Shown one piece after another: positions 1-64,000 of a stretch of DNA of 64,000 nucleotides; the first letter of the stretch is position 1, and each line of letters opens with the position of its first letter. Made by a program: the position numbers and the translations under genes. Source of the DNA: Podarcis cretensis (Eukaryota). The stretch covers positions 7,626,001 to 7,690,000 of the forward strand of contig OX638164.1 in the NCBI GenBank assembly GCA_951804945.1. The letters are read 5' to 3'. Under the pieces are notes generated by a model that saw nothing but the letters and a program-made list of their open reading frames with translations, was not told the origin of the DNA and did no database searches.

Positions 1-1678
1 TAGCTAGTGGTCAGCTCCATGGCTTGGCAGGGGGACTTGAAGCAAGTTTTCCCATCTCTAAACTGTAGCCGTACTCACCACATAGGCTCTGTTGCTTTCC
101 CTCCTTTGCCTGTGTCTCCCCCATTTTTTCACCTTCTCTGTTTGTCCACATACCCCTTTCCACATTGTGAGTGCAAAAGAAGTCTTTTGGTGGAGATAAA
201 TGGTGTCTTGTGTTAAATTATGCAAAGTTGCTTTACTCACATTCCTCTTAATTGCAGAATTTGGGTTTTTCAAGCAAGAAAATCTGCACCTCCCTGCTTG
301 TGAGTAGCAATTGTCTAAAATTGATATTGTTAGTGTGTTAGGCTGGAAATGCATGATGCAGTAACTGATAACCTGCCTTTATTAAGATACTAAGTTTTTT
401 GTTGATACGGGGACTGCTTTGCATGTTAAACTATGACTTAACACAAATGAGCAACCACTGTACAAATCAGAGCTGCGCCCCTCTTCTTTGCTGTGCCGGA
501 AGGACACAAACCAAGTGTTGGCTTAAGTCTTATGTGCACCCAGGGCCCTTGATTGGTTCCTCTCCAAACAAGTCACAAGAATAATCCAAAGAAGATATTC
601 CTTGTTCTTATTTGTTTGGAGAGAAACAAGCCACAGTCGCTGATGTCCATGTAACACTAAACTAGTGTTTATATTTGTTTTCTTCTGGCTTTGCAAAAGA
701 GAGGAGGTGGGACAGGTGCAGTTTGAGCAGCATGCACTAGCACACCTGTTTATTCCTAGTAAGCCATAGTTGCTTAACTCTTGCTTGCCATTATGAATGA
801 ACCAGGCTACTGAGAGTTGTTGTATCTAACTAAGGCCTACTCAGAGAGGACCCATTGAAATAGGTGCTCCTAAATTAGCCATGTCTATTAACATCATTGG
901 GTCTACTCTGAGCCCTTGTACAAGCCATGGTGGCATAGGTTTCCAGTTTCCCCCATAAATGATTGCAGCCAATCTGTCCTGCAGTGCAGTCTGTCAATGC
1001 AGCTAGGCCACCTTCCATCCATCTGCTTTATCCACAACTGTGGTCAAGGAACAGCTGCACACACTTGGCCACTCTGTGCACACTTTAGTCAGAAGTGGTC
1101 GTTTTGACACAACTACATTATGGAACTCCCTGTTGGCAGAGACAGCATACCTGCAGTTGCTGCAAGTTCGGAAAGCAGCTGGGTCTCTTCCAGTGGGAAG
1201 GTCTGTTAAAACTCATTTGTTCTTGCTCTTAATCACAAGGACTTAAGCAGGGTAACACCCACTCTGTATAAAGTAGACAGGTCAGTGTCCCTTAAAGAAC
1301 TCCTGATCTAAAATGAACAAATTGGACCCATGAAATGAGAGGCAGTGGGAGGCTATCTTTGTCCCAGTCATTTCAGCAACACACTTAAAGGTGAGGGTTT
1401 GGTCTCCTAGTTCTTCTCCAATTTGCTAAATGGCTGGGTTTGAAGCTTTATACAGCTGTCCTAGCAGAGGTGATGTTGAAAGTGTTAAAATTATTCGCAT
1501 ACAACGGCTTCTGTTCAAAATCATGAAGGGATAGTTTTATGGAAATGCAAATCTTCCAAAACCCAAATCCACTTTCCTCAAGAGTTGCCAAACTTCAACA
1601 AAATTATTCCTTTTGATGAAAACTCTAACATGCATCTGTATATATGTGTCTCTCTTAAAAAATATTTGGCTGGAATAG

Positions 1679-1708
1679 CATGCATGAATGAAGAGAGTAA
1701 CAACCAGA

Positions 1709-1739
<31 letters not shown>

Positions 1740-1831
1740 GCAGCAGCCACAACAGCATGTCACAAACTGGCCTGGAAAACAGGTAGAGACCCTGAGATTA
1801 TGGGAAGAAGCTGTTAAAGCAAGGAAGAAAG
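1679..1831 (+). CDS. VEZF1: VEZF1 poly-Q coding exon (penultimate constitutive exon, 153 nt, phase 1 at both ends)
   Basis: AG at 1677-1678 and donor G|GTAAAA at 1832. Translates CMNEESNNQKQ12PQQHVTNWPGKQVETLRLWEEAVKARKK, matching recalled vertebrate VEZF1 (HVTSWPGKQVETLRLWEEAVKARKKE). Confidence 0.95.
1711..1755 (+). repeat. Coding CAG/CAA repeat (Q12-P-Q2)
   Basis: cag cag caa cag cag cag cag cag caa cag cag cag cca caa cag, read directly. Confidence 0.95.
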
Positions 1832-2905
1832 GTAAAAATCTATGCCCTTAGAATGTTGTTAAGTTATGCTATTGGTGATAGATCAAATTCACAATAACAC
1901 CTGTGTCATGGCAGCAGCCACTAGATAATCTGGCATTCCCTCCTGCCATTGCCAATCAGACTCACAATAGGTCCTTACTGCTTAATCACCTCAAGCAATT
2001 GCCCAATTATGAGAGCCAGGCTGGGAGGCATTAGTCCTATTATGTGTTAGCAAGTCACCTGTCAGCGTGGTCTGCTGCTTAAATAAAAAATGTGAGCTTT
2101 TGCTCCAGTGTTAAGAATCGGGGACATATAGAAAACTTTGATTTAAAACCTTTTATGGCAATTTCTTTTGTTAAGCTATGAACTCTAGTGATAGAATTAA
2201 GACTAGTCAGAGGCATACTAAAAAAAGAAAAGAAAAAAGAAGTTACAAGTCCTTCATCAGAGAACTAGTTTCTGGGTTCCCCATGGAGAATTCTCCGCAA
2301 CTTTGGAAAGCCAGAGAAGTTAAACTGGTATAAAGCCACAGTGTAGATATTCTCAATTTTGATGTCAGGTTGCTCTAAGTTGGCTAGGAAGGCATCTGGC
2401 CTAGGTTTCTTGACCTTGTTACCAATCTCATCCCACTTGCTTTTTATTCCCATCTTGTCTTTCACTTGACATTTTAACAACTTTCTGTTGCTTTCTTGTG
2501 TGATTAGTTGCAAAACAACAAAAAGTGGTATGTTCTCTTCTTGCCAGGGTGACTCCAAGACCTGCTGTAGGCTGAGCTGGTCACTCAGTTGCCTTTTTGG
2601 TAGCTCATTTTTGTCTTAACTTTATAACGCACACAAGTAAGCCAAGGAAGTGTTGGCTGACCATTGGAGGATAATGACATAACTCATCTAATGGAGTCTA
2701 AGTTACTAATTCTTCTCCACACTTGAGCTTCTAATGGCGGCCCTTTTGTTTCAGATACATTTTTTTCTTAAAATAGTATGAAAAGTACACTTCCCTTTCT
2801 ATTCTGTGTCTTGCGGTGGTGTCCATACAAGGAAGTAGCAGTGACCTAATGGAGTGAAAATCAGTGCCAGATTTTAAAAATCACTGTTTAAATGTAGGTA
2901 ATAGT

Positions 2906-3277
2906 GGCCTAGTTTGCACATATGTTAAGTCATGGCTTGTTAAACCATGATTTGTTGGCTTGTCTGATCCCCTGTCCAGCAGCTTAACTATGGTTTGTTA
3001 ATTGCCAAGAAACCACATTCTGAAGCCATAGTTCGCTGGCTAAGTTTTGTTTTGACAATGTTTTGACATTAAGTGCAAATCCAGTACCTTTCCTTAACCA
3101 TGGTTTGTTCAGCCACTGCAACCTAGATGCTTGCCAAGCTACAAAGACGGAAGGCAAGTGTAGCTAGGGGAAAAAAATCAACTCTTGAGAAGGAAGCCAT
3201 ATTTTGTTAAATTGCCTGTGGAACAACTCTTGGTTTGTTAGCCAAACGAGGGTTTTGGGTTATGGGTGAACTAGGCC
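2906..3277. mobile_element. Old non-autonomous TIR element (possibly PIF/Harbinger-like)
   Basis: Inverted termini ggcctagtt...aactaggcc flanked by agt on both sides; internal degenerate aaccat/atggtt repeats. Confidence 0.45.
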
Positions 3278-4625
3278 AGTATAATATATACATGGTTTTT
3301 TTGCATGAATAGAAGCTACAGAACAACTCTTGGTTACAGGTCCACTTTGATATTTCTCCTTCCATCCACACTAACTTTTTCAACTGTTGTTGATCAGTGT
3401 ACTTCCTTAAAGAATGTTACTGTAGTAGAAGTCTTGCAGATAATGATCATATGGCAATGTCCAGTTTTTATTAGGATTAATGAGTATATTGTTATCCTTA
3501 TTATTTGGATTTTTGTGTTGTACACCAAAGAAATCTGGCAATTATAACAAACCATCCAGGTGTTCCTCTTGCATTATTCTGCTTTCAGAGTTGAGATTTT
3601 CAGGGCAAAGAATGATACAGTAGATTCCATAATTATAATTTCTGGGCCACTAGAACACACTCTGACACACACTAGTCTTACCATGCTTTCTTCTAATTTC
3701 CCTTTGAAAAAGCTAAGACTTCTTGGGATGCTGAATCCTGAACACTAAATCCCACTCTTTCTAGTGAAAGATGTAGCAATATTTAATCTTATAATCCTGT
3801 TCCTCCAATGGCAGCATGCATGGCTTCATGCTAATTTGGCTTCACAGATAAATTGAGAATGTAACTGGTTCAAGGTTATTACTCAATTTTATGATTGACT
3901 AGGGATTTGAACCTGGGTTCCCCAATGCAAATCCAGGTTGCTTATGTATACGATCCTGACATGCTCTTAATGCTTAATGCATAGAGTCTTCCTTAGGACC
4001 CAGAGTTTCCCTTCCTTCCCAAATAAAGGTGTGTTGAAGTAAACTCTAGTTCTTCAATAACTGATGTCATATTTTAGCCCCACCAAACACCTGCATTTCT
4101 TTCTTGTGTTGCCATTTGCTCCTTTATCTTCCTCTGGTGCTTATGGTGGCTGCTAGCATCTTAATTTTCATTGCCCTATTTTTTATGAACTGTGCATGTA
4201 CACAGTACCAGGGAACTTGGGGATGGAGAGACTGTTCTTAGAGTTGTAGCTGGGTGGGGACCTGTGGAATGCTGAACTCTCCATAGGGTACAAAGACTGA
4301 ACTGGGAGAGAAGCCCCCGCAACCTAGGAACAGGGATGGTTTGACAACCTGGTGGAAGCTGAGCCTGCAATTACATTAATGGCCAATTTTCTTGGGCAAG
4401 AAGCAGAAGGCATTGGCCATTCCTTAAGGCAGTTTTAACCATTGATTGTTGGAAGACAGAGTTTTCACACATGATGTAGACTGAGCATTTTTATACCTCA
4501 GAATGCAAGAAAAGGGAATGTCAAGAAAAGAAACCATTCAAATAATTTTTGCCTGGTAACTAAAGGGCTGTGGAGATAGCCTGAGAAAGGATGGTCAGAG
4601 TGCGAGTGGAAAGTACTTTAGTCTT

Positions 4626-4747
4626 TTTTTTAAAATAATATTTATTACTTTTAAACCTTACAATAAAGAAGAAAAAGGAAAAAAAGAAGAAGCAAAAGAA
4701 AGAAAAAAAACAATACGATACAATATATAAACAGTACACAACGCAAC
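4626..4747 (-). mobile_element. Short 5'-truncated L1-type retroposed 3' end with a 14-bp TSD
   Basis: Direct repeat AGTACTTTAGTCTT at 4612-4625 and 4748-4761. The minus strand ends in AATAAA followed by an A-run. The target reads TT|AAGA, close to the L1 endonuclease consensus. Confidence 0.7.
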
Positions 4748-6524
4748 AGTACTTTAGTCTTAATCGATTCTGAATCACTTGCACAAAAGGAACAAAAGTT
4801 GCATTGCACTGAGAAGTGGAATCCATTGGCTCTGCTGCAGAAACACCAGCCACAGCACAAAGCAGCCCAGTGAACAAACAGAAAGATCTGACTTCAGGAT
4901 GCATCCTGCCTTGGCTTCTTGGGACACAAGTGAGGATGTGCTCATCCCAGGGGTACCAGGAAGCCTGGATGCCCTACTTGTGTTTGCTTCTTTTTCTCTT
5001 GCACTGTTAAAGTCTGGGTGCTCCTTAACTCATTTTCTCTTGTGATGGCAAGTTACATTGGTGCACACTGAATTATTGGCACCTAGGTTCCAACAGTTAT
5101 AAATGCAGGGCAGTATTGTGCATGCACAGTATCCTAAGGAATGTGATGGTCAGGACTGGAGTGCTGGCAGCTTCTGTATGCAATAGGTGGCAGATCAGGG
5201 CACGATGAGAGGCTGTAGGTCAGTTGAAAAAACCCATGCTCCACAGGTGGCAGATTCAACCCATGGCATCTTAAGTTTAAAAAATCTCAAATTTGCTGAG
5301 CTTGAAAAGTCCCCTGGTTCTCTGAAGACTTTGTATGCAGCTGCTAGTAAGAGTAGATAGTACTGGGATAGATTTTTGCCTCACACTTTGAGAGCCTATG
5401 TTGGCTGGGAACACTTGGCTTTGGTTAGAAATTTTAAAGTTAGACATGACAGTTTCATGCTCGTGTGTAAATGCAGCCGCCTCGGTTATACTAGAGAGTA
5501 GGGGGAAACTAGAGAAATGTCACTGAATGGCTTAATTGCAACACCTTTCCTCCACCTCCAATTTTGATTGCAGAAAGTCAACAGACACTGAGGCCAACTT
5601 CAGTCAAGCAAGGTAGGGTCAGATACATTTATATAGCTTGTATGGTAAGACCAGACCCTTGGCTCTCTTAGAATCTGATTCCCCAGATACAGTTCCTCCA
5701 CGTTTGTGGGCTATAAGGCGGCAGTTTCCAGACTCAGACAATAACACTAGCTCCCTGTCACTAAGAACTAAGCACCCTGGGGAATTGTATAGGGGCTAGA
5801 GCCCTGTCTACCCAACCACCTTTTGCCCCTGCCAGTCTTTTCTTAATCTCACCCTCCCTAGTTGTGCAGTATGAGGCCCACCTTTTGAAGGGTGGGATAC
5901 AGTCTTGGTTGTGCAGCAGAGCAATAGCATGGCACAACCAAGGCTTCATGCAAGTTGCTACCTGAAAGAGATTCTGGCTATATGGCTTTGATGCACTAGC
6001 AAGTATGTGAACAACTTTATGCCTTGGCTTTATGCCTGGAGCTTGCTTAAGTTGAGGTTTCCAAGAGCAGTTAGCTGTTTTCATGCCATAACTAGAGGAG
6101 TTAGTTGCACAACGTTTTCTCCCGCCCCCCCCCCGCCCCCCGTATGTGAGCATAAGTGTTCTATGGCTAGCCAGCAGGTGGTGCTGATATACTAGAGGTA
6201 TTTACCTCTACCATCTATTCTTCCTGCTTATTCTCCCCACACAGTTAGCCCCAAGGGTCCTCCTTGTGTACAGCGTAAGCCTAACTCTTTCTCAAAATTG
6301 TAAAGGAAACATTGGTGTGTAACTTTTAGCCAACCTGAAAAGCTATGTGACCAGTGGGGTTTGATGCACACACCTTACTGACTAGGGTGTTGTAGTAATT
6401 TAGTAAGAAGTTACACTTACTAAATTATTCCGCCAACTGTGGTTTAAATTGATCTTAAGCAGGTAAATAGTAAAACCAGCTTTATGTATTGGTCCCTAAT
6501 AATGACTTTTTAAAACCTTCACAG

Positions 6525-6569
6525 AATGTCAGTACAACTTTGAGAAGGCTATAGAGTACGTACCATTCG
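6525..6569 (+). CDS. VEZF1: VEZF1 45-nt in-frame cassette exon, (E)CQYNFEKAIEYVPF
   Basis: Branch-like ctaat at ~6496-6500, acceptor cttcacag (AG 6523-6524), donor G|GTATGT at 6570. 15 codons, no stop, phase 1/1 matching both neighbouring exons. Resembles an ECQFTFEKAIEYVPF insert recalled from VEZF1 isoforms. Confidence 0.8.
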
Positions 6570-7263
6570 GTATGTACACTCTCCTCTACTTATAATGTTC
6601 CTCATGAGAGGATTTTCTGCTAATACTGTGCTGTTTTTATGAACAACTCCCCCTTTTATATTTTAAAAAACAACTTTCGAAGGAAATGTATTTAATTCAG
6701 ATGAATTGCATGATTGAAGTTAACCTAGGCTGTAGAATTAATTGTATTTAATGGTCTTATTCCCAAGTTGATGCTGTTTGAGGATACTTAACTGTTGCAG
6801 AGAGAGAACTGAGAATTTGTTGACTGCCATTAGTTTTCTAAAAAAGAATCCAGTGGTTTTGCCAGATTACCAGGAAACCTGAGAATAGCCGCAGGTTGAT
6901 GGTTAATTTGTTGGCCTGCAAGCACTCCATAGCCATTGGCTGAGCTGCTGTGAGGGGATCAAAACATTCTCACTGCTCAGGAGTGAACTGTCAGCAATGA
7001 GGGTCTGGAGCTGGAAGGGGCCATGTGTTGCAGTGGGAAGGGATACTTAGAGGTGGAGGGCTGGCTTTGCAAGAGTACAGGTATGAACCCACAAAAAATT
7101 GCAGTAAGGTTTATGTAATGGACTAGCCGTCCATTATTTAATGGACCCTTCTAAGGACTGCCATGCCAGGGGTTCAGAGTCTTCTCTGGGGTGTCTTTAA
7201 TTTTAATGTTTAGGAAAAACAACAACCTTTGGTCTCTTTTTATATCTCTTTCTTGTTTTTTAG

Positions 7264-7691
7264 AAGCTGCTAACCTGTGCCAAACGTCCACTGCTGCCAC
7301 TACGCCTGTGACTCTTTCTACTCCCTTCAATATAACTTCCTCAGTGGCATCTGGGACCATCACCAACCCAGTCACAGTGGCTGCTGCAATGAACATGAGA
7401 AGCCCAGTCAATGTATCAAGCGCAGTTAACATCTCCAGCCCGATGAGCCTAGGCCACCCTGTCACCATTACCAGTCCGTTGTCTATGACCTCTCCGTTAA
7501 CACTCACCACACCTGTTAATTTACCAACTTCAGTAACTGCTCCAGTGAACATAGCACATCCGGTCACTATAACCTCACCCATGAACCTCCCGACGCCAAT
7601 GACATTAGCTGGTCCATTAAATATAGCAATGAGGCCAGTGGAGAGCATGCCTTTCCTTCCCCAGGCATTGCCAACCTCTCCCCCATGGTAA
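7264..7691 (+). CDS. VEZF1: VEZF1 terminal coding exon (Pro/Ser/Thr-rich C-terminus)
   Basis: Long polypyrimidine tract plus TAG (7261-7263). Translates EAANLCQTSTAATTPVTL...MRPVESMPFLPQALPTSPPW, stop TAA at 7689-7691; the recognisable VEZF1 C-terminus. Confidence 0.97.
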
Positions 7692-9730
7692 AAACAAGCA
7701 AACAAAAACTCACAGCAGTATTAAAAAGAGGAATGAAAAGCAGGTCCTTACCAGCAATTATATTTTTGTTTCGTTTGTTTTTGTTTCGTTTTAGTTAGCA
7801 GCGGTAATGAAACCAGGCTAATTCAGCTGGGGCAAAAATAATAATAATCATGCACCGTTTTTAAAAATGGAAAACTATTATAGTGTCTCTGTTTAGTTAG
7901 CTGGCTGTTGATCTATATTACTGGACCACATTTGTTTCCTTCAAGCTGGCAGTGATGTTGGAAGAGGAACAGATCGGAGTTGAATCCAGTCATTTTTTAA
8001 AAAAACAAATAAATCAGCATTGCTGATAGCCCTGGAAATTGCGAATGAAGAAACAGTTTTAATCTAATGAAGAAACGGTTTTAACCTGAACATTAGAAGG
8101 CTTAAGAAAGGCCCTCCATGTTATCATGGGATGGAGATGGATCACTTGCCAGCTCGTGTCCCTCTGATTCAGAACGTAGTGTTTGTAGTGTTGTTTTTTT
8201 AAGTAAATGCATTACATGGTCCTTTTTTTGTTTTGTTTAAGAAAATGCATTTTGAGTAATTATGCATTTTACCTTTTGGGAATATGATAATTTCAGGCCG
8301 AATTCCCTATGGGAAAAGTGATACCAGCTCTGATATGCAAAGCATATGGTAACTTATCATTCTACCTGCAACATATACATAACTAGGGATTGTGACCTGA
8401 TATTTGGAGATGTAAATATTACGAGACATATTACCCTAAGGGAATATAACATCATATTCAACATTAAAATGGAGAAAAAAAACTGTTCAATGTTTGGCAA
8501 GGAACAGCTGTGGCTGGTGGAAGAGGATTTGAAACCTACACAAGCATGGTCTCTGCTCAAAACCCAGTTGGGACTCTTTCGGAAGAGCAAATAATGGGCT
8601 TTGGAACACAGAAAAACAATGCTTTAAGCTAGAAGACTGGAGATGCTGGGGTATGATGTATGTATGCCCCCCATTCTCCCAATCAGAACCTGCTGACTGT
8701 GTTGACAAAGGAGAGCAGGTGTTGTTCACTAGAAGTTTTTTGTCTTATATTATGAAATGATATACAGTTTTTATTCTAACCACTAACTAGTTAGGATGCC
8801 CCTTCAGGACAAGCCAAGTGTGCATCTTATTGTTTTGTGTTCTTTTCTTTTTTTAAAGCCCCTTTCTTCCCTTCTCCTTAATCAAGTGTTGTGCAGATCT
8901 CTTCAACTTTGTAAATATTTGCAGGAGAAACCCCCCCCCAATCATTTTTACTTTTAGTTAATTGTGTTAACCCATAGTTATCAATTTGTGGGGGGTTTCC
9001 CAGTAACTATCTGACCTATCCAGTGAAGGAGAAATTCCCCTTTCCCCCACCCGATGGTCTCATATTTTTTTTAAAAAAAAATACAGCTACACATTTCTTT
9101 CAACTTTTTTTATCTGTACTTAAAAAGTAGGATGGAAAATCTAGGGAAGAGGTTACTTTTTTAGGCTATCATGTCACAAACATTTTTTAATCTTCATTAA
9201 GACCTGTCCTATAAACAAGATAACGTGAGAAATAATTGGAGGAGCAGCCAGGTGGCTATTGATTGGAACCAGGGGCCTCATGACAAAGTGGCTATCAATA
9301 CTTTGATTTTAATGGGATGCAGGCAAGCCTGTGAGGGTCAAGCCCACTGGTGTGGTTTTTTTGTGTTAATACCCATCGTGTCGGTGTAAAAGCAACATAT
9401 TCCGTACTTTTGAGGCATACGTCTGGGGTCAGGAGACGGATGCCCAGATTATGTGAAAACAATTCTAGGGGCTTGGACTACATAGTAAAAAAAAAAGGGG
9501 GGGGAATAATAGAACTTAGTGTAAAATAATTTTATAAATGATCTTTTGTACCTTAGGACATCAAATTGTACAACTTTTGTATATATAAAAGCTTAGGAAC
9601 TTCCTGTGTAGCAGAAAGAGAACACATTCCTACACTTTTAATGTATATGTTTGTTATAATGTCATGTAAACATATGCCCCATGTTTGTGCCTTTTAATTA
9701 GTTTGTCTCAATAAACAGAAATGTAGAGAC
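7692..9730 (+). other. VEZF1: VEZF1 3'UTR
   Basis: Repeat-free AU-rich stretch from the stop codon to AATAAA at 9710-9715; 3' end approximate. Confidence 0.75.
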
Positions 9731-9750
9731 GTCGTAGTTATGTGTGTATT
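9710..9750 (+). terminator. Polyadenylation signal with GU-rich downstream element
   Basis: AATAAA at 9710-9715, several upstream TGTA motifs, downstream gttatgtgtgtatt. Confidence 0.7.
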
Positions 9751-10984
9751 GCCGTACAGTATTTGTATTTATGCACTGTTCCGTTTTCTATTTTTGTCAA
9801 GATCAGTGCATGAGGCAGCTTGCAAACCTTGCGATCCGTTGCAAAAGTGCATTGTTCCAGGGATGCATATGTGCTCATTTGAAGATTTTGATCTGTATGT
9901 CCTGCCTGTTCTATACAGAAGAGCTAACCATTGATTGGGATGAAACCATCAAAAAACCCTCTTCCATTAGTGGGAATGCCTCCCTGCCCTGGAAGAACTG
10001 TTTCCTACTTTACAGAAGAATGAAAGACTCTACACAAGCTCTTTTCATGAATTCCCCCACCCAGCCACAAGTTTCCTTGCATCAACGTATGTTATTACTG
10101 TACTCCTGATGTATAGTGGCTCTGTGCAGAGGAGATAAGTCATTCTCTGTTAGCTCTTGCACAATAATTCATGGAACGTTACCAATCCATTTTATCCTCC
10201 TTCACTCACAGTTCTTTGCACCCAATCCATTGTCTGGATATGTGATTTGGTAAAGTGGTGAATCAAACCACAGCTGCTTGCAGCTTGCTTAAACATAACA
10301 CCCCATACATACATAAATGTAGAAAGGGGGAGGGCTCCAGAGTTGGCAATCGCCCAGTAAGAACACTTGTGTAGGTGTTGCTGGTCAATGGTCCTGTCAA
10401 GAGCCTTTCCTACACATTGTAGGTAATGAATACATATAGAAGGTTGTATATAAAGACCAACCAGGTTGATGTGTTGGTTTTAATGGATGATTATGTATGG
10501 AATTCTGCAACACCGTGCTCCTACAAATTTAATGCATCCCAAATAGTTTGTGTGAATGTAACTCTTAAAAGAGTTCACTGCCTGTGCTTTGCAAGCTCAA
10601 AGTAGTGATTCATTCACCTTAGAAAGCAGGCAGCATTCTCAGCAGGTAAGTTCTATTGCCTCTGTTTCAGGTGTTTTTTTATTGTAAACCACCTTGTGAT
10701 CCACATACGAAGGGTGGTGTAGAAATTTAATTAATAATAATAATAAAGTGGGCCACCCAGGGACAGTTCCTGTTTCCTGTTGCTCCAAACAGCAGTACTA
10801 CAACAGATGGATGGAAATTGCAGGTTGGGTGAGGCAAGGTTTTTTAAAATAATATTATTTCTTCTGTCCAGCTGGCTGGACAGAAGAAGAGGGTCAGGAG
10901 AGGGTCAGAGCTCTTTCCAGAAGACTGAACTGATCTCTTGCAGAGGGCTTCCTTCCCATTCCATTGCTTCCTCTGTTTGGCTCC

Positions 10985-11300
10985 CCCCACCTACATTAAA
11001 TCGAGCTGGCACATATCCACACCACCCATTTAGAGCACTCTCATGTCACTTTAAACAGTTGTAGCTTCCCCCCAAAGTACCCTGGCATGTGGTTAGGTAA
11101 AGGTGCTGAGAGTTGCTAGGAAACCCCTATTGCCCTTAAGAGTTACAATTTCCAGAGTTCCCTGAGAAGATAAATGGATAAACCATTCTGGGAATTGTGT
11201 CTGTGAAGCAAGTCAGGGTTTCACAGCTACCGTACTGTCGGCACCCTTAACAAACCAGTTCTTTTGGAGAAGCTGTGACTTGATGGTACAAGTGTCCTTT
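10985..11300. mobile_element. Unclassified interspersed repeat (related copy at ~56825-57015, fragment at ~41555-41630)
   Basis: Shared blocks gcactctcat..ctttaaac, aggtgctgagagttg and acaatt(t/c)ccagagttccctg at separate loci. Confidence 0.55.
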
Positions 11301-11305
11301 AAATA

Positions 11306-11547
11306 CAGTCGTACTTCAGTTTACGGACTTAATCCATTCCGGAAGTCCATCCTTAAACCAAAACCGTTCTTAAACTGAGGAGTGCTTTCCCTAATGAGGC
11401 CTCCCACCGTCGGTGCCCTTCCACCGTTTGGATTCTGGTCTTAGACCAAGGTAAAGTTCTCAAACCAAGACACTATTTCCGGTTTTGCAGAGTTTGTAAA
11501 CCAAATTGTTCTTAAAACCAGACTGTTCTTAAACCGAGGTACCACTG
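11306..11547. mobile_element. Tc1/mariner (pogo/Tigger-like) MITE
   Basis: TA|cagtcgtacttc ... gaggtaccactg|TA; same TIR as the copies at 34255 and 39545. Confidence 0.8.
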
Positions 11548-14149
11548 TATGCATGATATGGGTGTGACTGACTGCCAACCTCATTCACCAGAGGATCATT
11601 TTGAAATATTTGTGGTCTTGTAGTCGTGACTTCCTTGGGTTACTGTTGTTTGGGGGAAATGTAGGGGTGGGGGAAATCCCTTTGATAAGCTGGATCCAGG
11701 CCATTTTGGGGGTTATAGGTAATTACAGCCACCTTAAATTTAATCTGGGAGGCTCATTTGTCTATGCAAAGACCTGATGCCTGTAGGCTTAATTAAAATA
11801 CTGGTTGGTTGATAAACTTAAGTTTGTTTGTTTTTTAGCATTTACTGGAATGTGTGAAAGCTCAAGAAAATAAATATTATGTGTCAAGACTGGATGCAGT
11901 CAGCTGTCATAGAGATGTATAACTTAGCAGTTGAGTGCCAGCAGGATTGGAGTCAAAAATGGGGGAGGTGGGTGTTCATCTGAAACAGGAATCTGCTTAC
12001 TCAAGATTTATTATTTACAGACTTCATTAATTGCTTTATATTGGAAATACCAAACAGTGTATAAAAAATAATTTTTAAAAATTCTCTGCTTTTAGCAAAC
12101 AAACTACATGAACAATTTTACCAAGCTTTCAGCTGTAATACTTGAAGCCAGTCGACCCAAAGCCGTGGCAAGCTCTTTCCTACTGCAGTTTGGGCCTGTC
12201 ACACCAAATTGGGTGAAGTCACACCAAAGTCATGTTTTGGTCCGCCATGTTTATTCAAAATGGCACCCTGCATACAAACTTTGACAAAGAGCACTGCCTC
12301 CACTTTGGGGACACTCATGTTGAGTGGTGGTGATACAGTGAGAGGTGCACAAGCCTTTTGCCAAAAATGAGTGAAGTCACCCCATAGTGACGTTCCATCT
12401 TGATTCAAAATGGTGTCTGCCATACCAGTATTGACTGCCGTCATGACCTTGGGAACCCTCCTGCTGAGTTTGGCGATGATAACCAGCAACGGGACCCATA
12501 GAGTGGGCAGACCAGAGAACAAATGACTTTCCAAAATATATAGTACACAAATGGGGAGTGCCTGATGCTGCCAGGGAATCCTTAAAAAGCAAAAATATAT
12601 AGTGATTTATAAATGGATAGTGTAATACGTGAGTTTGGACCCGTCAAGCCAATGTTAGGAAGTTTTGCCAAAGTCAAGTTTTGGTCTGTTTTGATTCAAA
12701 ATGGTCAGCATCCAAACATCAGCAAAGCTTGCCCCTGCCTCCTCAGGAACCCTTGTTCTGAGTTGGTGATAGATTGAGTGGTGTCAGAACACATAGGAGG
12801 CAAACAGGACAGACAAGCAATAAACTTTCCCAAATACATAAGAGTCTCAAGTATGGAGCGGCTGGCTGGCTGACAGTCTGAACACGAGCACTTCTGTTAT
12901 GGGATAAGGATGCAGTGCAATGTTTTGTTTCAGGCCCTGCTCATCTGATCTAAAACTCTTGTCAATAGTCTGGTTGATGTCTAGCTTTTTTAAAATTCTG
13001 GATTTTGTATTGTAAGCTGTGTTGTCAATTAACTTTGCTACAGTTCTATCAAGCTCCATGCCTTCTCTCTGACCTACGCTTTGAAACAAGACTGGATGAT
13101 TAATATTTTAGCAATCATTTGCTGGCTGTACTTCAAAGCCAGCTTGAAATGATAAAAAGTCATTGGCGCTAGGCAAATAGCAGTGTTGGTTTTTAAAAAA
13201 ACAAAAAAACCTGCCTGATTGTAAAAGTGCACTTTGCCCTCCTCCCATTTATAATAAAATGGCTTGAAAGCCAGACAAAAATCCACAAATGCAAAACGTG
13301 GAATATTCTGCATGTCAGACAGAAAATGACATGCACAGCACTCCAGAGGATGGATCACTGGGTGAGTGAACATTTGAGTAATTATAGCTGGCCACAGGCT
13401 AAACATGATTCATAGGAATAACTGTTCTTTAAAAAGAAAAACAAAGGAAGTACCTTTTGGGCATTTGACAGTCATATCCTAAAGATGAGTAATAGCTCTT
13501 TATTTCAGTTCCAGACTTCAGCTCCATTTTTTCCCATCATTAAAGTTGTGTTGATCCTGCAGACGATATAAATACAGTAACAGGCACTTGGGTTTTTGTT
13601 TTTTTTTGGTCCAGTTTATGTGCAGTCCTGGGCATATGAACCACTGTTTCACAGTGCTTAATCTCTAGTACAGGGTGGGAGTGGGGATTTCAGCCTACTT
13701 TCCCTAATGGGCACAAACAAATGGTGAGTGTGGCCCATTGGGACACGTGGGCTGGAATGCAGGGAGGCCAACAGTAGGTGGAGTCAGAGCCAATGGCAGG
13801 TAGAGTTGGAGTCAATGAATTTTGCCTCCACTCTCCCTGCCGAGTTCTCCAAAGGCAACACTGCTACTGAGAAGTTGGCACTGCCACCCCCTCGACTGGT
13901 TTGCAGCAGGTAGGCAGGTGAGGTCTGGCTGAGGGCACGCTGAGCTTGGCGGAACAGTGCCCCAATTTGCCCTGATGGACCAGGTGGGGCACTGGCTGTG
14001 ATTGTTGCCCTTGTACAGTAGGCCCACTACATACATGTACATCTCTCTCCAGACAAGCAAGAAGCATGAATGTAACTGAAGGACACAAATAAACCCAGAG
14101 GAGGAGGAGGAAGCTGACAACCAGTGCCACCCCCTTGACTGGTTTTACA

Positions 14150-14555
14150 GCGTCTCAGCTTTGTCTACGTTGGCTTCGTCATGTCCACAGTATGGAAGAT
14201 GGCAGGATCCCCAAGGACGTGGTCTATGGGGAGCTGGCTTTCAGCGTCAGGCCAGTTGGCAAACCAACTGTGTTACAAAGATCTCTGCAGCTGGCACATG
14301 ATGTGGCAGCTAGCAACACCAGCTCTGCCATGTGGGAATCCCTTGCAGACAACCACAGTGCCTGGAGACAGGCAGTCAGGTCGTGTATCTATAGCAGTGA
14401 GCAGAGGAGAAATGACTGCTGGAAGGAGCACAGAGAGAGGAAATGCCCTGGTGCATCCGCAGCAGCACAACTGGGTGCCTTCATCTGCCCCAACTGCAAC
14501 AAAACATGTCTCTCCCGTATCGGTCTCTGCGACAACAGCAGGTGTTGCAACCTTC
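14150..14555 (+). mobile_element. RTE-clade LINE, ORF C-terminal fragment (degenerate)
   Basis: LRWLRHVHSMEDGRIPKDVVYGEL...RPVGKP, WESLA.NHSAWR, and terminal zinc-finger-like FICPNCNKTCLSRIGL. Confidence 0.85.
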
Positions 14556-15217
14556 CAAAAGCTTGGCCTCACCTCCAATGGCGCATTTAGGTAGGTGGGG
14601 TGCTGGCTGAGGGTAGACTGAGCTTGGTGGGGCAACCCCTCCCCACAAACAGTTCAGATTGCAAAGCACTTGAGAGGAACCTGAGGTTTAATATGTGTTA
14701 ATAAAGGATAGTAACTGAGTGTTTTTTTGTTTTTTGGGGCAGATGAGATGGTGCTCTATTTATGGTGCTACCTCGCAAAGTGTGCTAATGGATGCTAAAA
14801 ATACCAGCCCAGGTGACACAAGTAGGGCTCTGCCCGTCTAGAATGGTTGGGTACCTTGTGATGAATGGGCGGAAGGCGAGACTGACTAGGCCTGACTCAT
14901 CAATCCCAGTTTGCATGAGATTGCCTTATACAGGACCAGACCGTTGATCTTTTTAGCTTGGTATAAGACAGCTTCCTATGTCCTTAAAATCACACCTATC
15001 ACATGTGATCTGAGAGGTGGGTGTGTTGGACCTGATGCCCTCCAGATGTTTTGGACTACAATTTCCATCAGCCTGAGCTGGCAATGCTCGTCTACTCTGG
15101 TTTTGTCATGCTCATTATGTTCTGTGGACTGGTTGTTTTGGAGGAGGGGGAAAGCACCTGTCTCTACAGGAGCTCTGCTTCTCCAGAACATCTCAGTTAG
15201 CTGTGCACCATCTGGAC

Positions 15218-15352
15218 CAGTGTTTCACAAACTTGGGTGTCCAGGTTTTTTGGACTAAAATTCCTATCACCCCAGCTTAGCAGAACCAGTGGTCAGGGAT
15301 GATGGGAACCGTAGTTCAAAAGCAGCTGGAGACCCAAGTTTGGGAAACACTG
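15218..15352. mobile_element. Palindromic hAT MITE with a perfect 8-bp TSD
   Basis: TIR cagtgtttc(a)caaact / agtttgggaaacactg; TSD ATCTGGAC at 15210-15217 and 15353-15360. Relatives at ~20820, 27343, 29601, 33115, 35575, 38048, 41870 and 63040. Confidence 0.9.
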
Positions 15353-15576
15353 ATCTGGACCGTGGTCTGGACACAATGGCAGACTGGATGGGGCCCAGTA
15401 AACTGATCCTGAACCCTGGGAAGACTGAGGAGCTGTAGGTTGGAGGTTCCTGAGTCTGGGTGTTCTCCTGAATTTTTGTCACTAGAGGTCCAGTGGCTAG
15501 GATTGCCTTTTACCTACCACAGCTGGTGTATCAATTATGGCCATTCTTGGACAAGGATAGTTGAGGCCACGGTGAT

Positions 15577-15712
15577 TCATAGAATCAGGAAAGGATCCAG
15601 CAGATCATCTAAGTTCAATCGCCTGCAATGCAGGAATATGCACCTGTCCCCTACGGGGATCGAACCTGCAACCTTGGCGTTATCAGCACCATGCTCTAAC
15701 CAACTGAACAGG
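15577..15712 (-). mobile_element. SINE with tRNA-Ile-like head and CR1-like tail
   Basis: Minus strand cagttggttagagcatggtgctgataacgccaaggttgcaggttcgatcccc (A/B boxes), then ttcctgcattgca...gatgat...attctatga. Confidence 0.75.
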
Positions 15713-15779
15713 CTGGGCACTGATAGCCTCAAGACCCCATTATTGCAATGCAATGGGGCTACCCTTGCGTGCCTGGTCT

Positions 15780-16100
15780 AGAGGCTCCAACTGGTGACCT
15801 CCCTGGGGCACCAAAGTGACCTCCCTGGGGCACAAGCCTGGTTGGTGTGTATGGAGGTCCTGGGCTGGCCAGATGACAAGATACCTTTCTTGGCCTTGCT
15901 GATGTGGTCCAAAGGAAAGCAGAGAAAGTCATTTAGGAGCAGGAGTTGCCAGAAGCAGGACAAGGCACCATCCAACCGTCTTAGGGACTCCACTTCAGAT
16001 TTGTGTAGGGTTTACTCCTTAGCCTTTTCTTCTCCTGAAGATGTCCTGCAACGCACTGGGTACAGATTTTTCCTCCCCCTGAATCAACAGAGACTTGATT
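15780..16100 (-). mobile_element. Interspersed repeat, possibly RTE 5'UTR-derived
   Basis: Block ttactccttagccttt..tctcctgaag...tcctgcaa recurs at ~34873-34912; family assignment from recall only. Confidence 0.35.
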
Positions 16101-16191
16101 ACTGCATCTAATGTTACTGCCTTGGTCTTCTACGCCAACAAGTGTGCACTGACCCACTAGGAGGATTGGGTGGATGGGACATCTTATTGGG

Positions 16192-16378
16192 AGGGCCATC
16201 TCTCAGAGGTGGAGCATCTGCTTTGCTTGCAAAAGGTCCCAGGTTCAATCCCCAGCCTCTCCAGGTCGGGCTGTTAATGTCCCTTCCCCGAAACCCTGGG
16301 AACCACTGCCAGTCAGTGTAGTAGACAATACTGAGCTGTGTGCACTAAGGGCCTGACTCTGTATATGGCAGCAGCTTA
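16192..16378 (+). mobile_element. SINE with tRNA-Ala-like head
   Basis: ctcagaggtggagcatctgctttgc(t/a)tgca.aaggtcccaggttcaatccc head and body ending gacaatactgagct; at least 5 copies in the window. Confidence 0.8.
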
Positions 16379-16633
16379 AACCAGTTGCTACCTGGGGGAA
16401 GGTCTCAGTATTTTAATGTTGCTTGTTAGTAAAAACACATGGGAAATGAAATTTTGATTTTTTCAAAATGTTGGATTATGGGTTGTAGCCAATGCCAGTT
16501 TGCTAGATCGCTCAGAGTAGATCTACTGAAAATAATGAACACGAGTCACTTGGGTCTATTAATTTTAATGGGTCTACACAGAGTAACACTGAGTTTTGCC
16601 CACCTACCAATTACTTGCAGCACTGTCTGAAAC

Positions 16634-16634
<1 letters not shown>

Positions 16635-16676
<42 letters not shown>
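16635..16676. repeat. (TAT)n microsatellite
   Basis: ~14 units, read directly. Confidence 0.95.
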
Positions 16677-16678
<2 letters not shown>

Positions 16679-16699
16679 TGGTCGTATACTTGTTGAGCT

Positions 16700-18080
16700 T
16701 GTCTTTTAGCCCGGGAGTGCAGTGCTGAGTCGTCGCAATTTGATATAATATGCTCGGGTACTCATGCCATGTGTTTGCGCGTGACGGACCGGGGCCACCA
16801 CGCCTTGGGTCTGAAGAACCCCAACAGCAAGGGAAATTAGGGGGAGGGCAAACTCCCGGCCAAATTTGGGAGCTGCTCTAGTCCTTTGTGAGCCCCTCCT
16901 CTTTCTCTCCCCCCCCCCGCCGTGTTCTCGACACCCTCGGCTCCCCCCCCCCCCGCTTTCCTCCTCAAATCTGTGCCACTTGTGGCGAGGCGGCCTTCCT
17001 ACGGGGAGGAGGGGTGTGTTACACAGCTGCGTTTCAAACAACCGGCCGCTAGGCTTGGGGAGGGGAAAAGGTGGGGGGCTAAGAGAGAAAGCAGAGAGAA
17101 AGGCAGCTTCGCCCGCCGTTACGTTGCCCTCCTGTGTTTGCAATGGATCTGTGTGACCATCGGGGAGGGAGAGGCGATCCAGCGAGCGGCCACGCCAGCA
17201 TACATTAAAAGGCGCGCCTCCTCCAGCGACCAACCTGCCCCCCTCTCCAAGGTCTTGGATACGGAGGAGGAACAACTGCGAGGGAACTAACGTAGGTAGA
17301 CCGGGGGAGCGAGCGGGGAGGGAGAAGCGGGCGTAGCTCTTCTCCTAGAGGGGAGGGGTCGGCGGCGGCAGGAGGATCCTTGCAACACCCAGCGCGCTCT
17401 CCCTACCCATATCTTCGGCTAGCCCTAGCCTGCTTCTTCCCCCGGCAGCGCAGCGGTGTCGCGCGTCTCCCCTCCGAGCCCTCCTCGAGTGGCGCGGGTA
17501 AGCTTTGGAACGCTGGGGGTGGGGAGCGGGGCGGGGGAGGGGCCCTTTTGGAACGCCGAGGCGCCTTTTGGAACGCCGGGGACGGAATTGTGGCTACTTT
17601 CCGCCGCTTCCCTTTTTGCGCGCGCCGAGCGTTCTCTTAGAGACCCTCCTCGCGGGAAAAGGGGAAATAAAGGGGGTTGGGAACCCCACCCCCGAAACGC
17701 GGCGGCCGTTCCTACCCTCCCCACCCGGGTTTCCGAAAGCTGTAGCAGCTGACTTTCCAGCCCACCCACCTACCCCGCGTCTCCCCTCCATAGCGGCCTG
17801 TTTTGGAGCCCGCGGTGCTTCTCGCCTCCCTCTCCCTTTGCGCCTCGGAGGGCCCTCTCCTCTAATGAGGCGCGTTCTCGGCTCTGCTTTCGGTTCCTCG
17901 CTCCTAGAAGGACCTGGCGGATTGGAGGCGGCTGGGTTGGCTGGTGTCCCTGCGCTTCTTCCTTCTCCTCCAGGCGGTCATGTCCCCCACCTCCTTTTTC
18001 CGCCACCCCCTTATTTCAACTGCGAGGGGCGTGTGGTTTGGAGGGCGCAGATAAGAGCGTCTTTCCCAGTGTAAAGGGGC
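16700..18080 (+). promoter_or_regulatory. CpG island promoter of the downstream gene (CUEDC1 by synteny inference)
   Basis: The only strongly GC- and CpG-rich host segment in the window, with GC boxes and dG/dC strings. In mammals CUEDC1 starts just downstream of VEZF1 on the same strand with a non-coding exon 1 and a very long intron 1 (recalled). Confidence 0.8.
17230..17497 (+). other. Probable non-coding first exon (start approximate)
   Basis: TATA-like cattaaaa at ~17203, strong donor CGG|GTAAGC at 17498, weaker donor AAC|GTAGGT at 17292. Confidence 0.5.
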
Positions 18081-21000
18081 AAAAAGGGGTGTGTATGGGT
18101 GTGTTTTGAAGCAAAATGAGCTTTGCTTTGGGAGGGGGCAGAGAGAGAAGCATGGCTGATGTGGGAAGGGAATCAAGAGTTGGGAGTTGATTTGTTGTTG
18201 TTTTGACACCTACCTTTCAAAGTTTACTTCTTTGGCATTCCTTGTTTGCATAATGAGGCGCTGGAAGGCTGCTTTGGAGAGGTTTGGAACCTCCTTTCTT
18301 TCCCCAACGCTCATTATTTAGGAGGAACTGGTCCTGGAATTGTATTTATGCCATTTCTCTCTCCTCTTCTCACAGCCCCTCTCCCAAATAATCTGCTTTC
18401 CCATCTCCATTCCATAATCGTTGCACATTTGTTTCTCTCTCAAATTTCTTCCAAGTTCAGCATCATAGTAGTAATAATCCACAGTATTCTCATGAATGAA
18501 TATATATACTGCTTAATTGCCAAACACACCTTTTAAGCAACTTACAAGTATAAAACCAATTACAAAATAATATAATGGTGTGTAAATAAGAATGCACAAT
18601 AAAACAATTCAAATGAAACGTTGAAATAAGCATCCATGTATAAAAAAGCAAACACCTTTGAAGAGCGCAGCAGTTTAAAAAAGCAATTAAAAGAATTTAA
18701 AATTAAATATAGTAATAGTAATAAGTGTTTGCATTGAACTGGAGTGTTTTGATGCTGCCGATAATGTATTCTTGTAATCCATGTGACACCCCTGTCAGGT
18801 ATGCCTATGTTATTATCTCCACATTGCAGAGGGGATAACAGGCTGAGAGAGAATGGCTTTTTAAGGCTACATAGTGGGAGGTGAGATGAACTGATTTTAC
18901 TCTACTATGTAATGCCAGTGCTTGGTTAAAAAAGAAAAATGAGAGGTTCTGTATCCTGAATGGTGGGCTATCAGTTGTAATAAATGGGACCTAGTTATGG
19001 CTGGTTTATTAGTTTCTTCAATTTTGATACACACCAATGCAGTTCCATTTCTGAAATCTGTCTCTACTTTGTCATATAAATGCTATTGCTTGAGTGGCAT
19101 GGCAAATTGGCTACCTTTGTGCAGGTAAAAGCATTCACTAGTGTCTCTCAAATGCTCCAATTTGACAAAAAAGGTAGCAGAAAGCTTGCTGAGTGGGATC
19201 CACTGGTGGCCTACTAGGTTCCATTGGGTTCTTGGGCTGAAGTTGGAAATGACTGAACTGTCAGATTGTTTCCGAGTTTCCGAGCCGCACTGTTATGATT
19301 GAAAAGATTTGGTTCTCATTGCCTGACTCACTCTTGGCCAGTTGGAGTATTGCTTCCCACCTGAGAATTGATGCAGAAGCATCGCTGCTCACACTGTCTG
19401 CCAGGTGTTCCCAGCACACGGAAATAAATGCAGAAAGTGCTTTTCTAGGGGAAGGATGACACCTTGTTTCTGAGAAGAATCTTCCTTCTTCTATCAAAGT
19501 CAGTTTGATGGTTTGGATGTTGCCTGGGAGTTTTCATTGTTAACTGTTGTGACAGGATTTTATTTCATTGATGGTTGTTGTTGACATGCCCATCAAAGGA
19601 TGGAAATACTTGAAATCTGCTTGGAATTTTGAAACTTGCAAATAAGGAAGGTGGCAGAGACCATGGATTGGTTTATTGGCTGGTGATGTCACCGATGTCC
19701 TTTTCCTTATTGCTGTTCTTTGTAGAATTGGGCAGACCACAGGTTTTCCAAGATCTGTTTATTAACTTTGACCCTCTCATCTTTCTCACAGCACCTCTCT
19801 CACTTGGGCGGATAAAAGATTTTAGAAGGAGCAATTTGATAGGCTCAGTTGCAGGAATCTGAAAGATATTACTTGTACCTTGATTCTACCACACAGAAGT
19901 GATTTTATGTTCCATTCTTCTGTGCAACACCTTAACAGAATATATTTAATTAGATGCAGATGCAATTCCAAAACGTGGAATAAAGTTTAAATATGAAGGT
20001 GGGAAATGAATACAAAACGAAATACGATTTTCCTCCTGGAATAGAATTATTCAGGCTCTGCAATCCTGTACACGCTTGAATTCAACAGGGCTTAACTTCT
20101 AAGTAGGCATGTATAGGATTGCACTGTAAATCTGCTATGTATTTGGACAGCTGCCTGTTAGCTATGCATTCAGACATCTCTTAAGATATAATCAAAATTT
20201 GTGTGATGATTCCTGAGATCCATGAGCAGGTTTTTGCCTGTGTTTGGATACAACTGAACATCACTTTGAATCAAGATGGTGGACTGAACCTTTCAAAATT
20301 GCACTGATTGTAACTACTACACGCAATACAAGGGATGAGGCTACTAGTAGACTATATATTTCATCCTGTGTTCTGTACATGCTCCCGTTTATTAGTGACC
20401 CAATTAAAGAAACCTTAGTTGGCTGATTGTATGAATTTTAGTTGGTTGATTAACTAAATTGCATAAATTCACCCATTGATAAAACAATATCTGAATAGTT
20501 CTTTAAACTTGTAAAACATCTTGACCTATTTTTTATTACTCATTTTGCATAGGTCTCTGAAAGGTGACCTTCTTCACCTACAGACCCACTTGAGTGTTGC
20601 CATCAACAAAGCAGGACCCTCTTGGTCCTTCTGTGCAGTGTTCAAAATTCCTCTGGCGTGTTTAGCAGCTGGTGTATGCCCAGTTGCGACCACCTGCATT
20701 CTGCCCTACTGGTGCCAATGAGCATCTTTTAAAAGTGGGGTTTGATCACAGGGCAGCATTTCAGATTTTGGAAGGTGGTGGGGGCAAAGAGAAAAGATAA
20801 ACATCAAGGTTTAAAGCATATTTTTCCAATCTGGCGACCTTCAGATGTTGCTAGACTACAACTCCCATCATCCCTGACTACTGGCCACGTGAGCTAGAGC
20901 TAATAGAAGTTGTAGTCGAAAACATCTGGAAGGCACAAAGGTGATGTAAAGGCCATGGGTTTTTTTGATACCCTAGGAGTTAAATTACCAAATTAAATTT

Positions 21001-22118
21001 CCCAGAAACAGCATGCTTTAAGAGCATTTGCTGTGGTTACTTTTTAAAAGACCCATAATTATTGTGATATGATTGGCACAGATTAGAATACCACCCCCTC
21101 CCAAGTAATGGGACTGTGCCTTCCAGCATGCAAGCCCATTTAATAGTTTATTGTTGGTTTGCTATGGTCCTGTGCTTTCCTTGGAACAGGCCCCACTGAA
21201 TGCTGGGAGACTTCTGAGTGAATATGCCTGGAACTGGGTTCGAGCTCTGAAGCATCTTTGAGCAGGCTCGAGATCTAGGTTGCTCCAGAGGTGTGTTGTG
21301 GAAGCCAGTTAGTGGGACAGATGCATGGACTTAGCCTCTGAATTTGATCCCTGTATCCTCAATGTCTCTTAGTGTATCGGAATTAATTTGGGAACTGCTT
21401 GCTGACAGCCTGGATCACAGATGTCTGTTTTCTAAAACGATGTGGTTTATTTCCCTTTACATTCCTGTGGGCTGACAATAACTCGGCTTTGGATGAAAGT
21501 CTGCAAATGTTTCCAACTCAGAGCATACCTTCTCTTCGCCTCTAATGTAAAGAGTACATTTTCCAGATACCATCTAATACTGCAGTAATACAGTATATAG
21601 ATTTGCAGCCCTCCAGATGTGCTGGTGAAAACTGGCCTGGAAGAGGTGTCTGTGTGTGGGCAGAAACTGCTTCCACTTCACTTCCTGAATCTTCCTCACC
21701 TCCTTGTACTTTGTTTTCCTCTTGGTCTCTTTAATCTCGGGTGCTACCAAGTGTTTGGTCACTATGCCGTCGACTTTGAAGAGAAGCGGGAATCAAGCTT
21801 TGCAAGAACTGAGCTGCTAGGCCTAACCTCAGAGCACCTTGCGAAAGCTCAGCAAATCATAGAGAGGAGATCGGCTTAAGTTCAAGTTCAGACCTTGAAC
21901 GGAGCAGAAGAAGACTTAAAATGAGTGGTGAAAGAGTAGGCCAACCAGTTCCATCTGTCTGATGGAGATCTGAAGTGGAGGCTGCAATCCTCTGTACACC
22001 TTCCTGAGAGTAAGCCCTATATAAGACAATGGGGGTACTTCTGAGTAAGCATGCATAACATGTGTCATGTGGCAACATTCTCATATTTAAATCACACTGG
22101 ACACCAAGGAGAACTGCG

Positions 22119-22121
22119 GTA

Positions 22122-22157
<36 letters not shown>

Positions 22158-22640
22158 TTTTATTTATACCCTGCCCTCCCCAGCCAAGGCCGGGCTCAGG
22201 GCGGCTAACAAGCAATAATAAAAACAAGTTGAATGAATACAATTTAAAAACAAGATTAAAATACAACAATTAAAATATTGAAACATTAAAATATTAAAAT
22301 GCAGCCTCATCACAGGAGGAGAAAGGAAAAAGAAAAAAGAAAGAGGTGGAGGGAATCAAACTGGCTCCAAGCCAAAGGCCAGGTGGAACAACTCTGTCTT
22401 ACAGGCCCTGCGGAAAGAAATCAGATCCCGCAGGGCCCTGGTCTCATGAGGCAGAGCGTTCCACCAGGCCGGAGCCAGAGTTGAAAAGGCCCTGGCTCTG
22501 GTTGAAGTCAATCTAACTTCCTTAGGGCCCGGGACCACTAGGGTGTTGCTATTTATGGACCTTGAGGCTCTCCGTGGGGCATACCAGGAGAGGCGGTCCC
22601 GTAGGTACGAGGGTCCTAGGCCGTGAAGGGCTTTAAAGGG
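22119..22640 (-). mobile_element. L2-clade LINE 3' end with trinucleotide tail
   Basis: RAFSTLAPAWWNALP...SFRRACKTELFHLAF followed by 3'UTR; tail is (TAA)n on the + strand at 22119-22156. Confidence 0.85.
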
Positions 22641-23009
22641 TAAGGGATGAAAGCCATGGCTGAATCCTCTTTGTAAGTAGGAGAATCAAAATTGCACCTG
22701 GGTGCACCAGTGTGGTAACCCATATGCAAAATGCCCCGGCTGCATGCTACCCAGGGAAGGAATGAGATAAACACCATTGTGCATGCTGGCTGGGACTGAT
22801 GGGAGCTGTAGTCCAATAGCACCACCAGCCAGGGCTCAGAGGGGCTCAGCACATCTGATTACATAAGTAAAACTTGCATGTGATAAAGTGCTCAGAGGAT
22901 TGTTGGGGCAGAGGACTGAGGAAGCCAAGCATTGCGTATTGGTTGGTATTTTCCAAATCAACCCTGTGGTGTTTTTTTAAATGGGAAAACTATCAGAATC
23001 CAGTGGTGG

Positions 23010-23828
23010 AGAAATGGGATGGCTGGCGGCTAATGGATTGAAGTTGAATCCCGACAAGACAGAAGTACTGTTTTTAGGGACAGGGGGCCAGCAGGTGTGG
23101 GGGGACACCCTGGTCCTGAATGGCATAACTATGCCCCTGAAGTACCAGTTCTGGGAGTCATTCTGGACTCATAACTGTCCATGGAGGCGCAGGTCAATTC
23201 TGTGTCCAGGGCAGCTGTTTATCAGCTCCATCTGGTACGCCGGCTGAGACCCTATCTGCCCGCGGACTGTCTCGCCAGAGTGGTGCATGCACTGGTTATC
23301 TCCCACTTGGACTACTGCAATGCGCTCTATGTGGGGCTACCTTAGAAGGTGACTCGGAAACTGCAATTAATCCAGAATGCGGCAGCTAGACTGGGAGCGG
23401 CCGCCAGGACCACATAACACCAATCCTGAAAGACCTACATTGGCTCCCAGTACGTTTCCATGCACAATTCAAAGTGTTGGTGCTGACCTTTAAAGTGGCC
23501 TCGGCCCTGTATACCTGAAGGAGCGTCTCCACCCCCATCATTCAGCACAGACACTGAGATCCAGCACCAAGGGCCTTTTGGCGGGTCCCACACTGTGAGA
23601 AGTGAAGCTACAGGGAACGAGGCAGAGGGCCTTCTCAGCAGTGGCAACCAGCCTGTGGAATGCCCTCCCATCAGATGTTAAGGAATTACATAACATTTAG
23701 GAAACATCTGAAGGCAGCCCTGTATAGGGAAGCTTTTTAAGGTTTAATGTTTTGTTACGTTTTTATATATGCTGGAAGCCGCCCAGAGTGGCTGGGGCAA
23801 CCCAGTCAGATGGGTGGGGTACAAATAA

Positions 23829-23876
<48 letters not shown>

Positions 23877-23885
23877 TTATTATTA
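23010..23885 (+). mobile_element. L2-clade LINE 3' ~0.85 kb (frameshifted)
   Basis: WLAANGLKLNPDKTEVL, HALVISHLDYCNALYVGLP, QNAAARL, HITPILKDLHWLPV, RAFS..LWNALP; (ATT)n tail at 23829-23885. Confidence 0.9.
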
Positions 23886-25121
23886 AATTATTTACAAAGA
23901 GTTAGATAATGCAGGCAGGAGTCAGTAAAAGAAAACCAATTTAGGGAGCAGTCCAAATAGCTCTTGAAATTGGTGCATTTATGTGCTCTGAAGCTCATGA
24001 AGTTGAGCAAATACAGACACAGCCATTTCTCTGAGGCCACATCAGTGCATTTCTGGGACGTCTGCTCTTGGGTATTTGCAGTCTTTTCCGCTGCACAGCT
24101 TTGCCGCCTGATGCTTATTGCAATGGCTCAAGAGCTAATGTCCTAAATCCAAAATAAATTAAAAGGTGTTCCTTCATTTACCGCAACAAAATGACTTCCT
24201 CCTCCTCCTGCCTCTAAATCCTGGGCTGGGTATTAGTTTCCTGGCTCCATGTTGGGGGAGTTATTATCCTCTGTTCTTCCAGCATCTCAAATCTCCCTTG
24301 CAAGATTTTTAATTTAAAATCTAATTAGCTAAGCACGCAGTCGGGTTGTCATAGGTAACGGAAGCGGACGCTTTGTTGTTGAGGCCTGCGGATGGCCTTT
24401 CAAGATAGCCTTTGTGCATTCAGCAAAGGACTTTCGGGGTGGCAATGGTGTTGTTGAGACCGCTTAACAATGATTGGTTGGGCTGCTGGGCTGTCACAGA
24501 GGGACTGAGCAATCGGAAGGCCTCTATTGGTTGCGCTGCTCAGATTCTAAAAGAGGGCTGGGGCAGAATGAATGGTCTGGGGCAGGGAACCTGGAGAACC
24601 TGTTGCCCTCCAGAGGTTGCTGGATTATAACCCCCGCCAATTCTGACTACTTTGACTACTGGCCATGCTGGTTGGACTAGAATCAACATTTGGAGTGCCC
24701 ATCCCTAGCCTAGGGAATTTTGAAAGCCCTGGTGTTCTCTGGGGAATCTACATTCCTTCCCTTAACCTGAACCTTTGCTAGGTAAGCCAAATTAAACGGA
24801 TGTCTAGTTGTGCCCACCTTTACCACAGACCCCACAAGTGTCCCAGATTATTCGGGACAGCCCAAATTGGCAGAAGATGCCCCTTCTTCTTCCAATCCCA
24901 AATGTCCTGGTTTTGCACCCCCGCGCTGGTTGAGGGAGCAAAAGACGGGCGATTTTTTAGTTCTGCTATGGTGCGAGTCCAGAAACAGGTCTGAAAAACT
25001 TAACCTTGACCTCCTCTTCTGGAAGTTTGTCTGTGGTGCTTGAAAAGGAGGCGGAGGGCAGGGAATAGCTCAGAGAATCACTGTCTGCCACCCACCTACT
25101 GAATTGAAAGTGCTGTAGGAA

Positions 25122-25320
25122 GGCAGTGTGGTGCAGTGGTTAGAGTGTTGGACTATGACTTGGGAGATCAGGGTTCAAATCCCCACTCGGCCGTGAAGAT
25201 CACTGGGTGACCTTGGAGTCAGTCACAGCCTCTGAACCTACCTCACAGAGTCATTGTAGTAATTATCTGAGGGGGTGGGGATGGGCCACACACTCCTTGG
25301 GGAAAAAGGTGGGATAATAA
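25122..25320 (+). mobile_element. MIR/Ther1-type CORE SINE
   Basis: gtgtggtgcagtggttagag...gggttcaaatccc...ctgggtgaccttgg...cctacctcacag. Confidence 0.75.
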
Positions 25321-25476
25321 ACAGTTAAGCAGAAGGGCTTATTTATTTAAGAAAGCTGGAGATACCAGCCAGAGGGAGATGGCAGCTGGACCTCCAGAGA
25401 TCTCTATGTGGTCGTAATTGGACCCACACCAGTCGTAAAACACATCTGGTGCCTGGCTAATTTATAACACTGTACA

Positions 25477-25840
25477 GGACGCGGGTGGCGCTGTGGGTAA
25501 AACCTCAGTGCTTAGGACTTGCCGATCGTATGGTCGGCGGTTCGAATCCCCACGGCGGGGTGAGCTCCCGTCTTTCGGTCCCAGCTCCTGCCCACCTAGC
25601 AGTTCGAAAGCACCCCTAAGTGCAAGTAGATAAATAGGTACTGCTTTATAGCGGGAAGGTAAATGGCGTTTCTGTGTGCTGCGCTGGTGCTGGCTCGCCA
25701 GAGCAGCTTCATCACGCTGGCCACGTGACCCGGAAGTGTCTCCGGACAGCGCTGGCCCCTGGCCTCTTAAGTGAGATGGGCGCACAACCCTAGAGTCGGA
25801 CACGACTGGCCCGTACGGGCAGGGGTACCTTTACCTTTTA
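25477..25840 (+). mobile_element. Sauria SINE (subfamily B in this window)
   Basis: ggacgcgggtggcgctgtggg...ggttcgaatccc...gtgcaagtagataaatagg...ggtacctttacctttt. Confidence 0.92.
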
Positions 25841-26799
25841 CAGAACATTGGGTCAGCTGCCTGGAGACCCTTAGCCAATCATGGGTGGGATGATTTTATA
25901 GTTTAGCTGCGAGATAGGGCCTGGATTGGGAAGTTGGTAGGCTAGACATGGCAAATTCCTCAGGAGGAGGGAAAGGTTCTAGAAAGTGGCTAGACTTTTT
26001 GTTTTTTACAGGCGGGGTAGAGCGGATAGCCATTCTAAGAGAGCACTAGATTTCACACAAATGGTTTCGTTGAAGAGACTTGTAAGTAAATTTCTCTTTT
26101 AAGCCTGTAACAGTGTTTATGACGGATCCTAAGTGTTGTGCTTTTATTAGTGAAACCATTGAAAGTGTCTGTTAAAATAAAGTACAGTATTGTTTCCAGT
26201 GTGCCTCAGCTTTAATTTATTCCCAGAACTGGAAATAAATTGCCTTGGGAACTCCTCGCTGCAGATTCTTAGTGTTTGCATTCACACTTGATTTATACAG
26301 GGAGTGACCAAGGATAGGTTTCCTATTCTCAGTCCTGTTGCCTCGGGAGTTTGTCACACCTTCTGACTCTAAAATTCTGTAATTCCAGGTGGGAATGTTT
26401 CCAGTTGTCCTTTGCAAATGGCAGAATTGCAGCCCATTAAATAAGTAGATAATAATACATGGGTTCTAATTTTTCCAAGCTTGTTCTAATAGGCAAGGAG
26501 GTTATACGTTGCGTGCTGGAGCTGAAGTAAGAGGCAATAATTGAGTCCAGAATTAACATTCTCACGACTTTTCCTCTTCTCTTCCTAGCAAAAGTTGCAG
26601 GGTGGAGTTTGATTTAACATGAATGTTGTGCTCAAAGCTGCTCACAATAATCACAACAGCGGTGAAAAAGAACAATAATTGCAATCACGATCATATCAAA
26701 CACAGTAGCATATAAAGCAAAGAACAACCAATTCATCAAAACAATTGATGCAATTTAATAAAACCATAGTAGTTCAGATTTCAGCGTGCATCATAAAAA

Positions 26800-26938
26800 C
26801 ATAGACTTGTGGAGCTGGAAGGGGCCAGAAGGGTCATCCGGTCCAGTCCCATGCAATGCAGGAATCTTTTGCACAACATGTGTCTTGAACCCACAACCCT
26901 AAAATTAATTGTCTAATCCTGTACCAACTGAGCTACCA
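26800..26938 (-). mobile_element. SINE with tRNA-Lys-like head and the same CR1-like tail
   Basis: Minus strand ggtagctcagttggtac...ttaat..tagggttgtgggttcaag, then attcctgcattgca...gatgaccc...cccttcca...tctatg. Confidence 0.65.
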
Positions 26939-28352
26939 AGGCAGATAAGAAAACACATAGGGCTCGTTGATGAGTTTGTCTTTGGTTGGAGTCAAACGTG
27001 GGTGTTCTTAGTCTGTGAAATGGGTGCAATGGCATAAGCTGGTTTGAGAGGCTGGCCAGGAGTGAAATCAAGGCCATCCAATTGTATCAACATGTGTCCC
27101 TGGGGAGGAGTCATAATTCTGTGCATGTGCAGTGCTTGCAGAAAGTCCTAGCTTTTATTCCTGGCGCATCCAGTTGAAGAGATAAGGTGGCAAGTTGATG
27201 AGGAAATCTCTCCAGATTGTTAAATTTCGCAGTCCTTGCGGACCAAATTTGTCAGGTGGGCGGGACTGCCCTCCTGTCAATCGCCTGATGTCACAATGGT
27301 GTCTGTAGGGATATTGCAGAGCGCTCTCATAACCACCTAGCACAGTGATGGCCAAACTTCACCCTCCAGCTGTTTTGGGACTACAACTCCCATCATCCCT
27401 AGCTAACAGAACCAGTGGTCAGGGATGATGGGAATTGTAGTCCCAAAACAGCTGGAGCTGTTTGGCTATGCATTTTTTTTAAAATGGCCAACACAACTGG
27501 CTTTGCTGCGGTAATAGATCAGCACAAATATTTTAATGTGCTGGAATCCCCATTGCTTACAAAGAAGGAGTGGGGCACAGGCTTGCATTACTTTTAGTGA
27601 GGAGGAAGAGGAGTTGGGCTACATGTTTTTCCTATTAAAAAAAATCCAGGCCAAATCTTACTACGAAGTTTCCGCAGTAGGTGGGAGGGAAGCAGGAAAT
27701 CGAGTTATGTTCTGCAGAAATAAATATTTCTCTGGGTAGCTTTGCAATGGGCCTGGCAGTTGATTAGGTTGTGTGTGAGTCACTCTTAATTCATCCTGTA
27801 ATTAAGACAGCTGTGCGTGTGTGTGTCGTGGAGTTAGAATAGTGTAATGATTTAGCTGTGGCTTTTCATGGTATTTTAATTTTGTTTGTTTTTTGTCCTA
27901 TTGTATGATGTATTATTTAACATATGTCTCATTTTTGTAAGCCCGTCTGGGTACTTACTTAACGATCAAGTGATCAAGTTGTTTTCATTGCTGTCACTGT
28001 TGTATAGCCAAGAAACTGAAATACAAATCAGGAGAAGCCAAATTTGAATCTTGCCCCTACATTAATTCACTCACTGAACATAAAAGTATAGCAGGGCTGT
28101 TCATATGCTCTTGGGGGCACCTGGGTTGAATTTTTATTCATTTACTTGCTTGAAAACTGCACCTATATTCCTCCTTCCTTCCAAGGAGCTTGTGCTGGCG
28201 TTCATGACTCTTCCTGTCCCCATCTTATCCTCACAACAACCCTGTGAGGTACTTTAGCTTCTGTCTTTCCCTATACCTTCTGCTTGGATCATCATCCAGG
28301 ACTTTTCTCCGTAGGCCCTGGATGACAGAAGGGTGAGAGAATGATACTTTTA

Positions 28353-28706
28353 GGGTGACGCTGTGGGTTAAACCACAGAGCCTAGGACTTGCCGATCAGA
28401 AGGTCGGCGGTTCGAATCCCCGCGACGGGGTGAGCTTCCGTTGCTTGGTCCCTGCTCCTGCCAACCTAGCAGTTCGAAAGCACGTCAAAGTGCAAGTAGA
28501 TAAATAGGTACCGCTCTGGTGGGAAGGTAAACGGCGTTTCCGTGCGCTGCTCTGGTTCGCCAGAAGCGGCTTAGTCATTGCTGGCCACATGACCCGGAAG
28601 CTGTATGCCTGTTCTGTCGGCCAGTAAAGCGAGATGAGCGCCGCAACCTGAGAGTCAGCCACGACTGGACCTAAGGGTCAGGGGTCCCTTTACCTTTACC
28701 TTTACC
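28353..28706 (+). mobile_element. Sauria SINE (subfamily A)
   Basis: aaaccacagagcctaggacttgccgatcagaagg...ggtccctttacctttacctttacc. Confidence 0.92.
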
Positions 28707-29484
28707 CGCTTAAACTCCAACTCCCATAAGCTCCAGCCAGCAATTGTCAATGGTCAGGCATGAGGAGAGTTGTAGTCCTGCAGCGTCTTAGGAGAGCTAC
28801 AGGTTTCTCAGGTAGCATTTATTTATTTTTTAAACAGAGCTGAAGCAAGCGTCATTGTGTTGCTGTGCTTCCTTGAGTTTTCACTCTGTTGCTCCGCTGC
28901 AATATTTCTGTTTGTTTCCTGTCTTTGTATTTTATTGGATTTTTATTCTAAGTGATGGGACTCAGAACACAAACACTGAGCGATGGTGGGGATGGTACAG
29001 CACTCTGCACACCCTGAACCATGAAAATGGCTTGCTTCTTTGGCCTGATCCCTGCCAGGCTGTAGAATTCACCTTCGTTTCATGGAAAACAGGCCTGCCT
29101 CATTATTCCAGCTGCATGCAAGCAAGTTCCAGCATGCAGCTGTTGCAAACAGCATGTTTGACCTGCCTCAGCCAAAGGCAAAAATCGGACTGCCTCTTAG
29201 GTTGCTGATGGCTCAATCATTCTCGCTTTTGCCAACATGCTGACTGAGGCGGATGAGACCTGGGGGCTGCCAGGCTGCCTTATTCAGATGCGGACTTTTT
29301 GGGCTTCCCACTCATACAGAGGCGCATGGGGAATGCAGCTATAGAGTGGCAAAACCCTTTCTCAGGCTCTGATTGGCCCTTGTCCTGGTCATCTGATTGG
29401 CTAGAAGTCCTGTAGAGTACACCCTTCCTTCATTACCAGTTTGGGAAAGCCAGGCTGGTTTTTGGCATTTGGGTCTTACTTGAG

Positions 29485-29728
29485 CGGCCACTGCTCAGTG
29501 GTAGAGCACCTGCTTTGCATGCAGAAGGTCCCAGGTCCAATCCTGGCATCTCCTGGTACAGATGGGAATGTTCTTTGAAGAGCTGCTGCCAGACAGTGTA
29601 GACCAAACTTGGTTCTCCAGCTATTTTGGACTACAACTCCCATCATCCCTAGTTGCAGGACCAGTGTTCAGGGATGATGGGAATTGTAGTCCGAAAACAG
29701 CTGGAGGTCCACGTTTGGGAAACCCTGA
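29485..29728 (+). mobile_element. tRNA-Ala-like SINE fragment joined to a palindromic hAT MITE
   Basis: gctcagtggtagagcacctgctttgcatgcagaaggtcccagg to ~29601, then ccaaacttgg...ggactacaactcccatcatccct...gtttgggaaaccctg. Confidence 0.75.
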
Positions 29729-32010
29729 TCTAAGAACTCACTGGCAGGGTAGCTAACTGATCAGCAAAAATGTAACCTGACCTGCTCCTGTGTTTTTAAC
29801 TGAGAAAATTTAACAGTGCAGAAGTCAGCAGGCAAAACTTTTCACTGCTGATCAAGCTTGAAAACTTTGGTCCCCATCCTGTACTCAGCTCTCACCTGTG
29901 GCTCCTAGAAGCTGTCAGCATGTGACAGTGGCCACACTCCCAGGAAACTGCTTTGATTGGCTGGCTAAACCAGGTGAGGGCAGCAGGTGGGTCTCAAGCC
30001 CTCAGTGAGTTAGGGAGTTGTGAGGGATTTCACCTGCATGTGATGACAGGCTGCAATGGATTGAGTGGAAGAGACCAAGACTATTTTTCTTTCCTCTTTC
30101 CTTTTTGTTGTTGAGCATTTTTGGGGAAACCAAAGCTTTTGGAGCTTTTAAGCTTTTGGGTTTTCCCTGACATTTTGCCAATATGGCAAAATTCCCCCGA
30201 CGCCATTTTTACACCCAGAAATTGGGACACATCAGGAATTCTCCTGTATGGCAAACCTAGGAAACCCTGATGCCAGTGTTTGAAATTAGCCAGGTGCGCT
30301 TTGTACCTGACTGTTGGCCACTTGCGACCAAGTGAAGACGCCTGGGTCACAGGATGGTGCCTGGCACTTCCACCATCTGGAGGTGCGTGCCTGGGAATCA
30401 TTGAATCTTGACTGTTTTCACACACTAATGCCACATTCTGTAGAATTCTATCTGTTCTATTCTATCTGCCCAATCTGAATGATTTTCAGGAACCAAAATG
30501 TTTTTTCTGTGCAGCCTGAGCAGGAGCAGTGAAAAGCTTTACAGTTAATTGTTGCAGCTTGTCTTCACTTACCCCACCCTGGCGCCCTGCTCACAGTTGT
30601 GAATAATATTCTTACATTATGAATGGTGTGTGTCATCGTTAAGAGGCAGGCCGATATATGTGTGGACTGTCCCTGGATCAAGTGACTTTTCTTCTTTAAG
30701 TTTTCAAAGTTAGGGTTGCCATAGGTCCTCCTTTTCCAGGACAGGTCATCTTTTCCAGGGGTAAAATTTCTGTCCAAGTGGATTTTTGGAATTTGCCAAA
30801 ATGTCTGGGGGTCTGGGAGCGGGCTGCTTTTTATGTTTCATACGCAATACTAGACAGCCAAGTGCAAAACGTATACATACTGTGTGTGAGTTTTGCATGA
30901 TGCAGGAAAGGGATAAAAATCCAGGGGTGTGTTCCCCCCCCCCCAAACCACTGATGCCAAAGTTGGCATTTTGAATGGACATCAGAAGCATACTCAGCCC
31001 TGTATGTATAATACATTGGCTCACCCTATCTCTCCCCCTTCCATTCCTAAGCTCCCTACCCTCCTAGTGCTGGGCCAGCTGCTGTGGAGGATGAGTAGAT
31101 AATTCATGTCAGCAGCTGGTATCCTTTTTTTAAAAAAAGAAATCCTGGGGAACCAGAGACGACTGCCTGAGCAATCCCACTCGATGGCAACCTTGTCAGC
31201 CGGCAGCCCTGCAGGGACAGCTTCTGTGTTCGCATAGCAGTGAGCGCTGTTGTCGGTAGACAGCTTGTTGCTTTCTCTGGGTACCTGCTGCACCGCTCTC
31301 TTGCCTCAAAGGGAACTCTGGGCACGGATGCAATTGGCCAGGCAGGCTTCCGAAATCGCACCACAGGTTGCTTCCCTTCTGCCTCCCGTCTGGCAGCAAA
31401 CTCTGTCTGTCCCCCTCCTCTCTTAAAGCACAATCCAGGCTACCGCAATGATTTTTATAAGGCTGGTATTGCCTTTGTAATAAAAGGCACCCACCCACTG
31501 TAGCGCTCTTGCATAAGATGTTCTCTTAAGGACCAAGTCAGACTACTGGTCCACGCTAGCTCAGTATCTTCTATACTAGTGAGGAATCTGTGCCCCCCCC
31601 CCCAGATGTTCATGAACTACAGTTCCGATCACTCCCTACCAGTGTCAGAGATGGTGAGAGTTCATCATCATCATCATCAAACCTTTCATTGGCATCACAT
31701 ACAAACATCCAAAACAAATCAATACAGAATTACCACTTCCCCAGCGGCACAAAACATTTGCTAAAAGAAAGGAGGCAGAGCAGTCTATTGTTGGTGAGAG
31801 TTGGAGGCCAGCAAAATTAGGAGGGCCGCCGGTTCCTCACCACTGGGGATGTAATAAGGCACCATTCTCTGTTCTGCCTTACATCTATTGCGGAAATATT
31901 CTCTACCATTCCACCCCCCATGTGACTTTGCCTTAAAAATCACATTATTTCCTACATTGTTTTTGACGTTTCCCTTGCAGTTAGGTGCATTTAAGCTAAT
32001 TAATCACATA

Positions 32011-32377
32011 AAGGTAAAGGTAAAAGGTAAAGGTACCCCTGCCCGTATGGGCCAGTCTTGACAGACTATAGGGTTGTGCGCTTATCTCACTCTAGAGGCC
32101 GGGAGCCAGCGCTGTCCGCAGACACTTCCGGGTCACGTGGCCAGCGTGACAAGCTGCATCTGGCGAGCCAGCGCAGCACACGGAATGCCGTTTACCTTCC
32201 CGCTGGTAAGCGGTCCCTATTTATCTACTTGCACCCGGGGGTGCTTTCGAACTGCTAGGTTGGCAGGCGCTGGGACCGAAAGACGGGAGCGCACCCCGCC
32301 GCGGGGATTCGAACTGCCGACCATGCGATCGGCAAGTCCTAGGCGCTGAGGTTTTACCCACAGCGCCACCCGCGTCC
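32011..32377 (-). mobile_element. Sauria SINE (subfamily B) with a duplicated 5' end
   Basis: (AAGGTA)n at 32011; head ends cgcgtcc at 32377; extra cagcaccacccgcgt at 32380-32394; probable TSD tcacata. Confidence 0.9.
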
Positions 32378-32618
32378 TACAGCACCACCCGCGTCACATA
32401 CTGTAATTAATTACACAAGTTTTCAGCCGCAGCAGTGAGATGAATAACCTGGGTTTTAGTGGAAACCGAACTGTAGTGGAATAGAAGCAGCGCAGATTGC
32501 ACTGAGCACTGGATGGGGGGAAATCGCTGTTTCCTCAATAGAAGGCTCTGTCCTGCCTACATGCCAACCACTTCTTTATTAGAGGTGTAATAGAGCCTCA
32601 AAGATCTGAGTACAGGCC

Positions 32619-33012
32619 AGGGATGGGGTAGAAATTTGTTCCGTTTGCATTTTAATGTGTACCTACCCAATTTCTTACTTGCCACACCAATGTGCAAACT
32701 GAAACGCAGCCGCTTTTTTCTGAATTTCGTGATGCACTCCTCCAACTCCAGTCCCCCCCCAAATGTGTATATAAAAAGCATGTATTAGAGAAGGATGTGC
32801 TCACAAATGCTTGTTGCATTAATGCAAAATGCTGTAAGAAGATGTCTTTTACATGGAAGAAATTACTTGCAAATTGCTTGTGTTTCATTAGGTTGAACAA
32901 TGTGGCTTTTTATGCAGACTCTTTAATTGTGAAGCGATGTGAAAATGGGGAGAACTGAAGTGAAGGTTGGGGGGGGGGATGAGAAACCAAAATGGGCAGA
33001 ATTGTCTGTCCC
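32619..33012 (+). mobile_element. Non-autonomous hAT-like element (related copies at 35695-36135 inverted and 55600-55965)
   Basis: Shared agggatgggg.agaaatt...gtttgcattt.aa...acctacc.aatt start and ggagaactgaa...gaaac end. Confidence 0.6.
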
Positions 33013-33347
33013 CAGTACAGGCCCAGCTTCAGTGAGCAGCATCCTTGAGCAGCTGTTGGGGATTGACTTGGAAGAACAGTTGCTAAATGGGGCCGGCCCT
33101 ACCCTTAGGTGAGATGTGGGGGACCTTTGGCCCTTCAGATATTGCTGAATTACAATTCCCAGCATCCTTAGCTATTGGCCATGATAGCTGGGGTTGAAGG
33201 GAGTTCAGTAGCATCTGAAGGTTCCCTACAGCTGCAGTCACCATTGTGGTGGTGGATGCTGTCCCATTACCAGTGTTGAAGTAAGATTCAGTTGCCAGTA
33301 CAGTCAGCTTCCATACATGGAACGGGAACACCATCTGGTCCATCATT

Positions 33348-33530
33348 CCCCTGTAGCTCAGGGGTGGAGCATCTGCTTTGCCTGCAGAAGGTCCCAGGTT
33401 CAATCCCTGGCATCTCCAATTAGGACTGGGGAATGTCCCCGTTCTGAAAACCTTAGAAAGCTGTTGCCGGTCTGTGTAGACAGTACTGAGCTAGATGGAC
33501 CAATGTTCTGACTCGGTGTAAGTCAGCTCC
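33348..33530 (+). mobile_element. tRNA-Ala-like SINE
   Basis: ctgtagctcaggggtggagcatctgctttgcctgcagaaggtcccaggttcaatccc...tactgagctagatggaccaat. Confidence 0.8.
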
Positions 33531-33901
33531 CCCCCCCCCCCCCATCTCAGGCATTAAAATGCTTTGGGCCACTTCCTGCTTGGTAACGTGCAAACAGAAA
33601 ATAAACGGAACAAAACAAAACTGGTGACTGTTTTGTGAAACCTCATGGTACTTTGCTACATGGTGTAAAAGAACACAGAAAGCTTTTTGGAATGCAGGGA
33701 AGAATGAGTCTTAACGGGGTTGTTGGTGGCAACAGGAGAAAGCAAACAGGGATGCATGAGACAAGCAAAAGAGCAATTCTTTTAAGATTGCCATTCTCAT
33801 TGGGTGCTTAAGAATGTGTGAAGCTGACCAATACTCCCCCTGCCCCCATTGCCTTGCAGATATTAAACCCTGCATTTCTGAATGTTCTGTATACAGTGGT
33901 A

Positions 33902-34249
33902 AGGTAAAGGGACCCCTGACCATTAGGTCCAGTCGTGGCCGACTCTGGGGTTGCGGTGCTCATCTCGCTTTATTGGCCGAGGGAGCCAGCGTACAGCTTC
34001 CGGGTCATGTGGCCAGCATGACTAAGCCGCTTCTGGCGAACCAGAGCAGCGCACGGAAACGCCGTTTACCTTCCCGCTGGAGTGGCACCTATTTATCTAC
34101 TTGTACTTTGACGTGCTTTTGAACTGCTAGGTGGCAGGCACAGGGACCGAGCAACAGGAGCTCACCCCACCGCGGGGATTCGAACCACCACCCTTCCAAT
34201 CGGCAAGTCCTAGGCTCTGTGGTTTAACCCACAGCGCCACCCGCGTCCC
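33902..34249 (-). mobile_element. Sauria SINE (subfamily A) with a 12-bp TSD
   Basis: TSD TATACAGTGGTA at 33890-33901 and 34251-34262. Confidence 0.92.
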
Positions 34250-34254
34250 ATATA

Positions 34255-34496
34255 CAGTGGTACCTCTGTCTAAGAACAGTCCTGTTAACGAACAATTCGG
34301 GGAACGAAATCTGCAAAACCGGAAGTAGGTGTTCCGGCTAGCAAACTTTGCCCTGGAAGACGAACGGAATCTGAATGGGCGAAGGGCACTGGTGGCGGGA
34401 GCCCTCATTAGCGAAAGCACGCCTCGGTTTAAGAACACTATCGGCTAAAGAACAGACCTCTGGAACGAATTAAGTTTGTAAAGGGAGGTACCACTG
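34255..34496. mobile_element. pogo/Tigger-like MITE
   Basis: TA|cagtggtacctc ... gaggtaccactg|TA. Confidence 0.85.
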
Positions 34497-34589
34497 TACT
34501 ATGATCATCCCCACATGCAGGATTGTGGTGTGTGCGTGTTTAACAATTCCTCACCATTTCCCAAAGCTAGCTGTTTTTTCAGACAAATT

Positions 34590-34830
34590 CAAACACAGCG
34601 AGTCTTGCTGGATGAGGCCCGTGGCTACCTCTAGTCCAGCATCCTGTTCTCACAGTACCCAAGTAGATGCGCCTGGGGGAAGCCCACAAGCAGCATTTGA
34701 GCGCAACAGCACTCTCCGCTCCTTCGGCTCCCGCAACTGGCATTCAGACGCATACTGGGCACACTGCCTCTGAGGCAGAAACTAGCTGTCATGGCTGGAA
34801 GCCATTGATAGTTTGGTTCTCCGTGAATCT
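34590..34830 (-). mobile_element. CR1-type 3'UTR fragment (similar copies at 39228-39385 and 57655-57860)
   Basis: ctagtccagcatcct.ttctcacag block, the reverse complement of the 3' part of the 57655 copy. Confidence 0.6.
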
Positions 34831-35694
34831 TTTCTGTCTGGATTTTCACTGTTTGAAATATGGCGACCCTAGCTTACTCCTTAGCCTTTCCATCTCCTGA
34901 AGGTATCCTGCAAGACAGCGCAGGTTTTAGGATCCTGCAAGGATCTGTTGTGGAGGGTTTGGGAGCACCTCCAAAGATATATGGAAGGTGGTTTAGGAGA
35001 CTCGCTATTTTCCATTCAAATTCTTGCAGTGTTCTTTACCTCCTCTAAGACAGCTGTAACTCGTCTCTAACAGCGGCTCTTTCCCCCAGCTGAGCAGACT
35101 ATATTCCAGCAAAAGTCAGAGGTTTCGACCAATAGACACCAGTATAGTGGGATGAAGCTGGCCTTGGGATTTAGTCTAAAATTCCCTCACAGAGTTGTTG
35201 TGAGGATAAGATTGGGTCATGAAGATCCATGGAAGAAAGGTGAGCTATAATCCTGGAGGAGTGGCTCAGAGGAATCTGGTGGAATTCTCTTTCATCACAC
35301 TGGTCTCCTAGCAGCTGCCTGTTTACCTAGTTTGGAGACCAGGTGTTCTCTTATCTTGAAAGTCCTCTTAAGAAGACCAGATCCAGCAGCTGAGGCTGGA
35401 GAGGCAGCCATCGCTCTTGGTTCTGCCATTTGGTATCTGGTGTGGGCTCGATAAGGAGCCTAGCCCACTGTTTGTCCTGTGTGATCAGAGAAGGTAGGTC
35501 TTTGGTACAATCTGTTACGTGTTCCTTACAGTTGGGTGTATTGCAAAAGTGTCCAGTCCAATCACCGCCACCCCTTGGGAGTGAGAAGCTAGGGATGATG
35601 GGAGTTGTAGTCCAAAAAAAGCTGGAGGACCAAGTTTGGCCACCACTATGCTACACAGTAGGTAGTATTTTATGACGAATGTTATTCTGAACAC

Positions 35695-36135
35695 TGGGAA
35701 TGGGCTAATCTGTCAATTTTGGTTTCTCTCAGATACTCAGTTTTTTTTCCATTCTTACATTCAGTTCTCCACATTTCCACATAATTTGTGATTAGTTTTC
35801 AGAAGGTCTTAAAAAAAATAAATCAGCATTTTAGTGTGAATTTCACCTAATGCACACATTTACCTGCAGTTTTTCCTAATTTTATTTTTTGCAAAGCAGT
35901 TCCCCATGATATAATATTTTTTTGACACATTGTTTTCACGGCTTACGTATTTTTATATACACTTAGTACACGTATTTTTGCACACATTACTTGGCTGGAG
36001 AACTGCATTGCCACGTTTAGAGAAGTGCAAATTTGGAATATGCCTGTGTTTCGGTTTGCATAGTGTTTTGGAAAGCATGAATTAGGTATGTTTGCCTTTA
36101 AATGCAAACTGAATTTAATCTCTCTCCCCCCCCCC
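35695..36135 (-). mobile_element. Non-autonomous hAT-like element
   Basis: Reverse-complement similarity to 55600-55965 and 32619-33012. Confidence 0.6.
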
Positions 36136-36995
36136 CCGCATTCCTAGTGCCCATTGAGACTGGTGGGTCAGAAGGCAGGGAGCCCAAGCAGTAGGTGGAG
36201 ACAGCGCTAATGGCAGGCAGAGCCAGTGAATTTTCTCTCCTCACCTCCTCCCTGCTAAGTTTTACATGGGTAAGATGGAAACTTAGGAGGAGGACGCTGA
36301 CAGGCAGTGGCAGCACCTGGGCTGGTTGCAAGTACAGAGGCAGGCAGGTGTTGGGGGTTGAGGGCAAAATGAGGTTGGTGGAGCAGTGCCCCCTTTTCTG
36401 CAATGGACCTGCCTCCATGACCTGGAATAGACGGTGTCCCTTCTGTTGTCTTCAGAGCTTTAATTCAAGCATGTATCAGCGCTGCCCCTTTAATTAATGG
36501 TTCTTTTGCAGACAGCTGGTATGATTCCCTTTTTAATCCCTTCTGCCTCATTTGCATATGGCTTAGTCAATGACCTAGCCTCCTCCATCTGAGAAATGCA
36601 GGGATTCCCACTCGCCCTTATGGGCACATGCAATGCACTCTAGGTAAGATGATCTCCTTTTATTGACTTTATTTATTTGTGCAGCGGAGGGAGCAGGATG
36701 TAGGCGTTTGTGTTACACAGAACTCATTATCAGGCGTGGTTCTGTATGCTCCCTTTCTCAAAACCTCAACGGCTTATTTAGAAGATCACCTTTAAATATT
36801 TGCATGTCCTCTTCTGTGAGGCAAACGGTTGTGAAAAAGATAGCTCCTGCTAGATGATAGGCCGTGATTGTTGCCATAGGATGTACGGTAGAATCCTATT
36901 CCCAACCATATTCTTAAAACCTGTAATTCTGGAAAACTCTTATTCTGCATTTTATTTTATTTTTTATTTATTTATTACACTTACATATCACCATA

Positions 36996-37339
36996 GGGAC
37001 GCGGGTGGCGCTGTGGGTTAAACCACAGAGCCTAGGACTTGCCGATTAGAAGGTAGGTGGTTCGAATCCCCGCGACAGGGTGAGCTCCCGTTACTCGGAG
37101 CCTGCTCCTGCCAACCTAGCAGTTCGAAAGCATGTCAAAGTGCAAGTAGATAAACAGGTACCGCTCCGGCAGGAAGGTAAAGAGCATTTTCGTGCGCTGC
37201 TCTGGCTAGTCATGCTGGCCACATGACCCGGAAGCTGTACGCCAGCTCCCTCTGCCAATAAAGCGAGATGAGCGCCGCAACCCCAGAGTCGTCCGCAACT
37301 GGACCTAACGGTCAGGGGTCCCTTTACCTTTACCTTTAC
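36996..37339 (+). mobile_element. Sauria SINE (subfamily A)
   Basis: gggacgcgggtggcgctgtgggttaaaccacagagcc...cctttacctttacctttac; imperfect TSD ttacata(t)cacca. Confidence 0.92.
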
Positions 37340-37516
37340 ATACCACCAGCTTCATGGCAGAGTGGGGATTCGAACCCTGCTCTCCCAGGTCCTACTTGGT
37401 AGGGCACACCATTTGCATTTTCTTCCAAGCCACATACTTGCAATATTGCAGAATCCTGTTGTTTTATTTTTGGGGAGTGTGTGTGTCACTGCATGATGGA
37501 AGAACGGGAGCACGAA

Positions 37517-37708
37517 GGGGCCGTAGCTCAGAGGAAGAGCTTCCACCTTGCATGCAGAAGGTCCCAGGTTCAATGCCCTTTATCTCCAGGTAAGACTAAG
37601 AAAGAACCCCCGTCTGAAATCCCCAGGAGCTGCTGCCAGTCCGTGTAGGCAGTAATGAGCTTTATGGACCCAAAGGTCTGACTCATGGGTCAGTACAAGG
37701 TTCCTAGA
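37517..37708 (+). mobile_element. tRNA-Ala-like SINE
   Basis: ggggccgtagctcagagg...tgcatgcagaaggtcccaggttcaat. Confidence 0.75.
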
Positions 37709-37742
37709 GGCAAAACATCTTTCTTTTCACTTAGCTGTAGCG

Positions 37743-38039
37743 TACGGTTGCCATATTTTCAAAAGTGAAAATCTAGACACAAAAGTTGTTGGTTTTTTGG
37801 CAAAGTTGTTGAGCTCAGATAATTATAATAAAATATTTTGCAAAATCTCCCTCCAAAATGAAGTTTTTGACCTATTTTTTTAAGGAAACTGGACAAAAAA
37901 ACAAAACTTTTGGCATGGGTTGCTATACATCCAGGTTTTCCTGGACAGCTTTAGCAATATCGGGAATTTCGCCCGGATGCTTTTTTCAATGGACGAATCC
38001 TGGATATGTCTGGGGAAGCCCAGATGTATGGCAGCCCTA
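37743..38039. mobile_element. hAT (Blackjack-like) MITE
   Basis: TIR ta(c)ggttgccata / tatggcagcccta; 8-bp TSD ctgtagcg / ctgtaggg (1 mismatch). Related ends at ~30259 and 30711. Confidence 0.75.
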
Positions 38040-39544
38040 CTGTAGGGCAGCTGTGACGAACCTTTGGCCTGCCAGATGTTGCTGAACTACAACTCCCATC
38101 AGCCCCTGCAAGCATGAGCAGTGGGCAAGCATGAAGGGAGTTGTTGGTTAGCAACACTGGGTAAACCAAAGCTTTCCTACACCTGCAGGTTACTAAAAGC
38201 AGCCAGAGTTGGGGCAGTAGCCCAAATATGGAGGAAGGAAATCCACCCAGATAGGGTGTGGAGGTTCTCACAAAACACCAGGACCTCCTGCAGAAAAGGA
38301 AGTGGTTGTTTTCAATCAGTGTTCCAGCATAACAGCCAGGAGTCTCACAGCTCCTATAAATCAGGGATTTTTGAACAGCTCTGTGGACCGCCAGTGGCTT
38401 GCAAGCTTCATTGAGCTAGTCTCTGGCAAGCCCACCTTCAATATATTGGTTTTTGTATTTGCATTGCTCCTTTTATTTCTTGTACTGTATTTTAGTCTAT
38501 TGCAATTTGAAATGTGTGAAATTGTGTGAAATGTGTGAAATGTGCAAATTGTAATACAATATATGAAATAAAGGAAGCTATAAAGATACAATTAAAAACA
38601 GCATCTATCACAGCACGGTGCAGTTGCTACAAGAGGCCAAAACGTCATTCAGTCCTCATAACCAGGAGGACTAGGCACTTGACTTTAAAGCAAGAAAATT
38701 GATAGTTGGCAGGAATTCAGAATAGATTCCATCCATTTATTCTTAACCCGCTATTGATTTTGTGTATGTGTGTTAATCCCTTTTTGGTGCATCGGGATAA
38801 TCTGGGCTTGCTTTCCTGTGTATTTCTAAAACATATATACAATGTAAGGTCAGAGATGAAGTCATTTAGTATCCGTGTGTGTGTGAGAGACATTAATGCA
38901 CCAAGAAAAGGCACAAATGTCTCTTCCTCGCCCCTTGAAGATTTTTCTTAAATGTTCCCCTTATGACAAGCTGTTTTCTTTAGCCAAGCTGGTTTTAGAT
39001 TAAGATATTTATCCAGTAAAAATGGAGAACAGAGATTACTCTTGACGGGCTGGATATAGGGCTGCAGGCTCCGAGTCTGGGTTGGCTGCATCTTTCGTGC
39101 ACAAAATTAAGAAGGAAAAAAAATGTGTGTTGTGGGGGGCGGGGGCGGTTCAGTAGTTGCTGACAACCAGAGGACAAAAATCCTCCCCAATACTTCAAAT
39201 TTATTGACCCATTCTTCCAATGGGAGCTATAAGAACATAAGATCAAGCCAATGCCTCATCTAGTCCATCATCCTATTTTCACAGTCACCAAATATTTTTC
39301 CCAATGGGAAGCCCGCAAGCATAATTTGAGCGCAATAGCACTTTCCTTGCCTGTAATTCCCAGCAACTGATATTCATATTGCTTCCCAGTCCTCCACCTC
39401 CAATAGGTTGTTTAGATTTGTGCTCTAAGGACCTCAGCTACAGCCGGGCAAAACGTGTCATTCTATGGTGCTGAGGGTGGTCCTCTGAACTAAGGGTTAC
39501 CTGGTGGTCAATGCTCAGCTAACTTAGCAGCATCATTTCTATTA

Positions 39545-39788
39545 CAGCGGTACCTTGGTTTGCATATGTCTTAGTTTGCATACGTTTTGGATTACAAACA
39601 CATCAAACCCGGAAGTGCGTGTCCCGGTTTGCAACCTTTTTTATTATTATTACAACCCATTTTTTTGGGATTACGAACAAATTTTTTTTGGAGGCCCCAT
39701 TGGCAAAAGCGCACCTTGGGTTACAATCTGTTTTGGTTTACAAATGGACCTCCGGAACGGATTATGGTTTTAAACCAAGGTACCACTG
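39545..39788. mobile_element. pogo/Tigger-like MITE
   Basis: TA|cagcggtaccttggttt ... aaaccaaggtaccactg|TA. Confidence 0.85.
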
Positions 39789-39795
39789 TATTTAT

Positions 39796-40157
39796 GGGAC
39801 GCAGGTGGCGCTGTGGGTTAAAGCCTCAGCGCCTAGGGCTTGCCGATCGAAAGGTCGGCGGTTCGAATCCCTGCGGTGGGGTGCGCTCCCGCTGCTCGGT
39901 CCCAGCGCCTGCCAACCTAGCAGTTCGAAAGCACCTCCGGGTGCAAGTAGATAAATAGGGACCGCTTACCGGCGGGAAGGTAAACGGCGTTTCCGTGTGC
40001 GGCTCTGGCTCGCCAGAGCAGCGATGTCACGCTGGCCACGTGACCCGGAAGTGTCTCCGGACAGCGCTGGCCCCTGGCCTCTTAAGTGAGATGGGCGCAC
40101 AACCCCAGAGTCTGTCAAGACTGGCCCGTACGGGCAGGGGTACCTTTACCTTTACCT
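39796..40157 (+). mobile_element. Sauria SINE (subfamily B) with a 13-bp TSD
   Basis: TSD TACCACTGTATTT at 39781-39793 and 40158-40170. Confidence 0.93.
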
Positions 40158-40295
40158 TACCACTGTATTTGGGCATCGAGGGTGCCATCTAGGCTTCAGT
40201 ACCAGCCTGCCTGGACACTCTGTCAGCTGACTCTTGAGGGCCAATCCCAGGCCACCAGCCCCTATAAAGCCCTGGCCTCAGAGGATGCTCTTCAG

Positions 40296-40482
40296 CAGGG
40301 GTCAGCAAACTTTTTCAGCAGGGGGCCGGTCCACTGTTCCTCAGACCTTGTGGGGGGCCGGACTATATTTTTTTGGAGGGGGGAAATGAGCGAATTCCTA
40401 TGCCCCGCAAATAATCCAGAGATGTATTTTAAATAAAAGGACACATTCTACTCATGTAAAAACACCAGGCAGGCCTCACAAA
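40296..40482 (+). mobile_element. hAT-Charlie-like non-autonomous element, one end only
   Basis: caggggtcagcaaactttttcagcagggggccgg terminus. Confidence 0.55.
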
Positions 40483-41869
40483 TATTTTTTGCTCCATGAG
40501 GTGGCCCCTTTGCATCACAAGGACTGAGGCCTAGTCCCAGTTACCACAAGCAGACCAAGGATAGGGACACAGCACTGGTTTCCAACTCTGGGGAACCGGT
40601 TTTCCTGGCACATATTGAACGCTGACAGTCTGCAAACATTAATATTTGAGGAGGTGGTGAATAACTGAGGGGCGATGAGAAACCAACACCGTTTGTGACG
40701 TCTTCTTGTGCAGAAATAGCTTTAATGTGCAGAAATTGGAAGCACTTTTGTGTTTTTCTGGTCAGCGTTTAACGATCCCTCGTCCCAACACCTGGCAATG
40801 GGTTTGCTCATTTTATGGGTGCATTTATTGCTTGATGTTAAGCCCATTTTTGTCCCATTGTATGTCAGAGGGTTATGCGGGATCTTGAGAAAAGACCCAG
40901 AAATCTAAAGGTCCTCATGTGAAGCATTGCCTTGCTTCATTGCTTGATAGGAAGCTGCACAATCCATATCTGGAAATGTTCCATGTTTAGATGCGTGTGC
41001 AATCATATTGTTACTGCCGTTAACTTATTTGCACAGTGCTTCCAGCACACATCAGGACAGGCCGTAGCTTCAGCGGCAGAACACATGCCAAATGTTCAGG
41101 TCCCCAATCCTTGGAACCTCCACTTTTTAAAAAGGATATTCTCTGTTTCAGTGCTGCTGTGTCTGAAGAATGGGCCTTCACACTCCAGCTTGAGCGGAAA
41201 GCAGTCAACAAGCAGGAAGCGGGCATCGTTCCAAGTAGATTCCTAAGGGGTGCCAGCCAGCCAGTGCTAATTGAAGGTAATTGCCTCATCAATATTTATA
41301 ATCCCTATTCTTTCCCCTCCCCCAAACGATGATCTGGTTATGCCAACAAATCAGCGTGGGCCTGAGGGGCCCCTAGTGTCGTCGTCACTCGCTAATGTTT
41401 CTTTAAAATGCCAAGGACTTGGTGCTTTACGTAGGAAATTAATGAAAAACCCACAGTGCCCCAATCTGCAGGCTTATGATTTACGTGTTGGGAGAGGAAA
41501 TGGGGATTTCTGGCTACCTCTCAGTTGTGGTGTGATCTGCCACCAGGATTCTAGGGTCACATCTGCACCACACATCTAAAGCAGGATCATACCGCTTTAG
41601 ACAGGGCTTCCACCAAAGAATCCTGGAAACTGTAATAGTAAATTATTATTATCATTATCATTATCATTTGTACCCTGCCCATCTGACTGGGTTTCCCCAT
41701 CAACTCTGGGCTACTTTATTGTTATTATCATTATTATTAGTAGTATTTATTGCATTTATATACTGCTCTATACCTACAGGTCTCAGGGCAGTTCCAAGGA
41801 TAAAATTAGAATATAAAACCACAAAATACATAATCAAAATAAAAACAACAGCAACCAGAGTGGTTAGGA

Positions 41870-42005
41870 CAGGCATAGGCAAACTCGGTCCTCCAGATGT
41901 TTTGGGACTACAACTCCCATCATCCCTAGCTAACAGGACCAGTTTTCAGGGATGCTGGGAATTGTAGTCCCAAAACATCTGAAGGGCCAAGTTTGCCTGT
42001 GCCTG
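41870..42005. mobile_element. Palindromic hAT MITE with a perfect 8-bp TSD
   Basis: TIR caggcataggcaaact / agtttgcctgtgcctg; TSD GGTTAGGA at 41862-41869 and 42006-42013. Confidence 0.9.
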
Positions 42006-43862
42006 GGTTAGGAGAACCCCTATAAGAAAACACAATGGTGTTTTTTCCTTGAAAAAACGTTTAGGGGTACTCCCATTTTGACTCAAGAAAATCACCATTT
42101 TATAGTTAAAATACAGTATATGGACAAAAGTACAAAGATTCACAAAATGTTTAGGGGTATACGTACCCCTGCGTTTCCCCCCGTCCCAGAGGGGGGGAAA
42201 AAGCACGGAGAAGGCATCCTGGTTTAACCTAGTCCTAGCCAAGTTAACTGGCTGCATCTTTGCCTGGTGTTTTGGATACCCCTCTCTCTGTGATTTCTCC
42301 TTCCAGCAAGGATGAATTGGTCCACCAATGGAACAAGATTGCTGGTGGGGCAACCTGCCACATAGGTGAAGTTGGACAGGATGCTCCAGCATTTGCTGGG
42401 CTCTAGCAGCTGTTGCACAGGGTGAGAAAGAAGACGCTTGTACCTGTCAAGCAGCAACAGTTGGAGATCGTGGAGGTTTGCCACGGAGCAGCAATTACGA
42501 TACAGCCTGGCTTCCTATAATATCTCAACATGGGTGCATTTGTCAACAAGAGAAGATCAATAGGAGGTTGTCAGATTTCCTACGCCTAGAGAAACGGGAT
42601 CTTTAAATTCACTCTTCTTCTTTTGTTTGTTTTCTTTCTCTTTGACAAGTTTTAAAGCTGTGTGCTCTCGGCCTTGATGATCAGTGTGGCGGTGGGGGGA
42701 GGGACGATGGGAAATTTGGAGCTTATTAGAAAATGGGGCTTGACTCTATAAAACCAGCTTAGTTTGACCAGTCGGCTCTGCTGGGGAACATGGACAGTCT
42801 GCTGAATGAGGAAAGGAGGAAAAAGGAACCTTTTAGAACTGCCTTCTTCTATAGATCCTTGCCTTTTCTCTTAAGAGCTGCATGCTACCCAAAAATGGGA
42901 CTATAACTTCTGTAATAGCTTTATATGTTGGCTGTCTCTCCAGGAAATAAACCAAACCCAGATGCATGGGATAAACCCTTTTTCTTTTAAAAACACCCCC
43001 ACTATGAGCCATTTCTATTTGCAAGACAGTAGGAGGATTGTTTGTTCCATAGGCTTCTTTTGAAGACCTGATTCACTCTTGGCAATGCCAACTAAGCCCC
43101 CCAAACCTATCTATTGTCATGAAATATGAGCCAGGGTTCAATTGTAGCATTAAAAGAGTTGCTGTGACTTGGAATGTGTGATGTAATAATGTGTGGAGTT
43201 CCTTTCCGTTGTTCCGGCGAAATCAAAACTGCCCTCCATGTATCTGAGGTTTTTATTTGGGAGAGGGGCTTTCAGGAGAGGGGGGGGCGGGGACTTCAAC
43301 ATGGATGTGAGCCCCATCACTTATCTTTACAAATTAGCTGCACATTTTCTGTCAAAAGCGAAGAGAGGCTAGCTTCATGTCGTCAGGGATGGGCAGCCTG
43401 AGTTTCAGGGCCAGATGTGACCATCCAGTATTCTCTATCTGGCCCTTAGGCCTTCTTCCAGGCCACACCCCGTCCCTAACCACACCCCTCACTGGGCCTA
43501 GTATAATACATTTTTTAATGTACAGTGCAGATGGGGGCCTTAGCCATGTCTACTCGTTTTGGTGGGTGAGTAGCTCTAATTGGATACCACCCTTTGGTTA
43601 TTAAATCTTTGCCACCATGTGGAAGGTGCCATTTTGGATTCTTTGCCTCAGGCTCCACCCCATTTCTGGCTCCTCCCCCAGCACTTTCTTTCACCTTATT
43701 GCCTTATTAAGGGCAGAAGGACCCAGCTTTACTCGTGGCAATAGAAAATGAGTATTCATGTGCACTCGTGTATTATTATTATTACGCTGGTGTGGTTTTT
43801 TAATGTGGTTTTCCATATTGTGTGCTTACTGTTTAATTCTGCAGTTATTTTTGCAAGCAGGG

Positions 43863-43863
<1 letters not shown>

Positions 43864-43899
<36 letters not shown>
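43864..43899. repeat. (ATT)n microsatellite
   Basis: 12 units. Confidence 0.95.
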
Positions 43900-44208
43900 T
43901 TGTTAAGCCAACAATGTAAGACCTAAATGACTTGCCTTCTGCTTCCCAAGCATTAGGCTGGTGGGTCTGAATTAAGCAGGTTGTGTCTCTCTGCATAATG
44001 AATAGCTTTAAATCTTTCCCCTTAGACCTTAATGGACAGAGCCCTGTCCTGCTTAAATAATTTACAGTGCCCATAAATGAGAGGGTTTTCTCTCCCCCCC
44101 CCCAACTCTTTTCAAACTGCACACATTCTGTTTCCATAGAAACACATGCAGTCTTTCTGTTTTTGCCTCGCCTTCGGCAAATCAATAGTGGTTTATTTCT
44201 CTTTTCCT

Positions 44209-44236
44209 ACACACACACACACACACACACACACAC
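44209..44236. repeat. (AC)n microsatellite
   Basis: ~14 units. Confidence 0.95.
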
Positions 44237-44660
44237 CCCTCCTGCCTTTTAAGGCCTTCTGTGGAGGCCTTGGGAAGGAGAAAGAGATGTCAAAGGCACG
44301 GTTCCCTTTTGCACTCTGTGGGATAACTTTGTGGTGTAGAGCCTGGGGGGTTCTGAGCAGCAATTGACCCACCGGTGTGATTAAGAAGTGGCGGTTTTAA
44401 TTGCACATTATACTGCAACCCACCTCCCCTCCCCGTGAACTGCTGCTGGCTGAGGACAACCCAAAGCTCTTGGATCCTCGAAGGACCCCCGCCATGAGGA
44501 ACAGGCCCGTTGATAGTCAGGCCCCCTCCAATGTACAGGGGCGGCACTATATAAATAGCTAAACGCATTGCCTTTATGATTTGTGAGAAATTCCAGTCAG
44601 AGCTACAGGGTCCTGTTTCCTTTTGTACAAGAGAGCTCTGATGATTTATTGTATCCTCGG

Positions 44661-44815
44661 GGAACATAGGAAGCTGCCTTATTCCTAGTCAGACCATTGC
44701 TCCATCTGGCTCCGTATTGTCATCAGAGCAGCCCTCCAGGGTTTCAGACAGGAGTCTTTCGCAGCTGGGGAATTGAACCGAGGACCTTTTGCATGCAAAG
44801 CTTGTGCTGTGCCAC
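44661..44815 (-). mobile_element. tRNA-Ala-like SINE
   Basis: ggaacataggaagctgcctta...gggaattgaaccgaggaccttttgcatgcaaagc, the reverse complement of the family. Confidence 0.75.
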
Positions 44816-45499
44816 TTATTGGAAGGCTGTGCAAAACAGGCAGGAAAATGGTTGTTTCTGCGCTGTTGGATTCTCAGAGAGCAATAATGCCCCTCCCTCT
44901 TCCCCTGCGCTTCATGGCTTAGGCTGCTTCTGGCTCAGCTAAACTCCCAGCTCCGTTTCCAGATATATGTGTTTGTAGATGTACCGCAGGTGAAAACGCT
45001 CTGATGGGTGTCTCATTCCAAAGGCCAGGGGGAGAGATTCCAAGGCCATCAAGGTATGAGGAGATACTTCCATTAGGTAGCTGCCTACCTGTTAGGTTTA
45101 GCAGGCAAAACTATAGCAAAGGCTCATTTTGATGAGTAAGAAGGTACCCATACTTAGAACAACATGAAAGCCAGTTCCTCACATTCCAACCCTTCCCATC
45201 TCGCAGCTTTGTTCCCCACCTCACCCATCCCTGGACGACTGCAGTTTTGAACCTATTTTGTAGGTTCTTGCATTAAAATAATCACACAGGATGGTGTTTT
45301 GTTTGCTTTTTAAAATCCCACAGTCATTGCCCTGTGAATAAGGTGCAGACATTTAGTCAATCAGGATGCTTTTAATTAATCAATTGGATGGATTGGCTAA
45401 ATGTTTGCCTCCTTTAAATTGTATGTGTATTACTGCCAGTGGGTTTTTTCTGTTGCTACACTTCAGTATGGAGTTCTGGCACCTTTAAAAAAAATCCTT

Positions 45500-46125
45500 C
45501 TTATTATTTATTGAACTTACCTGCCACTTTGTTTACTAATCTTAATTCAAAGCAACTTACAAACATACACTAAAACCAAAGTAAAGGTAAAACGGAGTAA
45601 AAGCTAAAATGCATTCACATTTATAAAGAGGCAGGACCAAGACATTCTGCTCACTGAAGGAGGAGGTCAACGGCCTGGTGGAAAAGAAATGTTCTTGCCT
45701 GGTGTCCAGATACAGGTAATGATGGCGCCAAGTGAGTCTCGCTGGGGAGAACATAAGCAGGGGGCCACTACTGAGCAGGCCTGTTCTTGTGTTGACACCC
45801 CCTGTACTCCCTTGGAGGGGAAATGGGAGAGAAGGGCATCTGGTGACTAATGGGGGTCCGGGTTGGTTCATGCGGAAAGAGGCGGTCCTTGTGGTATTGG
45901 GTCTGGAGCTGCTTAAGGCTTTGTAGGTCAAAACTTGAACTGAGCCCAGAAAACTAAGTGGAAACTAATGCGGTCATGCCTGAATTGGTGTTATGTGCTC
46001 AGACCATCTTCTCTTGGTCAGCAGTTTGACTGCAGTTGCCAAACTGTCTTCAAAGGCAGACCTACATATAATGCATTACAGTGATCTAACCTAGAGGTTA
46101 GAAGGGTGTAGACAACAGAAGCAGG
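45500..46125 (-). mobile_element. Old L2-clade LINE 3' fragment
   Basis: TSRLDHCNALYVGLPLKTVWQLQ and TYKAL motifs on the - strand. Confidence 0.8.
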
Positions 46126-47308
46126 GTTGATGAACCCCTGATGCTCCAAATCGTTACTTCCCTTCCCACTGAATGGGCCAACTTTGGCAAGGGGTAGGCC
46201 CACCAACCTGTCAATCATCTGATGTCATAATGATAGTAGATGATTGATACTCGTGGAAGGGGGGCAAATGGCGCACATGAGTAGGCGTTCGACTCTTCAC
46301 CTGTTGGACAAGGAGTTCAGTCCTTCTTTGTCCAGATTTGGGTGTGTGAGGGAGTTCTGTGCATGGTACCCCCTCATGCACCCAAACTGAGGAGTATTCA
46401 GCCCCCCCCCCCCATCAGCTAACTGGTTCGGTGTTGGTGTGTGATAATCCTGTCTTATGCCGGTTTTGTGTTAGTGAAGCAGGCTTTGAGTTACCCGCAC
46501 CCCGGTTTCTGTGTTACAAAAGCACTGAGTATTGCCTTCACATTCTCGCCGTACTCCCTTCTTGTAAATCTTATTTCATGTTTGAATTCCCTCAGCTATT
46601 TCAAGAATGTCATCCTACTGAGGTCAGATTACTTTCCCATGCAATGTATAGAGAGAGCAAGCCTGCGAGGCATAGCACTTTTCAATTAAGTCCCTCTACT
46701 TTTCTCAATTAATTTCTTAATTTAGAAGTATAGGAGGCTGGAATTCTAGTATGGAATAGCAACACATCAGTCACAAGATACAAAGGGGGAGGGGAACCCC
46801 CCCACACACACACTTCAGATAGTTTTAAAGGCTGTTCTAGAGAGGGTCAATGCCCCCCAACACATTTTTCTGAAAGCCAGATGTGGTTGTTTGGGTCCTC
46901 GCCTTCGTAGCATTGAAGTATTGCTTTTTTAAAGACATAAATTTGCATTGTGGCTTGAGAGTTGAGCAAATAAGGTGGCAAGACAGATGCTCATCTAGTG
47001 GGGAGCGGGGAAGACGCCCACATTCTCCAGGAACGGAGAGACACAGGTTCAAATCCCTGACTAGTCTTGGACCCTGGACCCCAAGGAGGAGACACTGTTT
47101 TCCCTGTGTGGCAGGTAACCCAGAGCAGCCGTAGGAACAGAGAACCCCTTTCCTTCCCACAGTTGCTCCAGCAAAAGTGCTGCCTGGTGACTATCTGTAG
47201 GAGGCTAGTAAAACCAGGTCATTTTCTAGATCCCCCGATCCTCTTTGTATGCCCATTCTTTCCATTGCTGTGGTTGGTATCAGTTTGTTCATTTGTTCTC
47301 TCAGCTTC

Positions 47309-48381
47309 TGTAGTAATGCTCACCCCCAACCGCTTGCCCCTCCCTTCTCCTGTCTCTGCTCTCCGGCCAGACTAGGACGCCCAGGGCAAGGTTGGCGGGT
47401 GAATTACTTTTTTCAGAACAGAACAAACACGACCCGGTAGGGCTGCCACCACTCCCTATGTCCAGGGGACACCGAACCACAACCCAGGGAGAAGGCTGTG
47501 ACCCATTTAACCTGGCTGTCCCCCTGTTCCACAAGCTGTATCCACAGACTTGCAGGCAGAAGTTCTACGGTAGAGCGTAACCAAGCGTAAGGCTAGGACT
47601 TAGCTATTCCCTCCGGAAAGGCACACAAACTGAAACAGTTTCATTCTAAAAAGGTTTATTTTAAAATAACATAAAAACATGCTAGATTAGCAGGCACTCT
47701 TTTGAACGTTACAGACAAGAAAATAAGAACATTGCATAGTATACCTAGCTATACATACTCACAAGCTCTAACACACAATAGGATAGTTGAAACCTTTAGG
47801 ACTCTGCAAGTTGAAGGCTTTTGAAGATCTCCATTTCAAAAGGCAAAACGACGGCTGATAAGATGGGACATCAGAGCCGGGCCTCTATGCGGATTGCAGA
47901 GCAATGGCAGAGAGCGCCATTTCTCAAACAATTCCCTGATCCTTTATTCACAATTCGCATTCTGCGTCGTAACTTTCAAGCCAATCATAAGACTCAAATT
48001 ATTTTTGAATACACCAATGACCGGCTTGCTGGTCAATCAATTTACTTCTTGACAGCTGGGCCAATTTGGAATCCAAACTTTAAATCAAAGGGTTTCCTCC
48101 CTTCCGTGGAAATTAGCCAGAGACACATTCCCAAGCAATCCAAGGACAGATAGCATCACTGAGGGGGGATGTTTGCACCCTCGAACTCAGGTGTTAGATC
48201 TTTCATTAAATCAAGGCTTCCTTGGTTCCCATAAAGCTTTCAACTAAGGAGACATCTAGTCTAGAGTTTAAAGATACACACTTCTTTCCCAGGGTCCTTG
48301 TGGCTGATGAAACTCCCACAAGGCCTCACTCCTTTTGCTTGACCAAAGAATAATTTTCTAAATAAGACTAACTTTACTACA
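47309..48381 (-). repeat. 3' LTR
   Basis: Direct repeat of 53698-54770; one mismatch found by eye (A47847 vs G54236). Confidence 0.97.
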
Positions 48382-48392
48382 CCCTCCCCTCT
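48382..48392 (-). other. Polypurine tract AGAGGGGAGGG
   Basis: Directly abuts the 3' LTR TG on the - strand. Confidence 0.9.
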
Positions 48393-48563
48393 AAGATGAA
48401 ATTATAGGGTGAAGTCCCATAATTTCATCAAAGAAAATTATTTACAGACTGAGGTAGATCATCCGGTCCAGGGGGCTTTAGCAGCTTTTAAGACATACAT
48501 CACTAGCAGCACCCCCCTAATCCGATTTTTCACAGTTCTTAGGCAATACTCAATAATAACATC

Positions 48564-51500
48564 TCATGGAACAGATTGGTACATCCTAGACAAAGTATCA
48601 GCAACAACGTTACTCTTTCCTGCGATGTGAGTGACTTTAAACTGAAAATCTTGAAGAGCCATACTCCACCTAAGCAATTTCTGGTTGGATGATTTCACCC
48701 TTTCCAACCAACACAGTGGAGAGTGGTCAGTTTGAACCTCAAAGGTGTTACCCCACAGATAAGGACGCAGTTTGGTCAGAGCCCAGACCAAAGCAAAACA
48801 CTCCTTCTCTATGGTTGAATAATTTTGTTCAGAAGTGATCAACTTTTTACTCAAGTAAACCACAGGACGCCAGTTTCCTTTTTCATCTTCTTGGAGCAAA
48901 ACTGCTCCTAGTCCAGTCTGACTGGCATCAGTCTGCACTATAAACGGACGTCTCTGATCTGGGGCCAGCATGACTTGGGAACTCATAAGGGCATGTTTTA
49001 ACAAATCAAAGGCCCTTTGGCACTCCTCGGTCCAATTTACTCTAACTGGCAAAGACTTCTTACAAAGGTTGGTGAGCGGAGCAGCTAAAGTTGCAAAATG
49101 GTTGACGAAGCGCCTATAATAATTCACCAACCCGATAAAAGACTGCACATCCTTCTTCACGATGGGGCGAGGCCATTCTTGAATGCACTGCACCTTGGCC
49201 TCTAAAGTCTTGATGTTTCCTGACCCCACTCTAAATCCTAAGTACACTACTTCCCCTTGGGCAAACTGGCATTTTGATATTTTAACAGTCAGGTTTGCCT
49301 CTTGCAACCGGGCCAAAACTCTCTGCACATGCTTAAGGTGTTCTGGCCACGATTCAGAAAAAATTGCTAGATCATCTAAATAAGCACAGCAAAACTCATT
49401 CAGGTCATGAATCAAGGAGTTGATTAACCGTTGGAAAGCTGCAGGAGCATTTCGTAATCCAAACGGCAGCACTTTAAACTGGTACAAGCCTACATGAGTG
49501 ACAAAAGCAGACTTTTCAGAAGCTTCTGGGGACAGCGGGATTTGCCAATACCCTTTTGTCAGATCCATGACAGTGATGAATCTCGCCCGTCCCAATTTCT
49601 CAATCAAGGTGTCAATCCTAGGTAAGGGAAACACATCAGGGACAGTAACTAGGTTAATTTTTCGATAGTCTATGCAAAAACGAATAGTTCCGTCTGGTTT
49701 TGGAACCAGTACTATGGGAGAAGCCCAAGCACTCTTACTAGGTTCTATAACTCCCAACTCCAACATTTCTTTCAATTCCGTCTCAATGTTCTGTGCATGT
49801 GCCTCACCAACTCGGTATGGACGTGAGGAAATGGGGGGAGTGTCCCCCGTGACAAAATGATGTTGAGCCAAGTGAGTCTTACCAGGCTTGGTGCTAAATG
49901 TGTTGCTATAAGGTTGCAGTGCTTCATAGAGCTCTTTAGCCTGAGTCTCACTTAAAGTCGGCAGCTGCAATACATCAGAAATACTTCCAGCCTGTTTGTA
50001 TTCAGTTAAAAGATCCACAGGTGAAGCAGGCACCTCCTCCTGGCTCCGCGAAATGGCTAGCACAGAGATCTTTTGTTCCACAAACTCTTTCAAAGAATTA
50101 ACATGATACTCGCGAGCAGTGGGGTGCAATTCCTTGCATTTTACAAGGTAACGCACAGGACTCAGCCTCGCTTCCACAACACCAGGACCTTGCCATTTCA
50201 CATCTAACTTGTGGGGGCGAGACGGTCTTAAAATCCATACCTGATCCCCCACCTCAAACTGTTTGCACACAGCTTTGGCATCATGTACTCTTTTTTGATC
50301 TAATCGGGCGTTCTCTAAATTCTCTTTGGCCAGTTGCCAAATGTCTGCCAGAGTTCCTTTTAATTGGGCAAAATACTCACTAACTGAAGGCAGTTTTATC
50401 TCTTCCTCAGAACCTTCCCACTCTTTTCGAAGCATTGAGAGAGGGGTATTCAGAAGCCTTCCAAAAATTAACTGATTGGGTGCAAACCCAAGGCTTCTTT
50501 GATGGGCATCATTATAAGCAGCCACCACCAAAGGCAAATCTTGGTCCCAACTAGTACCATGGGCCAGGGCATACTTGCGCAGCATCTGAACCAAGGTCTT
50601 TTGCACTCTTTCCACCAACCCATTTCCCTGATGCTGGTAAGCAATGGATGTATGGTGGCGAACCTCAGACAAACGCAAGACCTCCTGGGTTACTTTAGCC
50701 ATAAAATTAGTTCCCAAATCGCTCACCAAAACTTTAGGAATTCCTAGGGAACAGAAGGCAGAAATTAAAGCCTTAACCAGACTATTAGCAGAGGTATTAG
50801 TCAAACTTGTGGCATAAACATAACGAGACGCATAATCAATGATCACGCACAGATATTGCTTCCCTGAGCGAGTTTTTGGTAAGGGACCCACTAAATCAAT
50901 TCCCCACTTTTCCAAAACATTTGCTTCTAAGGGGACACTCTGTAACTCATTGGGCAGGTTATCACGGTCATTCCCCACCTTCTGGCAAATTACACAAGAA
51001 CGCACATATGCTTTAGTGGTTTGATACACATCAGGCCAGTAGAAGTAACGAGTCAGTCTCTCTAAGGTCTTTTGTAGTCCCATATGACCCGCCAAGCCGT
51101 CTTCATGGGCTAAGCTAAGAACAGTAGATCGCTTCTTTTCTGGAACCACTAGTTGTAAAACAAAATCTTTATCTTTCACCTTTTTTGGTACAAATTGTCG
51201 ATATAAAAGTCCCTTTTTATACACAAATTGGGCCCTCTTCGTTCCTCGGAGAGGAGTTCCAACCGCCTCCCGACAATCCTGCAAGGAGGGGTCAGCCCTT
51301 TGCTCAGCAGCAAACTCTCCCAGGTCTCCCAGTTCCACAGAACCATTAAGGTCCTTCTTGGCAACCTCATCCAAGACAGGTAACTCTCCCTCCCCTCCAG
51401 GTTTTCCATCCAACCCAGTCTCAAACTCCACCACATCCTTCCCTGCCGGGGAGGGGGTGGGGGGAGTTGCCACAGTTACCGGATTCACATTCAGCTGTTG

Positions 51501-53576
51501 CTGCAGATAGACTTGAAACCCAAGATCATTCCCAACCAAAACGGGGCTTTTGCAGACTTCTGGGTCATGAACAATTACCAAATGGTCCCCACTATAACCT
51601 TTGTATTTAAGGGGAACTATTGCTGTTGGCTGGAAAATTTCCTCCACTCCATAAGGGCTAATCTTTAAAGGTTTAGCCTGCATCTGGCTGGGTAAAACCA
51701 GATCTTTCGACACGCTAGTAATATCAGAACCAGTGTCCCGGTACGAGTCCACAACAGTTTTATTGATCTCGATAGGGGCAGAAAACTCCAAATTTGCCCA
51801 ATTCACATGGGGTGTTTTTACAGAGTTCTTGGTGCATACAGGACCCACGGTCACGGATGTTTCAGGTTTATTCCGAACAGGTGTTGACCCACCCTCCTCC
51901 TTCAGAGCCAAACTTTCCACTGCTCCAGGTGTTGTCGATTTCTCCTCCCAATTTTCCTCCTGCCGCTGTATCATACGGACAGCAGGGGTGGAGGTACGAA
52001 CGGGGGGGTTTTTCCCACTCAACTGGGGACAAACTGCCTTTACGTGCCCCGGTTTTTTGCAAAAGAAACACAGTCCAGAACTCGGGGGCACCTTAGCACG
52101 CTCTCCCCCAGCTGCAGCGGAGTCTTTAGCAGGTGTAGGCAATCCTTTACTGGATTCTTTGATGGGGGGGGCGGACCTTCCCGACGATGCTGTAGATTTA
52201 TACATGTTACTCTGTCCTTTATTGACAAGATGGGTGCGGTTCAGCCAAAAAGATTCAGCAAGGGCGGTGGCTTCTGCCAGCGTCCTGGGCTTTTTATCGG
52301 CAACCAAACTAACAATTTCCGGGGGCAGGGAGCGCATCAATTGTTCAATTAACAGCAGCTGCTTGATCCCTTTCAAATCCTCTACCCCCTCGGCTGCAAG
52401 CCACAGTTCAAAGTTTTGGGCCATTTTGGCAGAGAAGACTGCAATGTTGTCAGTGAGCCCTCCCCTTTCCACTTTCCGAAAAGCTTTTCGATAGTGTTCA
52501 GGATGTAAGCCATGCCGCTGCATGACTAATCTTTTAAAGCTTTCATAGTCATTCATATCATCTGGGGGGAGGTGTCCCATAAGCTCGGACAAGTCACCAC
52601 AAACTAGGGGACGTAACACCGCCATATACAGTTCTGGCGCAACCCCCATGTCCCGGCAAGTCACCTCAAAAAGATTTAGATAACTAAGGGCATCAGTGGG
52701 GGGGTGGTATTTCTGGAACACCTTCCAGTTAAGATTACTTAAAGTCAGTCCTGGAGGGGACCGTTGGTATTGGTCTCCCCCCCTCCTCGGGACAGGTTCA
52801 TACCTTGGTGTAGGGTTAGGAGGCAATTGCCCCTGGGCGTGTAGCTGTTCCGCCGCCGTTGTTGCGTATCCACGCAGGGGTCTCTGGAAGTACTCTTCCT
52901 CCTCCTCCTCTTCTGCCTCGTACCTTCGCACCGGCACACGCACCTCTCGAGCCCTCACCGGCGAGTAGACTCTGCCTGGGCTGATTGGACGCTGTCTCAC
53001 CCTCCGGCGAACGTCCGGCGCTGGCGGCTCTCGACGGCAGTCTCCTACAGTCATCTCCTGTGGCTGCTGCGACAGGTCTTGAAAGTGAGGCGCCATCCGG
53101 CTAGCTCTTGGTCCCATTAAAAGAGACTGGTTCACTCTGGGATACTTATCACGGCAGCGGAATCCACCGTTCACCGGATCTCGCATCCACTCCACATCAT
53201 GTCCTTCTGAGAAATCCATCTCTTTAGGCTCTTTAGGTTCTGCATGGACAGAATAATTCTTTCTAGAACGCGTGGAGTCCACCACGGCCTCTGCCTCCTC
53301 ACGAGGGGATAGGGTTTGGTTAATTGGCGTGCCCTTCCCCCTGTCCACAATGCAGGACTCTCGCTGGCCCCTCCGGACCGTGCTTATTTTACTGGCATCC
53401 GCCAACTCTTCCTCCGATCCTGAGCCATCCGAAAACCAGGAAGCGGATTTCACTCCAGGGCTCACAGTTCTAGGGGGGTCGGTTTCCACCGGGAGGGAGC
53501 TATCTTCTCCCAAATATCCCCATTGATCTACAGTTTGTAATGATTGCTGTTGCGAAGTTAACAAACTGTCCTCCAT
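48564..53576 (-). CDS. Gag-Pol polyprotein, 1670 aa from the first ATG: SCAN-like capsid, CCHC, protease, integrase, RT, RNase H
   Basis: SCAN-like HPEHYRKAFR..W...QLLLIEQLMRSLP...PRTLAEATALAE (52505-52245); CFFCKKPGHVKAVC (52070-52029); DTGS (~51735); HHCC plus IDLVGP/SDLGTNF/GLVER and WQGP (~51110-50180); RT with DLTKGYWQ and YLDD (49382-49371); RNase H TDAS, EKEC, TDH, ADTLSR. Confidence 0.95.
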   Translation of the reverse strand: MEDSLLTSQQQSLQTVDQWGYLGEDSSLPVETDPPRTVSPGVKSASWFSDGSGSEEELADASKISTVRRGQRESCIVDRGKGTPINQTLSPREEAEAVVDSTRSRKNYSVHAEPKEPKEMDFSEGHDVEWMRDPVNGGFRCRDKYPRVNQSLLMGPRASRMAPHFQDLSQQPQEMTVGDCRREPPAPDVRRRVRQRPISPGRVYSPVRAREVRVPVRRYEAEEEEEEEYFQRPLRGYATTAAEQLHAQGQLPPNPTPRYEPVPRRGGDQYQRSPPGLTLSNLNWKVFQKYHPPTDALSYLNLFEVTCRDMGVAPELYMAVLRPLVCGDLSELMGHLPPDDMNDYESFKRLVMQRHGLHPEHYRKAFRKVERGGLTDNIAVFSAKMAQNFELWLAAEGVEDLKGIKQLLLIEQLMRSLPPEIVSLVADKKPRTLAEATALAESFWLNRTHLVNKGQSNMYKSTASSGRSAPPIKESSKGLPTPAKDSAAAGGERAKVPPSSGLCFFCKKPGHVKAVCPQLSGKNPPVRTSTPAVRMIQRQEENWEEKSTTPGAVESLALKEEGGSTPVRNKPETSVTVGPVCTKNSVKTPHVNWANLEFSAPIEINKTVVDSYRDTGSDITSVSKDLVLPSQMQAKPLKISPYGVEEIFQPTAIVPLKYKGYSGDHLVIVHDPEVCKSPVLVGNDLGFQVYLQQQLNVNPVTVATPPTPSPAGKDVVEFETGLDGKPGGEGELPVLDEVAKKDLNGSVELGDLGEFAAEQRADPSLQDCREAVGTPLRGTKRAQFVYKKGLLYRQFVPKKVKDKDFVLQLVVPEKKRSTVLSLAHEDGLAGHMGLQKTLERLTRYFYWPDVYQTTKAYVRSCVICQKVGNDRDNLPNELQSVPLEANVLEKWGIDLVGPLPKTRSGKQYLCVIIDYASRYVYATSLTNTSANSLVKALISAFCSLGIPKVLVSDLGTNFMAKVTQEVLRLSEVRHHTSIAYQHQGNGLVERVQKTLVQMLRKYALAHGTSWDQDLPLVVAAYNDAHQRSLGFAPNQLIFGRLLNTPLSMLRKEWEGSEEEIKLPSVSEYFAQLKGTLADIWQLAKENLENARLDQKRVHDAKAVCKQFEVGDQVWILRPSRPHKLDVKWQGPGVVEARLSPVRYLVKCKELHPTAREYHVNSLKEFVEQKISVLAISRSQEEVPASPVDLLTEYKQAGSISDVLQLPTLSETQAKELYEALQPYSNTFSTKPGKTHLAQHHFVTGDTPPISSRPYRVGEAHAQNIETELKEMLELGVIEPSKSAWASPIVLVPKPDGTIRFCIDYRKINLVTVPDVFPLPRIDTLIEKLGRARFITVMDLTKGYWQIPLSPEASEKSAFVTHVGLYQFKVLPFGLRNAPAAFQRLINSLIHDLNEFCCAYLDDLAIFSESWPEHLKHVQRVLARLQEANLTVKISKCQFAQGEVVYLGFRVGSGNIKTLEAKVQCIQEWPRPIVKKDVQSFIGLVNYYRRFVNHFATLAAPLTNLCKKSLPVRVNWTEECQRAFDLLKHALMSSQVMLAPDQRRPFIVQTDASQTGLGAVLLQEDEKGNWRPVVYLSKKLITSEQNYSTIEKECFALVWALTKLRPYLWGNTFEVQTDHSPLCWLERVKSSNQKLLRWSMALQDFQFKVTHIAGKSNVVADTLSRMYQSVP

Positions 53577-53677
53577 TCTCCTAACTATCACTATCCAAAA
53601 AAAATAAACCACCTGTAACCCACAAAAGATTCGTGCCAAGTTTTAAAAGATCAAAGTGCCTTTCCGTGGGAAGTTCA

Positions 53678-53697
53678 ATCCCACCACGCTGCCAACA
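53678..53697 (-). other. Primer binding site, tRNA-Leu(AAG/TAG)-like, imperfect
   Basis: Minus strand TGTTGGCAGCGTGGTGGGAT directly after the 5' LTR, versus the expected TGGTGGCAGCGGTGGGAT. Confidence 0.75.
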
Positions 53698-54770
53698 TGT
53701 AGTAATGCTCACCCCCAACCGCTTGCCCCTCCCTTCTCCTGTCTCTGCTCTCCGGCCAGACTAGGACGCCCAGGGCAAGGTTGGCGGGTGAATTACTTTT
53801 TTCAGAACAGAACAAACACGACCCGGTAGGGCTGCCACCACTCCCTATGTCCAGGGGACACCGAACCACAACCCAGGGAGAAGGCTGTGACCCATTTAAC
53901 CTGGCTGTCCCCCTGTTCCACAAGCTGTATCCACAGACTTGCAGGCAGAAGTTCTACGGTAGAGCGTAACCAAGCGTAAGGCTAGGACTTAGCTATTCCC
54001 TCCGGAAAGGCACACAAACTGAAACAGTTTCATTCTAAAAAGGTTTATTTTAAAATAACATAAAAACATGCTAGATTAGCAGGCACTCTTTTGAACGTTA
54101 CAGACAAGAAAATAAGAACATTGCATAGTATACCTAGCTATACATACTCACAAGCTCTAACACACAATAGGATAGTTGAAACCTTTAGGACTCTGCAAGT
54201 TGAAGGCTTTTGAAGATCTCCATTTCAAAAGGCAAGACGACGGCTGATAAGATGGGACATCAGAGCCGGGCCTCTATGCGGATTGCAGAGCAATGGCAGA
54301 GAGCGCCATTTCTCAAACAATTCCCTGATCCTTTATTCACAATTCGCATTCTGCGTCGTAACTTTCAAGCCAATCATAAGACTCAAATTATTTTTGAATA
54401 CACCAATGACCGGCTTGCTGGTCAATCAATTTACTTCTTGACAGCTGGGCCAATTTGGAATCCAAACTTTAAATCAAAGGGTTTCCTCCCTTCCGTGGAA
54501 ATTAGCCAGAGACACATTCCCAAGCAATCCAAGGACAGATAGCATCACTGAGGGGGGATGTTTGCACCCTCGAACTCAGGTGTTAGATCTTTCATTAAAT
54601 CAAGGCTTCCTTGGTTCCCATAAAGCTTTCAACTAAGGAGACATCTAGTCTAGAGTTTAAAGATACACACTTCTTTCCCAGGGTCCTTGTGGCTGATGAA
54701 ACTCCCACAAGGCCTCACTCCTTTTGCTTGACCAAAGAATAATTTTCTAAATAAGACTAACTTTACTACA
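53698..54770 (-). repeat. 5' LTR (promoter copy)
   Basis: Three CCAAT boxes (~54371, 54403, 54450), TATA-like AATAAAGG at ~54330 and poly(A) signal AATAAA at 54049-54044 on the - strand, consistent with U3-R-U5. Confidence 0.95.
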
Positions 54771-55599
54771 GCTTCTTTCCCCCATTTTGAGGAATACAGA
54801 CAAACTCTACAATTTGCCATTGGTTCTGCATCCCCTGATGGAGCTTTTACTCTGCTGTGGAGTCTTGGAGGATCAGTTGTTGTTGGAAAAGTATGTGTGT
54901 GCCTGGTTGTCCCCAGAGGGCTTGCCCATTTCATTTTCTCCTGATTGCTTTGCGTCCCTGCCCCCCGACAACTAGCTTAGTCTCTGCAGCTTAATATATG
55001 GCTGAACGGCATTAGCAAGGGATCACTCAGGTGCTTTTATTTTATCAGAGTTAGAGGCCAGCGCTCTCCTCTTCCTTCCCCATGTTTTGATGGCACGGCA
55101 GCAATGCTCTGAACTGGCACCGGATAGCCAGGAGCTGCCATTTTAATTTCCCACAATGCCCTAGAGCGATAGTCCTTCAGTTGCATTGTGGGTAATTTAA
55201 ATGGTGGCTCTCAGACTCAAGACTGTTTTGAAATGGAGGCAGAGAGGCTAAGCAGATGTTGGTTTGATATGCTGCCACCAGGACCTTGTAAGCAGGGTCT
55301 GGCCTCTAATGACACCCTCAGTGTGGTGAGCAAGAATTTGGGCCTCTGCTTGTGACATACATATATGGTTTTGCCCTTCTCTGCTTTAACCTCACTGAAA
55401 GTGAGGTCACTCAGAGAGCTTCGTGGGCAGGTCTTCTACCTTAGAATCATAGAATTGTAGAGTTGGAAGGAACTCCAAGGGCCATCTATTCCAACCTCCT
55501 GCAACCTTCTGTGGTTTTGTAGGTGAACGCAAAACTACTTCAGCAAGTCATTAAACAGCGTCTTACCCTTTCCGGTCTTCTGTCATTTAGCAGCACTTC

Positions 55600-55965
55600 T
55601 AGGGATGGGGGAGAAATTAGATCCGGTTTGCATTTAAAGGCGAACCTACCTAATTCACAGTCCCCAAAACAGTACCTGAACTGAAACATGGTCATTCTTC
55701 AAAATGGGCTCGTGTTTAAATCTTGCAATTCAGTTCTCCAGCTAAGGAATGCGTACAGAATGCGTATATTGGTGAAAATACATGATATTAGGCGAAACTG
55801 CTTTGCAAACATGTGCCTATTAGGAGAAATTCGCACTAAGATGCTGGTGGATGAGACCTTTACTTTTTTTAACAAAACAAACAAAAATAAATTGGAAACG
55901 TATATGCAGATGTGGAGAACTGAAGACTGGAAAAATAAGAAACGGAGAGACGCTGAAATTGACTG
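55600..55965 (+). mobile_element. Non-autonomous hAT-like element
   Basis: tagggatgggggagaaatt terminus; similar to the 32619 and 35695 copies. Confidence 0.6.
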
Positions 55966-56447
55966 TTCTAAGGAGAGGCTGTTTGACACAACACTGAGCT
56001 TGGTAGGCTTAGGAGGTTCGTTTTTGCAGCCTTCTGCTCAGTGTGTGTGTGTGGGATTATGCTCCCAGCCCTGGTAAGGAGGACAGAGGGGAGTTTCCAC
56101 AACCGGCCTCTGCCACCTCTGCAAACCAAAGACAGGTGTTCGAAGTCTGAGCCGACGTGGTATTAAATGCTTTGGACTCCCACATACGAAGATCAGCTGT
56201 CAGGAATCCGCACAACTCACACAGGCCTGCCCAGGTCCACTGCACGATGACGCAAAGGACAGGGAGCCAAATGTATGCCATGGATGTGTGACCCAGTTTT
56301 GCCTTTCAGAGGGAACGTCTTGTCAACTTTTTGCTGGTGTGAACTCATAGTGACGCCCTTCCTCAGAATTCAGCTGCTGCTCCAGAGTCTCGAGGGGTTA
56401 TGTCTGGGAGGGCATGTGTGGCATGCATGCATCTTCTTTTTAGTGTA

Positions 56448-56811
56448 AAAGGTAAAGGTAAAGGTACCCCTGCCCATACGGGCCAGTCTTGACAGACTCT
56501 GGGGTTGTGCGCCCATCTCACTTAAGAGGCCAGGGGCCAGCGCTGTCCGGAGACACTTCCGGGTCACGTGGCCAGCGTGACATCGCTGCTCTGGCGAGCC
56601 AGAGCCGCACACGGAAACGCCGTTTACCTTCCCGCTGGTAAGCGGTCCCTATTTATCTACTTGCACCCGGAGGTGCTTTCGAACTGCTAGGTTGGCAGGC
56701 ACTGGGACTGAGCAGCGGGAGCGCACCCCGCCACAGGGATTCGAACCGCCGACCTTTCGATCGGCAAGTCCTAGGCGCTGAGGCTTTAACCCACAGTGCC
56801 ACCTGCGTCCC
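56448..56811 (-). mobile_element. Sauria SINE (subfamily B) with a 13-bp TSD
   Basis: TSD TCTTTTTAGTGTA at 56435-56447 and 56812-56824; nearly identical to 39796-40157. Confidence 0.93.
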
Positions 56812-57654
56812 TCTTTTTAGTGTACCCGCTGGCAAATACATCCATGCTGAGACTTAAGGCCATATCCGCACTCTCATACCTCTTTAAACTGTCATGGCTT
56901 TCCCCAAAGCATCCTGGGGGACTGTAGCATCCTGGGGGACAGGTGCTGAGAGTTGTGTGGAGACCCATGTTCCCCTCACAGAGCTACAATTCCCAGAGTT
57001 CCCTGCAAAGAGGGATGAATTCATTGTCATCATTTTTAATTTCTATCTTACAATACTCGAGGCGGTTTACAAGCTGAAGAAACAAAAAATGTACATCTTA
57101 TAACAATCTAATGCAATACAAAAATGTGATAATAAAACATAACTTTAAAATAGGCAACCTCCTTCAAAAAAGTATCATTCAACAATCATTAGAATAGTAT
57201 AAAATAATATCAACATATAAAAGTTAAACAGAAATCCACTCAACAGTTACAATAATGTCTAAGCTATAATCAATAAAACAACGGCAAGCCACAGTACATA
57301 AAACAATACAATACACATTGAGAAGCAGAGAGTGGGGCAAGGCAGGTGGAAGAGGCCTTGCCTGGTGGAGTCTCTCCCCTCACAGAATTGTTAAACTACT
57401 GTGGGGGATTATAGCTCTGGGATCTAAGTGTCTAGGAAGCTGCCTTATCAGCAGGCCAGATCAGTGACCCATCTAGCCCAATATTTGCTATAGTGACTAG
57501 CAGCTAATCTCTAGACTTTCAAGACAAGTTTACCTCATTCATTCAGGGACTTTCCGCATGCAAACCCAGATGCTGCACAATCCTTTTCCTGTCTCAGCCG
57601 GCTGGTGGCCCTCTCGATGCCAGCAAATTGGTGCTGTAGAGTTCACTCTCGCAA

Positions 57655-57860
57655 GTGGTAGTTACGGCCACCAACTTGGATGGCTTTAAAAGAGGACCTG
57701 GACAAATTCACGGAGGATGAATCTGTCAAGTGGCTACCAGCCCAATGGTCATGTTCGGCCTTCATGGTCAGGGGCAGTAATGTGTTCAAGCTCTTCTTGA
57801 GGATTTCCCACAGGCATTTGGTTGGCGGCTGTGAGGATGCTGGACTAGATGAGCCATTAT
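57655..57860 (+). mobile_element. CR1 LINE 3' end fragment
   Basis: ATNLDGFKRG...DKF-like C-terminus followed by 3'UTR (ggatgctggactagatg). Confidence 0.7.
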
Positions 57861-58602
57861 TCATTATTTATTATATTTCTATACCGCCCTTCATCCGAGG
57901 ATCTTGACAGGGTGGTTTACAATATGAAAACACAAAAATGCACACCATGGTAACAAACAGAAACAATAACCCCCCACAGTATTTTACTGTTCTTGTGTCA
58001 TGTTCAATTCATTTAAAACATCAACAGCTTCTGTTTTTCTACTTCTACTGGTCAACTGTTCTCCAGATGCAACTGCTGGTTTCATTTCGCTTTTTTAATA
58101 TTTAGCAGTCATTTATGCCTTCCTTTGTAAGCAATTTTTAAAAAGTGCTTCCTTAATGTTGTTTCATTAATTCCCTTCTTGAATTGGAGGGCTGGAAAGC
58201 TAATCAGTTCATGTGGAGCGGGATTGGTTTACAAATCATTAGCAGAGGATTTTGTGCCAAATACCAGAAGCTAGGAGGAGAACCCCACAGCAGAAAATTT
58301 AAGTTGATGAACATGGTCTCTTAGCCAGATTTTTAATCTAAATGGTTGAAATGTCCGTCCCCCCCGCCCCCACTAAAGCACTCTCAGTGATTTTTGTTTG
58401 CTTGCGTAGAATAATGGCTTCCAACCTGAGAGCAGCAAGGCTTCCATGCCACTGCATAATGAAGCGCCGTAATGATCAGGTGACGTGGCCATGGATAGCA
58501 ATTGGTGGAGGGGAGGAGCCAAATGGCAGTCAGTCCTAGCTGAGCCAATGGAGGGTCCCTCCCTGTCTCACCTCTTCCTCATTGACTGCCATGTGGCCAC
58601 CC

Positions 58603-59092
58603 AACCTCTGCTTAAAAACCTCCAATGAAGGAGAGTCCGCCACTTCCCATAGGAGTCTGTTCCACTGTCAATCAGCTCTTATTGTCATAAAGTTCCTATA
58701 TTGTTAGAATCTCCTTTCTTGTAACTTGACTCCATTGGTTCAGGTCCTGCCCTCCAGAGCAGTTGAAAACAAGCTTGCTCCATCTTCCATGTGACAGCCC
58801 TTTAGATATTTGAAAATGGCTATGAGATCTCCTCTCAGTCTCCTCTTTACCAGGCCAAACATACCCAACTCCCTCAACCATTCCTCATAAGGCTTGGTTT
58901 CAAAAACCCTTTATCATCTAGGTTGCCCTCGTCTGCAAATGTTCCAGATTGCCAACATCCTTCTTAAATTGTGGTGCCCAGAACTGAACACAGTACTCTA
59001 GGTGTGGTCTGACTAAGGCACAATAGAATAGTACTATTACTTCCCTTGATCTGGACACTTAACTTCTGTTGATGCAGCCTAGAATAGTACTC
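58603..59092 (-). mobile_element. CR1 LINE ORF2 C-terminal fragment (degenerate)
   Basis: LGCINRS..SRSREVI...[21 protein letters not shown]...YEEWLRELGMFGLVKRRLRGDLIAIFKYLKG. Confidence 0.9.
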
Positions 59093-60047
59093 ATTAACTG
59101 TGTTTGCTTCTGCATCAAACCTGCCTCCTCGCTTTGTCCTGGGGCAGGCGCTCAGCAGCATAAAAAACGAGGTCGCTGCTGGCGAGCACATTTCTGGTTT
59201 CGTGTGCAAGGGTTCTTGAGAATTTCCAACATTTCTTTGCACTGGAATGGGTGGAATAGCTTTGAATGGAGCGCGTGGGAGGCTTTATTGGCCCGATGAA
59301 AACCTGCACACATGCCAAAAGCTGTGAATGAACAGTTAACATGCCTGTGCGGGGGGAGAAGCATGTGTTCAAGGGCCTTCTATGAGGCATTCGTGGACAA
59401 ATTGCAGAAGGGCGCAATATGGTTTTGATCCATTTTGAAAAATGGCAGCGGGTGCGTGCCAGGTTTTTTCTAGGGCCGTCTGCGTAATGGTGAGGGTGAT
59501 TATTATCCAGGCGCTGTTCTGTATTATCCAAGTGGGGGGGATGGAATGACATAGAAACCGTGAACACCTAGCTGTTTCCAGCAACAGGGGTGGGGGGCAG
59601 GGGGCTTATATTGAAATAATGCCAGGCGATCAACCAGGTTGCTGCATTTCAGGGTATGAAAGAGAATAATTCCCCATCTTGCTGGGAGCCGACAGCTGTG
59701 CTACAGCTGTAATCCTGCTCTGATTGACCTCCGTGCTTAGAGACTGCCTACCTCGGAGTGCCAGATGCTGAGGGCAAGCAGCAGAGAATGCCCCATTTCC
59801 CTGGAAGCTGCTGGGTGCAGAGAAAAACGTTGGACTGGATGGGACCTTTTGGCCTAGTCCAGCAGGGTTGTCTTCTTATAAGCCCCCGGAGAGGGTGCCT
59901 AGAACAGGAGTGGGGATCCTCAAGCCCTGGGGGGCTGAATGTGGCCCTCCAGGCATTTCTGTCTGGCCCTCAGAACTCTCCCTGGGCCAGGCAGCTCTGC
60001 CTGGAGATTTAGTGGATTGAACCTTGGACCTTCTGAATGTGATGCAG

Positions 60048-60188
60048 ATACCCCAGTTGGTTAGAGCATGGTGCTAATAATGCCAAGGTTGCAGGTTCAA
60101 TTCCCATTTGGGACAGCTGCATATTCCTGCATTGCGGGGGGTTGGGCTAGATGATCCTCAGGATCCCTTCGAACTCTACAGTTCTATC
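60048..60188 (+). mobile_element. SINE with tRNA-Ile-like head and CR1-like tail
   Basis: cagttggttagagcatggtgctaataatgccaaggttgcaggttcaattccc...tattcctgcattgc...gatgatcc...cccttcgaactctacagttctat. Confidence 0.75.
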
Positions 60189-60910
60189 CTTCCTTCCTTC
60201 CTTCCTTCTTGTAGCTGAGCCCACTCTTTTGAGCTAAGACACTTTTCTGATAAGTAAACTGGGAAGTCTTATCGCCTTTGCTGGAATGCCTCTTTCTGGA
60301 GGCGTGCTAAATTCATGTCCAGCGGTGAACAATACAAAGCAAAAGTTGTTTGTGCAAGTGAGCACTCGGAACAGGATGCAAAAGAGACACGGGTGAACCA
60401 GTTTTGTTCCTCTGCGAGCTTGTAATAACCCGCTCCGCGGCACCTTGGAGATGTTCACTTAATTGAATTCAGTCTGCCGTCAGCTTAACGTCCCTTTGCT
60501 TGGTTGTTAATGAGGCTGGTACTAAGGCTCCTTGGCTCCTTCCCCAGCTTGCAGCAGGAAAGCTCCAAAGACTTGCATGGAAATGTTCAATTTGCTTGGG
60601 CTATTCCTTGAAATCCATTCAAAAGCCAAAGCATCTGCAAGGCAGATGAGCATTGGGCCTGCAGAGAAGTAGCCACCTTGAAACGTAACAGAAGTGGTTC
60701 GGGTTTTTTTTGGGGGGGGAGGGTTTAAGGACCTCTCCAGATGTCTTTTATTGTGCATTCATGATTATTTGTGATCACAATGGTTTGGGGGCAGGTATAT
60801 GCAATCCCACTTTGTTCCTGCAAAAGCTTTGAAGCAGTCATGCTGCCTTTATTTCCAATTGGTGCCTTTTGCATAACTTCCTGCTGAAGCGCTGTAACTT
60901 TATATGAACA

Positions 60911-61159
60911 ACAAGAAGAAGAGTTTGGATTTGATATCCCGCTTTATTACCCGAAGGATTCTCAAAGCAGCTTACATTCTCCTTTCCCTTCCTCCCCCAC
61001 AAAAAAACACTCTGTGAGGTGAGTGGGGCTGAGAGACTTCAGAGAAGTATGACTAGTCCAAGGTCACCCAGCAGCTGCGTGTGGAGGAGCAGAGACGTGA
61101 ACCTGGTTCCCCAAGATTACGAAACTACCGCTCTTAACCACTACACCACACTGGCTCTC
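60911..61159 (-). mobile_element. CORE/Ther1-derived SINE (Squam3-like) with (TTC)n tail
   Basis: Minus strand gagagccagtgtggtgtagtggttaagagc...ccaggttc...ctgggtgaccttgg...cacctcacagagtg...aaactcttcttctt. Confidence 0.75.
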
Positions 61160-63039
61160 ACCACAGATGTTATGCTTTCATGGTGCTATAGTGAAGGAGT
61201 GACCCTCCCATGGCAAAAATGTGGTAACATCAGGGAATCATCACAGAACAACTAATAAAGTTGAATGATGTGTGGATGGTCCAGTATATTGGTGGTCCAG
61301 TATATTGGTGGTCCACCACCAATGCACTGTTACTGCATCAATGACGTGATGCAGAATACTCATGGCAAGAAAACAATAACCCTTTAGCCTGGAGGTATTT
61401 GGCCCAGTGTGTTTTTAAAAGCCACATCACTGTGGGACAGCCTCCCATGCTCAACCGAACTTTCTCACCAGAGTGTCTTTCTATGAAGGTTGGTGACCAA
61501 GCCGCTTGGTTGAGAACAAACTCGCATATGAAGCAGGTGAAAAGCCACACCCACCCAAGGCCTAGTCTCTGCAGCTCCTACGCTCTGTGTAAAAACTGGA
61601 CTGGAACTGTTCCAAGCTCTGCTAATCTGGAACACATAAAACCTGGTCTGGATACCCTTAACATTGCAACCACCACCACTACCTCCCAGAATAAGGGCCA
61701 CACCAGGAGCGTTTGTTTGAGGAGGATCTCAGGTATACTCATGCAATGCCAGTGGCATCGAATTTGCCCTCCACCCCCCCCCAGAGGATTCTGGGTTGTT
61801 TTAGAGGGTCCCCGCTGGAACTGCCTGTGGTTTCTTTATTTTCTGGTTAGTGGAGCAGGGAGCTGGTGCTTAATCTACGAGGCTCCCTGCTCAAGACCCA
61901 CTGAGCAGAAGGTCCCTGTGGATTATGCCCCATGGGTCAGACCTCTCTGTGGATCCTTTGACAACCTTTGACAAATCGTTTTCTAGTTACTGCCAACATG
62001 TGATAAAAGGAAGCTCTCTAATATTTCCTGAGTACGGCAGGTATGAAGAAATTGCGATGGCATATTTACAAGATGTAATAATTGTGCTTGGAACAACTTT
62101 GCTCTTAATATTAATCGCCAGTCTGCAAACTGTCACTGCCCTGCAACACCCCCACCTAGGTTTCCCACAAGTTGAAATAGCAACATGCACCCTGAATTCC
62201 CACTGAAAGTTGTTGGAGAAGGTTTGTCTACATGCCAACCTTGTTTTGCTGGTTGGGGTCTTTTTTTTTTGCCGCTTTACTTTCCCTGCGAAACATTCCC
62301 CCACAACCGTTCAGCAAACTAAGGAATGACATAGCACTAACACAAGCATTTTCTTACAGGTTGCTATGGTTCCCCCACTCTCGGTCTGAACAGGCAATGA
62401 AAGAATCTCCCTCTCTTGGTAACAAGTAGCTTTCCTGGAATTGCTGGAGAATGAAATGGCGGTGCGGCCCCTGTGAATTATCCCGGTAAGTCTTCTATGT
62501 ATTCCAAAACAGTTTAGCTGAAAACACAAGGTTCCCCCCCCCCCCTAATAAATTCATTTTATAAGAAGAGTTCTGCGGTGACAGGCCATAATCCAAACCA
62601 TAATTTAATGGAAAAATCTGCTGGATTATACAGTCTTCAGTAAGCACCAGAAGTTCTGGCCTCAGTTGCATGACATCGGACCCACAATAGCCCCTGGTGG
62701 CTATGAGCCGAGGGGGGAAGAGTATAGGCAACTGGTGTTGAGCAGCACAGTTAGGGGCTGGCAGTCCTCTGCCCCCAACAGCAGCCTCCAGGGTAGGGCA
62801 AAAAGGACCAGTTAGGGAAGCCTCCCTTTTCTGGAATCAAAGAAGAGCCCTGCTAGATGAGACCAGAGGTCTCTCTAGGCCAGTGTCTATCAATTTGCAA
62901 GGTTTTTCTTTTTCATGACAGTTCATCAGCATTTCAATGCAGTTGCCGTCCGTACATTCTACCCGGCCCTCAGAACTCTCCCCGGCCCTCACCACTCACT
63001 GGCCCTGCTTCACACCCCTGTAGTTCCCTGCCTGTAGAA

Positions 63040-63165
63040 CAGTGCTTTCCAAACTTGGGTCTCTAGCTGTTGTTGGACTACAACTCCCATCATCCCTGAC
63101 CACAAGTTCCTGCAAGCTAGGGATGATGGGAATTGTAGTCCAACAATAGCTGGGGACCCAGGTTT
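63040..63165. mobile_element. Palindromic hAT MITE
   Basis: cagtgctttccaaacttggg...ggactacaactcccatcatccct...agggatgatgggaattgtagtcc. Confidence 0.8.
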
Positions 63166-64000
63166 TGCAGGGAGTCCCATAGTGGGCGGAATTGGAGCAG
63201 ACGACAGGCAAAGCTGACTCATTCTCCTTTTGTCCCCATCCTTTTCCCCATTGCCTAGTTCTACAAGGGCAACACAGACTACTGTATAAGGAGGAGGCAG
63301 TTGGAAGGCAGGGCCACCTCCTGGACTGGATGTAAGAAGTCGGGCGGGCAGGTGGAGGCTGAGTTCAGACTGAGGTTAGTGGGGCAGCGCCCCACTCGTC
63401 CTACCAGACCAGCCTCCCGTGTTTCCAAGAATAATTCAGAGCGTTAAAAGGCTGCAGTTTTATCGCTGACATGAATTGGTTAGTACAAGAACAGAACATC
63501 TGTGCATAATATGTGTGCGTGATAAGAGAATTGTTAACGCATGGGTAAATTTTGCAGCTTATTGCTTTGCCTAATGGTGTTAAGTCGGCCTGCACGCTGT
63601 CTCGCTAAGAGGTTCTAATGACATTTCTTTTTCCTTTGCGTACACACACACTATTAATATGGTTCTATTATCTCGTTGGCTTTTGAAATCTTCTGCCTGC
63701 CACGTAATGGAAATGAGATAATGTGATGGAACGCTCCTCCCCCCCCCCAAAAAAACCCTGCCCAATTCATTCCTGATGTAATTTCATCCATCAGTGGAGT
63801 CTGTACCAGAAATAAATGGTATTTTCTTTCTGTGTTTTCAAAGGGGGGAAAGGCAATACTAATAATTGAATTGGTGGTACTTTCTGCTCTTGTGGATTTG
63901 AGGTATTTAACAGCAAAGCATAATACTATGGGTTGCATCTAGTGTTAAGTCATGCTCAGAGTTAGACCAGTTGAAAATAATGGGCATATTTAATACATGT

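Follow-up and report, generated by a model that had tools for sequence, protein, structure and literature searches.

A 64-kb stretch of lizard DNA (hereafter, the window) contains what is, with high confidence, a complete Gmr1-like long terminal repeat (LTR) retrotransposon that likely inserted very recently, belongs to a multi-copy family, and is predicted from its sequence to be autonomous. An initial annotation of this DNA had recognized only the coding frame at 48564-53576; the whole element spans 7,462 bp (47309-54770) on the minus strand, and no further pieces of it were found elsewhere in the 64-kb window. Two LTRs, TG..CA ends, and a target site duplication within the 4-6 bp range identify it as an LTR retrotransposon. 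An env gene following pol, as expected of an endogenous retrovirus or errantivirus, is missing, with only 182 nt separating the stop codon from the 3' LTR.

Anatomy and coding capacity of the element

The features of the element are as follows, in window coordinates and with amino acid (aa) positions counted along the 1670-aa protein.

47304-47308, no strand: 5-bp target site duplication, left copy (GCTTC), present as a single copy in the empty allele
47309-48381, minus strand: 3' LTR, 1073 bp, TG..CA ends, identical to the 5' LTR at 1072 of 1073 positions
48382-48392, minus strand: polypurine tract, 11 purines adjoining the 3' LTR
48382-48563, minus strand: 3' internal spacer, 182 nt, too short for an env gene
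48564-53576, minus strand: single gag-pol frame, 1670 aa, no internal stop; ATG at 53576, stop codon ending at 48564
48645-48959, minus strand: RNase H, aa 1540-1644 (PF17917, 2.5e-40)
49227-49706, minus strand: reverse transcriptase core, aa 1291-1450, YLDD at 1399 (PF00078, 1e-34)
50181-50195, minus strand: integrase C-terminal GPY/F-like motif, WQGPG, aa 1128-1132 (motif)
50610-50912, minus strand: integrase catalytic core, D894, D953, and E989 (PF00665, rve at aa 889-981, and motifs)
50976-51146, minus strand: integrase H2C2 zinc-binding domain, aa 811-867 (PF17921, 3.2e-19)
51507-51779, minus strand: aspartic protease, approximately aa 600-690, DTG at 614 (motif and identity to relatives)
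52029-52070, minus strand: nucleocapsid zinc knuckle CX2CX4HX4C, aa 503-516 (motif)
52236-52502, minus strand: capsid C-terminal domain, a SCAN domain, aa 359-447 (PF02023, 6.7e-10)
52737-53576, minus strand: fast-evolving Gag N-terminal extension, approximately 280 aa (163 of 270 residues identical to P. muralis model P0005)
53577-53697, minus strand: 121-nt leader
53673-53697, minus strand: bulged tRNA-Leu-like primer site, directly inside the 5' LTR
53698-54770, minus strand: 5' LTR, 1073 bp
54771-54775, no strand: 5-bp target site duplication, right copy (GCTTC)

The stop-free frame described in the initial annotation was confirmed, as was the absence of a gag/pol frameshift; the chance of equally many stop-free codons at the composition of this frame is approximately 10^-37. 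Pfam families occur along the frame in the order SCAN, Integrase_H2C2, rve, RVT_1, and RT_RNaseH, and the domain initially reported as capsid corresponds to SCAN, with a score of 39.1 bits against the PF02023 cut-off of 27. The initially proposed order of capsid, CCHC knuckle, protease (PR), integrase (IN), reverse transcriptase (RT), and RNase H (RH) was reproduced by Pfam and motifs together; Pfam at E<=0.01, however, reported neither the zinc knuckle nor the protease, both of which were called by motif and by identity to relatives (93 of 99 residues in the protease region are identical to a P. muralis protein). Recognizable catalytic motifs were located as had been claimed, including, in addition to DTG and YLDD, the integrase H/H...C/C residues at 823-864, a D-D(35)-E integrase core with a D-E spacer of 35 residues, an RT catalytic D within MDLTKG (1336-1342), and the RNase H motifs TDAS (1548), IEKEC (1589), TDH (1615), and ADTL (1658). 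A GPY/F-like motif does exist in the integrase tail, but it lacks the aromatic residue, reading WQGPG; this GPG form is common to the P. muralis and Zootoca proteins. The Gag N-terminal extension gave no long alignment with gecko, Anolis, or turtle proteins. Among the 23 coding differences listed and classed site by site, 17 were synonymous, and five of the six non-synonymous differences fall in the linker between protease and integrase, a pattern in line with constraint on the protein.

An antisense stop-free frame of 279 codons crosses the gag-protease region (51655-52491, plus strand), with its first Met at codon 170. Synonymous shuffling reached this length in 3 of 500, 19 of 1000, and 10 of 1000 trials (p of approximately 0.006-0.02), and the translation had no Pfam match; being only mildly unusual, with a late Met and no Pfam match, it was treated as a shadow frame. 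Each LTR also carries an antisense stop-free frame of 112 codons (47815-48153 and 54204-54542, plus strand), again with no Pfam match. Candidate LTR signals are AATAAA at 5' LTR positions 434 and 722 and a TATA-like stretch at approximately 625-645.

With regard to the primer site, a pattern derived from it, with two short gaps allowed, matched 125 metagenome loci; among the 60 matching loci that were scanned, 50 were tRNA-Leu (AAG/TAG), 10 held no gene, and none was another tRNA. The duplex formed by the primer site and tRNA-Leu, for which the partner was a stand-in tRNA-Leu from a metagenome eukaryote that may differ from the lizard's own, reached -34 kcal/mol, which was the best value among 743 windows along the element and was attained by 0 of 1000 shuffles. 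The match is imperfect, with a 2-nt bulge, a gap, and a mismatch opposite the CCA tail; since the deepest contig spanning the site in organism A, the coded organism whose samples best match the window, has the same bulged form, we regard this form as a family trait and not as damage. A further pairing with this tRNA-Leu end occurs at the U5 end (53698-53740, minus strand; -30.7 kcal/mol, attained by 2 of 1000 shuffles), which may represent a second primer contact or else a G-rich coincidence. ARAGORN found no tRNA genes in the 64-kb window, and no description of Gmr1 primer usage was found among titles and abstract openings of the literature, subscription papers aside.

Following established LTR-retrotransposon biology, RNA from the 5' LTR would be translated, with no frameshift, into one Gag-Pol polyprotein, from which the protease would release capsid/SCAN, nucleocapsid, integrase, and RT-RNase H; with these products, a cytoplasmic particle with a SCAN-type capsid would be built. 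Minus-strand synthesis would start from a host tRNA-Leu annealed at the bulged primer site, and plus-strand synthesis from the purine tract. Integrase would then insert the element, joining its TG..CA ends to a target cut with a 5-bp stagger. Lacking an envelope gene, the element would be expected to spread within the germ line and not between cells.

Classification and relatives

RT, RNase H, and integrase are all of the Ty3/gypsy (Metaviridae) type (i.e., RVT_1, gypsy-type RNase H, and Integrase_H2C2), and the best solved-structure match of the RT-RNase H region is Ty3 Gag-Pol (2e-128). The arrangement departs from the canonical Ty3/gypsy order of PR-RT-RH-IN in that integrase precedes RT; PR-IN-RT-RH order with gypsy-type enzymes, a SCAN-homologous capsid, and a fused gag-pol frame are instead the features of Gmr1-like elements. 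Excerpts of the published accounts give SCAN-PR-IN-RT-RH as the order that characterizes Gmr1-like elements (bioRxiv 10.1101/2025.03.03.638093) and integrase upstream of RT as the hallmark of the Gmr1 clade (PMC8220671). They further report that gag and pol are fused into one frame, 1506-1634 aa long, in all pufferfish Gmr families (PMC11117352), that more than 50% of the Gmr elements of frogs carry SCAN (PMC4131045), and that Gmr1 is among the clades still represented by full-length elements in reptile genomes, including those of squamates (PMC3670739). Gmr1-like elements of Anolis carolinensis were treated by Emerson and Thomas (2011), as referred to in papers citing that work. Integrase-first order, SCAN capsid, and single frame are thus all already described for Gmr1-like elements, including full-length reptile ones.

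Integrase before RT in a single frame is also found in Ty1/copia, where this order is normal, and the domain order and single gag-pol frame, taken alone, would fit assignment to that group. We give such an assignment practically no credence, as the element is of gypsy type in its RT and RNase H, in the zinc domain of its integrase, and in its capsid. The domain scan that the initial annotation had called for yielded RVT_1, gypsy-type RNase H, Integrase_H2C2, and SCAN, and neither RVT_2 nor Copia gag families were detected in the 1670-aa protein by Pfam at E<=0.01; the RT-RNase H match to Ty3 points the same way, and RVT_1 or gypsy-type RNase H families are present in all 120 homologues listed.

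Among these 120 homologues, integrase precedes RT in 92, follows it in the usual order in 23, and is missing from 3, while 2 more have integrase before RNase H with RT undetected. FastTree trees of RT-RNase H and of integrase were built from 112 proteins, 9 of 121 being omitted for an RT-RNase H or integrase region that was too short; these trees were unrooted, were scored by best split, and contained neither a named Gmr1 reference nor Copia sequences, and no record named Gmr1 (Atlantic cod) occurs among the 120 homologues listed. In both trees, one branch (support of 0.967 for RT-RNase H and 1.0 for integrase) groups 88 of 89 integrase-first proteins with 0 of 23 integrase-last proteins, and the sole integrase-first exception, P0110, carries two integrases. 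The RT and the integrase of the element both fall together with 87 other proteins that are integrase-first and frequently carry SCAN; these come from turtles, Anolis, fish, and invertebrates. Because 92 of the 120 homologues listed are integrase-first and a single branch parts them from the integrase-last proteins, the order can be read from these sequences as inherited from the ancestor of the clade and not rearranged in this copy. A separate IQ-TREE run with 58 hand-picked rows joined the element to P. muralis with support of 100 and, next, to a gecko and one further protein with support of 99, all within an 11-row reptile branch that includes turtles and Anolis (SH-aLRT 99).

The phylogenetic check proposed in the initial annotation placed RT and integrase alike among integrase-first proteins, near those of Anolis and turtles. 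Together with RVT_1 in place of RVT_2, Ty3 as the best solved match, and the SCAN domain, it agrees with the Gmr1-like call made there; as judged from sequence, membership is supported by the defining features given in the papers and by proximity to the Anolis and turtle proteins.

Identity to the element is 89% for P. muralis, 49% for Zootoca, 46% for gecko, 39% for turtle, and 37% for Anolis. This gradient bears on whether the element was brought into the lizard by recent horizontal transfer, an idea that draws on the breadth of the integrase-first clade, which among the homologues listed spans molluscs, arthropods, and echinoderms as well as fish and turtles, and on the reported depletion of Gmr1-like elements in non-turtle reptiles (bioRxiv 10.1101/2025.03.03.638093, in excerpt). 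We nevertheless consider recent transfer very unlikely, given that the nearest relatives track host kinship from P. muralis down to Anolis, that these relatives form a well supported reptile branch, and that the family or its LTR is present in five coded organisms.

The element is best regarded as a fresh member of the already known Gmr1-like group. It resembles Gmr1-like elements such as Gmr1 of Atlantic cod in its SCAN-PR-IN-RT-RH order, fused frame, and SCAN capsid, and differs from that clade in its lizard-specific Gag N-terminus and in having GPG instead of GPY/F. Its LTRs of 1073 bp and total length of 7.5 kb compare with 337-518 bp and 6.1-6.5 kb, respectively, in the excerpted account of pufferfish Gmr elements (PMC11117352). 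The Anolis carolinensis Gmr1-like elements (UniRef cluster A0A803TGK0, 13 members) have the same order with SCAN and fall in the same 11-row branch, but at 37% identity they constitute a different family. The suggestion in the initial annotation that the family may be uncatalogued is less well supported: the exact 1670-aa protein is absent from a collection of 15 billion sequences, but a P. muralis model that is 89% identical over PR-IN-RT-RH (aa 535-1644) is already in UniRef (UniRef100_A0A670IUR3), annotated as 'Gypsy retrotransposon integrase-like protein 1', i.e., as a host gene fragment and not as an element. Gag pieces from P. muralis and P. lilfordi are 67-81% identical to the element, and these Podarcis models as a whole represent the same or a sister family; several of the related Podarcis models lack integrase, and no full-length protein of the family is among the models listed. 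No account of a lacertid Gmr1 family was found in titles and abstract openings of the literature, subscription papers aside.

Insertion age, empty sites, and family copies

The orthologous site is empty in organism A in all three runs examined (X1, X3, and X4), with single contigs that join 47301 to 54769 and contain the target duplication once. In organisms C and E, flank contigs depart from the window at the same base as the empty site, with the left flank lying outside the stretch; the family or its LTR was detected in five coded organisms and the orthologous flank was covered in four, with thin coverage in organism B, while for organism D a flank contig is absent from the listing. As the organism A flanks differ from the window by approximately 0.5%, compared to 0.09% between the LTRs, the empty sites may reflect a difference between populations or sister species rather than polymorphism within one population. 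If rates of 5 to 1 x 10^-9 per site and year are assumed, which are not measured values, the single LTR mismatch corresponds to 0.09-0.47 million years, and the upper 95% limit is 0.5-2.6 million years. The insertion is thus likely very recent.

No contig examined spans the filled junction and the informative samples all show the empty allele, as would be seen if the intact copy were an assembly artefact, that is, a consensus of collapsed copies. This explanation appears highly improbable and slightly less plausible than horizontal transfer, as the precise 5-bp duplication at the ends agrees with the sequence found once in the empty allele, several letters of the copy in the window, including the 5' LTR difference at 54236, do not occur in the other runs, and the 64-kb window is free of N.

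Read depth within the element exceeds that of the flanks in organism A, with internal contigs at 153-224 versus flanks at 8-9 in X1, 146-233 versus 7-8 in X3, and 771-1367 versus 60-65 in X4. The internal leader is likewise deep in organism D (1159-1732 versus approximately 82). The resulting ratios of approximately 12-30x in organism A and 14-21x in organism D are rough, and depth does not equal copy number. In organisms C and E, internal contigs are each near single-copy depth and the LTR is far deeper.

These data are relevant to the possibility that the family is recently dead or silenced and that this copy, though young, is a relic that has become immobile. One LTR mismatch permits an age of up to 0.5-2.6 million years, and the excess of LTR over internal depth in organisms C and E is what mostly solo LTRs would predict; by contrast, the frame and cis signals are intact, the long, deep, and unbranched internal contigs of organism A imply many near-identical copies, and the internal leader of organism D is also deep. 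We therefore judge a dead family to be unlikely, albeit the most credible of the alternatives weighed, and consider that the family is probably young and still mobile. The potential autonomy noted in the initial annotation is retained as a prediction, given the presence of the motifs and cis signals and the empty orthologous sites.

One X4 contig (depth 126, with 6 ambiguous letters) skips 1974 bases (51383-53356), a multiple of three, such that approximately aa 74-732 (capsid to protease) are lost and integrase-RT remains in frame; this contig is a deleted copy elsewhere in that genome. To the right of the element, 55436-55960 holds very high-copy short repeats with a summed depth thousands of times that of the flank, which probably comprise the ends of SINEs or LINEs together with one small non-autonomous element.

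Host genes, integrase-less relatives, and SCAN

Host coding sequence was recognized in the window from its translations.

1474-1875 and 7263-7688, plus strand: last two coding exons of VEZF1 (a poly-Q exon and the final exon, respectively)

The final exon of VEZF1 is identical to that of Rhineura at 142 of 142 residues, to those of Zootoca, a skink, and two geckos at 141 of 142, and to that of a snake at 139 of 142. The host is therefore most likely a non-snake squamate and, in view of the nearest relatives of the element, probably a lacertid, which supports the lizard host of the initial annotation. All 180 stop-free frames of at least 75 aa outside the element were without a Pfam match. A CpG island at 17001-18000 (GC 0.64, CpG o/e 0.8), with a possible splice donor near 17498, likely marks where the following gene on the plus strand, putatively CUEDC1 by synteny, has its promoter and first exon; the element would then lie antisense within the putative long first intron of that gene.

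Four P. muralis models (P0005, P0007, P0008, and P0242) retain the protease, have approximately 340 shared residues, unrelated to those they replace and in an open frame, in place of the integrase and the start of RT, and resume within RT; two of them retain the whole Gag. The stretch with this segment is 91-95% alike among the three P. muralis models compared, and P. lilfordi model P0256 continues beyond its protease into the opening part of this segment. These gene models may represent a non-autonomous partner subfamily. The broader proposition, that a lacertid Gmr1-type family is spreading now and driving an integrase-less partner in two Podarcis species, with approximately 340 new residues replacing integrase and the frame kept open, is doubtful, more so than the dead-family alternative.

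If true, it would mean that spread is taking place in a lineage for which few Gmr1-like elements but many SCAN zinc-finger genes are reported, and it would allow the question of whether SCAN proteins of the host hold in check the capsid from which they arose to be studied in a living system. According to excerpts of the literature, SCAN in amniote zinc-finger proteins derives from a Gmr1-like capsid, reportedly captured once (bioRxiv 10.1101/2025.03.03.638093; PMC4592553); Gmr1-like elements abound in fish and turtles but are depleted in mammals and in the remaining reptiles, while SCAN genes are expanded in squamates (bioRxiv 10.1101/2025.03.03.638093); and a 2015 review described evidence for retrotransposon repression by SCAN as lacking (PMC4592553). 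A young, amplified squamate family is thus a reasonable place to study SCAN-element conflict. The element shares the SCAN domain with host SCAN zinc-finger proteins but differs from them in that its SCAN is still a capsid and in that it has neither KRAB nor a zinc-finger array. A word-limited search for a second SCAN capture by a host gene covered 1269 candidates, among which no host protein with the SCAN of this family was found; the 3 matches were all Gag pieces, two of them labelled 'centromere protein U'.

The value of the element is mostly that of a catalogue entry, i.e., an intact, dated lacertid representative of Gmr1-like elements and a presence/absence marker. Pieces of the family are at present annotated as host genes. 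The name 'centromere protein U' given to two P. lilfordi models, P0256 and P0257, is a probable mislabel, as both consist of Gag pieces of the family with SCAN and show no match to the CENP-U Pfam family.

Follow-up and report, generated by a model that had tools for sequence, protein, structure and literature searches.

The segment at positions 52245–52505 of the window (the whole 64,000-nt stretch of Podarcis cretensis DNA analysed here) is very likely part of a capsid (CA), namely its C-terminal lobe; the capsid belongs to a Gmr1-like LTR retrotransposon of this lizard genome that is autonomous and inserted recently. Its resemblance to SCAN is expected, because SCAN is the usual C-lobe of Gmr1-like capsids, a fold that land vertebrates borrowed long ago for use in zinc-finger proteins.

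The LTR pair, target-site duplication, single ORF and domain order delimit a full-length element of the Ty3/gypsy group (Metaviridae), 7,462 nt long, at 47309–54770 on the minus strand, on which all its internal features also lie. The 5′ LTR (53698–54770, 1,073 nt) carries an 8-nt terminal inverted repeat, TGTAGTAA...TTACTACA, and AATAAA at its positions 434 and 722; the 3′ LTR (47309–48381, 1,073 nt) matches it at 1072 of 1073 positions, the single mismatch being 47847 versus 54236. Both have TG...CA ends, and the insertion is flanked by the 5-nt duplication GCTTC at 47304–47308 (left copy) and 54771–54775 (right copy). A putative primer-binding site (PBS; 53677–53694), recognised solely from its position and TGG start, begins 3 nt inward of the 5′ LTR boundary and may loosely resemble the 3′ end of a tRNA-Leu; a polypurine tract of 11 purines (48382–48392) adjoins the 3′ LTR.

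Counted from its first ATG, a single gag-pol ORF (48564–53576, within a stop-free frame of 48564–53642) encodes 1,670 aa without frameshift or stop. It opens with a Gag N-terminal region of ~280 aa (52731–53576), whose R/P/E/S-rich composition suggests that it is probably disordered; no Pfam match above the cut-off was found there. The capsid follows, with an N-lobe at ~52503–52730, similar in modelled fold to the C-lobes of retroviral, Arc and PEG10 capsids, and a C-lobe at 52236–52502, a SCAN-family domain of five helices modelled in the open SCAN protomer conformation. The nucleocapsid is represented by a CCHC zinc knuckle (52023–52073) with an exact C-x2-C-x4-H-x4-C pattern and a Pfam E-value of 0.059, below the cut-off. 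An aspartic protease region (51507–51809, approximate bounds) was assigned from its position and a DTG active-site motif and had no Pfam match. The integrase (50163–51146, C-terminal bound approximate) contains an HHCC finger (PF17921, E 3.2e-19), a D-D(35)-E core with a D–E spacing of 35 (PF00665, E 3.5e-14) and a C-terminal GP motif. It is followed by a Ty3/gypsy-type reverse transcriptase core with YLDD (RT; 49227–49706; PF00078, E 1.1e-34) and an RNase H in which the four acidic catalytic positions are present (48645–49034; PF17917, E 2.6e-40; PF17919, E 1.8e-37). The full set of catalytic motifs is present across the ORF, no env-sized ORF was found downstream of it (the longest same-strand stop-free stretch past the stop is 85 aa), and no second copy or solo LTR was found elsewhere in the 64-kb window. 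The earlier note had described the retroelement as apparently intact and the copy as young; the stop-free ORF, the LTRs that differ at one base, the target duplication and the catalytic motifs bear this out.

Around the element, Pfam searches detected no host gene in the 34 other ORFs of at least 120 aa, one of which gave three weak matches below the cut-off, nor in 145 ORFs of 75–119 aa, although such scans would miss short exons; no tRNA gene was found in the window. Outside the window, Podarcis gene models named CENP-U are fused to a Gag-protease related to that of the element. A literature search on CENP-U returned no mention of ‘CENP-U’ among the matches listed.

The minus-strand translation of 52245–52505 comprises 87 aa and contains all the motifs that had been quoted as mirroring the SCAN pattern. 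A Pfam search identified the SCAN domain (PF02023, E 2.7e-11) with a score of 43.6 bits, above the curated gathering cut-off of 27, and aligned residues 2–86 to model positions 1–83 of 90. Against a profile of 47 named reptile host SCAN domains the segment scored 32.2 bits, whereas the best of its shuffles reached 7.1 (2,000 shuffles, of which 1,835 returned scores), and among the window’s 1,763 six-frame ORFs only gag-pol scored with this profile (E 2.8e-7; next E 0.43). Comparison of the 192-aa capsid region with PDB sequences returned two chains at E≤1, both SCAN (2fi2, E 0.0017; 3lhr, E 0.056), and in a search with a profile of the capsid family the five top-ranking entries were solved SCAN domains (E 1.8e-16 to 1.1e-6). 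The capsid domain had originally been placed at 52245–52505, which holds for its SCAN part and falls short of the whole capsid; given the N-lobe at ~52503–52730, the unit is of the two-lobed ‘extended SCAN’ (ESCAN) type.

Within the single ORF, the Pfam order is SCAN–CCHC–IN–RT–RH, with the integrase (IN; residues 833–1003) upstream of the RT (1313–1472). As PR–IN–RT–RH is the domain order of copia, a Ty1/copia element might be considered, and the weak Foldseek E-values could likewise suggest that the SCAN likeness is a chance helical similarity. Either possibility is negligible: the RT belongs to PF00078 and is accompanied by a Ty3-type RNase H and integrase finger, the copia RT family is absent from the 12 Pfam matches, and the best PDB sequence matches of the RT are to 4ol8 (E 1.4e-98) and the Ty3-G Gag-Pol structure 7q5b (E 2.1e-98), compared with about 1e-7 for HIV RT. 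The chance reading is likewise refuted by the margin of the segment’s score over its shuffles and by the solved SCAN domains that head the family-profile search.

A Ty3-type RT combined with an integrase before the RT identifies the element as Gmr1-like, as the earlier note had implied, and the SCAN C-lobe behind an N-lobe agrees with this; the assignment draws on the order of the domains and the types of RT and capsid, not on a phylogeny of RTs that includes Gmr1 itself, the type element. Integrase before RT also occurred in 10 of 10 capsid relatives carrying both enzymes (154 proteins examined), and PMC8220671 describes it as the defining order of Gmr1 among gypsy elements. SCAN is present in more than 50% of frog Gmr elements (PMC4131045), and full-length Gmr1 elements are already known from squamates (PMC3670739). 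Retroelement-type capsid domains numbered 85 among the homologue matches. Among named proteins, the closest are Podarcis models, broken or partial, with capsids 82–84% identical, and the nearest complete relative found (P0012) shares 68% identity in the RT and 42% in CA; a search with the full polyprotein recovered a single relative. We found no description of this lacertid family in the literature, although the supplements of bioRxiv 2025.03.03.638093 (figs S1A-B) and PMC3670739 (table S2, file S2) may list copies from lacertids or other squamates. Searches for intact Podarcis Gypsy LTR elements returned matches concerning a gecko genome only, and no paper was found that joined Gmr1-like elements, virus-like particles and SCAN.

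The AlphaFold models have a pLDDT of 92.8 (CA) and 91.3 (C-lobe). In agreement with the fold anticipated earlier, the C-lobe model lies nearest to solved SCAN protomers, namely PEG3 (4bhx; Z 9.8, rmsd 3.2 Å, 92 aa) and Zfp206 (4e6s; Z 8.8, rmsd 2.3 Å, 83 aa), with the next match at Z 5.6; values near 9–10 are modest for helical domains. Foldseek returned no match at E≤0.001, its best being SCAN chains at E 0.08–0.2. Closed retroviral CA-CTDs gave no more than partial matches to the C-lobe model (MLV, Z 4.8 over 59 aa), a result that does not exclude a relationship between the two, and the N-lobe model superposed on the RSV CA-CTD (Z 8.8, rmsd 2.9 Å over 73 aa). Structure and sequence searches turned up no solved Gmr1 capsid. 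The open conformation of the C-lobe may reflect AlphaFold’s recall of solved SCAN dimers; from the model we infer that the lobe could dimerise in the intertwined SCAN manner and would be structurally able to pair with host SCAN.

Host SCAN domains are considerably more similar to one another than to the element. The C-lobe shares a median identity of 31% (maximum 35%) with host SCAN, compared with 66% among host domains, and the N-lobe 23%. Lys41 occurs in 154 of 160 host SCAN domains and in none of the 85 retroelement domains, the element having Leu. The alignments and trees omit P0017 and P0109. A quick tree of 158 rows and a careful tree of 35 rows both place the element within the retroelement capsids, apart from the host ESCAN-zinc-finger domains. 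A single clade of the element lineage and the host was rejected on the 35-row tree, for groups chosen after the first tree (p-AU 1.7e-11), and the retroelement-like rows P0057, P0115 and P0142 are sister to the host clade (99/97). Identity of ~31%, the missing Lys41 and the rejected clade rule out a position close to the SCAN donor. Judged from these sequence comparisons, the element capsid is only distantly related to host SCAN/ESCAN and is not the donor lineage; we interpret the likeness as common descent, with host SCAN/ESCAN captured once from another Gmr1-like lineage.

It is highly improbable that the SCAN-like region is part of a domesticated ESCAN/ZSCAN-like host gene and not of a mobile element. 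The CENP-U-named Podarcis models with related Gag-protease sequences indicate that this lineage can become annotated as host genes; near-identical LTRs with a target duplication on both sides and a full pol with catalytic residues argue against such a reading here, as does a SCAN score of 39–44 bits, compared with 228–253 for two-domain host ESCAN proteins (>110 per domain). The ORF past SCAN continues into CCHC–PR–IN–RT–RH and not into C2H2 or KRAB, and no intact C2H2 zinc-finger array pattern was found in six frames of the whole window. A host SCAN/ESCAN zinc-finger gene is rejected on this missing array, the placement outside the host SCAN clade and the absence of Lys41.

A further proposal is that lizard ESCAN/SCAN zinc-finger proteins co-assemble with the element capsid in germ cells, acting as dominant-negative or DNA-targeting restriction factors. 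The host-binding hypothesis is that of Emerson and Thomas 2011, as cited in a 2015 review (PMC4592553), which regards evidence for host SCAN binding to such capsids as lacking. Modelled with a Podarcis muralis host SCAN (P0231, residues 150–246), the C-lobe gave an ipSAE of 0.61 (best of three controls, 0.00), a pass that the SCAN dimers already solved may explain. In the calibration of the tool, made without close relatives of a partner, this mark was reached by 51/78 solved and 2/108 mismatched microbial pairs and by 39/65 solved and 2/126 unrelated eukaryotic pairs. At least 97% of contacts agreed between runs, and partner pLDDT was at least 79. Of the 30 interface positions of the element, 20 contact their host counterparts, which are interface positions too, the pattern of a pseudo-symmetric SCAN dimer. 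Potential partners are abundant in reptiles, with 1,760 matches at E≤1e-20 (reptile-named in 120/120 of the matches listed), and bioRxiv 2025.03.03.638093 reports expansion of SCAN-ZF genes and depletion of Gmr1-like elements in squamates. However, identity is 11/30 inside the interface and 18/56 outside it, so the interface is not enriched; the element has Leu at the nearly invariant host Lys41, SCAN pairing is selective even between host proteins, chromatin is where human SCAN-ZFs act, a joint clade is rejected, and the host repertoire evidently did not keep the element from inserting recently. We consider co-assembly unlikely. The intact young copy, put forward earlier as a test of host ZSCAN binding, is a legitimate substrate but not an ideal one, given 31% identity, no Lys41 and the rejected shared clade; because its lineage is far from the host-captured one, a negative binding result would say little about the ancestral interaction.

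For the Gmr1-like element itself, a life cycle can be proposed by analogy with Ty3/gypsy. RNA transcribed from the 5′ LTR would yield one Gag-PR-IN-RT-RH polyprotein, a scheme that does not account for the excess of Gag over Pol. Gag would assemble into an intracellular particle with a shell of two-lobed CA, in which the SCAN-type C-lobe could provide the dimer contact and the CCHC knuckle would package element RNA. The protease would then mature the particle, a tRNA at the PBS and the polypurine tract would supply the primers for RT, and integrase would insert the copy, generating the 5-nt duplication; the element would thus keep the SCAN fold for its own capsid. An element can be dead despite intact motifs, and the hint of mobility is indirect, one mismatch in 1,073 nt between the LTRs.

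The origin of SCAN from a Gmr1-like capsid is already established, so that the observation itself adds little. An unmutated natural capsid and an ESCAN-rich lizard host nevertheless offer matched reagents for two linked questions, whether the SCAN dimer with its domain swap is used by a real Gmr1 capsid, and whether such capsids are bound by SCAN/ESCAN proteins of the host. The interest of this element is limited by the comparable reagents that fish, frog and turtle genomes already provide. The copy suggests that at least one Gmr1-like family was inserting within roughly the last million years, tempering the view of Gmr1-like depletion in reptile genomes given in bioRxiv 2025.03.03.638093. A broader synthesis, which we hold to be speculative and quite improbable, would have a Gmr1-like family mobile today in lacertids, where ESCAN/SCAN zinc-finger genes have expanded most. 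The capsid would assemble via an intertwined SCAN dimer, so that the retrotransposon shell would have had domain swapping ancestrally; host ESCAN proteins would restrict the element by swapping into this dimer; its divergence at position 41 and other interface positions would represent escape; and a CENP-U-Gag-protease isoform in Podarcis would mark a second capture of the lineage.

Compared with known systems, the element shares with the Gmr1-like clade, as defined in PMC8220671 and bioRxiv 2025.03.03.638093, a gypsy-type RT, integrase upstream of RT, a SCAN-bearing capsid, LTRs and no env, and differs in its lacertid sub-lineage, ~280-aa R/P/E-rich Gag N-terminus and 1.07-kb LTRs. In the two-lobed capsids of Ty3, Arc, PEG10 and retroviruses, it is the C-lobe fold that superposes on the element’s N-lobe (Z: RSV 8.8, copia 8.1, PEG10 7.9, dArc2 7.7), and their CTD is closed, whereas the prediction for the element’s C-lobe is an open, SCAN-type conformation. 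Host SCAN (PF02023; structures of ZNF24, MZF1, ZNF174, PEG3 and Zfp206) has the same five-helix fold and core motif as the element C-lobe, and the N-lobe of reptile ESCAN-zinc-finger proteins is homologous to the element’s (matches P0018, P0027 and P0045). In contrast, host SCAN is followed by KRAB or C2H2 fingers, whereas the element’s SCAN is embedded in Gag-Pol, lacks the host-specific Gly-Pro at 18–19, both cysteines and the Trp near 65, and carries a one-residue insertion after the WL motif.

The minus-strand translation of 52245–52505 contains the motifs on which the earlier note had based its claim of a SCAN-like capsid, and the Pfam SCAN model (PF02023) matches it over positions 1–83 of 90 with E = 2.7e-11 and 43.6 bits, above the cut-off of 27 bits. 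A profile built on reptile host SCAN domains (47 named ones) gave this segment 32.2 bits, the top of 2,000 shuffles reaching 7.1 bits, and only 1 of the 1,763 ORFs of the window scored significantly. A PDB sequence search with the 192-aa capsid region gave two matches at E ≤ 1, both SCAN domains, and five solved SCAN domains head the ranking of a 77-relative capsid profile (E 1.8e-16 to 1.1e-6). Judged from these sequence comparisons, the likeness to SCAN is one of true homology.

The capsid comprises an N-lobe (~52503–52730) and a SCAN-family C-lobe (52236–52502), and AlphaFold models of the whole capsid and of the C-lobe alone were confident (pLDDT 92.8 and 91.3). The C-lobe model lies nearest to SCAN protomers (4bhx: Z 9.8, rmsd 3.2 Å, 92 aa; 4e6s: Z 8.8, 2.3 Å, 83 aa), far above the best other structure (Z 5.6), whereas closed retroviral CTDs align only over the last helices (MLV, Z 4.8). 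Foldseek gave no match at E ≤ 0.001; SCAN chains nonetheless ranked at the top. The N-lobe model resembles capsid C-lobe folds (RSV, Z 8.8; copia, 8.1; PEG10, 7.9; dArc2, 7.7). The models suggest that the capsid would dimerise SCAN-style from an open C-lobe conformation, which we can only infer because the predictor has seen SCAN dimers.

The surrounding minus-strand element is, in all probability, a young and apparently complete Gmr1-like retrotransposon. Its description as apparently intact is borne out by a stop-free ORF at 48564–53642 (1,692 codons between stops; translation from the first ATG, at 53576, gives 1,670 aa), by LTRs of 1,073 nt each (47309–48381 and 53698–54770) differing at one position, by a GCTTC duplication on both sides and by the DTG, HHCC, D-D(35)-E, YLDD and RNase H acidic motifs. 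The LTR termini form an 8-nt inverted repeat. A PBS-like sequence begins 3 nt inward from the 5' LTR, and a tract of 11 purines adjoins the 3' LTR; no env-sized ORF was found downstream of gag-pol. With substitution rates assumed to lie between 5e-9 and 1e-9 per site per year, the single LTR mismatch dates insertion to ~0.1–0.5 My (upper 95% bound 0.5–2.6 My). The nearest named relatives are Podarcis proteins (82% identical in the capsid), which points to a lacertid lizard as the probable host. The element is the sole copy within the 64-kb window, and none of the 34 + 145 other ORFs there was recognisable as a host gene.

Elsewhere in the window, a CpG island at 17001–18000 (GC 0.64, CpG o/e 0.8), ~29 kb from the element, is possibly a promoter, with no gene identified at the island. 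A 363-nt SINE-like repeat occurs at 39796–40158 and 56449–56811 in opposite orientation (98% identical), with older copies at 25483, 28353, 32014–32377, 33901–34248 and 37003, and is a second recently active repeat family; we take these dispersed repeats to resemble squamate SINEs.

The capsid homolog search also recovered host-type proteins with full ESCAN (N-lobe plus SCAN) and C2H2 arrays, one of which has 1,760 relatives (120 of 120 among the matches listed from reptiles). Compared with 160 host domains, the element's SCAN has a median identity of 31% and its N-lobe one of 23%, against 66% between host domains. When retroelement capsids are ranked by likeness to the host, the element is 8th of 86 for SCAN and 76th of 84 for the N-lobe. 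Lys41, present in 154 of 160 host domains and in 0 of 85 retroelement domains, is Leu in the element. Trees were built quickly from 158 rows and carefully from 35 rows chosen from these plus matches of the host-ESCAN-relative search; both place the element away from the host ESCANs. These group in a single clade (98/95) whose sister is a set of three retroelement-like rows (99/97). Constraining the element lineage and host together was rejected (p-AU 1.7e-11, with groups defined once the first tree was known, and with long branches). The element is a cousin of the SCAN donor rather than its descendant.

The sister capsids P0057, P0115 and P0142 (also P0119 and P0125) are better proxies for the donor than the element; P0057 averages 43% identity to host N-lobes. 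Two tandem ESCAN domains occur in each of five reptile ESCAN-zinc-finger models (P0018, P0021, P0027, P0029, P0045), either genuine tandem capsid domains or neighbouring genes fused. P0036, a retroelement-type capsid joined to three C2H2 fingers that groups within retrotransposon capsids, outside the host clade, is possibly an independent capsid–zinc-finger fusion or a gene-model chimera.

Two models encoded outside the window, P0005 (Podarcis raffonei, 'centromere protein U isoform X2') and P0006 (P. muralis, 'Centromere protein U'), join ~104 CENP-U-like residues to ~690 aa of Gag-CA/SCAN-CCHC-protease of the element lineage, 51–58% identical to the window element. They are candidates for a second capture, or else chimeric annotations produced by an insertion within an intron. 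The CENP-U-like part matches human CENP-U (9fjj) weakly (E 0.13) and shares with it a PLHSTA motif, presumably a PLK1 docking site. Both species have an open frame, and the two models share identities of 103/104 in the CENP-U part, 158/181 in disordered Gag, 171/180 in CA and 97/100 in PR; disordered Gag differs from CA plus PR (Fisher p 0.001, with CpG decay a possible confounder). P0002, P0005, P0006 and P0007 have related post-protease tails that are neither integrase nor RT, which suggests that Podarcis has a family of non-autonomous Gag-PR derivatives; P0007 is labelled CENP-U yet lacks any CENP-U part.

For one pair, predicted with alignments unused, the element C-lobe and the SCAN of P0231, a P. 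muralis host protein, scored 0.61 (ipSAE) against 0.00 for the best of three controls, with at least 97% of contacts agreeing between runs and partner pLDDT at least 79. The mark for this score was reached by 51/78 solved and 2/108 mismatched pairs in a microbial benchmark, and by 39/65 solved and 2/126 unrelated pairs in a eukaryotic one. The predicted interface is pseudo-symmetric at 20/30 positions, and identity there (11/30) is no higher than elsewhere (18/56). Because SCAN dimers are already solved, the pass shows predicted structural compatibility rather than a demonstration of binding, and SCAN pairing is selective even among host proteins (10.1101/2025.03.03.638093). A joint reading in which domain swapping is ancestral to the capsid, ESCAN proteins are in live conflict with the element and CENP-U represents a second capture is improbable.

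The binding test proposed in the earlier note is a hypothesis already dating from 2011: Emerson and Thomas derived SCAN, with its longer ESCAN form, from a Gmr1 capsid and speculated that SCAN steers zinc-finger proteins to capsids (via PMC4592553, PMC8321522, PMC3406341). We found no experiment on it in the literature covered, which includes few subscription journals. A 2025 preprint (10.1101/2025.03.03.638093) that surveyed 68 genomes reports single host capture of SCAN, host-specific Lys41, SCAN-ZF expansion in squamates and a chromatin role for human SCAN-ZFs; it describes Gmr1-like elements as abundant in fish and turtles, with depletion in mammals and the remaining reptiles. Its methods give SCAN association limits of <500 and 600–1100 'bp'; these would miss the element if read literally and fit it if read as codons. 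The element's SCAN lies ~1.1 kb (364 codons; 52236 to 51146) from integrase and ~2.5 kb (844 codons; 52236 to 49706) from RT. The capsid HMMs of PMC10516033 missed SCAN domains, as that paper itself states. SCAN occurs in more than half of frog Gmr elements (PMC4131045), and full-length Gmr1 elements are known from tuatara, squamates, turtles and crocodiles (PMC3670739).

The element's domains run from a two-lobed capsid (N-lobe, then SCAN) through CCHC, protease and integrase to RT and RNase H; integrase precedes RT despite an RT-RNase H nearest to Ty3 in the PDB sequence search (E ~1e-98; HIV RT ~1e-7). The same order occurs in all ten relatives with both domains among 154 capsid relatives examined, and Ty3/gypsy-type RT with integrase before RT is the defining combination of Gmr1 elements (PMC8220671). 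The SCAN likeness of the element capsid is an expected property of this family.
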